Part shown: in pieces, positions 1 to 46,788 of the stretch | Layout: every line of letters begins with the position of its first letter | How positions within the stretch are numbered: position 1 is the stretch's first letter | Source of the DNA: Hyphochytrium catenoides | Lineage: Eukaryota; Protista; Hyphochytriomycota | Length of the DNA stretch: 46,788 bases | Reading direction: 5' to 3' | NCBI GenBank assembly: GCA_900088475.1 | Contig: FLMG01000436.1 | Span: forward strand, 1 to 46,788 | Position numbers and translations under genes: made by a program | Notes under the pieces: model-generated | Told to the model about the DNA's origin: nothing | Seen by the model: the letters and a program-made list of their open reading frames with translations, nothing else | Database searches by the model: none

Positions 1-73
1 GTTAGTCTGTCTACTTACGATGTTTTGCACGGAGATGATATATCTCCTGTAAGACTTTTAGGAAGTCTCTTAC

Positions 74-98
74 AACCCTAACCCTAATAACCCTAACC
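74..98. repeat. Short degenerate telomere-type (CCCTAA)n tract
   Basis: aaccctaaccctaataaccctaacc: three CCCTAA units with one TAA insertion. Confidence 0.45.
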
Positions 99-1364
99 TC
101 TCGGAGTGCAGAGTAGTCTCTGTGGAAGGACGCGCCACCGCCTGGGACCCGCCCGACCCACAGAGTAAAGTGAGCGATCATCCGCCATCGGCACTTCTGA
201 TCAAACTCTCACACACTCTCTTATGTCACGCTCCTAAGGTAGCTAGCTCCTAAGTCCTAAGGTACTAACTAAGCTCTGTTCAGCAGCAAGGAGCAAGCAA
301 TCCTAGCCCCATCATGACAAGGGGGCAGAGCCGATAGGTAGTCCTACAACTAATCTATTAGAAATTAACAACGCACTGACCTTTACTTCCCGAGATACAG
401 TAAGTAGGAGAGATGGTGATGGAGATCGAGACACAATGTCAATAAGATAACATATAGTTCTAATAAGCCTTCTATAGTCTGAGGCTTCGTGGCCACAACT
501 CGTCAGCAAACCTCCTCAAGCAAGCCCCATCCCCACACCCTCCTTATTAGCCGCCTTTATCGCGTCCCCAATTGAACCAGGAGAGAGCGGGACAGATGAG
601 GGCTCTCGCAGCGTCAATTGCGGCCCTCAAAGTAGGATCAGAGGGGGCAGAGAGGACTCTCATCCCGTAAAAAGGTGATGAATCTGATGGTGGCGAGTGT
701 TGAGAACTTGACCGCCCGTGGCCCGGTGAGGCTTTTGGCCCTCGATAGGACACAGATGGCTTCTGAAGATCTTACGACTCTGCCAGGTGCGCCGTCGCCG
801 ACAAAGGCAGGCTACTTCTGGGGGTTCGTTGTCCACATTATTAAAGTTCTAGGCTTCGTAGTTCTATAGAGAGTGGTCATGGTATTGCGCGGCCCAATCG
901 ACAGTCTGCGAAAGGATATTCTTTCGGAGAAACCTGCTGCCCTCTACGAGCGTCATTATCCTCTAGGCGGTAACCTTTTCTTAGGTTGAAGCGGATCTTC
1001 CCTTTTCTGCTTTCTCCATTCAACTTGCTCTTTCATGGGCAGAAGTCGTCTTTTCCTTCTTTCCTGATTTAGCATCTATCACTTTGTTTATCGAGTGAGA
1101 GGCACTAAGGAGTTCAACACGTGAGACCTCCATGTCCAGTCCAGCCTAGAGCTCCGAGTGTGGTCGATCGAGAAGTGGAACACAGCTTTGAAAGGTACTG
1201 ATAACATTGTTAATAAGAACCTTATAGCGTAGCGTCAATCTAGGCATTGAAACTGATCAGTACGCCCCTTGCTTGGCCGGTGTATCACCGCTTGGAGAGG
1301 CTTGGAGACGTTAGGAGGAAGAGAGACGACAACAAAGTGCATTATCTTCAATCTCTCTATAATA

Positions 1365-2768
1365 TTATGCTGCCCGAAGAGCACGGCTTGTCCTTGTAGT
1401 GGGATCAATCGAAGCCTCACGAGCTCCTTCAGCCCTAGCTGTGGCACTGACACCTAGAGTATCATGTACCAGCTGGGCCAGCGCAAGGATCTTGCTATCA
1501 TCATCATCGCTTCTGGATTTTCGTGACGTGCTGCTACGCCGCTGTTTTAGACCGGCAATAAGCCGCTCGAAAAATTGCTGGACAGCTTCAGCAATAGCGA
1601 CGTTCTTCTCTTCCGCCCTTGCCTCTATACCATCTCGGTCTCCTGCGTCATGGTCCTTTATATCCTCCGAGCCCACGTCCTCGCTCTCATTCCCTTCAGC
1701 TTGCACGGGGATGACCCCAAGCACAGGAAGAGGGTTGCCAGATTCCGCACCAAGAGTCGCATTGATAGCACTTGTACTGTCATTTATAGGGAGAGAGGGA
1801 AGAGTAGATGAGTTGGTACCATTGGAAGGAGAGGCATCGGTGCCGTCCAACACTGTGTCATTCCCGCTGGTCTCGTTGGTGGCGCCAGAAGGAAGGGATG
1901 GAGCAATGGCAGGAATAATCGAGGGAAGAGGGGGTTCCATCTGCATCTTCGCTACGACTGCAGCCCATTCTTCCTCTGTATAGTAGAGTTTGCTATCGCC
2001 CAGACAGTCCGCCACTGTTGTCACTTTCTTCCCGTATCCTAGCTGCAGCATAGGGATGAACTCCTCGGCCGCTTGGACGGAGGAAGGATAGAGATCGTGC
2101 AGAAGGAAGATGCTGGGGCTGGCTCTCTCCACTTCGTCCTTCTCCTCTTGAGTTTGCTTCTTTTCCTTCTCCTGTTTCTCTTTCTCGAGCGCTCCGTTGA
2201 AAACTTCTACCACGTGCTGCTTGTTCCCTATGAACTCTTCTCTCCAGTCATTGGTATCACCCTCATCGCCGCTCCAATGTATCACCTCCAAGCCCAGGGC
2301 CTCCAATGTGCTAAGGGCGTCGCCTTGGCAGTCTCCGAATGGACAGCGAAAGTAGCGAGGCCTCACGTTAGGCCCCAGAACGGCTGCAATCCTGTCACTT
2401 ACGGCCAGGACCTCGACAGCCACTTCCCTAGCAGTCAATGCGGTCAAATTGGCATGTGTGAAGCTGTGCATGGCGATATGATGGCCCTCTGCCAGCATTC
2501 GACGGAGAGTTGCTTCATTCTGCGTGTCTTCCAGCGTCTGACCCACGAGAAAGAAGGTCAACTTAACCTGCTGCTGGGCCAGTATGTCGAGGAGTTGCGG
2601 TGTGTTTTCAGAGCTAATGCCGTCATCAAAGGTTGGGGCAACGGATCCCTTAACAGTGCAATGTGTGACCTGAGGGCGGAGTGGGCCTGCACTCTCCTGA
2701 GAGAGCACAGTGGAGGACAATCCCAGGCCCAGAAAGAAAGGTGTGACATAAAAGGCAGAGAGCTTCAT
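1365..2768 (-). CDS. Secreted polysaccharide/chitin deacetylase (CE4, NodB domain) with low-complexity, N-glycosylation-site-rich C-terminal tail
   Basis: Signal peptide (MKLSAFYVTPFFLGLGLSSTVLS); all five CE4 motifs: TFDDG, HSFTH, RCPFG, DTNDW, LLHD; intronless 467 aa ORF. Confidence 0.9.
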   Translation of the reverse strand: MKLSAFYVTPFFLGLGLSSTVLSQESAGPLRPQVTHCTVKGSVAPTFDDGISSENTPQLLDILAQQQVKLTFFLVGQTLEDTQNEATLRRMLAEGHHIAMHSFTHANLTALTAREVAVEVLAVSDRIAAVLGPNVRPRYFRCPFGDCQGDALSTLEALGLEVIHWSGDEGDTNDWREEFIGNKQHVVEVFNGALEKEKQEKEKKQTQEEKDEVERASPSIFLLHDLYPSSVQAAEEFIPMLQLGYGKKVTTVADCLGDSKLYYTEEEWAAVVAKMQMEPPLPSIIPAIAPSLPSGATNETSGNDTVLDGTDASPSNGTNSSTLPSLPINDSTSAINATLGAESGNPLPVLGVIPVQAEGNESEDVGSEDIKDHDAGDRDGIEARAEEKNVAIAEAVQQFFERLIAGLKQRRSSTSRKSRSDDDDSKILALAQLVHDTLGVSATARAEGAREASIDPTTRTSRALRAA

Positions 2769-3733
2769 ATTTCTGTCTCTGTTCGTCTCTCTTTAACTAT
2801 CGAACGTCTCCTGAGTGGTCGATTATACGCAGTTTGGGAGGAATACTAAGGCCTAAGGACGGCAATCTTGGAGTCGTGGCGGCGAGAGTGGCCGCAGACG
2901 TTTGACAAGAGAGATGACGTTGAGGTGGAAAAGTCAAAACTGAGGAGGAGCCTTCTAGGTTAACAGCCACCGAGAGAGAGAGAGACTGAGAAGGGAAAGT
3001 TCAGAAAAGCCAAGCGTTAGGAAGCGAGAAGGCAGTAGCTGAGTGGGAAAACTGGGCAGCGGCTGTCACGAACTGTCTCTATGAAACTCTTAGATAAAAA
3101 TAGTTAGACTATTTCATCGATTCACTGTCTGCTCTTCTTGGTTGTTATGCCGCCTCAGGATAGCAGATGGCGCCAGGACTACGAGCCCTGTCAGATTCAA
3201 GGACAGATGGACCTAAAGAGAGAAGCAAAGCGTTGGACGGGAGAGGAGGAGGAGTCATTGCCATCTTTTTGATAACGGCATCGTCTCTACGACGCCAGTG
3301 TGTACGGTTCGGCGTGGGATAAAAGTCAAAGTCGACAAGCGTTATCGGAGGAACCAGGGAAAGAGAGAGGGTGCGTACGATGGGCTGTTTCTTTATAGTG
3401 GCAGTGGACGGGAAAGCGAGACAGCGTGCCAGAGACACTGTAAGAGCCAGACAGAGGGAAATAATTTGTCGAGTCAAAGCTGAGGAGGAGGCCAAGGCAA
3501 AGGGCAATAGCAGCAGCAGCAGAAGGAGGAGGAGAAGTCATCTTCGTCTCTCATTCTTGCTGCATCCAATCAGGAGCCAGTGATGCGCCCTTAGGGGACC
3601 GAACAGTCACAGATCACATCCTCACATGCTTCCGTGAGCCAGGCTAGCGACATCCAACTTCCCTCTTCTCTTGATGCAACATTGATACAGGAGAGGGAGA
3701 GGCAAGGCACAAGGAGATAGGAAGAGAGACGAC

Positions 3734-3736
<3 letters not shown>

Positions 3737-3772
<36 letters not shown>

Positions 3773-3830
3773 NNNNNNNNNNNNNNNNNNNGAGAGAGAG
3801 AGAGGAGAGAGAGAGAGAGAGTGAGAGGGA
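3737..3830. repeat. (AG)n microsatellite containing an assembly gap (N at 3773-3791)
   Basis: Directly visible. Confidence 0.95.
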
Positions 3831-5544
3831 AGAGGAGAGGAGGAGGGTAAAGAAAGAAACAAACTGTCTTCACCATGCGCACCTTAGCGCACTCGTAACG
3901 GATAAGCCTTACAAATCATCGGTATGGACACGTAAACTTACCTCATATGTGCGTACAGATAATCCACAGAAGCTGTTTTGCTGTGATCAGCCACATTTCT
4001 GGTGCGCATTCCCAACGCCTTGTGTACCGCTAACGCTCGCGTCTACACCTCCTAAAGCTGTCGTATGGACACAATCGTACGCACATTCCAGCCCTTGATT
4101 GCCCTCCTGCTTGCTTCCTCAGTCGCGTCACTGCAGCGTTCCTTTGCTTACAATAATACACAATAATGACGGTCAAGCTGCCTGCTTTTGAGATGTAGAG
4201 CGCCCGCTTTGCAGAGATCGAGCGGCGGCAGAGAGCTGTTGACACTTTAGACGGACTGCCATTGCATCCGTTTGATGAGCTTACTAGGTGCCGAGATGCT
4301 GAGGACAGCAGGTGTAGAGACTTGGCTCGTGATCTGCAGCGGTATAACACCGTGTATGGCAATGTGCTGTCGTCTCAAAGTGTGGGCCATGAAGGCGGGT
4401 TCTCAGGCCTGGCCTGAGGGCTGCCAGATCTCCCACCTATGCAAAGACCAGCGAGCTCTAATGGTGCTCACCAAGGTGAAGACGTGGCAGAAAGGTCACT
4501 CAGATAGGTTGAAGAGGCCATCTCTTTGCAGGCTAGTGAGAAGAAATCGGCTAGGGAAACAGCCAAGCACTGGCGTTAAAGCGCTGTTTGTCAGGGTGAA
4601 AGGGTATGCTGATCACCGTTGTTTCCTCTCACACTTTCTTCTCTGCACTTGTCGTTATATGTCGCCGGTCTTTAATCAGCTAAGAACGCGACGAAGTGGC
4701 TCTCTTGGCTCCTAGTTAGTTGCCCTACGCATGCTACCTATCGATTCTCGTCTCCTCAATACGCAGAGCAGGGGAGCAAGGCAGAAATTTTGGCAGTGTT
4801 GCTCTTTATATTCTGTGATGGCTCCGCACTTTGATTGCGGCACAGAGCATTGACATTGAATAGGGACGTCGCAATCTTCAGAGCTAACTCCGAGCTAGAC
4901 AGAGGGTATAATATCACGGACTAGTAACCCGATGCAGGAAGACGGGCCCAGCCTCACGCCCATCACTCAGTCAGCCACCACAGCCATTATTGTTGCCTGC
5001 TATGCAGCTGGAGAAAGTGTCAACGGAAAGCTGGGGCCACACCCGAGCTGTCCTAAGAAGTGCTCCAGTGTAGTCAACGTCCGGCGCCGGCCGCACCGCT
5101 CTTGGACATGACTCTTTGTTTCTTTGTTCTACGCTGGCGTCTGTTATATCAGACGTAGATAAGTTAATGATGCTGCATGCCAAGGGATACATAGGAGAGA
5201 GGAGGTAACCCAGTAGCTTAGCTTGCTAGTCAGTTATCCTAGGTCACGGCTGCTGCTTATCGGCCGTCGGGGACCAGGAGCCCTTGGAAGCTAGCCAAGC
5301 GGCAAAGAGAGATCTCAGGTCAATAATGTCACAGCGCCAGTGTGATTCGCAGTCAGGGGCTTACACACCGGGGCTGGCAAAACATTCGCCCATGATCCTT
5401 ATCTCCCACTGTGAGGTAGCAGTGCTACCACTCTCCTTTGTTGCGCCTTTCTTGAGCTGCCGCTATATGGCGTCCTTGGTGTCCATCAGGCATATGTTAG
5501 AGAGGCTCGTTACCTTTCACAGAGTAATTCTCAATAATCTGACT

Positions 5545-5955
5545 TCGAACGACTGATTAGCAGCGCCCGGTAACCCTGCTTGGCCATGGCACGATATTTC
5601 ATAGTCAAGCCACCGTTATCTATGGCGGGTAGGTTGGGGCCGTGGTGTCGCCCACAGGGGCATCATGAAAAGAGCTCAGCCAGAAGTCTTGCTTCCAACT
5701 CTTCGTAGCTGCCACACTGGACGCCCACAGAGGATGTTTCGGTAGAGGATTCTGTCCTCCTCGCATGTCTCTCTCAGATATTATGCTAGACAAATGTCTA
5801 CGACGTCCGTTGGCTGTCTAGTGTGGCCAAGAGGGAACCCAATGAGCAAATGTTTAAAAGCCATTGACAGACGGATCCTCTCGATCAAACACTTTGTCAT
5901 CATCATCCCAATAGGATAGAAGTCGTCTTGGTTGCCAGTTGGTGTCGGAAGGTAG
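5545..5955 (-). pseudogene. Internally deleted remnant of a paralogue of the kinase-HECT-RZ gene (HECT N-lobe piece, HECT end, last codons, 3' flank)
   Basis: About 5720-5955 aligns to 12165-12395 (gacgcccacagaggatgtttcggtagaggat...agaagtcgtcttggttgccagt); about 5670-5717 aligns to 11618-11664; about 5545-5663 aligns to 11265-11373 including the stop codon; indels present. Confidence 0.85.
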
Positions 5956-6087
5956 ACGTGTTAGCGCTTTCTATAAAGAGTAAGTGGGATAATAGATACT
6001 TCTTTGATACGAGGAACTACACTGCAGCACGTCCTGAGAAGGACCACAGATCCGCCGTAGCACTTGCAGAGGAGATGTAGTGCTCAA

Positions 6088-7998
6088 CTACCCTCTATCT
6101 CCCTGTGTTTCTTCTTCTATCTCTCCCTCCGTGTCTCTATCGTATTCAACAACTCTATCAGTCACGGACTCTACAAGCTTAAGACGCCTCCTCGGGCGCA
6201 GGTTCTGCCGTAGGTCCACAGCCTTGGTTACCTCTATGCTGCTTTTTATCAGGACGCAATCGTCAGGATGCCTGTAAGCAGAATAAATGATGCGTATCAT
6301 CAACACCACCATCGTCACTCCACGGTTCAAAGCAAAGCCGAGAAGAGGAAAACCCCATCGTGACACCTTCTCTACGCCGCCAGGGCTTTCAAGATCCACG
6401 AAGCCGGACATGAAGTCTACGCGATAGTTGCACATGTAGTTGAATCCCCTAAGGTACATCACGAGAAGGATTGCGGAGAAGTTTGCGCAATGAAAGAGAA
6501 GAGTGTTCCGGATGCCCCTTCTGCCACGATGTGATAAGCTGTCATAAGAGACAAAGCATGACAGGATCCCCATGAATATGCTGAACATAGCAAAGAACCA
6601 GTGGATCGAAGAGCAGAAGCTGACAATGGCTGATAGTAGAAAGAGGACGGCCTGTATCAGGAGAAACCGTGTTTCAAACATCTGGAAATTCACTGTCCAG
6701 ATGGAGAAGTTCATCAGCGAGACCACTTGCAACAGGTATAATGCGGTGCACAGCGGATATATGCAGAATGCCCATATCTTCCTTGAGGTGGATGAGAAGA
6801 AGCCCGTCTTTAGTCCAAGGACCCAACCAAAGGCGTAGCTCATAAGCACCGCAAGCCTGGCGAGAGGGACAAGGAAATGCTTCCATCTGTACCATCTGCG
6901 TGCAAAGGAGTCTCCCAGGACAACCATCAGCAGTGTACGATGGCTTTCTTCAACGCTAAGAGGTTTGTGGTGATGGATAGCCACTAGGACCTTCAACTCA
7001 TGAAGAGCGCTTTCATCAAGCCCTTCATCTAACACTCTGTTGTTGGAACACCAAGGTGACGATGGCCCTTGCAGCCCTACCTGCATGTCGTCACTGCTGA
7101 GCTCGATCATTCTTTGCCTACCATTCAGTAGCACGCAGTCCTTAGGATATCGGAAAGAGGAGAAGGCAATCCGGACCATAAGGAGTAGCAAGGTAGTGCC
7201 GCGGTTCAGGGCAAAAGTAGCAACAGAGAACCCCCAAAGTGATTGCGGCGGCCCCGCTTTGTCTCCCAAATCTCTGTTACCATCAACTAGTCCGTGGATG
7301 AAGTCCAATCGGTAGTCGCAGACGTTACTAAGACCTTGTTGACCATAGATGAGAATCAAGACTCCAAAGAGACCGACACAATGAAGCACCAAAGTATAGC
7401 GCAAGCCATGTCTAGTCCTCGGGGAGAACCCGTCATAGCCAAGAAAGCAAAAGCAGATGCCGCTGAACATGCCCAGAAGGTTGACGACAATGTGCGGCTT
7501 GAAACAGAAATAGATGGTTGCCGATACCAAGTACAAGGTCGCCTCCACCAGGAGGTAGAAGGTGTGGAACATCCTAAAGCCGAGTGATAGAATCTTGAAG
7601 TTGAGCAGAGACGCCAGGTGAAGCAGATACCAGGCGATACAGAACGGGCTAAGGATGGTCACAGACTTGAGGAAGAAGGATTGCTGGTCCGGAGTGAGGT
7701 ACGACATCGGGAGACAGGAAAGCCACCAACAGATGTATGTCGCGCAGACGGAGATGTACGAGCCCGTCCGCGTTAATCGCTTACAGCCGTACCACCATTT
7801 TGCAAAGGACTGACCGCAGACCTTGATTAGCAGTGTCGTGCGGCTTTCCTCCACGGTCAGATACGTCAAAGGATCGTGGGTTATAATGACCTTCGTAGTC
7901 CTTGCTAAGGTGGAAGCCGCGGGCACCACCTGAGTCGTCCGGAAAGGAACAGGTTTCGGACACCCGGCGGATCCTTTCAAAGTCGCGGCTTCCGCCAT
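6088..7998 (-). CDS. Uncharacterised polytopic membrane protein made of two homologous halves (about 6 TM each)
   Basis: 636 aa from first ATG; repeated blocks LTVEESRTTLL/LSVEESHRTLL, GYDGFSPRTRHGLRYTL/SYDSLSHRGRRGIRNTL, CDYRLDF/CNYRVDF, FALNRGTT..YPKDCVLL/FALNRGVT..HPDDCVLI. Confidence 0.85.
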   Translation of the reverse strand: MAEAATLKGSAGCPKPVPFRTTQVVPAASTLARTTKVIITHDPLTYLTVEESRTTLLIKVCGQSFAKWWYGCKRLTRTGSYISVCATYICWWLSCLPMSYLTPDQQSFFLKSVTILSPFCIAWYLLHLASLLNFKILSLGFRMFHTFYLLVEATLYLVSATIYFCFKPHIVVNLLGMFSGICFCFLGYDGFSPRTRHGLRYTLVLHCVGLFGVLILIYGQQGLSNVCDYRLDFIHGLVDGNRDLGDKAGPPQSLWGFSVATFALNRGTTLLLLMVRIAFSSFRYPKDCVLLNGRQRMIELSSDDMQVGLQGPSSPWCSNNRVLDEGLDESALHELKVLVAIHHHKPLSVEESHRTLLMVVLGDSFARRWYRWKHFLVPLARLAVLMSYAFGWVLGLKTGFFSSTSRKIWAFCIYPLCTALYLLQVVSLMNFSIWTVNFQMFETRFLLIQAVLFLLSAIVSFCSSIHWFFAMFSIFMGILSCFVSYDSLSHRGRRGIRNTLLFHCANFSAILLVMYLRGFNYMCNYRVDFMSGFVDLESPGGVEKVSRWGFPLLGFALNRGVTMVVLMIRIIYSAYRHPDDCVLIKSSIEVTKAVDLRQNLRPRRRLKLVESVTDRVVEYDRDTEGEIEEETQGDRG

Positions 7999-9114
7999 GG
8001 GACTCTTCCAGTGAATGACCTCTGCAATCAGCGATGGGGCTGGTGCTCTCACTCATCCTCTTCGTTCCTAATACTTTCCATCATCCCCGTCATTACGAAG
8101 ATGCTTTTCCTTTTGACAGCTCTCATGAGCCTCGTGTATGTCAGCTTCGCCGGCACCCACCCAAGCGCATAAGCGAGCTCCTCATCATAAGAAGGTCATC
8201 AAGTCAACAGATGCTCTCAGCAGCAGCAAAGAAGATGGAAACAGATAGCCATCCTTCTAGAGGAAAACGTGGTGTCTCTTATCCCTTCAGCCGGTTGATG
8301 TGCTGCTTGTTGCCGCGAAAGGAAGAACACGGCGGCGGCAGTGATGCTGAGCGGATGATGATCGGTGATGGGGCTCCAATGACGAGGGCGGCGGGCGCGC
8401 GGGCAGGCGGAGGGTGCTGAAGCTGTGAGGTGGTGGTTATATGACTAGACAGGCGCTGGCTGTGTGATGATGTGAGATGGGGAAAGCCCACAGCTGTTGA
8501 CCGTTACATGTACAGACTTATTGGTGTTTTCTACCACGAAAAACCCTCTAAATAAGTGCAGACATTTATTACAGAGCGTCTGTGGAGGTCTCATAGGCAG
8601 TCATTATAATAGGGAAGATGATTGATAGCCCTCAGAGCTTGATGATAGACAAGAGACGGCCAAGATTATTAGGATGATCATCAACGCTTGAGCCTCGGAT
8701 GTCGCGGAGCTTGCCTGGCTCACTTGACTGCTTCTGGCCTGGTGTGAGGTCATGGACAGCCGCAGGCCAAGGAGGAGGACAGCCTTAGCGCTACTGTTAG
8801 AGACCTGGAAGTTATATTGTCTGCTGGAGAATGGCAGGCCATCATCAGTGCTGATCGTAAGCTACAGGTTATTCCTTTCTCCTCAACCCAAGGTACTTTT
8901 CCACAAGCTCCTTTGGCCACACCGCGACTAGCAGACTCGGTAGTAGTGTTGTTTGACGATACCTGAGCCGCTGGCGCCCTGCGTGCTGACACTCCAGGAG
9001 AGGGAGCGGAGCCCAATATTTGAGCTTTACACTGAGCAAAACTATCTGGAATGACCAGAATAAATCTGCTCAGGAAACCCTGAGAGGACACCCATCTCTT
9101 CTTTTCCTTTGATG

Positions 9115-10320
9115 CTGCTGCCTATCGCAAGAGGACAACAAGCAGTCATATTTGCCACCCTTTGCAGGCTGTGGCTTCCTCTTGTCTCTTTCTCTTCTGA
9201 GAGAGAAGTAAGTCTCTTTCCCTCCCCCTCTCCTTCCCTCTCTCTCTCCCTCTTCTTCCCTCTCTCTCTCTTTCCTCTCTCTTCTCTGTCTCTCTGTCTC
9301 TCTCCCGACACAGTGCATGTCCCCAACAAGCCGTGCAACTGCGGCCCGTCTGTGGCCCGGGAGGAGAGAGAACAATGGGAGCCTCTCGCTCTCGTTTTGT
9401 CAGTGATTCATGTAGCTCTATCCAGATCCAAACTTCACCACGAGAGTAAGAATTGATACCGTGGTTATAGAGGAACGGCTACTTTCTCCAGAGAGCGTCA
9501 TCGTCACCGAAGTTTTATCCCTCTCGCCCTATCGGCTGCTGTTCGTACCCTATTTCAGATGCGTTTCCAGCTCTGCGGCACTCTGATGTCTAGTGCTCGG
9601 TGGGAGAGGGCTTGCCTGTCATCCACTACTACGTAAAGGGTACTAAGCGGAGCACGCAAGTGTCATATGTTTGCGCTATGTGCTGACGTTCGTGGGACTC
9701 GTACCAACATTCCCTGGACGTTAACCTTGGCTGACAGTTTTGCATTACGTAGCAACTCTAAGAGCAGCAACAAGAGAAGTCGTGGGCGCTCTCGTCTTCT
9801 GTTACTGCACATCCTTGCCTCTTCTCCAGCTAACAGATCGTTAGAGATGCAATGTGGCCAGTAGTACCGCTTCTAATCGCTTACCCATCACTTTGAGTTC
9901 TAGATAAGCATTCTCACATCAACCACGAGCCCGTCCGTGGTCAATACCTTATATCAAAGTGCGAGAACTTCGACGTCTAGGCTCTTCTACATAGTTTGGC
10001 GGGATCCTGCTGGAAACTCTTGAGCGAAGAAAGCACCATATTGCAAAGTATCTCACTTCGTCCCTGGGTCCTTCTCGCCCATCATCGAAACTCGCGGCGA
10101 CTCGCAAGGAGGTTCTTACTGATCACTCACCTTCCATGGCAGAAAATCAACTTAGCTGGTACTTGTCTTTACTAGACCTTGCCTTTTCAGGAGGTCAAGG
10201 GCCCATATCTTAGTCTCTGACATTGCTCGTGCTAGGTTGGTCTCGTAGGAAAGTAGTTTTCACTTTTTTAGACCTTTGATGAGAAAGGGCCATCGTCACC
10301 TTCCTCGCAATTATTGGTTC
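9115..10320. repeat. Dispersed repeat of about 1.2 kb, copy 1 (CT microsatellite near left end)
   Basis: Colinear high similarity to about 19880-21020, e.g. cattacgtagcaactctaagagcagcaacaagagaagtcgtgggcgctctc shared exactly. Confidence 0.9.
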
Positions 10321-11330
10321 TTCCCTATTCAGAGGGTTACATATCCTTTCGCTGCTACCAAGACATCAGTTGCACAGGGACAAATAGTACCAGTCATTCG
10401 ACGATGATCAGAGCGCCTGTGCCAAGATCCAAGATCTGCTCTTTTATGAGCCAGAAGCTATCGCAGTTATAGTCGGTGGCAGCTTCAGGCCAGTATAGTT
10501 ACGGTGCTTCGAGAGATAGTCCATCCGGCTACATATAGCTCAAGCATTTCATCGAAACGCGAGTAAAGGGTTTGCGCTGCCGTCCTCTCTGACCTCTGAT
10601 CCCTATCTCACACGATGAGGAAGCTGCTACGACTCTGTTCTCCTGTTGCTCCAGTTGAGCTGTCCCAATATGGCGTCTCTGGTATTCATCAGACATATAC
10701 TGAGGTTCTCTACCTTTCCTCCTTCTGCTTCCCAGATGTCGCGACGGAGGCACAAGGATAAATAAGCCTCTGGGCTGGGGGATCAACTGGTGCTTGACAT
10801 TACTAACCTGGAAGCTGCTTTCCTTGCGCCCTGGTTTATATCAAGCGAAAGGGTCTCTTCATCAGGGCCGATAAGTAATAATAGCTGTGCTCTAAGTAGC
10901 TAACTAACGAAGACGAAGCGATAAGTACTCTCTCGTTCCCACTCCGGGTTACGGCGCTATCACCAGCCAAACGAACGAACTAAATAAATAGTCACCTATT
11001 ATCTACCTATAGCAGCATGGGTGTACCAACAGCGGGCGGGCGAGCGGTTGACTATTCTGAGCCACATGCATACTTCTAGTCAGGTGTGCCTCCTCTCTTA
11101 TCCGTAACCGCTGTCCCAGGCGGCTTCTGAGCAAACGGCAGCAGCTGAGGTTGCTGAGCGAATATAAGTGAGCGAGCTCAGCCCCATCCTCTACCGTGCC
11201 AGGAAAGTCTAGCTAACCCACGAAAAAAGTCACCTTCATCAGTCTAGTGTGATACTCTACCGGCGAACGACTAATCTACTAGCTCTCGGTAATCTCCGCA
11301 GGCAAGGTATTCATAGTGAGCCACCTCTAC

Positions 11331-14300
11331 CTATTGCGGGTAGGTTGGAGCTGTGGAGCCGTCTACAGGGGCATGGGTATTACCCTCAGTGACCTTATGG
11401 CCCTGTCCTCCAATGTTCTGACCACACTCTGGGCAAGTGGACTTCTGCATTGGACCTCCACACTCCCCGACAGCGTACAAGTGCCCATCGGGACATCGGA
11501 ACCAGCCGCCAGACCGGATCTCACCTCTCATCGCTGCCACCACCTGGGCCAACTCCTCTTGCGTGACTCGACTTCTTCTTTCGAAGGAAGTTTTCATGCA
11601 CCCTTCCTCTCCTAGTAAGAGCTCGTCCCGTAGTCTTGCTTCGAACGCTTCGTAGCTGCCACACCGAGCAGGTAGTTGAATCAATTGAGACTCTGAGAGA
11701 AAGTGCACGTTCTCGTCAACGCTAGGGACCACGAAGACCTGGTGAAATGAGGAGGAAAGATGCGTGACAAGATGGCCAAACGATCTGCAAATCACCAGGC
11801 GCAGAGTAAGGTCAGACACGCGAGAGATCCACTCCATAAACCATCCCCGTAGCTTTTCCATGGCCATTCTATCAGCCCACGAGTCTTCGATAAAAGTGAT
11901 GCAGTCCTTGATCTCGGAGACATCCAAGTAATCGGTTCCAAAAAATAATAACTGAAGCTCCTTTCCAGTCATTGCGCCCACTTCTTCAGCTACGTTGAGC
12001 TTCAAAAAACCCTCCTGAAGCTTCTCCAATGAGCCTTGGCGTTGCCTAACCAGCCTGTGCCATATTGCCTCGCATATGACGCTTGCTTTATTCTCGTCCG
12101 TCACATTCTGTTCTGATAACGATCCCGTTAGCACCCCCACAGAGAAAGCATAATCTAGAGCATTCTGACGCCCACAGAGGATGTTTCGGTAGAGGATGGT
12201 GTCCTCCTCGCATGTCTCCAATAAATATGCTAGACAGATGTCTACGTCCGTTGGCTGTTTATTGTGGCCAAGAAGGAACCCCAACGAGGAACTGTTGAGG
12301 GTGATTGGCAGGCGGATCCCCTCGATCAGACACTTTGCCATCATGGTCCCAATAGTATAGAAGTCGTCTTGGTTGCCAGTGGCTGTGGGTAGGTAAGCTT
12401 TGCCTGTTGCTACAGCTATCTCCTCCCCACTAGAAGGCTCGTCCCATATTGTCTGCGTAAACAGCCCGTACTTTGGTCTCAGTATCTCACTGAAAAACTT
12501 TTCCATCATCTCTGCTAAGGGTCTTCGAACGCCACCGTCAGTAAGGATCTGAACAGGGCTGTGGATATCAATGATGGTAGAAAAGGCCCTTAAGAGGCTT
12601 CGGCAAAGTGCCTCGCTTTCATCTTCTACGTCTGTGATAGCTAGTCTCAGCTGTGTGGCTGGTGCTCTCTTCCGACTATTTGCAAGGCTCCGCATGACCA
12701 TTTTGACCTTGGCCACTGGATCGTACTTTGACGGTCGCCGCACCAGTAGCTCTTCCTGCAAGAGTTCTTGGGCTAGTAAGCGCTCTTCTGGCCTCAGACG
12801 TAGGAGCTGAGAGCAAATTCGTACATAGGCCTTCATATGTGCTTCTCGGAAGAAGTTACTGAGGATATTATAGTCGATGGCTGTAGGATCCATAAAGGCT
12901 AGACCGACCGTTCCTCGGAACTTGTCCGGAAACGCCTTAGGCAGGACTGGCAGCAGCGGCTCCAGCATCATACAACCCAACGACCACATGTCCAGGGCAA
13001 ACGGATGCTCTCGCCATGTCCCATCTTGAGCTTCGGGAGCTCCATAACCGAGTGTCAGGGCGCCATGTAAGGTCGTTGTCAGGGTGACTGCCTTATCGAT
13101 GTCTAAGCTAATTCCAAAGTCACACAAAGCGATTCTAGCTGAATCACTCAACAGAATGTTTTCTGGCTTAAGATCTCGGTGCACGATGCCTTTGGCATGA
13201 ATGTGTGCGAGAGCTTGAGCTATTTGATGGATAGTAGTTTGCAGCTGGAGCCACTCCTCGCCTTCTTCTGCAAAAGTATTGAACCGCTCTACGTGGCTCT
13301 GCAGCCCTGTCACCCACCGCCGCAAGTTGCCCTTCTCATAGAACGGCATCTGAATATAAGTAATGGTCTCTGGGTCGTTAATGTCAAGAAAGATACGCCT
13401 AATAGGGACCACGAGGGGATGCTTGAGATTGCATAACCGCTCAGCTTCTTTCCTGAACCCCTTCCGTCCAAGCAACTTCTTGATGACACAGAGTTGGCCA
13501 TCGCGATCCTTCATAACCTGCACGTTCGGACCTAAGTTACCGACCTCGACAGGCTCATAGTCCCTAATAGTGACACTTAAGTCCAGCGCCTTTGCTGCAA
13601 GTCCAGAGGGCAAGGCGCCAGCCACAGAGAGGGACTTCGGGTCGTCTGATAGAAGCTCCGGAAAGTGCTCAGGCACCCTCTTGTCTGACAGAATACTAGC
13701 AAGTTTGGCAGCCCGCTCCTGAAGTCCTTTCAAAGCATATTCTTTCTCTTTTTTCACTTCTTGGAGCTTCAATGCTCTTTGAGCATCATCCTCTTCCGCA
13801 ATTTCAATCTCGGTGTTGAGCCGCTTGATATCGTTGCGCAGTGGCTATGCTTGAGACTCAAGCTCCGCTCTCTCGGCTTTAGCCTTTGCTGCTCTGATGC
13901 CCAGATATTCTATGTCTTTCCATAGTTGGATGTTCTTCTCAAGCTCCAAGATGTCGGCACTGCGCTTTGGTTGGGCTACCTGGGAAAGAAAAGATTCCGA
14001 TGACGCTATCTCCCGAAGCCTGAGAAAGTATGAATCCATCCTCTGATGCATGGCCCTGAGACGGCTCTGGAAAGAAGTTCTCATCTCTTCTAACTCTTTT
14101 TGGAGCTGTGAATGTGTGGCCACTGTTCCCGCCATCTCCTGCAACTCAGGCAGGGCTAGAAGGACTTTATACCATGTCGTCTTCTTCAGCTTTGGCTGCT
14201 TGCTCTGCCAGAGGGTAAACTGTTTGTCAAGAGATTGCCACCTATCCATGCTCGGAATGTAGTTGTCAGCCAGCTCGTTCAGCAGCTGATCAAGCAGCTG

Positions 14301-17189
14301 CTTGACATTGTGTTGCCCCTGATCATAGCAGCGTTAGCCTAGCAGGAACTACTACATAATTTATCAGACAATGGCACACGCTACCTTCTGAGCAGATAGT
14401 GATGGAGGTAGAACCATAGAGGCCGTGGCAGCCAGAACGTGATTCTTGATATTCTTACGCAACTCATAGCTGTTTTCGCCCGCTCTCAGTAAGCTCAGCT
14501 GCTCTTCAAAGCTGCTAAGCAGCTGGCTCCGCTTTTCGTTCCGAATACTTACTTTACTCCCATCGCTAGGATCCTTCTTAGCTTCTGCAGATAGTCGCTT
14601 CACATCTTGAGTCAGCGCTAATGTTCTCTTGCTCCCCTGTTGCGCCTTAAGTTCATTACCCTCCAAGCGATCAAGAAGATCTCCGGTACCATCTAATGTC
14701 TCTGATAAGTGAAGCTTAACACATAGCTTTTCAATAGCCGTGAGGACGGGCTTATGCACCTTATCAGACAGGTGGAGCCCTATAGTACGCTTCATGATGT
14801 CTTGGAATATTTGATCTGGACGAAGGCTCTCAATTACCTCCGCCGTCTCCACGTCTGGCTCCACCGTAGCCCCTCCTGCACTTATGCGTTGCGGTGGGCT
14901 AGCCTGTTTGCCCGCTGCCCTGTTGTTCTCTTGCTGATCTATGTCACGCCATACCACTGCTAAGCTTTGAATCAAATCGCTGTGACCCTTCAGTATCTTC
15001 ACACATTCTTTCGAGTCCAGGTCCCAGATAGAGATCGAGTTGGCGCCGGATCCCGAGATGACCGTCTTACAATCTAGCGAGACTATGACCGTGTACACAC
15101 GGCCTCCACTTCCTAAGAGTGTAGCCTTGCAAGCCCCAGTGGTGAGGTCCCATACCCGAATGGTCTTATCCCAGGAGCCTGAGATTATAGTGGTGCAGTC
15201 CTGTGAGATGGTGACGCTGCGGACGGTATCAGTATGACCTCGGAGAACGTGCAAACAATGCCCGGAGTGTGTGTCCCAGACTCTAATTGTCCTATCTCTA
15301 GAACCGGACACCGCCGTCTGACCATTCAAAGAGATAGCCACGCTATAGATAATGTTCCTATGACCATGTAAGGGTGTCACGCACGCCTGGAGGTCTAGAT
15401 CCCAAACACGAACTGTCTTGTCTCCAGACCCAGAAACCACCTTCTTGCCGTTGACAGAGGCAGCGACGCTGTAAACTATCCCTTGATGGCCTTCCAAAAT
15501 TATTATGCACCTTCGTGACTCCAGATCCCACACCCAGATTGTTCCATCGTAACAACCTGAGATCAGCTGTCTGCCATCCGGAGATATGACGACGCAGACG
15601 ACTCCAGTGTTATGTCCTTGTAGGGTCTTCACACAGGATCCGGATTGAAGATCAAAGCATCTAACTTCCTTTCCTGTGGAGTTGGAGGCCACTAGCTTCC
15701 CATCAGGAGAGACTGACACATTTCCAGCCATATCGCTTTGTCCCTGTAAGGTCTTCAGGCACACTCCAGAAACGAAATCCCAGACGCGAATGGTCTTATC
15801 CCATGATCCTGAGACTATCGTGGCTCCACGTAGTTGCAATTCAGCTCCACTCTCTTTGAAAGTGTTTGAAGCAGTAGCAAGATTGAGGCCATCGATATCT
15901 ATGAAAGCAGCAGAAGCGATAGAGAAGGTAGTATTAGAAACGCTAGGCCTAACTGCTTCACAAGCGGGGCATTCCCTTTGGTGTGCGTTATTCCCGCACA
16001 GACAGAGCGTGCACTGCCAATCCTCCTTACTCCTCACAAGGGGCGTTGACAGACCCAGCGTTGATTTATCCGATTCAGCGTCAGTGCTCGAAGGAGCTGT
16101 AGGAAGCGGTGCGGGTCTGGGCTCTGAGGCGACTAGTGCCTTAGTGGCAGTATCAAACAGCAATGTAGGCATAACTACTGCGTCCTTTAGTGTTGGCTTA
16201 CGAGGTGCCTGAAATCCGCTCATCGCGACGCTCTCGACAGATGTGCTGTGACCTTCCAGGACCTTCACACACACCTCAGACTTCAAATCCCATATCCGGA
16301 GGGTCTTATCCTTAGATCCAGAGACCAGACTTCCACCATCGGGCGAGATAGCTATGGTCCAAACCTCCAGAGTGTGCCCTAGCAAGGTCCTCATACAGAC
16401 GCCGGAGTCCAGGTCCCAGACGCGGATCGTCATGTCCATAGAGCCCGAAAGCACTTTTGTTCCATCTGGCGAGATAGCCACAGCGGAGACTGTCTCCGTA
16501 TGCCCTTCTAGAGTTTTCAAGGAGATCCCAGAGGCCAAATCCCATATGCGCCCTGTCTTATCTACGGAGCCTGAAACCACCTTTGTCCCATCAGGCGATA
16601 TGGCAAGGGTCCAAACCGTTAGGCTATGTCCTTGCAGAGTCTTCACGCAGGCTCCAGCCTCAAGATCCCAGAGACGGATCGTACTGTCCAACGAACCTGA
16701 GACAAGCGTCTTTCCATCTGGGGAGATAGTCACGACACGGACGATCTTAGAATGCCCGAGCAGCGTTTTCAAACAAATCCCTGACTCCAAATCCCAAACA
16801 CATATTCCGTCATCTCCAGAGGCAGTCACCACTCTTTTGCCATCAGGTGATATAGCGACGCTGCGGACACCGGTGGTACGGCCCTGCAGCGTTCTAAGGC
16901 ATGCACCAGAACTCAACTCCCAGACACGTATTGTCTCGTCCCAGGAGCCGGAAACTACCTTCTTACCATCATTCGAAATAGCGACGCTACTCACAAACTC
17001 AGAATGGCCTTGCAGGATCCTCAGGCAGACCCCAGTGAGCACATCCCAGACTCGGATTTCACCATCTTCAGAGCCCGACACCACTATCAGGCCTCCATCG
17101 TCTTGGTGGCGCGACCCCTTCTCCGTCAGTGCACCACCGGTGGTCCCTACCTTCTCTTCCTCTCGACCAAGATGCTCGTCAGCTTGCAT
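11331..17189 (-). CDS. WD40(7)-RanBP2 ZnF-WD40(7)-coiled coil-Ser/Thr kinase-HECT-like-RZ finger protein; exons 14385-17189 and 11331-14318; one in-frame TAG at 13845-13847 (possible recent pseudogene allele)
   Basis: ORFs 14364-17321, 13845-14249 and 11331-13772 share one frame. A 66-nt GT-AG intron joins the first two and only a single TAG separates the last two. Motifs: GH..WD repeats; WQCTLCLCGNNAHQRECPAC; VIKK, HRDLKPEN, DFG, APE; DGG..FF..PKYGLF, VTDENK, ELQLLFFG; WFRCPDGHLYAVGECGGPMQKSTCPECGQNIGG. The true start may lie further upstream. Confidence 0.85.
14319..14384 (-). other. 66-nt spliceosomal intron
   Basis: AAG|GTAGCG...GCTAAC...ATCAG|GGG; removes in-frame TGA/TAA and gives ...LSAQK-GQHNVKQLLDQ... 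Confidence 0.85.
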
Positions 17190-18730
17190 TCTAGTAATGA
17201 ACGCGCTACTATTCTCTAAGCGCTCAAACCTTCTGTAGTGATGACACACGGCTTGCGAGGATGACGCCTGGAAGGGACAAGATCTAAAAGAAGGAGGCGA
17301 AAGCGGACGACAGAGGCCCAACTACTATCTCATACTGCGGAAAGTGTGTTGTTACTGTTTGTGATATCTTTTGATGTTGCCCCGAATGTCCGTTACAACG
17401 TAGTGACCTTTGTGTATTATAAGGTGAAAGAGGAAGTCGTACTTCTGAAAAAGACAGATTTTTGCTCGCTTTGCTAGTCTCCACTATGGAGCTCGAGGTG
17501 GCTGATGAGCCTAGGCACAAAACTAAAAAACTAACTGCCCATGATGAAGGCTCTGCGTGATGAAGTGATAAAGTGTGTGGATGCGTTCAGATTGGTACTA
17601 TGATGCGGGGGGCAAGGGGTTCCTTGAAGATAGCACTTTCGATCGGTAACAAGTAGTCAGCTAATAACAGGGAGCGCAACTCAACAATCATACGATGGTC
17701 AGAAGAGATTTCTTCTAGACGACGTCTGCTATATCTTGTGAGAGTGAGCCCGCCGCCTGGCTCCGGAGGGGCTCTAGTGACTTAGAGGCCTGTCACGGTA
17801 TCTAATCTTTTCTTCTAGAGCAGGCTAACTCTCAGCCTCCCTTAGCTGACCGAATACTCTTCCGTCCACCGATATTAGCCTTATCCGTTCAGGCCAACTT
17901 CTTTCTCCTGCAGCCACTTCGCTTCCTATTTTCACCTCTGCGTCTTCTTGTTATGGCGCTCATTGGTACGGGGCTAACCGTTTTTTCACCTCCTATAAAT
18001 TTTAGACCAAGGGCCGCATCTTCTTCAGAGAAGAGATTATTGCTGACAACTGGATGTTGTCACCGCAGCTTGGTGACCGACGAGCCATTTTAAAGACGCA
18101 GTTCTAGTAGCACTCTATCCGTTACGCCGCTCCTCACATCCGTCAAACTCTGCATCTTCTTGAGCGAAGGAGGAGAAAGAGGTATCACTGACTACGACGA
18201 AGTTGTTGGACTGGCGCGTTAGACTAGGATACTGAATTTTTCTTTTGAACCTCCAACTGTCGAATTCTTTTACGGAGTATCATACATCAAGGAGCGCAGC
18301 CCCTATTTGCTGCCAATCGCCTACGAGTGACTATACTTTATGCACAGCGTGGCTCTCGCTTCCTTGGCCCTCGTTGAGCATCCCGAGACCGTTTATCAGG
18401 CATCATCATCTGCCAGATGTCGCTCGTCCTTACATTTTAATCTTCCTCTCTCACCTCCATGCTCCTCCCCGTATGTGTTGCTGTAAGTCTGCAATACTAC
18501 GACGCTTTGGCTGCTGCGTTGCACTGGGGATGCTATCGCTTGTGTCTACCAACCGATCCCCTAGAAGGATACCGTCGATTGACTCTTTCAGGGGCCATAA
18601 AGTCGAAATGGTGATTTATAAAGACAGCGGTAAAGGCAGAGAGACCTCCAACAGTTAACCCTCACTGCTAATGACGCTATCACGTAGTGATTTTTCTCGC
18701 TCTACAATTGTTCCTGCCTCATCGCATTGT

Positions 18731-19685
18731 TATGGTTATTACTTACTGCGCCTCATGACGTACTACTATCAAAGAGGGTCGTCTACAGTGGCTTGAACGA
18801 TAATGATTGACAGTCTTTGACTAGTCCTCTGGCCCTTGTATCTGCGGGTTGACGCTCAATAGAACTGTCGGTTTGGACCTACAAAGATCAAATAAGGAAA
18901 AATCTTCGGCTCACATTATGTCCTTAGTGGCACTAGTACCGGGGGTCACAAGACAAATCACACCAGCGAGGGAGATCACTCTCCAGTCAGGAATTGCTGC
19001 GGTCGCGAGAGGTTCTTTTGAAGCGTAAGCCTATACTCTGCCTGGTTATGCCCTGATACAAACAGGGACTCCTGAAGGCTGACCCTCTATGTAATAAGGA
19101 GTCACGGTTCAACATCAATGAAGTGGAACAAGAAAATGAGACGTGTGATTTATTATTGTCCAATCCTTCGATTAGCTTCAAAGAGACAAAGTCAAAGTGC
19201 AAAGAATGCAAAGAAATGCTTTGAGGCACCAGCAGGCAGCAGGGGCCTGCTAACTGACTGCCCTGAGCGCAAGTACATGCGCTGCCCCGTAAGGGGGGAT
19301 GTGCCTGGCCTCAGGTAACTTAGAGAGTGAGGCCAGGTCCATCCTCCGCAGCCCAGGAAACCTTAACATCCTACGGATATTCTACCTTCGTCCCACTATA
19401 ATGGTTATTACTTGCGCTGCTCCAACTATCAAAGAGCTCGCTGTCTAGCATCGCTTCACAGCCCGGACAATAGCTGACCAGTCTCCCTGGCCCTTGTACT
19501 TTATGCACCCGTTGACGCCCAGCAGCATTGCCAATTTGGACATATGTAGAAAAACAAAGGAGCTTTTCAGCTCAGATTTGTGTGCAGTGGCACTAGGGCC
19601 GAGATCGCACGCTTCACAAAGGATAACTTGGGGAGCTAGAGGGTTGAAGCGTAAGCCATTGCGTAATCCCTATTGGCTATTCCCT
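18731..19685. repeat. Two diverged near-tandem copies (about 18731-19055 and 19400-19685) of a degenerate repeat; a third copy lies at about 30730-30925
   Basis: Shared blocks in the same order: atggttattactt, ctatcaaagag, ctggcccttgta, tttggac, aagcgtaagcc. Confidence 0.7.
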
Positions 19686-19879
19686 CTCGTCATCGAATCA
19701 GGTGCGTCCTCCTCAGTATCCAACGCATCTCACTGTTCTGGTTGACCAGTGGTTGATGTAAGGAACGGGCAAGCACCTATGTGTCACTTTGCTGACTCCA
19801 CCTCTCTTGCCTCATTACCTCTCTCTACGTACATCTTTCTCCCAACAATAATTGCGCAGTCTGGCAGGCTCCGAAGTCC

Positions 19880-21020
19880 GATACCCATCGCAAGAGGGCA
19901 ACGAGCCGTCATATTTGCGACCCTTTGCAGGCTGTGGCTTCCTCTTGTGTGTGTGTCTCTCTCTCTTCTCTCAGAGAAGTAAAGTCTCTTTCCCTCTTCT
20001 CTGTCTCTCTGTCTCTCTCAATACAGTGGATGTCCCCGAGCCGTGCAACTGTCTCTCCGTCTCTCTGTGGCCCGGGAGGAGAGAGACCAATGGGAGCCTC
20101 TCGCTCTCGTTTGTCAGCGATTCATGAGCTCTATCGCAGATCCATACTTCACCACGAGAGTAAGAATTGCTACCGTGGTTATAAAGGAACGGCTGCTTTC
20201 TCCAGAGAGCGTCATCGTCACTGGAATTTCATCCTTCTCGCCCTATTGGCTGCTGTTCGTACCCTATTTCAAAATACCTTTCCAGCTCTGCGGCACTTTG
20301 ATGTCTTCTAGTGCTCGGTGGAAGAGGGCTTGCCTGTCATCCACTACTACGTACTGGCTACTACGTAGAGCACCGGGGCAAGTGTCATAGGTTTGCGCTA
20401 TGTGCTGACGTTCGTGGGACTCGTACCACATTGCCTGAAGGTTAACCTTGGCTGACAGTTTTACATTACGTAGCAACTCTAAGAGCAGCAACAAGAGAAG
20501 TCGTGGGCGCTCTCATGTTCTGTTCCTGCACATCCTTGCCTCTTCTTCTCCAGCTAACAGATCGTTAGAGATGCAATGTGGCCAGTAGTACCGCTTCTGA
20601 TCGCTTTCCTTTCGCGTGAATTTTGGATAGCACACCTCAGATCAACTACGACTCGTCCGTGAATCCACCTCAAAGCTCCGCTACATAGTCTGGTGGGCCG
20701 AGCTCTTGAGAGGAGAAACCACCATATTGCGCAAGCTATGGCACACTATTCCACCTCGTCCCTGGGTCCTCGCCCATCGATTGTCGCCTCACCTCGCCAG
20801 GAGGTTCTTACTGAGCACTCACCTTCGATGGCAGAAAATTAACTTAGCAGGTACTCATCTTTACTAGACCTTGCCTTTTCAGAAGTATCAAGGCCAAGAT
20901 CTTAGTCTCTGCCCTTGCTCGTGCCAACTTGGTCTCGTATTAGGAAAGTAGCTCTCATTTTTTTAGACCCTCGATGGGAAGAAAGGGCCATCGTCACCCT
21001 CCTCGCAGTTATTGGTTCTT
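19880..21020. repeat. Dispersed repeat of about 1.2 kb, copy 2 (same orientation as 9115-10320)
   Basis: Colinear match to 9115-10320. Confidence 0.9.
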
Positions 21021-22477
21021 CAGTGCATTTACTCTGTTCTCGCATTGATAGTTGAGGCCGCCACGGAGAGTTGCAAAAAGTCCCGTGTCCGACGCAAACG
21101 ATGATTGGGCCAAGATGATAGTTGAGATGCTATCGCCTTACCCTCTCTACGTAGGCTGACTCTCTTGCAAGAAAGACTCTTCTCTTACCCTCTATACATT
21201 TATTCAATAAACTTCCTTTTCCTGTAGGAGGTGCTTGTTGTCTCAACCGAAGCTTGGCCAGCCAAGATAAGGACAAAAAGCACTTTCATTCTCACTCGAT
21301 TCCCGTTCACTAGGAAGCTCCTACGGAGCAGTCGAAGGAGATGCTACTACCTGAGGACGATGGAAGTAAAGATGTAAGAGAGTTGACCAAAGAATTAGGT
21401 TGCGCCTTCTCCAGTCGTTCGTTACGCTGGAATGCAAATGATTGTTATACTCTGTCTCCCGTGGCATCCTTTCTAAGAGTCATTCCACCGCCGGAGTTCC
21501 CAACAAATGCCCATATTCCCGTGGGTACAGAGAAAACAGGAGCCTGGAGAGGAGGTGCCAGATCTAGCGCCCTCTCACATGAGCCTATCGCTGGACACAC
21601 CTGGTTCCGTCAACCTTTTTTGCTTCCGAGGTCTCTTCACGGGCTACAAGTTCTCCAACAGCCTTTTGACCTTAAGAGCTGTTGGATTATGTCTGTCGTC
21701 GAGCGTGAGACCACCGATACAATAAGCTGGCCATAGCCCACCAAGTCCTTCAACTGCAGCACTGCTGAGCCAGTGATTGCTCTTGTCTATCATCATTTAG
21801 ACGCCAACATACTAGCAGAGTCAATGACGGTCAGCAAGGTCATCACAAGGGCAGTGTCATAAGCGCCACTCGGTACAACGTGATGTGCACTGAAAACCTT
21901 TCTGTCCACTTGGCAACTTCGCAAACTCCGCAGGAGTAAGCTCATACCAGCACTGCCAAAGTGACCCTGTAGACATGGGGACCGTGTACGGTCAGACACT
22001 CCTGCAGCATGTTTCAAAAGAGCTTTCTCTCAGTAATAGTACCTACCAGTGAGAAGGCAACTTTTCTCCGCAGCAGCAGATCATTGCCCTTTCATAGGAG
22101 GGGATTGGCGGGTGTGGAGAGTTAGCCGCTCTTGACAAGCAAAGGAGTATGCTTAGCTATTGCCAACAGCGAAAGGCAGGAACTAGTGGGGCTAACACTG
22201 GCTTCTATTATTACCCAGCGAGAAAAGCTAAGAAGTGCTAAGGTAAGAAGAACAGGATGCACGTGGAAGCATGCCAAGATGCGTAGTATCACAATCAGAC
22301 CGATTATGCTAAGTCATAGTTGTAAGAAGAGCTCATCCGCTGGAAGAGTCCTCTAAAGGAAAAACCGAGGGGAGGTACTAGAACATATAACACGGGCGAA
22401 CCTGTACAGCCGAGCTAAGGTCAGACGTCCTCCCTGCACCTCAGTATGGCGCTTTGGTTGTTGGTTCGTTGTTGAGA

Positions 22478-23002
22478 CTAATTGGTTCCTGCACCATTTC
22501 TCATGGCAGCAGTGGACCGGCGGACCAGAGCCAAGACGGCTATCATCCACGAGAGAATGTCCCCCACGGTGCATAGCATTAACATGATGTTAATGCGTCC
22601 AACCAATGCGTCATTATTAGGTGGAGGAGTTGCCTTATGGTTTCCGCTGAACTGCCCTTCCCCGACCGTCACAACAGCACCGGTTAGCCCTCCGTAAAGC
22701 CAAGGAAGTACATTCATCCAGGCCCCAAGGTTGGCACTAGCTTCAAAGAAGAAGCGAGTTGCCGCTCCTATCTCCAGAAAGGGGAGGATTAGCGCCATAA
22801 CGGCCAGCATCAATCCATTCTGTGCGGCCTGAAGGTGTAGTGTGTACATGTGCCTAGTACCGGGAAACCAGTGTTTGTTGAAGTGGAAGAGCGGAACCGC
22901 AGGGATGAGTCCAAAGAAAAGAAACATCAGGCTGCTGCTTAGAAGCAGTCGCGTTTGAACGGCAGTACCGTTGTAATGGTTCTTGAGAAACAAGTTCACC
23001 AT
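22478..23002 (-). CDS. Styrene oxide isomerase (StyC)-like small 4-TM membrane protein
   Basis: 174 aa with four hydrophobic segments; LHLQAAQNGLMLAVMALILPFL and LGAWMNV resemble StyC AHSGPALNGMMVIAVAFVLPSL and LDGWSNV (recalled sequence). Confidence 0.7.
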   Translation of the reverse strand: MVNLFLKNHYNGTAVQTRLLLSSSLMFLFFGLIPAVPLFHFNKHWFPGTRHMYTLHLQAAQNGLMLAVMALILPFLEIGAATRFFFEASANLGAWMNVLPWLYGGLTGAVVTVGEGQFSGNHKATPPPNNDALVGRINIMLMLCTVGDILSWMIAVLALVRRSTAAMRNGAGTN

Positions 23003-24559
23003 CCTGCAGAAGAAGCTTCATCAGCTCGTAGAGAGGAGCGATGTGATGATCAGATTCTTCTCTGTCAGCAGATTGCAGAATGCGTCCTCCAAACCAGTCA
23101 AAAGAAGACTGCTCAGACCCATGTATCCAAGAAAGGAGGACGAAGCGCATCAGCGAAGATCATCGATGGAAGGCCTAACCCCGCGCTACTATATAGCATC
23201 ACAAAAAAAAATCTGATGAGAATAGTAGCTAGGAACGACTACTATATAGAACTGCTATGGTCTTCCAAGCGAATATAATGTACGGGCAAACATGCACAAC
23301 CACTGCCAAACAGAACAGAAGCCCCGTAATCTGCTGATGATAACTTGAAACAGATATGTCATCATAATCACTCTTTATAAGGGCTACACTACCTTCCCCA
23401 CCAATAATAAATGTGGCCGCCGAAATTGGATGGGGTTACAAGGTTAAAGCATTATGGCCGAGCTCAGGGACGAGAACGAAAGGGTGCGGGATCTCTTCGT
23501 TCTCTCTCCTTCTCCCCTTTCGCTTTCCTTTCTTTCATGTTCTTCTTAAGCTTTCCGCTCTGGCTGACCCGGAACTCGATATTTTGTGAACAGACACAGT
23601 TCTCTTCATGATACTGACGACTGGGAATCGCTGCTGTTTGCTGATAGCGTAATAAAGAAGAAGGAGAGATGATGGATGTACTACTGAGGGATCGGGACAA
23701 GTAGAACAAGGGACGACCTACTACTAGCAAAGCACTAGAAGATTGTCCATCTATCTCGCTTCATCACCTGTTGTCCCTGGTCTCTTCTACTAACGTTAGT
23801 TCAGTCAATTGAAGTGGGACACTAGCCCGATACAAAAGAATGGCTTAAGGTGGAGGACCACTCAGGGCACTGTCAGACTTTCTATTAGCCAAAGATTCAT
23901 TGACACTATCTGGCTGCTGAGCAGTGTCGCCAAAATGTATGGGCAAACCTGGCAAGGATTATATCTTTGTTATTCTCGTTGAAAGTTTAGGCGGCTGGCC
24001 TCTTAGGCTCTATGTCGCTTGGCCTCTATGTGGTGCGCCAGCCTCGCTGGCGTCCAGTGTTTGACTTCTCTTCTCTCTATCCATCGCTCTTCCTCCATCT
24101 CTTGTTGTCGCTCTTCTCCATCTCTTGGTCGTCGTTTGAGCCCTTCACTTGGGCACTTTGCTTTCTAGGCCTCCCCTTACCTACCTTTGGTCCTTTAATT
24201 AAGGACATCAAACTCTTCTGGAAGATGCTGCTGTGTCGTTGCTGTTGAGGTCTTGCTTGGTGCCGCAACGGTTGTTATTGGTCAGAAAGGTGCTCCTCTA
24301 AAGTTTATTAAGCTGCTGCTCTTGTTGTGGTGGGTTGTCTATGATACTACAGTACCTGTAAAATTTATTAGAAAAGCTATGAGTACTACGAGTATGATTC
24401 CACCTTCTCATACCCGCCCATCCGCCCATTGCACGGACAACCCCCCATCTTCGTCAATTTTGGACCTGAGCGTGCGCTTTTTGAACTTTAGCCTTAACCA
24501 GGAGCTTGTCACTTGGTCGCTTGCTGCCTTAGAAGCTGGATGAGCCTCAGCCCGTTGTG

Positions 24560-25215
24560 ACACACGATAGTTTATGGTAGCATACATACTGTATAAGAAT
24601 AAGAGGACGAGCCTTTCCTTTTGGCGGACGGAGCGAATGCACTGGGAAGAGCAAGAGTTAGTACAGGTCTTTGTTCTGGGTGTTACGTTGGAGGATATTC
24701 TTTTTTCTCGCGAATGAAGATGAGTTGACGGTGGTAAGCTATGCTGCCGAAAGGGAAGCGATTCTAATAGCCATAGCAGTAGCAGCAATGTGGCACACCT
24801 TAGTTCATGGTTGCACACAGGATAAGAGTAAGAGGACGACCCTTTCCTTTTGGCGGACGGAGCGAATGCACTGGAACAGCAAGAGTTATTACAGGTCTTT
24901 GTTCTGAATGTTGGCTTGGAGGATATTCGTTTTTCCTGCGAATCAAGATGCGTTGATGGTGGTAAGCTATGCTGCCGAAAGGGAAGCGACTCTAATGACC
25001 ATAGTAGTAGCAGCAATTGTGGCACACGATAGTTCATGGTTGCATACAGGATAAGAGTAAGAGGACGACCCTTTCCTTTTGGCGGACGGAGCGAATCCAC
25101 TGGAACAGCTGTTGTTGGCTTGGAGGATATTCCTTTTTCTTGCGAATCAAGATGAGTTGATGGTGGTAGCTATGCTTCCGAAAGGGAAGCGACGCTAATG
25201 ACCATAGTAGCAGCA
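24560..25215. repeat. Tandem array of three units of about 230 bp (third internally shortened)
   Basis: taagaggacga-cctttccttttggcggacggagcgaat-cactgg near 24600, 24830 and 25060; gctatgct-ccgaaagggaagcga also occurs three times. Confidence 0.92.
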
Positions 25216-26810
25216 TCAAGGAACAAGAAGGGCCATCTTTCATTTATCGCTTCCTCCAGACTCCTCACTCAAAAATGATGACTTTGTTAAATAAGGGTTG
25301 TCTCCACAATAGAGTTGAAGCCATGACCACACTCATGTTGATCAACCTTCAACTGCTGCCTTCTTCACCTATTATTCTCTAACTCACCGGGTTCTTACAT
25401 TTAATGGCAGACGAGACACCACCAGCAGGAGGACGAAAAATTATGACGTCGTTAACCACTACTGGGAGGGCAATCTTGATGTCATACTCATAATCAGGAT
25501 GGTATGAAGAGTAGGGAAGTAGACCTTTCTTTGTAGATCCACTGTTGTTCGTCTACACCAACTCACTAGCAAAAATCAAGTGAATCAGCCAATACTTGGT
25601 GGGTCGCGTTCTCTATAAAAGATTCTCGCTATTTATCAGCGGATGATGTGAAACCCCCTGTCTCCACCTTAGCATGCTGGTGCATCCAATCACCGTTCCC
25701 TCCTCAGTGAATAGAGGTCTAAAAAATAAGTCTTTGTAGCCACAGACAGCAGTGCAAGAAGGGTTGTTGGTCACCTTCTACTTCTTCTGGCATGAAGGGG
25801 CGCTGTGGTCCCATTCGACACTTCTCTTGCCAAGACTACGCCCATCTTCTTGACACTACTACTAATCTGCCCCTTTCTGCAAGACACTGCACCACCATGT
25901 CCATCAAAGGGTGGAAGTTGATGTTTTTGATCGCGGCAAAAATGTTCTTCCCCAACCCAAGCCAAGGAGGAGAGACCTATGCTCATGGACACTTACAGTT
26001 CCGGCTATTCCTTGTATTTGATTGTCTACCCTCTAACGACATAAAAACCCGCTCGCTGATGATGCAAAATACGTCTAACATCTGTTTAACATCTGCTTCT
26101 TCTGGCAGGCTGCTACCATGATTGTACCGTCTCTGTCCAGACGAAAGAGTAAGACAAGGAAGAAGAGGAGCACGCCAAACTACTATCCCTCGTGCACGAG
26201 GCCATCATCAGAGCTCCTGGCTGGGCTTGACTCAGGCTTTTTGGTCTCTCTTCTAAAGCTGTGAGGCTTGCTAGCTGCTGGTATTTAGTGCTTTTGATCC
26301 CTTCATAAGGCACTTGGTTGGTTCAAAGGAGTGTCCTCTCACCGATCGTCGTCCTCTACGGCGGTGGTCTAAGATGCGTCCTGCCTTTCTCTTTGTCCAA
26401 AGGAATGCCAATGAATAGTTTACTATTTCTTTGACAGTAAATCTGCGACGTCCTCATCATCATCAGCACAGTGCAGCTAGACTAGACTCTACTCAGCCCC
26501 AAGTGGATCACAATGATAGTAGCTATTGTATCGTCTATCTGGTAGTCTATCCGCTCTCCTCCTTGACACCTTCGACCTTTACAGTCGTCAATGATCAACG
26601 ACAGCCCGTATTGTTGTTTGTCAGCTACTCCTGCTGTCCCCTACCAATCGTCGTCATCCTTACTCTTCTCCTCCTATTCAGCAATGATTCCGTCAACGAA
26701 GTGCAAGCTCTACAAGCAGTCAGTCACTTTTCAACTTTCTTGGAAGCCCTCAAACGCCAAGAATCACTGGACAAAGCACTTCCGGGTAAACCAACAAAAA
26801 CCGAGATACA

Positions 26811-27395
26811 ATGTACCTTCCTGCAACCTCCCTGTTGCTGACCTTCTGCGCTGTGCTCTCGCTGGAGTTTTCGAGTGCCAAGCAAGTGTTGTTAACCTAC
26901 AAAAAATTGGTTTCTTTCACTGATCTGGACAACGGCCATCCTCCAATCCGGAACCACATTGAAAGCTTCGCTATGATGGTAGATACCTTTTCTGACAACG
27001 GATCCAACGATGCGCCAAGGGAACAAGCTAAAGTATACGACCGCTGGGCCTGCGCCAACGCTTACTGCCAGGGAAGATCCCCCCCTAACTGGACTCTACG
27101 CAATGAGGTCAATGGCAAGGAGGTTTGTGACGACCAAGGCATATGCTATAGATTTGAAGTCTACCTGGCTTTTAACATGGCTCTCTGGGATAAGAATCTT
27201 TGGGATGCTCCGCAGACAACCACCAACATTGCCAGAGTCACGCATGCTGACAGTTGGGGAATGCATTGCCGTATGAACAAGAAACGCGGTTTTCGATCAG
27301 GCGAACCTCAAAATTCCGTCGAAGTGTTTGCCGTCCTGGAATGTCGTCCCAGCTATGGTATGTGGGGCAACACCAACGCTGCCAGCTTCAAGTGA
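26811..27395 (+). CDS. Orphan secreted protein, 194 aa, six Cys in mature region
   Basis: ATG-initiated ORF, hydrophobic signal peptide ending ...LEFSSA, globular composition, no recognisable domain. Confidence 0.7.
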   Translation: MYLPATSLLLTFCAVLSLEFSSAKQVLLTYKKLVSFTDLDNGHPPIRNHIESFAMMVDTFSDNGSNDAPREQAKVYDRWACANAYCQGRSPPNWTLRNEVNGKEVCDDQGICYRFEVYLAFNMALWDKNLWDAPQTTTNIARVTHADSWGMHCRMNKKRGFRSGEPQNSVEVFAVLECRPSYGMWGNTNAASFK

Positions 27396-29559
27396 GGAGG
27401 GGAACCTAAAGACGTAAAACAGTCCTCAGTCTGCTGCACGGGCTCTTCGTTGCCTATGAACTGAATTTAGCTCATAACAAGGGACATAAGTCAGCCTTTG
27501 AGGTCCTCGGCGGCGATAGTAGAAGGTCTTCATCGGTTTGTCAAGAAAAAGATGAATAGTAACGATGGCAATAATATGAGATAAGGTTTCTGTCACCTTC
27601 TGCTGAAAAGGCGCGATCATTGGATGTTGTTTCGTGGGTCTTGGTTGGTCTCTCGTTGCATTGAAGCGTCATCGTCGTTGTTGAGGACGATCCCGAAATA
27701 CACTACGATTGGTAGTGAACGTTCTACACTTTCTCCTCGCGCTTGCTAGCATTTGTATGATAAATAAGAGAAGAAGAAACTCATCTCCATCAGCTATCGT
27801 CACCAACAAGGGTTGATGAAGATTAAAGTCAAGGCCTTCTCATCATCAGCCATCAGCCTTGATCACCTCACATCATCTGTCAATCCGGAGTTGAGTTCCG
27901 GGTTCTGATTGCTCCGTCAAATCATGAAAAACCATAATCTCGGCATTATTGCAGCGTTGCAGGGGAACAGAGATCCGTCTGCAGATTGTAGTCAGTCGCA
28001 GTGAGAGAAGAGAGAGGGAGGTTCACACGCACAATATTTATTAGAGTAAGAGCCTTGCTGATCCGCGTACTCGTTCCTCAGCGTGGAGGAGGGCGACCTT
28101 CCCTCTTATATCCGCATGCTCTGCGACGTAACCTGTCTGGGCCGCTGCATGAAGAACTAAGGTGTTAGTAGGAGACCCCTGTATGTGTAGGGCAGAACGT
28201 ACTCTTCTGTCTATCTCGTCACCGAACCGTATCATCCTTCTCAGTTCCCAAAGCATCTTAGTGTTCCCATCACTGGTTGGTGGGGAAGGCGGCAAATATC
28301 CTATCGGTGGGTATCTTCTCCAAATCAATTCTCCAGAAAATGAGAGAGAAGAAGGAAATGTCTGGAAGAATTTGGCTTAATTCTACCACCACCACGACGG
28401 TGGGGAGGGGAAAGTTGCCCTCTAGGTGGTGGTGGTGTTCTGTTCGCTGGATGGTCCGTGTTGGTGTGCGGAACTTGCTGTCGCAGATAATGCTATCTTC
28501 TGAAGCCACACCACTTGAACTAGCTCTGGAGGACGCTTCCAGTGTTGCGCAACCAGCGACACTAATGGAATTGTCCTCGGCTCAATTCCCATCATCATCG
28601 TTGATCTGGTGGGTCTTCTATTGATGAACACATAATCGGTATTAAGAAGGACACGAGGTCATTGCAACTTTTCAAAGTCAATGAATTGGTCGTCTTTCTT
28701 TCGCCCGCTATCGTAGCAGCAGAAGTACGTGTGAAAAAGGGGCAGAAGAGAAGGGAGCAATGAGCTGGAAGAAGCACACAAGCATCATCGTGAGACTAGA
28801 GTTTTACTTTTATGTGTCCATCGACCGCAACAACGCACGGCGGTGTCGACGTCATAGTTAGTGCTCATAAAAAGATAAAGAAGGAAAGGATTGATGAAGG
28901 AGACATCACCCGCACGGTGCCAGGAGAAAGACAAGCAAAAGCAATCGTCGTGGCGGCGGAATTAAGCAGCCAACAAGTGCTTGTTAGCATCATTCTTGAG
29001 AGAACAAGAAAGGGAAAAAGCATAACTAGTGAAAGGACCAACTAGAAAGCTAGAAGACAGAGTGAAGATGAGGCGACGCTAAATTCCATGTTCATGGCGG
29101 CCGGATAGCATCTGGCATAAAGAAGGATGAACGATGAAGATGAAGAAGGCTGAAGAAGGAACAAGGGCAAAGCCAATTCTAAGTCAGAAAGCCTTCTTCT
29201 TGTTGAACAGGGCTCAAAAGGGACTTCAAGTGTGTCATTGCATCTCCAACTAACGTTCTCTGCTGATCGGATGAAGCACCCGTCAGAGTGATTAAGTCCC
29301 CCGCCTGTCCATAAAGATGCTTAATACGGCTCAAGATATTGATAATGTGCTCATGACATTCCCACAGTGGACGATCTAAGCTGACCTACATGTAGGCCCG
29401 TGGTGATCGTGTACATCTCGTCATCCTAGTTCTCAACTGAACGATGGTATGCCCAATGTTCCCGACTTAGTGTCAAACCTGAGCCTCCTCCTACTCTTCC
29501 GAGGTCTGCTGGGAAGGCAAGCGCTTAAGATATGTTACCTTTCCTCTGACAGTTCTTAC

Positions 29560-29870
29560 TTACCAGAGCTCTCTCATGCCTCCTTGTTCTCTCTATATTT
29601 GCTGCTCCATAAGTACTCTTCCAATGCCCTGGCCCTCACTTTTAGTTGCACCCCCGACCCCCTCTTTTGGAACAGCAAATGCCATGAGAAGGATACTCAT
29701 GCAAGGAGAGAGAGTTGAAATAGAGAGACAGATTGTTTGAGAGAGAGTGGAGAGTGAGGGAGTGGAGATGGAAGAGAGGAGAGAGAGAGTTAGAGAGGAA
29801 AAAAGAGAGAGGTTTCACGTCAACCACAACCGTTGATCCAAACGTCATCCCTGTCATCAGCTCATGTCTC
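29560..29870. repeat. AG-microsatellite-containing dispersed repeat, paralogous to about 31170-31600
   Basis: ggccctcactt-tagttgcacc, atgcaag..gagagag and the post-microsatellite block tcac-tcaacc..ttgatc-aaa-gtcatc..ctgtcatca occur in both copies. Confidence 0.7.
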
Positions 29871-30503
29871 CTCCGTCTCGTTCTCTTCTATTCTCCATCT
29901 TCTGCGGCGATCTCCTAGGCTACTTCCTCCGCACGTGCACTACCTCGGTCTCAGTCTGCAACCAACACGGCAAAGGCGAAACAATTTGCCTGCATCCGTG
30001 CTGCTCACTGATCACAGCTTCACGTCATGGCTTCCTCGCACGGTCATCTACTTCAGTTGGACTTTTTGTCTTGCTTCGAAAATGGCCTACTCAGTGCCAT
30101 TCGCGCTCTTTATATATATATGTACATATATATCATACGCTATGGATGCTATAAATGACACCTTCATCCCTTCAGGGCTCTTGTTTAGGATCGCTAAGCT
30201 GGAATCCCAGCATCATCATATGCCAGTTATCGCTCGATTTTGCACTTCAGTCACGCTTGCAGCTCTCTCTCTTCTTGTTCTCTCTGCTCTGTCTCTCTCT
30301 TTGCCGATCCTTCTCCTTGTAGTGCTGCACAAAGGTTAGAGTTCGGTCGTCGTTGCTATACACCTGGCTTGCCTACTATCTCTCTCGTCTCTCCCTCGTG
30401 TCTCCGAAGGGAAGCACTACAATAATACTTCATCCTGCTTCTCACTCCGAGGACTATGTGACGAAATGGTGCCAACAAAGACTTTAAATGAGCAGCAGAA
30501 AAA

Positions 30504-30693
30504 TTTTCTCTCAACCTCAAAGCTTCACGGACCGGCTCACCCAGCAGGCAGTGAGTGTCACTATTCCCTTGTCAATTGTTCCTACCTCTTCCCATTATGG
30601 CTTTCTCTCAACCTCAAAGCTTCACGGCCTGGCTCGCCCAGCAGGCAGTGAGTGTCGCTATTCCCCTGTCAAGTGTTCCTACCTCTTCCCATT
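30504..30693. repeat. Tandem duplication of a unit of about 95 bp
   Basis: tttctctcaacctcaaagcttcacgg...ccagcaggcagtgagtgtc...ttcctacctcttcccatt occurs twice. Confidence 0.92.
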
Positions 30694-31169
30694 CTTGCTA
30701 CATGTATCGGGTACTGTACCTTATGACCTATGATCAAAGAGTTGGCTGTCAACAATGCTTTGGTGATCCTTTCGGCAATCATTGACGTGTCCTCTGGCCC
30801 TTGTATCTTCTTCTTCTCTACTTGTTGTTGATGAGGAGGATGCCCAACAGAACTGTCTTATTTGGACCTTAAAGATCAAACAAGGGTACTTCCCACCTCA
30901 GAGGATGTCCGCAGTTGGCAGTAGTGCTAAGGCTTGAGGGACAGAGTAAAAAAAACATGCTTGATTGGCGAACCGCACTCGCCAGGAAAGGATAAATAGT
31001 AGGAGGTGAGAGGAGAAGAGGCAGTGTATAGTTCTACCTATGGTCTCTTCTGTCTCTTCATTAATGCGGTATCATCATTCTCAGTATCCAAAGCACCTTA
31101 TTGTTCCAGGCAAACCGAAAGGGAAGGCAAGCGCTGGCAACCTTCCTTTAGCTCCCTCCTCTCTCCTTC

Positions 31170-31459
31170 CTTTCTTTATGCTGTTTTGTCTCACCAAACC
31201 ATCGCGCAGTCTGGCCGGGCTCCAATCCAAGGCGCTGGCCCTCACTTCTAGTTGCACCAACCCCTCAAGGCCCCTCTATTTGATCAAGAAGGACCACCTA
31301 ATAATGTTCTGGGAGACCACCTATGCAAGAAAGGAGAGAGAGGAGTGATAGTGAGACAGAGAAAGAGAGAGAGANNNNNNNNNNNNNNNNNNNNNNNNNN
31401 NNAGAGAGAGAGAGAGAGAGAGGGAGGAGAGAGAGGGAGAGGGAAGAGAGGGAGAAAGG

Positions 31460-31492
<33 letters not shown>

Positions 31493-31600
31493 GGACGGAC
31501 ACCGACAGAGAGAAAGAAGAGAGAGAGAGGTGTCACCTCAACCCACTCCTTTTGATCGAAAGGTCATCTGTCGTCTGTCATCACTTCATATCTCCCCAGT
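31170..31600. repeat. Second copy of the AG-containing repeat, with assembly gap (N at 31375-31402)
   Basis: Match to 29560-29870; cgcagtctggc block also shared with about 19855. Confidence 0.7.
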
Positions 31601-32568
31601 CTCATTCTCAGGTGCATAAACAACGAAGCAGGAGAAATATGAAAGTTTCCATGTAACCTTCGAACTTTGAAGCTGACCTCTGGTTATATATCTGGAGGTT
31701 GAAATAATACAGAAATGTAAAGAGAAGGTGATTGAAAGTATCATTGTGGGCTTGGGAGGTGGATTTGGGGTGACCCAATAGTGCACTCAATGCCCCTGTA
31801 ACGGCCCGAGAGCCAGTTCCTGAAGATCCGCTCTTCAAAAAATTCGTGGCCCACTCTTGGCCCCTCTCAGGCACTCACTTGCAGTGCGGCAGCCAGTCCG
31901 CTTCTTCTCTCTCTCACTATCACCTTATTATGACCTTGTTTGTCGTCTGTCTCTTCCATCATCATCTGCCCTTAGTTCTGCTTCAAGTGTATGTCGCTTT
32001 GGCTTGTGGTTGACCCATCAGGGAAGATAACACTCAGTCGCTAAGAGATAGGGAGCGAGAAGAACGATGGAAATGATGGCCGACTGTGCTTCGGATCCAC
32101 AAGAGGCACGGGAGACCATGGAGGATGAAGAGTTATAAACAGCTGTCCAACCGAAGCGAAGGCGCTTGTCAGAACTATACCAAGGCTATGAATAAGGTCA
32201 CAGCAGGAGGAATCAAGTGTAAGGTATAGATAAAAGATAACATATTACATTAGTTAGAATTACCTCCTTCTTGTAGAGGATAGAGTGAGTTCCATTGGCT
32301 TGTCTGTTGTGCCTCTCTTCGTCCTCGCTGACGCGCTTGAAGGACTGAAACGACCCTCTCCCTGAGCCTTGCTTGCGACTTTATCACGCAGATGTGTACA
32401 TAGCGGGTAGAGGGATTTGGCCCTCAGCTGAAGGTGCCACTCTTTTCTCTCCAAAATCTTCTCACTTTTGAAAAGAGGAGCCCAAGAGTAGGCTTCTTCT
32501 GCTGCCCGTCTCGCTGTTTCGACAAAGCAGCAAGCACCTTTTGTCCCAGAGGTAGATAGAGCTGAATA

Positions 32569-34961
32569 ATGAAGCTGCAATCCCTTCTCCTAGCAGCTTT
32601 TAGCTGCTTCCTTGCGGCTGCGGAAGCCGCGCGAGTGGATCGTTGCACTGTCCCAAACTTTATCGCTCCCACCTACGATGACGGGCCAGCAGCTGGCACC
32701 ACGCCCACGCTTCTGGACACCCTGATCAAGGAAAAAGCAAAGCTAACGTTCTTTGTGGTTGGCCAGATGTTAGATAGTGCTGAGGGTAAAGAAATCCTAA
32801 AGAAGATGGACGCCGATGGCCAGCACATTGCAATGCACTCTCACACCCACCAAGATATCGACAAGATGACCAGGGAACAGATAGCAGAGGAGGTCAAGCA
32901 GAACAGTGACAGAGTCAACCATGTTATCAACAAGCGCCCAAGGTTCTTCCGCTGCCCATTCGGCTCCTGTGGACCCGAGAAAGTGGCTATTTTGGAGTCG
33001 CTGGGCCTGAGAGTGATTCACTGGAGCGATGACGCGGGTTAGTAGCAGAGCGACAGCCACTGCACCCGTTGATCGCTTTTCTTCTGAGGCTCGTCCTTTG
33101 TTCCTTTTTTCAGTATTCTGGCTGTTCTACTTCATATGCCCAGTCTCTGCCTAGTCGTGTACTTTGCCCTCTCTCACTTGTCATACTGACCCTTACTTTG
33201 GCCTCTTCCCCTTACCCGCCAGGTGACACTAATGACTGGAGGCCCGAGAACGCCAACAAGGTAGCGAACGTGGTCAACACGTACAGGAAGGCATTGGACG
33301 ACCCCAACGTCAGCATCTTCCTGCAGCACGACCTATACAGCTGGTCAGTGCAGGCGGCTAAGGAATTCATTCCGCTTATCAGATCTAAGGGAAAAGTCGT
33401 GGCAACCGTACCGGAATGTTTGGGAGACTCGAAGCTGTACTACACAGAGGCCGAGTGGACAGCTATCCTCCAGCAGTTCCAAGGAGGAGTCGCAGCCCCT
33501 ACACCTTCCCTTACTCCAGCTCCTCGGCCTGTAACTGTTGCACCAGTAGCACCTACACCGGCTCCAGTTGCACCTACACCGGCTCCAGTTGCACCTACAC
33601 CGGCTCCAGTTGCACCTACACCGCCTCCAGAGGCTCCCACACTAGCTCCTGTGGCGCCAACATCAGCGCCTGGGGCTCCTAGCCCTGAGTCCCCTCCTGC
33701 CACCACGCAGCCAGCGGCTACGGGGGCACCGCAAGTTCCGACTTTGGCCCCGATCGAGGCTCCTAACACGCCAGCACCTGGACCCAGCGAGAGTCCTTCC
33801 GCTACCCCCTCTCCCAACTCTGAAGCCCCTGCACCTGGCTCTCAGTCTCCCCCTATTTTGACACCGATCACGGACAGTCCTTACTATCCTCCAGCAGCAC
33901 CAAGTGAGCTTCCTACCAGCTCCACACCGACATCCGCTCCAGCCACAGGAGGAGAGACGTCCGCCCCACCTGCCTCACAGCTCCCTACTTTAGCTCCGAT
34001 GGAGCCATCCACTGAGGCGCCTCCGATTGGAGAGCAAACTCCTCCACCTTCCTCTCAGTCTCCTCCAGTGGTGACTCCAATCACTGACTCTCCTAACTAT
34101 CCTCCGACATCACCAAGTGAGCTGCCTGCAACCTCATCGCCCACCAGTTCTCCAACCACAGGCGCGGAGACCCCTGCCCCCAGTGCTTCGGAGATTCCTA
34201 CTCTCGCGCCTATGGAACCACCAGCAGTCACCCCCACTGCAGGAGGAAGCGAGACTCCTGCCCCTGGTTCGCAACAGCCAACCTCAAGTCCCGCAGCAGC
34301 TCCCACCACAGCTCCCAGCGGGGATCTAGTGCAAGACCCCACTCTGCCGCCTGCGACTCCATCTCAAGCTCCGGGTTCAGCTCCTCCTGTTACGGAGACC
34401 CCTGCTGCTCCCACTAACACCCCTCCTGCATCTACTGAGACCCCTGCTGTTCCCGTTCCCTCATCTTCGGCACCCGCACCCCAGGAGCAATGTGGTGCCG
34501 CACAGAACAACGTTGACTACTTTGGCAATGACCTCAAGTCGACCAGAAGGAAGAGATCATCGGACTGCTGCGCTGACTGCCTTCAGACTCAAGGCTGCGA
34601 GGGCTATGTGTGGACCAAGTACAGAGGAGGGACCTGCTGGCTCAAGAGCAGTCTTTCCTCTCGGCGGACATGGAGCTACGGTGCTGTCTCCGCCGCTGTA
34701 ATAGCTTCTCCAAGCGGTGACTCCTCCACCCCACCAGCTGAGGGATGCACAAAAATGGAGAGAGGCATTGACTATTTTGGAGACGACATCGGGAATGCTC
34801 GTGCGCCAAGAGCGAAAGACTGCTACGACCTTTGCAGAAAGAAGAAAGGTTGCACTGCCTTTGCCTGGAATTCCTACCGAGGAGGGACCTGCTGGCTAAA
34901 GAACGGCACCGGGAAGCGGAAGTACGACTCCAGCGTTACCTCTGGCACTGTTTGTCTCTAA
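32569..34961 (+). CDS. Secreted CE4 polysaccharide/chitin deacetylase with Pro/Thr/Ser stalk and two C-terminal PAN/Apple domains; exons 32569-33037 and 33223-34961 (735 aa)
   Basis: Signal peptide; motifs TYDDGP, HSHTH, RCPFG, DTNDW, LQHD; splicing restores IHWSDDAG-DTNDWR, colinear with the paralogue IHWSGDEGDTNDWR; two DYFG.D...C...C....GC....W..Y.GGTCWLK domains. Confidence 0.92.
33038..33222 (+). other. 185-nt spliceosomal intron
   Basis: G|GTTAGT...ACTGAC...pyrimidine tract...CCAG|GT; frame restored. Confidence 0.9.
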
Positions 34962-36454
34962 GTTGGATAAAGAAAGAGAGCTTCGATCGTTTAGGAGGCT
35001 AGCCTTTAAGCGTATACTTTAGCACAGAAGCGAACCTTCATGATTTAGTCAAATATAAGCTACGAGGCTCTTCTTTATAAGAAAGCATTAGTCCATCGTA
35101 AGTGTTACATATGCATCGCAACGTACCATTCTGGTGAGAGTCTAGACGTTACGCGGAGAGAGCGCCCTATGTAGGCGTGCTTAGTGATTGGATGGTACCA
35201 TTCTGGGCTTCTGTGCTCCTGGTGACGTCCAGTTCTCATGACGCTGTGTAAATGAAGCTAAACCGCAAGTAGTGGTCGCCACCTCCCTTTGTCTGTTTTC
35301 GGCGGTGCATGACAGTGCAATCAGCTTTCGTCCATACCTGTCGACTTGTTGACTGAACTCTGCATCCAGGAGGAAAGATATCAAGCTCCCTCTCTTTTTA
35401 GTATGAAGATTCGAGCCATTGACTTCTTCGTTTTTGACTTACTGGGGCCAGGCTGATCCAACGCGGATCAGTCAGGTGGTGCACGCAAAAGGAGCGTGTG
35501 GGGTGAGAAGACACGAATAGGAAGCATGCAGAGAGTGTCAGCGTCATACCCTCGTCCTGCCAGATAACAAGCAGAAGGAGAACAGGGAAGAAACCGAGCG
35601 GAGAGCGGGTGAAGCAACCTCCACAAGAAGATGAAAAGAGAGCAGTAAACCAGTTTTCCTTTTGATTATTATGTGTGTCTTGGAGTGGCGACATCTGTGT
35701 GGCAAAGAGAGAGGGAGAGAGGAAAGAGAGAATAGGAGGACTAAGGAGAGCAAGAGAAAATGAGATTGGAAGCAGAGAGAGAGAAAGAGGAAGAAAGAAA
35801 GAGAGAAAGAGAGTAATGGAAACAAGGAAAGAGGAAGGGGACGAGAATGTAATGTGTACCGGGAGGAGGAACACCAAGCTCCAAGAGGTATTAGCACGTC
35901 AGGGAATGAGGTTGAAAGCAGAGGATAATTGAGGAGGACTGAAGAGGAAGCAGGGAGCGGAAGAGCTAGTAACGGAAGAGGGGCGACCTGGGAAAGGGAG
36001 AAAAGGTGAGAGACTTGGGGCACTCCTTCCTAATCTTTGATCATGGCCGGCATACGTTGACTATAGCTTGGGCAAGCAAGAAAGGGAGACTATGTCCTCG
36101 GACTTGTCATAGAGCTGGGCGACTATTGCTCCTCAATGCTGGTGATGGAGAATGAAGTCTACTTTCTAGAGACACTCATGGCTGTAGCACTAGAAGATGA
36201 TGGGAGCCCGAGTCGTCTGCTGGCACCCAACGAACCACATGCAGTACATTCGGTATTGCTTCAGCGTTATACAATATCAGTTAATTGTCATTAGATAGAA
36301 CATAAAAGTAGCACGGCAGATGGCACGCAATGGGGACAGATTCCATGAGCAGCAGCGAAGCGAGCAAGAATAGAGCCTAAGAGTAAAATCCCAGAGAAGG
36401 CGAGAGACAAAAGGCAATGATGGGCCATCACTTTCACACTGAGTAGAACAACGG

Positions 36455-37618
36455 CTAAATGTGGACCTCCCCTTCACCTTCCCCGTCATCCACAGTCCCT
36501 TGCTTGTCTCCCTGTCCCTTCTTCTTCCTCAGCAAGGTAAAGGCGAAGAAACCTATGGTCAGCACTGCCAGTGCACCGGCCACGGCCACTCCAGACACCG
36601 CCAGTGCGTCAAGGTGCGGCGCACCAGGTCCAGATTTCTCAATGGATTCCGCAGCAAATGCCGCACCACCACCAGGACCAGCACTGGAGGTAGGCGATGG
36701 GGTCAAAGGCAAGACCTCAGTCGTCTTAGAAGAACTGCCCCATTCTCCTTGTTCTCCCTCCGCTCCGCTAGGAGGATTGCCCAGTTCTCCTGCTGAAAAC
36801 TCTGAGCCGCCGTTAGTGGACCCAGTTTCTGAAGAGTTGCCCGAGTTAACGGGCGCATGAGGAGAGCTTCTGCTAGGAGGGAGCATGAGAATGGGAGAGA
36901 CGTCCGTGGAAGGGCTCCGGGAACTTTCAGACGATGCCTCAGATGATGTGGGTGCTGTTGATCCGTCCTCCTCTGCTGAGACTGCGGTGGGTGCTTCTGA
37001 AGGAGCGGATGGATCCCTCTCTTCGTCCCCGTGGCTGGGTGCTGGGGCCACTTTCTCTGTTACCGGCTGTGAGGATGAGCTAAGGTCTGCACCTATTGTC
37101 ACTTTCGTAGCCGATGTGGGAGAGGAGGGTTCTGCCGCCGTAGGATCTGCGGTAGGCGGTGATGGTGGAGGAAGTGACGGTGACGGAGGAGTTGCGGTGA
37201 TGGGAGCTTTTGTGTTAACAACGCAGCCCGCCACTCCTGTCTTCACCACTTTGCAGTGAGCGCCGTAGGGAAGCCCTTCCTGAGGTCCTGGGCAGCTTCC
37301 ATTGGTGTTACTGCCAGAGCAGACGGGCAAAGGAGCACAGAAAGTGTCCGACTGTTCCACAGATACGGGGTCCCAGCCTGGACTGCAGCGAAGAGAGGAG
37401 CCTCCTCTCAAGCCGCGTGTGGCATGGGACAGCGAGGTGGAGGCCTCGGTGACTATCGGAGGCTCTTCCCTCTGTCTTTCCTCTCCCAATCCTATCATTG
37501 AGGCACTCGTCCGAGTCGCAGGCGGTCTAGAGCCATCCGCTAGGAGTATCTCAATGGCGAGAAGCAGAACAAGAAGCATGAAGCTCCTAACAGAGCTCCG
37601 TTGACCTTGGAACTTCAT
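36455..37618 (-). CDS. Type-I membrane mucin-like protein with an oomycete-type Cys-rich N-terminal domain
   Basis: Signal peptide; CSPGWDPVSVEQSDTFCAPLPVCSGSNTNGSCPGPQEGLPYGAHCKVVKTGVAGC; Ser/Pro/Thr stalk; TM segment followed by RKKKG; 387 aa from first ATG. Confidence 0.85.
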   Translation of the reverse strand: MKFQGQRSSVRSFMLLVLLLAIEILLADGSRPPATRTSASMIGLGEERQREEPPIVTEASTSLSHATRGLRGGSSLRCSPGWDPVSVEQSDTFCAPLPVCSGSNTNGSCPGPQEGLPYGAHCKVVKTGVAGCVVNTKAPITATPPSPSLPPPSPPTADPTAAEPSSPTSATKVTIGADLSSSSQPVTEKVAPAPSHGDEERDPSAPSEAPTAVSAEEDGSTAPTSSEASSESSRSPSTDVSPILMLPPSRSSPHAPVNSGNSSETGSTNGGSEFSAGELGNPPSGAEGEQGEWGSSSKTTEVLPLTPSPTSSAGPGGGAAFAAESIEKSGPGAPHLDALAVSGVAVAGALAVLTIGFFAFTLLRKKKGQGDKQGTVDDGEGEGEVHI

Positions 37619-39279
37619 TGATAACAACTGATAGACGTGTTTTTCAGGAGAAATCGTACCCTTTGAGAGACTGAGATTAAGGAAGGAAGCTTGAGCAGCA
37701 GAGAAAAGGTGATGTCAACCAAAGCAGGGAAAGGTTCGCGTCCTTATTGAAGCCGTCCTTTCCCTCAGCTGCTTTCCTTCTCTTGTTAAGCTGAACTGCT
37801 AGCAAGCGGACGATAGGGGCGTGTTAAGCTGTGCTCCGCTCAGTCTCTTTAATAATAATAGGTGCAGGTGTTGCTCTGCTCTGGCCATGAGCTGCTTGAG
37901 ATTGTCTAGGCTGAACTGACCTGTGGACAAGCAGCTTACAGCTCATTCCAAAGAGACCCAGTCTTCCTCCGCTATCGAACTGGCGCTTCCAACGGTCACA
38001 CCACCGCCACCGCCAACAAAGGAGAGGAAGTTTCTTTCGTATCATGTTGCTAACAGGCGGCGGTCGAGAAAAGGGTCGCTGCCTTTTTCTCCGCCTTTGA
38101 CACTACCTGAGAAGAAAGGGCTAAGGGTACAGAGAGGAAAGCGGTAGGAGAAGAGAGGTTAGCTCCCTAGCAGGCCACCCCAGAGAGCTAAGGCACAAGC
38201 TGTCTGCTGGAGGACGACAGGGCAGAGCTGCAGGAAGGGCTGCCCCTTTTGTGTCACTTGACGCTTCGAAGAATGGCGTTGTCGTCCTTCCCGTCATTCT
38301 GTCGGTCAAAACAGAGGCACAGATGTCAGACCTCTTCTCCTCCTCCTCCTTTCTTTCACTGTGGCGCTGGTGATACAGAGCTGCTCCCACTCAGGCGGCG
38401 CACCTTCGATCCCTAGTAATATTATGCAGCAGAGGGCAGCAAGCTCCTGTCTGATCCGCATGTTCCTCCTGCCCTAGATCCGTTACAAGCCATGACACAT
38501 TCTGCCAGTAAACCTCTTACCAAAGTTATGCTAATTAGTTGGGCTAATGCTACTAAAGTCTATCACTTTCTTAGGAGGTTGGCATCTATCGGGAGGTGAA
38601 CTTTCTTCTGTTCGATTGTCTTCACTTCCTTTCGTTGTTCTTCGCGTCCTCTGGCCCACGTCTCATAACGGCGTCTTAGCTTTTCTCCTGCCGTACAATC
38701 CCCACCGACTTTGTTCCTCCTCCTTCTTGCAATCCTCCGACGACTCTTTCTCCTTGTTCTTAGTGAAGCGGCAGAGTGGTGAGAAGGATGGATGATTAGT
38801 AGCACGCAAGTCATCATTTCTAGTAGTAGTAAGCCTTCCTACAAGCAGATGCGTAAGGTATTGCCATTCCTCATCATTGTCGTCACACAATGTACTGTAC
38901 AACGTTAAGTGAATGAAGATGCTAGCGACAACTCAGCGAAGGATTGAGGTTAACGTTCTGCTAATTGAACATCACTTTGGTTGCCTTCTTAGAAGATTAC
39001 TACGAAAGAACTATTGTCTCATGGGTTGAATGACTCCTCAGAACGCAGAATAAGCTAAAGACTGAAAGGGTAAGCAGTAAGAACGACGGAGAAGCGCTTC
39101 AACATATCAAGGGATCCATACGACCGGGAAGACGACGTTTGGGAGTCTTTCGGGGGAGGAGCTATGCCGTGTGTCCTGGTCTGTGTGGAACAGCTCGTGA
39201 AGCTTCGGGTGATCGCTCTGCTCTTGATGCTTCTAGGCATCCATGGCCATTGATCTCGTCAGGACATGGCTTTACGACG

Positions 39280-39695
39280 TTATCCCAGGGTTTCTTTTGC
39301 CATCCATGAAGAAGAAAGTGCGCTTCAGAGTTCCTCTTCAGCAGCTGGGCTGTTCTCCTGCTTGGACCCTTCTCTTGCTTTCCTCCTGGTAGAAAAAGAT
39401 GATGACAATATCATTGGTACTTCATCTTCTCCTCTTCTTCTCCTGTCGTTGTTACGGAGGAAGTCAGCTATTATGATTCTTCCTTTTTTGTGATAACGAA
39501 TGTGGAGCCGATAGAGTCGATGAAGAGACCAAGTCGCTGTACCTCTTGTCTCTTCTTCTTTCTCTTCTTCTTCTTTTTTTGTTCCTCTTCTTCTTTCTCT
39601 TCTTCTTCTTTTTTAGTTCCTCTTCTTCTTCTTCTTCTTCTTCTTCTCCATCTCCTTCTTCTTCTTCGCCATCTCCTTCTTCTTCTTCTCCTTCT
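39280..39695 (+). mobile_element. Short 3' fragment of the same non-LTR family as 40490-41355, followed by a (CTT)n tract
   Basis: RVSFAIHEE...EKDDDN matches RISFAIHEE...ERDDDD of the larger fragment. Confidence 0.65.
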
Positions 39696-40489
39696 GAGTA
39701 AACAGATAATGTGGCAGAAGACGTGGACAATAATAGAAGAAATCAAGAGAGATATAATAATGTACCCGAGGAAGAACAATGGACGAGATGAAGGAGAAGG
39801 ACGGGACAGGGTACAGGGCCGAGCTTCTTGCCTCTTATCGCAACGGTAAGAGGGAGAAAGTGACAGTAGAGCCACCGCCTGCGAGTACTAAACATTACTG
39901 GCACACCTACGTGACTCGTTTTTCGCTGGTGGTCGACAAAGTGTTCATGACTCACTGATGCATTAAAACCGACGTCCTTCCAAGTTAGTACTACGGCTGC
40001 CCCTCCGCCTCCCCATCATCCTGGTCGTGATAAAGTTGCAGCAGAGTGTAGAAGAAGAGGGAGACGTACTTCTTATCGTTAGGGTTTAGCTGAGGATAAA
40101 ACAGTACCTGTAACAACCCTGGTATAGGCCACGGTCACACGGCTTTAGGCTGCGAGTACTGACGACGAAGTCCCTGTACGACTGGCCATTATCACTCAAT
40201 ATATAGACAATGATGGAGTTATTACGATTACTCGGGAAGACTGTTGCTCCGAAGTGACCCACAAAGACCGCGCCCAGCACTTGGTGCTCCACAGCCAGAC
40301 CTAGCATAGTAGGTATAGGCCTGCTCGCCCCCAGTATTCTTGTGTCAACAGAAGAAGAAGAAGACGGAGACGCACTTCTTCTCTAAGGTTTTAGGTCGGA
40401 TAAAGAAGGAATACTGTTATAGGCTAGGAGTAATGACCACGAAGTACCTACTACGACTGTAACCTAATGCTCGTTTCTTTGTTATATTC

Positions 40490-41355
40490 TTGCCTGTCTT
40501 GTGCGCGTCCAACGGATGCCTTTGGCGATCATGGCACAGTCTGTCGTCGTGGCGGTGGCGCTCATCAACGTCACTGCCGCGTCCAGGACTTCCTCTTTCA
40601 TGCCTTTCGGGATTCTGGTCTCAAAAGTCTCCTGCGAACCTCGCCACCTCCTTCCGGGCTCCAATCAGAAGCCTGGAGATTTGTTGGTTCGTGGATTTTC
40701 ACTTTCCTATCAGTACTCGGCCTTTGATGTCTCCGTCACGGATTAGCTGCAATTCAGAGCCCTTCCCTATGCAGCAGTCCATGCCGGTTATCAAGGTCGT
40801 TTGTCTGAGAAAAAAGCGAAGGTGAGAAAGTATGAGGCTCTCTGCCAAGCTGTGGGGCTACAGATCGTGCCGCTCGTCTGGGTGTCTTTTGGTGGTGCTA
40901 TGCCGCATGTCCTGGACATTGTGCATCAGGTAGTCAAGCTTCAGTGTGATCGTGCCGCTCTTGAGGCTTCCCGTCCTCTTGGTCATTGGTCTCGGTTGGC
41001 AAAGGTTCTGACTCTCCATACCAGAATCTCTTTCGCCATCCATGAAGAGAATGTGATTCAGATTCTGAAGCGTATTTCTCTTCAGCAGTTGGGCCCCGCT
41101 CTAGCTTGTATGATTGAACGCGATGATGATGATGGTCTCGGCGCTTCGCCGCTTTCTTCATCTTCTCCTCCGTCGTCTCCTATCATTATTGCGGAAGAGG
41201 TCAACTATGATTCTTCTTCCTTTCCCGACATTGGTGGCGAGGGTGGTGGAGGAGAACGCATTGTAAAGTCCAGGGCTTTGTGGCTCTCGTCTCCTCTTCT
41301 TTCTCTTCTTCTTCTCCTTTTTCTTCTTCTCCTCTGTCTTCTTCTTCCTCTTCTG
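40490..41355 (+). mobile_element. 5'-truncated, frameshifted CRE/R2-type non-LTR retrotransposon (CCHC finger plus restriction-like endonuclease) with (CTT)n-rich tail
   Basis: CLSC..TDAFGDHGTVCRRGGGAHQRH, KPGDLLV...FDVSVTD and K..KYEALC....IVPLV spread across three frames; no RT domain visible. Confidence 0.8.
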
Positions 41356-42699
41356 GAAAAAGATGGTGGGGCATTCAAGAGTAAACGGTAAGCGGGTTGC
41401 TCCTAGTAAATGACCTCACAAAGACCAGCAGTTGGCGCAGCACAGTCAGACCACGCCCGTTAAGCAAGGACATTCGAAACAATACCATTGGAGGCATTTG
41501 CCGCCCTTAGGAGTTAAGCAAGATGCTGCGGAAGTCAAGTTGAAAGTGGAGATATAGTTATCTTTACCTCGAGCTTGGCTGTTCAACTATTGGTTAAACT
41601 CTATTAACCATAGCACAGTCGCGAGCGTTGTCACCGGGCAGTATTGGTCCTAAGTGTACCAAACCTAATCCTCTGTAAGCCGTCCAGGATCGTCAATTGA
41701 TGCTGTTCTCATTCAGTCGCTGCTTAGGCAGAAGGGCATGTCTGGACGCCAAGAGTTAGCTCGCCCCAAGCCAGCCCGAGCTTGGCTTTAACCACGACGA
41801 AAGACTGCCGCTGCTTCCTAAGGGCACGCCCACTCTTAAGAGCATTTCCCAGCCTCTCAAACGCTATGAAAAGATTGTTCTGACTGTAGTATGTAATAGA
41901 CTGAGTCAATGGGTTGGCTAAGTCTTCGCTTCGGCGGGCCAGGCCTCATAAGCTCCGTAAAAGCTCTGCAGAGGAAGACTTCCAAGGTTCTAAGGACTTT
42001 CTCTTAGGTCGAACTTTATTGACTGATTAGCATTTTTAGCATCAGCGAACCGATCTCAGGGAGAGCAGAGAGCGAAAGAGGGAGAGAGGGGATAGAACTA
42101 GAGATGAAAGAGCAGCCTCCTTCGTAGTAAGCGCTACGGTGATAGCCAACCATTGGCCCAGGAGACTCGGACTACTACCCATCTTCGTCGGCTAGTACCT
42201 TTGAAAGCCGCGGCTCTCCTGCCAGTGCCTTCTCCTATCCCACCTCCTGACCCCAGCGCTTGCCCCAAGAGATAAAGCGAGAGCTTGTAGTTCAGAGGAG
42301 GACTATATCAATAGCTTTAGGCTTCGCCTAGGGCTCGCTTGACGTTACTAGTGCGTAATCCAGCCTTCGGCTGCATTATTAGTGGAAGATGCTTGGACGA
42401 CACACTGATTTGGTTGTACGAAGTAACACCAGGAGCTCTTCATCTCTTCCTACATGTAGAACCATCAGTATTTCCTAGATAATAGGCACACTCTACTCGT
42501 TCACACACGCTTCCAACAGCAGAGTAGTGAGTGAGTGAGTGAGTGAGTGAATGGCCAAAGTTTCTCAACTCTCGAATTGCTGCAGGAGTTGCGTGACATG
42601 TCACCTCCACCCTCAGCTTCTACAGCTAAAGATACTGGAAAGTAGGTGATGCGTCTCAGGTAAAATAAGGCTACAACACAAAGACTCCTCTGGTGAAGC

Positions 42700-43238
42700 G
42701 GTGTTATTTCCCTCAAATGGAGCTTACACTCTCCTCAGTCCTTCATCGATCAAGGACATTGCAAAGTTAACCTCACAAGAACAGGTGGTGAGACGTATTG
42801 TTTTAACCAATGGAACCGTCTATTATTCCTCGGACACTGCCGATGCACAGGGACAAAGTGATTCTTCTCCTCCAAGACTAGCCGCAGCTACGAGCAAACA
42901 AGAGCCTATCACCCTGTGGCACAATCGGCCTAATCATCTCAAATCATACAGATATTCGAAGACTAGCCGTACAGGCTTCGGGTATAGCTCTTGATAGAGC
43001 TTGTCAGCAGCCGTGCCTCTGTGAGACCTGCATTCTAGCCAAGCTAACACGTAAGCCTTACCACGCTCAGCCTCGCAAGACAACAAGAAGACTGCTTGAA
43101 CTCCTGCACGCGGACGTGGGCATTGTCAATACTCGTAGCTACCAAGGTTAGGTATACTTCCGACTCGTTGTAGATGATCACTCGCGGAGGTGCTTTGTAC
43201 AGTTTCTAAGAAGCAAAGCAGAGGCAGAAAGTAAGCTG
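42700..43238 (+). mobile_element. Ty1/copia fragment: GAG-pre-integrase and integrase N-terminus, cut by an inserted LTR
   Basis: LWHNRPNHL...CETCILAKLTRKPY...LLELLHADVG...YQG*VYFRLVVDDHSRRCFVQFLRSKAEA. Confidence 0.9.
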
Positions 43239-43562
43239 TGTTAGAATATATGGGATGATTGGACAATGTCATTAGATGAGAGTGCTCTACTTATAAGCCC
43301 AACTGGGGTCCCATAATCTAGAGCTACTCTGACTATGCCAACTCTTCCTAATAAACCCTAAGATATTCAGTCATAGAGAAATCCCTGTCTAGAACAGTCA
43401 GTCCTGAAGGTATTCCGGGGTACTGACCATAACGCCATAGATATAAACAGGGACATTTCGTTTGCTTCATTTCTCGGCTTCTACTGGGAGTTTAGAGCTG
43501 AAACTTGGGTAGTTAAGCTTGCCAGCTTGTAGTCCGCATAACTGTGCCCTCAGACTCCAACA
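43239..43562 (-). repeat. 3' LTR (324 bp) of the gag-only copia-derived element
   Basis: Minus strand TGTTGG...CTAACA termini, preceded by PPT-like GCGGGTAGG. Confidence 0.8.
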
Positions 43563-45409
43563 CCTACCCGCAGCTCGAACTCCCTCTTGTGAAGGGTCGA
43601 AGCTGAACATTCTACACCTCCCCGCATGCTGTTGACCCGCTAGAAAGAGATTACTTGCTTCTTGGGTTTCCATTGCACACATTTCTCGATGTACGATGAA
43701 CAGCGAGGTTGGCGAGATGTTGTTTCCTTAGCCTCTTTGATAAACGCGTCGAGGTCTCCAGAAAATTCCACATTGTCTGACTGCTTCAGCGCTAGGTAGA
43801 AAGTGTGGAGAATATTGATTTTAGCGTCAAGCTTTTCTTGGTTCGAAGCCTGCGTATTGGTTAGTTGTCCTTCATTTGGATCCTTGGGACCTTGATTTTG
43901 GTTGAATCCTGTTCGTACTTCCTCTTCGGAAAGAGATACTTTAGCTGGTTGTTGAGATGCTTCCTTAGTGATGAGCTGGTTGTGGTCTTCAGTTCTTCTC
44001 AGTATTGCCTTGACTGTTTCACGATAAGAAGTCTTCTTCCTTGATGAAAACATAAGTCAGTAATTTTCTTCAAAGCTTTTGACAGATTCTGCTTAGAGCG
44101 TGAGTTCCGGAAAGACGGTCTGCGATGAGCGTTCTGCTCGAGTTCCCAGCACTTCTCTGAAGGATGGCTGGGACTTCCGAAAAATGGGCACTCCGGCCAT
44201 TGGTCGCGAACTTATAATATTTGATGATGATGATGACCCTGGATGAGCCTTGTTCTTGGTCTCTTGATGACGGTGACGATGGGGTTCCTTTATCCTTTGT
44301 TGATGTAGAGAGTATGCTGCAAAGCCTTCTTCTTCATCATAACTCTTGTTGCTAGTGCGAATAGCACCTCTTCGGTGTTGTTCTCCGATAAGAATATCAT
44401 CTATGGCACTTGCACATAGTGCGCCCGTTCCACGCACTTGAATAGCTTGAGCAATAATACCTTCATATGACGGTGGAAGGGCCATAAGTACTGCGACTTT
44501 GTAGAGGTTGTCGTAGAAAAAATCTTTCTCCTCCATCATTTCGCGAAGTAAATCAAGCTTTCTTCTCTGCTCGCACAGGAATAGGCTAATGTCTTGTTCT
44601 TCGGCTACGTTTGCCGATAAGAAAGAGGTAAGAGTAGTCACAATGATGTTGTTTGCGCTTCGGCTCTCAAAAGATTCTTCCAACTTCAGCCAAGCTTCTC
44701 TCGCAGTTCCTATAATACGAGGTAGAAGTGGAATAAGGTTGTCAGCCACTGCCAAATCTTGTTGAACGGCCTTTTGTCATTCCTTAGCCAAGAAGACTGC
44801 GGCGTAGCCCTAGACGTAGACATGGGCTTGTTCTTTGAGGAGATATCAGGGGATCCTTGGCTCCCGTCAACATGATGAAGAAGGTTCAGTTCATCCAAGA
44901 TAGGCCTCCATCTTCAATCGTCAAACAGGGTAGTCCTCCATCCCTTGTAGCTTTAATATCGTAACCAGGAAAGAGCTCATTATGCTGATGATTCTGAGGG
45001 TTTGAAATAGGTCTTGATGATAAGAATGGAAAGAGAAATGGAGAATATGAGACTTTGTGTCCGTAGGATTTGGTGTTCTTCCTGCCTTGATAAATGAGAC
45101 GATATCTTCAGAACGAAGCGGTTTCAGAAGAAAATAATGGCACCAATGAACTCAGCGATGCCGATTTACCCCCTCTCACTCTTTGAAGCCGAAAAGAGGT
45201 GATTTTGGGCCGAAATCGTGCTTGAAACTTTCCCTTTGCAAAAGTACTCGTATGGTGAAATTTTCGCTACAGGGTTGACACTTTACCAAAATTTTGAGTG
45301 AAAACTTTTCAATGTTTCAACCCTTTGTAGTATAGTGAAGGAGACTTGTGTGAAGTCACGGAAACTGGTGACTGCCATGATGTGGTTCAGGAGACTTGGG
45401 AGCAGACAG
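43239..45409 (-). mobile_element. Copia-derived element with degenerate gag (44980-43640) and no pol, ending in PPT plus LTR
   Basis: KLQGMEDYPV*RLKMEAYL...HVDG, TAREAWLKLEESF, VLMALPPSYE; frame continues through TAA and TGA into ORF 43640-44053; no PR, IN or RT motifs before the PPT. Confidence 0.75.
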
Positions 45410-45725
45410 TGTTATAATATATGGGATTTGAAGACACTCTTATTTAGGTTATGTGGTCTACTGATATGCTCAGAGTGAGTATGAAGAGCTTATGGGACAG
45501 CGTTTCCTAGTTATCACGTTGTCTAGTTGTTCTGGAGAGTAACTGTGTCTCGTATAAACTACTAGACCCAGTTACTACTTCTTGACGTCAGATGATGACT
45601 TACCTGGTAATAATAACCTAGTTATCATAACTTTGAAACACTTTCTTTTGTGCCTTCTTCCTCTTGTCAGATAGAGTCTGGAACTGTGAGCCTTTTAGAG
45701 CTCTTGTCAGCTTCTGCTCTCAACA
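45410..45725 (-). repeat. 3' LTR (316 bp) of the right-hand copia element
   Basis: Minus strand TGTTGA...ATAACA termini directly after PPT GCGGGGAGG. Confidence 0.85.
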
Positions 45726-46788
45726 CCTCCCCGCAGGTCCAGACTTCCTGAGTGTCCGGCGGTCTCCGCCTTGTCCTCCCCGGAAAGTAGACTTTGTCTT
45801 ACGACGGATGTGTGTGGACGGGACAATTCCGAGTTGCGGAAGAAGTTCTCGGAAATGAGGTGCTGGTAACGCCTTGGTGAGAATGTCGGCAGTCATCTTC
45901 TTGGTTGGACAGTGTTGCAATTCCAAGACTTTGCGATTCACCTGATCTCTAACCACACAGTGTTCGACATCAATATATTTCGATTTTGGTCTCGGCATCT
46001 CGCACACTGTTATTGTGCTCTTGTTGTCTTGATGTGCGAGGATAATGGGTCTACTCAGAGGATACTGAAGCTCCTGTAAGAAATAAGAGATGTGTTCTGC
46101 ATGTTTGGCTCCGGTCCACAGTGAGATGCACTCAGCTTCAGTGGTTGAAGAAGCCACTATGTCTTGCTTCTTAGCCTTCCAACTAAAAGCACCAGTCCCC
46201 AGTGTAAGAAAGTAGCCTGAGATGGATTTCCTGTCCATAAGATCATTCGCCCAGGATGCGTCTGCAAAGAGTTGTAGTCTTGGACTCTGATTGATGATGT
46301 CTGGGGTTCTTCTCCTCCTAGACATAAGAAATGGTCTGCTGCAATCCCTTTCACTTATCTCAGTATCCGCTTCACAGCGGTCCAGTGAGTCTGTCTATAG
46401 TTAGTCATATTATGCTGGCTAACCGATTGTACCGCGAAGGCTATATTCGGCCTGGAGGCTACCATCAGATGCATAAGACTGCCAACAGCATTCCTGTACG
46501 GTATCTTGAAAATATTGCTCCTCTTCAGAAGTCAGCGTAGAAAGAGAGTCTGCCTTGGGTAGCTTTTCACCAGGAGTAACAGGCGTGCTGATTGGGTTAC
46601 AATCTTCCATGCCATAACGCTTCAGAAGGTCGTGAATAAATCTTCGTTGGCGAAGGTAGATTTTCCGATTCTTTCGATCCTAATAACTTCTACCCCTAGG
46701 AAGTATTGGAGTTCTCCTAAGTCCTTCACATCAATTCTGTCCTTTAGAAGTCCTTTAACTTGATCCGCACGATTGTTGCTTGGCGCGA
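45410..46788 (-). mobile_element. Ty1/copia retrotransposon 3' part: degenerate RT, RNase H, PPT and LTR (continues beyond the window)
   Basis: VKDLGELQYFLG, YGMEDCNPISTP, PYRNAVGSLMHL..SRP, FADASWANDLMDRKSISGY, SWKAKKQDIVASSTTEAE, MTADILTKAL; frameshifts and stops. Confidence 0.95.

Follow-up and report, generated by a model that had tools for sequence, protein, structure and literature searches.

The two animal proteins to which this locus invites comparison are the RZ-finger ubiquitin ligases RNF213 and ZNFX1, which act in cell-autonomous immunity. In RNF213, the nucleophile and the general base are a Cys/His pair of the RZ finger (C4516/H4537), and their counterparts in ZNFX1 are C1860/H1881. 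In ZNFX1, ubiquitin is handed to the RZ finger by a Miz domain. A different architecture was described for the bikont 'GL-Bikonta' proteins, in which an 'unusual protein kinase domain' is coupled with a HECT of highly divergent sequence; the stramenopile Ectocarpus is among the protists having such kinase and divergent HECT proteins (Grau-Bove et al., 2013; PMC3673628).

The window, that is, the whole stretch of DNA analysed here, is a contig of 46,788 nucleotides from Hyphochytrium catenoides (FLMG01000436.1). An earlier note on it had proposed a hidden single gene in which two WD40 propellers, a zinc finger, a coiled coil, a kinase, a HECT-like region and an RZ finger follow one another. This order is borne out by Pfam matches (WD40, Pkinase, HECT and ZnF_RZ-type) and, for the RanBP-type finger, is indicated by its residue pattern. 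The gene belongs to an uncharacterised family of protists and green algae, whose members combine a repeat domain, a long helical linker, a kinase, a Cys-less HECT and an RZ finger. The reading that we favor, at a probability of about 0.6, is that the locus is a single gene of this family, that its product is a two-step, RBR-like ubiquitin ligase, and that the copy in the window carries a premature TAG.

Gene structure and the repeat region

The gene spans three minus-strand ORFs in a single frame, which a 66-nt intron and one TAG join into 1930 codons in total (935 + 157 + TAG + 837), in agreement with the earlier count of about 1930 (Table 1). The lead ahead of the repeats is similar to that of the Lagenidium giganteum relative (~40 residues). 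The intron has a CTAAC branch motif 14 nt ahead of its CAG acceptor, and its codon-usage score is -1.40, compared with +0.20 for the exons. Beyond the intron, there is exactly one interruption, the TAG. Pieces A, B, and C align, in the same order, to a single ORF of Lagenidium that runs for 1741 codons without interruption (E = 6e-17, 2e-10, and 3e-134, respectively), and the alignment crosses the spliced junction without a 22-residue gap, which supports the splice weakly. By sequence comparison, the assignment of the whole locus to a single gene is supported.

Table 1. Features of the gene, with positions in the window
Feature	Position	Strand	Basis or remark
ORFs	17321..14364, 14249..13845, 13772..11331	-	same frame in all three
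Gene	17189..11331	-	one 66-nt intron and one premature TAG
ATG start codon	17187..17189	-	first ATG of the frame; first WD unit ~47 codons on
WD40 propeller 1	16155..17108	-	seven 42-residue units and closing strand; Pfam WD40 and beta-propeller families
RanBP2-type zinc finger, inter-propeller linker	15942..16028	-	Pfam Zn_ribbon_RanBP (PF00641), just under cut-off
WD40 propeller 2	14910..15842	-	seven 42-residue units and closing strand; Pfam
Helical/coiled-coil linker, part 1	14385..14909	-	end of exon 1; frame open
Intron, 66 nt, GT-AG	14319..14384	-	donor AAG/GTAGCG, CAG acceptor, five in-frame stops
Helical linker, part 2	13848..14318	-	157 codons, upstream of TAG
Premature in-frame TAG	13845..13847	-	follows codon 1092
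Helical linker, part 3	13542..13844	-	no ATG; alignable to both P0001 and the Lagenidium ORF
Protein kinase domain	12750..13541	-	Pfam Pkinase (PF00069), E = 5.6e-33
HECT fold, N-lobe and C-lobe, no catalytic cysteine	11610..12707	-	Pfam HECT (PF00632)
HECT catalytic Cys position, Glu codon here	11691..11693	-	profile alignment to HUWE1
RZ finger	11373..11534	-	Pfam ZnF_RZ-type (PF20173)
RZ nucleophile Cys	11460-11462	-
RZ general-base His	11397-11399	-
Terminal stop, TAG	11331..11333	-	homologues P0001 and P0121 finish at the same aligned residue

The WD40 region (Pfam E = 2.9e-133, 12 stretches) consists of 14 units of exactly 42 residues each, with a mean protein identity of 43% (range about 40-67%), and no tandem repeats at the DNA level were reported in it by Tandem Repeats Finder. 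The propellers had been likened to the ligand sensors of Apaf-1 and the fungal HET-E/NWD receptors. The likeness holds for the tandem, regular, consensus-like WD40 propellers, the large multidomain protein, and the variable repeat domains of the family. It ends there: Pfam scans of every piece of the gene found no NB-ARC/NACHT NTPase, and the near-identical internal WD repeats that mark concerted evolution are absent.

The finger between the propellers scores 25.0 bits (E = 1.1e-5), slightly below the 27-bit cut-off of Zn_ribbon_RanBP, although its W-x-C-x2-C-x3-N-x6-C-x2-C pattern is complete; the T-F pair, which binds ubiquitin in NZF fingers, is not in its sequence. No Pfam family matches the first part of the linker. 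The second part matches residues 513-589 of the Lagenidium ORF (E = 2e-10), and upstream of the TAG the linker has no detectable counterpart in the members from Mesostigma or metagenomes.

Kinase, HECT fold and RZ finger

The HECT match reaches 58.6 bits (cut-off 23.9; E = 1e-15). A profile of the family matches the HECT domains of HUWE1, NEDD4, and E6AP through the C-lobe (in HUWE1, residues 102-394 of 405). An AlphaFold2 model of the region (pLDDT 83.5, pTM 0.79) was compared with solved HECT domains by Foldseek, and matched them at E ~6e-14 over ~400 aligned columns (5.7e-14 to 6xz1). 'HECT-like', the earlier term, is therefore an understatement of a full bilobal fold, albeit one without the catalytic cysteine. 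The corresponding codon is Glu, and across 19 family members no Cys is conserved at or near this column. Since the cysteine is missing, the protein has a HECT fold and yet is not a canonical HECT enzyme. It resembles HUWE1, NEDD4, and E6AP in having both lobes, by sequence profile and by structure, and differs from them in the Glu and in the position of the domain, which is not C-terminal but is followed by the RZ finger.

The RZ finger that the earlier note had supposed from its pattern proved to be a real one with all its parts (76.1 bits, cut-off 27; E = 1.6e-21; positions 4-54 of the 54 in the profile), and the family profile matches the RZ region of RNF213 at E ~6e-11. Its spacing, C-x3-H-x6-C-x8-C-x2-C-x8-H, is exactly that of C4505/H4509/C4516/C4525/C4528/H4537 in RNF213. 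The zinc ligands Cys, His, Cys, and Cys are spaced like C4505/H4509/C4525/C4528, and, identically to RNF213, the nucleophile Cys lies 7 residues past the His ligand and the base His 9 past the last Cys. A predicted helix ahead of the RZ strands is present in the model. The C-H-C-C-C-H residues are retained in 13 of the 18 family members that have the RZ part.

The kinase catalytic motifs are intact, as had been claimed: the beta3 Lys, the alphaC Glu, HRDLKPEN (with the HRD Asp and the catalytic-loop Asn), DFG, and APE are all present. In the motif columns of 21 members, the catalytic residues are conserved in most, and DFG is lost in some. None of the 21 aligned members has the Gly-rich loop GxGxxG, and the window gene shows only G-x-x-G; kinase activity is thus plausible, but not assured.

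The architecture is not unique to the window gene, since the combination of kinase, Cys-less HECT and RZ finger recurs in databases. It is found in hypothetical proteins of Mesostigma viride and Myrmecia bisecta and in many metagenome ORFs, among them single ORFs of 1858-1884 residues. At least 15 clusters (50% identity) have the kinase, HECT-like and RZ parts after long N-terminal extensions, which in several clusters include ankyrin repeats, and all full-length relatives have such extensions. In Mesostigma, Myrmecia and the metagenomes, the module stands behind ankyrin repeats. The earlier statement that the architecture is not recognised in any described protein was too strong. The published description of the G2E3-like GL-Bikonta proteins, a kinase with a divergent HECT in protists, fits the architecture, and the family may belong to that clade; RZ fingers and WD40 or ankyrin N-termini are not in that paper (PMC3673628), and the RZ finger was still undefined in 2013. 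The RZ part is missing from two named relatives, Lagenidium and a partial Cymbomonas model. Lagenidium has a different Cys-rich module at the RZ position, and the Cymbomonas model has no such end. The Lagenidium module may be RBR/IBR-like, a weak assignment for which E is 5e-4 with IBR_1 and 0.65 with Ariadne RING2, and the language-model similarity is 0.90-0.94.

Among the alternatives, the one that survives best, though still unlikely, is that the gene is a dead family copy, or that the family serves as a signalling scaffold whose HECT and RZ parts are structural or zinc-binding and transfer no ubiquitin; it would then be no immune ligase. Architectures of repeats and a kinase, such as that of LRRK2, belong to signalling proteins, which would suit a scaffold. 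The premature stop and the loss of DFG or RZ residues in some members point the same way, and a HECT that is non-functional has a precedent in G2E3, where ligase activity comes from other zinc fingers (PMC3673628). However, the 837 codons past the TAG are fully open and retain every family-invariant residue, and the RZ Cys/His pair, which is dispensable for the zinc-binding fold, is conserved in most members.

The premature TAG

The column of the TAG is occupied by sense codons in the homologues, K in P0001 and E (GAA) in Lagenidium, in ungapped alignment. Codon usage is unbroken across it (0.255 against an in-frame mean of 0.199, and above every off-frame window). Because TAG terminates this same gene at its conserved C-terminus, the premature TAG is a true stop, and its position in coding sequence implies a recent nonsense allele or pseudogene, if not a base error of the assembly. 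On the same two grounds, plain read-through of the TAG cannot be assumed, and in its assembled form the copy codes for no more than the WD40/coiled-coil part of 1092 residues, barring a base error, an allelic difference or readthrough of the TAG. The window copy may yield only this part, or no product.

Decoding of the TAG is improbable, whether by programmed readthrough, with both a short WD40 product and a long, full-length one being made, or by reassignment of TAG to an amino acid. A C directly after the stop is a weak termination context in eukaryotes, and the base following this stop is C. No readthrough element was identified, however, and TAG terminates four other long ORFs in the window besides this gene. 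The occurrence of a single TAG in 1930 codons excludes reassignment.

It is very improbable that the locus comprises two genes, the first encoding a WD40/zinc-finger/coiled-coil protein that stops at the TAG and the second a kinase-HECT-RZ protein transcribed separately downstream. TAG does serve this organism as an ordinary terminator, and metagenome gene callers list P0001 as an 832-residue, stand-alone kinase-HECT-RZ protein; this, however, is an ORF called in prokaryote style, 205 nt downstream of another ORF on the same strand of its contig, and it stands against the long N-terminal extensions of all full-length relatives. The stretch from the TAG to the kinase N-lobe contains no ATG, and the first Met past the TAG is inside that lobe, so that a product begun there would miss strands beta1-beta2. 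In addition, both flanks of the TAG are colinear with the one uninterrupted Lagenidium ORF, and coding codon usage is continuous through it.

The least probable reading places the TAG inside a second in-frame intron of 135 nt (13979..13845, GTAGCC...CATAG), which would leave the protein intact and ~45 residues shorter: the donor is like that of the first intron, the AG of the TAG is a possible acceptor and the length is divisible by three, but the 132 nt upstream of the TAG have coding codon usage (72nd percentile among in-frame windows, above all off-frame and flanking windows, against -1.40 for the first intron), P0001 and the Lagenidium ORF span the stretch ungapped, and it holds no stop except the TAG itself.

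Proposed mechanism and comparison with known ligases

For the intact gene, read as a single two-step ligase, a mechanism can be proposed. The Cys-less HECT would dock E2~ubiquitin, the RZ cysteine would take the ubiquitin by transthiolation, and the paired histidine would help its transfer onto the substrate. By analogy, the handover from HECT to RZ would parallel the passage of ubiquitin from Miz to RZ in ZNFX1. Choice of the target or ligand would fall to the WD40 propellers; through the coiled coil the protein could oligomerise, and the kinase could act as a switch or as a second output. The candidate cell-autonomous immune system of the earlier note, in which the kinase stands in for the motor of RNF213 and ZNFX1, is likewise hypothetical, and the gene has no NTPase switch.

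More tentatively, these proteins may represent a third class of RZ ligase in protists and green algae, in which a Cys-less HECT has been re-used as an E2~ubiquitin dock for an RZ finger (in oomycetes, for an Rcat-like module) and wired to a kinase and to interchangeable WD40 or ankyrin sensors. Such a class would possibly be an ancient surveillance or defence module predating animal RNF213 and ZNFX1.

In comparison with RNF213 and ZNFX1, the window gene shares the zinc ligands and the Cys/His pair of the RZ finger and the preceding helix. Its RZ finger could be fed by a second E3-type domain directly upstream, an arrangement also seen in ZNFX1. The gene has no dynein-like AAA core, SF1 helicase, RING or Miz; it has instead the Cys-less HECT upstream of the RZ finger, the kinase and the N-terminal WD40 propellers. 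In comparison with RBR ligases, it lacks RING1, IBR, and Rcat, whereas the proposed logic resembles that of RING1 to Rcat, in that a module docking the E2 precedes a small, zinc-bound one that holds the catalytic Cys. A further likeness to RBR ligases is seen in the Lagenidium relative, in which the putative IBR/Rcat-like module takes the place of the RZ finger.

Structure of the gene and its interruption

The earlier note had joined three ORFs of one frame into a gene of about 1930 codons by way of a 66-nt intron and one TAG, and this assembly holds: from the first ATG at 17189 (minus), the pieces comprise 935, 157 and 837 codons, which with the TAG included make 1930 (935 + 157 + TAG + 837). 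The intron contains five in-frame stops, is the only in-frame GT-AG choice that clears all five, and scores -1.40 on codon usage (strongly non-coding) versus +0.20 for the exons. At 11325-11333 (minus) the terminal TAG runs straight into GTAGAG, a sequence similar to GTAGCG at the donor of intron 1; this end is taken as the true C-terminus because homologues end at the same residue.

Features of the kinase-HECT-RZ gene in the window
Feature	Position	Strand	Remarks
ORF 1	17321..14364	minus	same frame as ORFs 2 and 3
ORF 2	14249..13845	minus	same frame as ORFs 1 and 3
ORF 3	13772..11331	minus	same frame as ORFs 1 and 2
Intron, 66 nt	14384..14319	minus	AAG/GTAGCG start; CTAAC branch motif 14 nt before CAG acceptor
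Premature in-frame stop TAG	13847..13845	minus	second join of the three ORFs

Translation of the gene as assembled would stop after 1092 residues, ahead of the kinase, and the question of whether one gene or two are present is best answered from the oomycete Lagenidium giganteum. A contig of L. giganteum ARSEF 373 (NSDO01000033.1; PMC10190603) carries a single uninterrupted ORF of 1741 codons (L002:7451-12676, plus strand) in the order WD40, helical linker, Pkinase, HECT N-lobe and Cys-rich C-terminus. The three window pieces match this ORF in the same order: the WD40 part (E = 6e-17), the 157 codons that precede the TAG (residues 513-589, E = 2e-10) and the 837 codons that follow it (residues 645-1398, E = 3e-134). 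The stretch from the TAG to the kinase N-lobe has no ATG, homologues align across the TAG without a gap and have sense residues in its place (K in P0001, the closest relative; E in the Lagenidium ORF), and all of the longer relatives have large N-terminal extensions ahead of the kinase. Together these comparisons argue that 17189..11331 (minus) is one gene, as had been claimed. In the linker upstream of the TAG the Lagenidium ORF is the only match, no homology to the Mesostigma or metagenome members being detectable there.

Reassignment of TAG was ruled out, because TAG ends the window gene at its conserved C-terminus, where homologues also end, and is the terminator of four other long ORFs in the window. 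A 135-nt in-frame intron (13979..13845) that would remove the stop was rejected on codon usage and on homologue alignment across the stretch: measured against the codon usage of the gene itself, the last 132 nt ahead of the TAG reach 0.255, the 72nd percentile among in-frame windows and higher than every off-frame or flanking window, and the stretch is therefore coding. The interruption in the window copy is a true stop codon. Past it the frame is open for 837 codons in which every family-invariant residue is retained, and the interruption is therefore judged to be either very recent, or an allele, or an error in one base; codons for K, E and Q all differ from TAG by one substitution.

One other place in the window, and no more, has two open stretches of over 100 codons each linked by a single TAG, at 30337-30339 (plus); the translation is of low complexity and the joined frame is probably not a gene. 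Antisense ORFs of 178 and 294 codons opposite the WD40 exons (15676-17238, plus) are most likely a by-product of sense-strand codon bias. Elsewhere in the window, an intronless ORF of 467 codons (1365-2768, minus) encodes a NodB polysaccharide (chitin-type) deacetylase domain, whose nearest Atlas clusters are fungal (Basidiomycota), and an ORF of 630 codons (33069-34961, plus) with PAN domains at its C-terminus lies in a stretch of raised G+C (0.58 vs ~0.49 around it).

Domains, HECT fold and RZ finger

Pfam confirmed all the parts that had been named from the sequence, namely WD40 propellers (E = 2.9e-133), a zinc finger, a kinase (Pkinase, E = 5.6e-33), a HECT-like region (58.6 bits, cut-off 23.9, covering profile positions 4-228 of 306) and, at the C-terminus, a ZnF_RZ-type finger (76.1 bits, cut-off 27). 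The zinc finger (Zn_ribbon_RanBP, 25.0 bits) falls slightly below its 27-bit cut-off and has the full cysteine pattern. Each of the two propellers in the WD region has seven units, and all 14 units are exactly 42 residues long and mutually 40-67% identical; at the DNA level no tandem array was found in the gene. The helical linker of about 430 residues has no match to a Pfam family. The kinase, claimed to have intact catalytic motifs, does retain the beta3 Lys, alphaC Glu, HRDLKPEN, DFG and APE, as do most family members, and the Gly-rich loop is absent from every member compared.

The region named as HECT-like has a complete HECT fold that lacks the catalytic cysteine. A profile built from 19 family members aligns to the solved HECT domains of HUWE1, NEDD4 and E6AP through the C-lobe, and places the catalytic Cys of HUWE1 opposite a Glu of the window gene; no conserved Cys was found at or beside this column in any family member examined. 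The AlphaFold2 model of the last 458 residues (mean pLDDT 83.5, pTM 0.79) matches solved HECT domains with a Foldseek E of ~6e-14 over ~400 columns, and a helix ahead of the RZ strands is visible in it. The RZ finger itself keeps the four zinc ligands and the Cys/His pair with spacing identical to RNF213, and all six residues are kept in 13 of the 18 members that have the RZ part.

The protein family and its members

The HECT-RZ part, used as query in an exhaustive search without a profile, returned 17 proteins at E <= 1e-30, and the combination of kinase, HECT-like and RZ occurs in at least 15 clusters. The earlier note did not recognise the architecture from any described protein, but kinase, Cys-less HECT and RZ recur in Mesostigma, Myrmecia and metagenome ORFs. 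The family of the window gene has attracted little notice and is unusual in its E3 design; the architecture is not unique. Named sources of members are Mesostigma viride (at least six loci), Myrmecia bisecta, Lagenidium giganteum and Cymbomonas tetramitiformis (a partial member with kinase and HECT); the others are metagenome ORFs. The closest named relatives of the kinase-HECT-RZ part are on two short contigs in an Amoeboaphelidium occidentale assembly (46-51% identity). These sequences (L001 and P0122, assembly GCA_023515795.1, contigs of 1.4-1.6 kb) could be pieces of a single gene, and their source may be a different organism that shared the culture. Scans for metagenome loci with P0001 and with alignment A1 found none, and a protein homologue search with region 700-1400 of the Lagenidium ORF gave no matches at E <= 1e-20, a threshold that was probably too strict.

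Recognisable N-termini are ankyrin repeats, with WD40 instead in the Lagenidium protein and the window gene. A Mesostigma protein of 2185 residues (P0127) has a complete USP7-like deubiquitinase (MATH, UCH and USP7 C-terminal domains) ahead of kinase-HECT-RZ; either the model is a merged one or the protein is a fusion of deubiquitinase and ligase. Members are labelled in databases as 'hypothetical protein', 'serine/threonine protein kinase' or 'mitogen-activated protein kinase kinase'. The public Lagenidium model DBA03693.1 (891 residues) starts within the kinase domain and is the last part of the 1741-codon ORF, which adds WD40 repeats and the helical linker; it is one example of the truncation or splitting that the analysis shows in the family's public models. 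The literature search found no paper describing a kinase-HECT-RZ protein, and the report of kinase with divergent HECT in protists (Grau-Bove et al., 2013; PMC3673628) predates the definition of the RZ finger.

Proposed mechanism and comparison with known ligases

The earlier interpretation is partly supported: the gene is real and its E3 design unusual, but this copy has a true stop and the architecture is shared. The propellers might choose the target, the coiled coil might oligomerise, and the kinase could be a switch or a second output. An enzyme that is regulated and directed to targets is suggested by the presence of a kinase and by N-termini that alternate between WD40 and ankyrin repeats, in lineages whose innate defence is almost unknown. 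An immune role is conceivable; variable repeat domains, lineage-specific paralogues and patchy distribution count for it, and the absence of an NTPase switch and of a hyper-conserved repeat array counts against it.

The RZ-finger experiments found in the literature concern the human immune ligases RNF213 and ZNFX1, in which the finger modifies substrates as unusual as LPS and RNA with ubiquitin and seems to depend on a partner upstream that recruits the E2. The simplest reading of the window gene is that the HECT fold would dock E2~ubiquitin and the RZ Cys would act as the ubiquitin acceptor. This is consistent with the Lagenidium relative, in which the HECT likewise lacks the Cys and the RZ position is taken by a different Cys-rich module, which looks RBR/IBR-like (IBR/Rcat-like) on weak evidence (IBR_1, E = 5e-4; language-model neighbours named RBR-type, 0.90-0.94). 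A complete RZ finger paired with a full HECT fold that lacks its own catalytic Cys, in every member examined, is a natural experiment on the assembly of transthiolating E3 modules, and predicts a testable HECT-to-RZ relay. In ZNFX1 an E2-binding Miz domain supplies the RZ finger, which is most effective in such an RBR-like relay of two steps. In the window gene a complete HECT fold without a nucleophile lies just upstream of the RZ finger.

Follow-up and report, generated by a model that had tools for sequence, protein, structure and literature searches.

Among thioester-forming E3 active sites, RZ fingers are the most recent class to be recognized; they were still undefined in 2013, and, to our knowledge, work on them has been confined to RNF213 and ZNFX1, two very large immune proteins of animals, each of which relies on an unusual module to dock the E2. 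Both of these proteins ubiquitinate non-protein targets. The HECT domain, in turn, is the best-understood fold for E2 binding and ubiquitin positioning, and we know of no allosteric discharge activity of its N-lobe. In RNF213 the RZ finger takes ubiquitin from an E2 held by the CTD (PMC12075652), and in ZNFX1 the E2 is held by a Z-RING/Miz domain (10.1101/2025.09.05.674436; 10.1101/2025.10.14.682297). In both ZNFX1 and RNF213 the RZ finger comes after a helix that binds ubiquitin (10.1101/2025.10.14.682297). A non-functional and highly divergent HECT domain that is kept beside ligase-active zinc fingers is described for G2E3 in a survey that also defines a GL-Bikonta class of HECT proteins whose Naegleria and Ectocarpus members carry unusual protein kinase domains (Grau-Bove 2013, PMC3673628).

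We analyzed a window of 46,788 nucleotides (the whole stretch of DNA considered here) from Hyphochytrium catenoides, a soil protist. A minus-strand open reading frame of 813 aa (11331-13772) specifies, in order, a protein kinase, a HECT fold of two lobes and an RZ finger at the C terminus, and we judge it somewhat probable that the 3' end of this gene codes for an RZ-type, Cys-dependent ubiquitin ligase module whose HECT scaffold has lost its own active site. The features of the locus are as follows, with residues numbered in this open reading frame.

14385-17189, minus strand: N-terminal exon with two WD40 propellers (approximately 16224-17102 and 14982-15857; Pfam WD40)
14319-14384, minus strand: predicted 66-nt phase-0 intron, GTAGCG ... 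CTAAC ... CAG, read from the sequence
13542-14318, minus strand: helical, coiled-coil-like linker region, broken by an in-frame TAG at 13845-13847 (one-frame translation across the stop)
12750-13541, minus strand: Ser/Thr protein kinase domain, residues 78-341 (Pfam Pkinase, 114.9 bits)
11613-12551, minus strand: pseudo-HECT, a HECT fold without the catalytic Cys, residues 408-720 (Pfam HECT, family profile, AF2 model)
11952-12551, minus strand: HECT N-lobe, residues ~408-607
11613-11951, minus strand: HECT C-lobe, residues ~608-720
11691-11693, minus strand: Glu694, in the canonical HECT catalytic Cys column (aligned to the Cys of HUWE1 and of P0136)
11661-11663, minus strand: Cys704 in LPARCGSY, at the position of the canonical LPxY Tyr (Cys in 16 of 19 non-redundant members)
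11532-11612, minus strand: poorly conserved linker 721-728 and helix 729-747 leading into the RZ finger (AF2 model)
11373-11534, minus strand: RZ finger, residues 747-800 (Pfam PF20173, alignment to mouse RNF213)
11460-11462, minus strand: Cys771, equivalent of the RZ nucleophile (alignment to mouse RNF213)
11397-11399, minus strand: His792, equivalent of the RZ general base (alignment to mouse RNF213)
11331-11372, minus strand: conserved C-terminal tail, residues 801-813 ending in TYPQ, and the TAG stop codon

The upstream part of the gene combines repeat and kinase domains. The N-terminal exon matches Pfam WD40 with 427.9 bits over 14 repeats, and a borderline RanBP2-type zinc ribbon (15942-16028; Zn_ribbon_RanBP, 26.8 bits against a cut-off of 27) lies between the two propellers. 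The predicted intron would join this exon to the exon encoding the linker, kinase and E3 module, and a Pfam search of the helical linker region returned no family at or above the cut-off. The kinase domain retains Lys98, the HRD motif at 198-200 and the DFG motif at 218-220 with a degenerate Gly-rich loop, and the PF00069 match together with these catalytic residues places it among the eukaryotic protein kinases.

The HECT motifs of both lobes that had been recognized in a sequence-only reading of this locus proved real at the structural level. Pfam HECT (PF00632) matches residues 427-654 with 58.7 bits (cut-off 23.9, E 1e-15), a match that spans only positions 4-228 of the 306 in the profile and misses the C-lobe. 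When 17 family members are combined into a profile, it aligns to both lobes of solved HECT structures (HUWE1, E6AP and UBR5), including residues 107-396 of HUWE1 3h1d (E 1.4e-13) and residues 53-350 of E6AP 1c4z. The AF2 model of the module fragment (pLDDT 81) matched HECT structures, among them HUWE1, NEDD4, AREL1 and E6AP, over ~330-355 columns with a probability of 1.0 in Foldseek searches of the PDB and Swiss-Prot models, with fragment residues 4-320 aligned; an N-lobe, a hinge and a C-lobe are all present. As judged from profile alignment and the predicted model, the C-lobe unseen by Pfam is real and the fold is a complete two-lobed HECT. The small subdomain of the N-lobe, to which E2 binding is putatively assigned, is present and is conserved equally with the rest of the fold. 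The canonical HECT terminus, a short tail after the last helix with its -4 Phe region, is absent; beyond the last C-lobe helix (707-717) come the linker, a helix and the 54-residue RZ finger (Pfam, AF2 model).

The catalytic center of this HECT fold has been lost. Where the C-lobe loop ahead of the xLxLP strand should have the catalytic Cys, the protein carries Glu694 within FLSESQLIQLP (residues 691-701, window 11670-11702, minus strand). A Glu had been placed at this position by eye, and both the profile alignment to HUWE1 and an hmmalign comparison with the canonical relative P0136 recover the same column. The nearby LPARCGSY segment (residues 700-707, window 11652-11675, minus strand) contains Cys704, the sole strongly conserved non-zinc Cys of the C-lobe. 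Cys704 aligns to the LPxY Tyr with which the last helix begins in HUWE1 and P0136, and in the AF2 secondary structure it falls in the loop between strand 697-701 and helix 707-717. As this is three residues beyond the strand that comes after the former active-site loop, Cys704 does not appear to occupy the canonical site, a possibility that the sequence-only reading had itself raised against its proposal and that we assessed from the secondary structure of the model. The geometry of the model suggests that the distance from the canonical site, on the Glu694 side, to Cys704 is probably at least 15 Å.

The adjoining zinc finger, by comparison with mouse RNF213, is complete. Pfam ZnF_RZ-type (PF20173) matches residues 747-800 with 76.1 bits (cut-off 27, E 1.5e-21), and phmmer finds RNF213 chains with an E of 9e-9. 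Over the aligned portion of mouse RNF213 (residues 4441-4488), the zinc ligands Cys760, His764, Cys780 and Cys783 correspond to C4451, H4455, C4471 and C4474, and Cys771 and His792 correspond to C4462 and H4483, with residue roles taken from PMC12075652. Both members of this dyad are kept in most of the family. The finger had been estimated to follow the lost Cys by about 50 residues in intact form; it starts 53 residues after Glu694 with all ligands and the dyad in place, and Cys771 itself lies 77 residues C-terminal to Glu694. The helix before the finger (H330-348 in fragment numbering) is preceded in the AF2 model by a linker of low pLDDT, and Ala747 and Met748 are invariant in a 9-sequence alignment (A2). 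We infer that helix 729-747 may be equivalent to the ubiquitin-binding helix of ZNFX1 and RNF213. Within the module, conservation peaks in the tail beyond the finger (0.68). A continuation of coding sequence past the terminal TAG through a GTAGAG donor was considered and rejected, as homologues terminate at the same position with PAWPQ (alignment A1), where this protein ends in TYPQ.

In ~40 non-redundant relatives that have an intact, decayed or truncated RZ finger behind a HECT C-lobe, including proteins from Mesostigma, Myrmecia and metagenomes, the old catalytic column is never Cys and varies freely (E/D/N/G/R/A/S/F/Q). Such a shared loss is not the local decay of one copy. The lone relative with a HECT Cys, P0136, is a canonical HECT that keeps the LPxY Tyr and has no RZ finger. 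The expected association of Cys loss with RZ presence was thus borne out, since no RZ-bearing homologue keeps the HECT Cys, in a comparison that is one-sided in that a single Cys-retaining relative without RZ was recovered. Nearly all homologues have a kinase ahead of the pseudo-HECT, and distant lineages have kept the bilobal fold together with its hinge region. Conservation is even across the HECT sub-regions (0.52-0.54) and reaches 0.65-0.68 in the RZ finger and tail, a pattern that speaks for the whole HECT fold having been kept in a non-catalytic role. The RZ nucleophile is lost in P0025, P0039 and P0050, the finger is decayed in P0123, and P0010 has a different Cys-rich tail, so that the RZ finger appears dispensable for some members. 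A related oomycete protein carries an IBR-like tail in place of the RZ finger. The repeat sensors also differ, with WD40 repeats in this gene and ankyrin repeats in Mesostigma.

A scan for metagenome loci with the 9-sequence alignment found 22; only two of these, L002 and L010, span the HECT-like part, and L010 has the same layout as the family. The HECT-like region, used as a protein query in a search limited by its word index and length window, gave one match, P0164. No cluster of at least 50 members in the ESM Atlas combines HECT with RZ; the nearest feature matches there, all with sub-threshold scores, fell in generic HECT clusters and in one HECT cluster from giant viruses. A literature search found no paper describing HECT and RZ in one protein. 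By sequence, these kinase-pseudoHECT-RZ proteins constitute a small, undescribed family in algae, oomycetes and protists.

As HECT-Cys loss and its pairing with RZ are conserved across the family, the zinc finger has probably taken over the site of ubiquitin transfer from the HECT domain. By analogy with RNF213 and ZNFX1, the RZ Cys771 would take ubiquitin from the E2~Ub, and His792 would help to pass it from Cys771 to the substrate. The pseudo-HECT may provide the partner module that the RZ finger requires, with the N-lobe as a putative E2 dock and the hinged C-lobe as an arm bearing the finger on its flexible linker, and the upstream kinase and WD40 propellers might contribute regulation and target sensing. 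This arrangement is close to the hybrid E3 that had been proposed from the sequence, in which the HECT fold docks the E2 and ubiquitin passes to the RZ Cys; that proposal stands as regards the HECT fold without its Cys, the RZ finger with a catalytic dyad and the published precedent for an E2 held by a separate module, and stays putative as regards the docking itself and the suggested non-protein substrates.

In another explanation, the pseudo-HECT would not dock the E2 but serve as a structural, ubiquitin- or substrate-binding, or autoregulatory scaffold, and the E2 would be recruited by the RZ finger with its helix, by the tail or by a partner in trans. The flat conservation of the HECT fold, without enrichment in the small E2-binding subdomain, and the superior conservation of the stretch after the RZ finger are consistent with such a scaffold, as is the observation that isolated ZNFX1 RZ domains are somewhat active and use the helix ahead of the finger to bind ubiquitin (10.1101/2025.10.14.682297). 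We nevertheless regard it as fairly unlikely, since both characterized RZ ligases bind the E2 by a dedicated neighboring module, a role for which this protein offers no candidate with a known precedent other than its HECT fold, and since the entire bilobal fold and hinge have been kept across distant lineages. The prevalence of Cys704 where canonical HECTs have Tyr, which counts against the preferred reading because that reading gives the residue no role, together with the absence of any other strongly conserved non-zinc Cys in the C-lobe, would be explained if the C-lobe were still catalytic through this residue, either as the sole nucleophile or, by analogy with MYCBP2, as the first relay station to Cys771. 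This we consider very unlikely: the residue aligns to the LPxY Tyr at the last helix, outside the catalytic loop, the model puts it at the far end of strand 697-701 from residue 694, and P0001, P0012 and P0051 have an intact RZ finger without this Cys. Beyond the preferred relocation of the transfer site into the RZ finger, a quite unlikely but broader scenario would make these proteins a third, compact solution to RZ transfer, in which the HECT scaffold docks E2~Ub and swings the RZ finger in, possibly with a Cys704 relay, repeat sensors and kinase gate the activity in protist and algal cell-autonomous defence, and non-protein targets might be ubiquitinated.

The state of this particular gene copy is a separate consideration. 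A single TAG (13845-13847) interrupts the otherwise continuous frame of helical coding sequence upstream of the kinase, and no ATG precedes the essential N-lobe of the kinase in the ORF translation, so that the E3 half of this copy may not be made. Stop-codon reassignment was rejected, as reading TAG, TAA or TGA as sense gave no selective ORF lengthening in the window. These observations, and the coding-like position-specific GC (not intron-like composition) of the sequence upstream of the TAG, would fit a recently inactivated pseudogene in which the TAG splits the sensor half from the kinase-E3 half of a family that is functional elsewhere. We hold this to be unlikely: the TAG lies between open frames of 837 and 985 codons and all catalytic and zinc-binding residues are intact, which would make any inactivation very recent, and the TAG could alternatively be an assembly error, an allele or the acceptor of a 135-nt in-frame GT..AG interval (13979-13845).

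Compared with the described systems, the module shares with RNF213 an identical RZ zinc-ligand pattern, the nucleophile Cys, the general-base His and a separate (here putative) E2-binding module. In RNF213, however, the E2 dock is a novel helical CTD and regulation lies in a dynein-like AAA core, whereas here the finger neighbors a Cys-less HECT fold, with a kinase and WD40 propellers as candidate regulatory parts, and the E3 module comprises ~400 residues as opposed to part of a 5,000-residue protein. ZNFX1 likewise has a helix followed by a C-terminal RZ finger (C1860/H1881), a nucleotide-using enzyme domain in the same chain and the logic of an E2 module with an RZ nucleophile that may apply here; it differs in its helicase, absent here, and in a RING/Miz-like E2 dock with allosteric E3 activity of its own. 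The combination of a dead HECT with zinc-finger activity would follow the same logic as G2E3, where the active fingers are RING/PHD-like, N-terminal and allosteric rather than C-terminal RZ fingers of the thioester-forming type. MYCBP2 RCR and RBR ligases would resemble the present module in that an E2 module hands ubiquitin to the Cys of a separate zinc domain with a His base nearby; their folds are different, RING1 is absent here and a Cys704 relay would be speculative.

The association of kinase and HECT in one chain has further parallels. The metagenome protein P0136 joins the two in one polypeptide, but with a catalytic Cys, the LPxY Tyr, a canonical C-terminus and no RZ finger, and Dictyostelium Q8SSY6, known here by its annotation ('bifunctional Ser/Thr kinase/NEDD4-like E3'), has both domains in one chain. 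Going by its description, a divergent HECT with a kinase in bikonts, the GL-Bikonta kinase-HECT lineage probably overlaps with the present family.

The family thus couples an RZ finger to a HECT fold whose own active site is gone, and would represent a natural case of an active site shifting between E3 classes. It also extends RZ-type ligases far past animals and choanoflagellates, to green algae and H. catenoides. With a module of only ~400 residues, the system would be tractable for studying how RZ fingers receive and discharge ubiquitin. The repeat-sensor and kinase architectures and the paralogue expansions seen in the family are typical of defence genes.

An RZ-type E3 ubiquitin ligase on a HECT-derived scaffold is, from its sequence, the partly supported product of this locus. 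Such an enzyme would matter to ubiquitin research, an interest tempered by an in-frame stop in this copy. Plus-strand ORFs across the 11331-13772 stretch are short overlaps without support. The features of the gene, with residues numbered on the 813-aa ORF, and of the rest of the window are as follows.

11331-13772, minus strand: ORF of 813 aa, the 3' part of the gene; frame open up to 13844
Residues 78-341, minus strand: protein kinase domain (Pkinase; Pfam 114.9 bits, well over the curated cut-off)
Residues 427-654, minus strand: HECT domain (Pfam 58.7 bits, well over the cut-off; profile positions 4-228 of 306 only)
Residues 747-800, minus strand: RZ finger (ZnF_RZ-type; Pfam 76.1 bits, well over the curated cut-off)
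14384-14319, minus strand: predicted phase 0 intron of 66 nt (GTAGCG ... CTAAC ... CAG) with a perfect CTAAC branch site
From the ATG at 17189, minus strand: WD40 exon of 935 codons, with two WD40 propellers separated by a borderline RanBP2 zinc ribbon
1368-2792: polysaccharide deacetylase ORF (PF01522, E 8.5e-29)
33033-34958: ORF for a PAN/apple-domain protein (PAN_4, E 1.9e-18)
44096-44776: copia-type gag fragment, slightly under the cut-off

Although Pfam reaches the N-lobe only, the HECT C-lobe is present. With residues 400-813 as query against 1.84 billion representative proteins, an exhaustive search recovered a family matching the whole module, and a profile of 17 members (alignment A1) spans both lobes of solved HECT domains, aligning with residues 107-396 of HUWE1 (3h1d, E 1.4e-13) and residues 53-350 of E6AP (1c4z); UBR5, NEDD4 and HACE1 were also matched. 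For an AlphaFold model built on A1 (mean pLDDT 81.4), Foldseek gave matches at probability 1.0 to HECT structures that include HUWE1, NEDD4, AREL1 and E6AP, spanning ~330-355 columns. Against Swiss-Prot models the fragment aligned at residues 4-320, ending within ~10 residues of the canonical HECT C-terminus; TM-scores were low (~0.4) and rmsd was 9-16 Å, which probably reflects a different lobe orientation in the model. Its secondary-structure order is that of a HECT C-lobe: strand 679-684, strand 690-692, the Glu694 loop, strand 697-701, the Cys704 loop and helix 707-717.

The sequence-only reading had aligned by eye the motif FLSESQLIQLP, correctly located at residues 691-701 (11670-11702, minus strand), with the HECT active site, placing Glu at the catalytic Cys position. 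In a residue-level HMM alignment the HUWE1 catalytic Cys pairs with the family column of Glu694 and the LPxY Tyr with Cys704, and hmmalign with P0136, a canonical HECT among the matches listed (Pfam HECT 153.8 bits, normal HECT C-terminus), gives both pairings as well. The by-eye alignment was therefore correct, given these alignments and the secondary-structure order of the model. To compare the critical columns we placed all 164 retrieved proteins on the family HMM; the match list covered the best 150 of 1,785. In ~40 non-redundant listed proteins a HECT C-lobe leads into an RZ finger, whether whole, decayed or truncated, and in these the Cys column is never Cys, its residues being E, D, N, G, R, A, S, F or Q. 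Members include Myrmecia bisecta, numerous metagenome eukaryotes and Mesostigma viride, the last with isoforms and five or more loci. A further metagenome gene (L010) shares the layout coiled coil-kinase-pseudoHECT(Gly)-RZ. The only protein with Cys in this column, among the best 150 of 1,785 matches, is P0136, which lacks an RZ finger, carries a kinase remnant upstream and is canonical both in its C-terminus and in the Tyr at the Cys704 column. Loss of the HECT Cys thus co-occurs with the RZ finger, in a comparison that has one Cys-retaining relative and is drawn from the best 150 of 1,785 matches, beyond which rare Cys-keeping HECT-RZ proteins are possible. Among C-lobe positions the old Cys column ranks with the most variable in a non-redundant set of 19 members; the C-lobe and the two N-lobe subdomains, large and small, are conserved to an equal degree (0.52-0.54), and the RZ finger (0.65) and tail (0.68) more so. 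These alignments indicate that the HECT nucleophile was lost long ago and family-wide, with the HECT fold kept and selection strongest on the RZ finger.

The RZ finger itself is intact after the HECT domain, as had been proposed. A phmmer search against PDB sequences aligned residues 749-797 with mouse RNF213 residues 4441-4488 (E ~1e-8). RNF213 binds zinc by C4451, H4455, C4471 and C4474, with C4462 as transthiolation nucleophile and H4483 as general base (PMC12075652); the equivalents are all kept, as Cys760, His764, Cys780 and Cys783, with Cys771 as nucleophile and His792 as base. The Cys of LPARCGSY (residues 700-707, 11652-11675, minus strand, where the sequence-only reading placed it) had been put forward as an alternative nucleophile. 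Conservation favours this idea, as 16 of 19 members have this Cys where canonical HECTs have Tyr, but the model secondary structure speaks against placement at the canonical active site: position 694 is followed by a strand of five residues, Cys704 comes three residues after that strand ends, directly ahead of the last helix, and this geometry should put it at least ~15 Å away from the canonical site. Three members (P0001, P0012 and P0051) have an intact RZ finger and lack Cys704. The simplest reading is that Cys704 is conserved for a structural role in place of the core Tyr; a role as relay station for ubiquitin has low probability.

In canonical HECTs the N-lobe binds the E2 and a hinge lets the C-lobe swing. 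In the present protein the pseudo-HECT would dock and position E2~Ub, the C-lobe would bear the RZ finger through a poorly conserved, low-pLDDT linker, and Cys771 with His792 would transfer ubiquitin; we consider this overall mechanism slightly favoured. The anatomy and the co-occurrence of HECT Cys loss with the RZ finger argue for the hybrid E3 mechanism of the sequence-only reading, while its E2-dock step is one we infer, and the RZ finger as active site is more likely than the N-lobe as a specific E2 dock. RZ fingers form the thioester on their own Cys (PMC12075652; 10.1101/2025.09.05.674436; 10.1101/2025.10.14.682297), receiving ubiquitin from an E2 that is held by the CTD in RNF213 (PMC12075652) and by the Z-RING/Miz domain in ZNFX1 (10.1101/2025.09.05.674436; 10.1101/2025.10.14.682297). 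In both proteins the RZ finger comes after a hinged helix that binds ubiquitin (10.1101/2025.10.14.682297); helix 729-747 of the model, which runs into the RZ finger with invariant Ala747 and Met748, may be its equivalent. Since the His base is retained, non-protein substrates are possible.

Several members depart from this pattern. The RZ nucleophile is replaced by Pro (P0025, P0039) or Ala (P0050) with zinc ligands kept, and in Cymbomonas P0123 the finger is reduced to a GGWY relic; these four are possible pseudo-enzymes. In P0012, P0018, P0030 and P0051 the His764 column is replaced and CxCG stands where others read CPxGH, which suggests a shifted zinc ligand. In the oomycete protein P0010 (Lagenidium giganteum DBA03693.1, residues ~560-891) the kinase and a pseudo-HECT with Gly at the Cys column lead into no RZ finger but into a Cys-rich tail, RBR Rcat-motif-like, with a weak IBR_1 match (E 4e-4, under the cut-off). 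A HECT without its Cys may therefore serve as scaffold for at least two types of catalytic zinc finger. The protein ends 13 residues past the RZ finger, and homologues end at the same point. Within the module, conservation peaks in this tail (11334-11372), with family consensus D-x-D-G-A-x-x-P-A-W-P-Q and then stop; its aromatic at position -3 is reminiscent of the -4 Phe on which canonical HECT tails depend for function.

Our literature search found no paper that joins HECT and RZ within a single protein. The closest idea in print comes from a 2013 HECT survey, when the RZ finger was undefined; it describes G2E3 as having a non-functional divergent HECT domain beside ligase-active zinc fingers, and it mentions relatives in bikonts (Naegleria, Ectocarpus) whose kinase domains were unexplained (PMC3673628). 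Compared by description, the present family probably overlaps its 'GL-Bikonta' group. Public databases already contain proteins of the family under kinase or hypothetical-protein annotations, and the ESM Atlas held no large cluster with this architecture.

A single in-frame TAG (13845-13847) lies within the helical linker between the WD40 and kinase-E3 halves. A 135-nt in-frame GT..AG interval (13979-13845) terminates exactly at this TAG; its GC1/GC2/GC3 of 0.60/0.36/0.53 against 0.58/0.40/0.55 in the flanking exon is coding-like, unlike the nearby 66-nt intron, and it lacks the pyrimidine tract present in that intron. The TAG is more likely a nonsense codon, an allele or an error than part of a 135-nt intron. 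Stop-codon reassignment was considered and is without support. Translation of the kinase-E3 half contains no ATG upstream of the kinase N-lobe, and with the TAG upstream the expression of this copy is thus uncertain; the functional residues of this half are all intact. If the TAG were read through, the product would be ~1,930 residues comprising a WD40 sensor, coiled coil, kinase, pseudo-HECT and RZ finger; Mesostigma paralogues have ankyrin repeats where the Hyphochytrium gene has WD40 propellers. The RanBP2-type zinc ribbon between the propellers (15942-16028; 26.8 bits against a cut-off of 27) is without the Thr-Phe signature of ubiquitin-binding NZF fingers. The 66-nt intron connects the kinase-E3 exon to the WD40 exon and serves as a splice-signal template for the Hyphochytrium catenoides genome.
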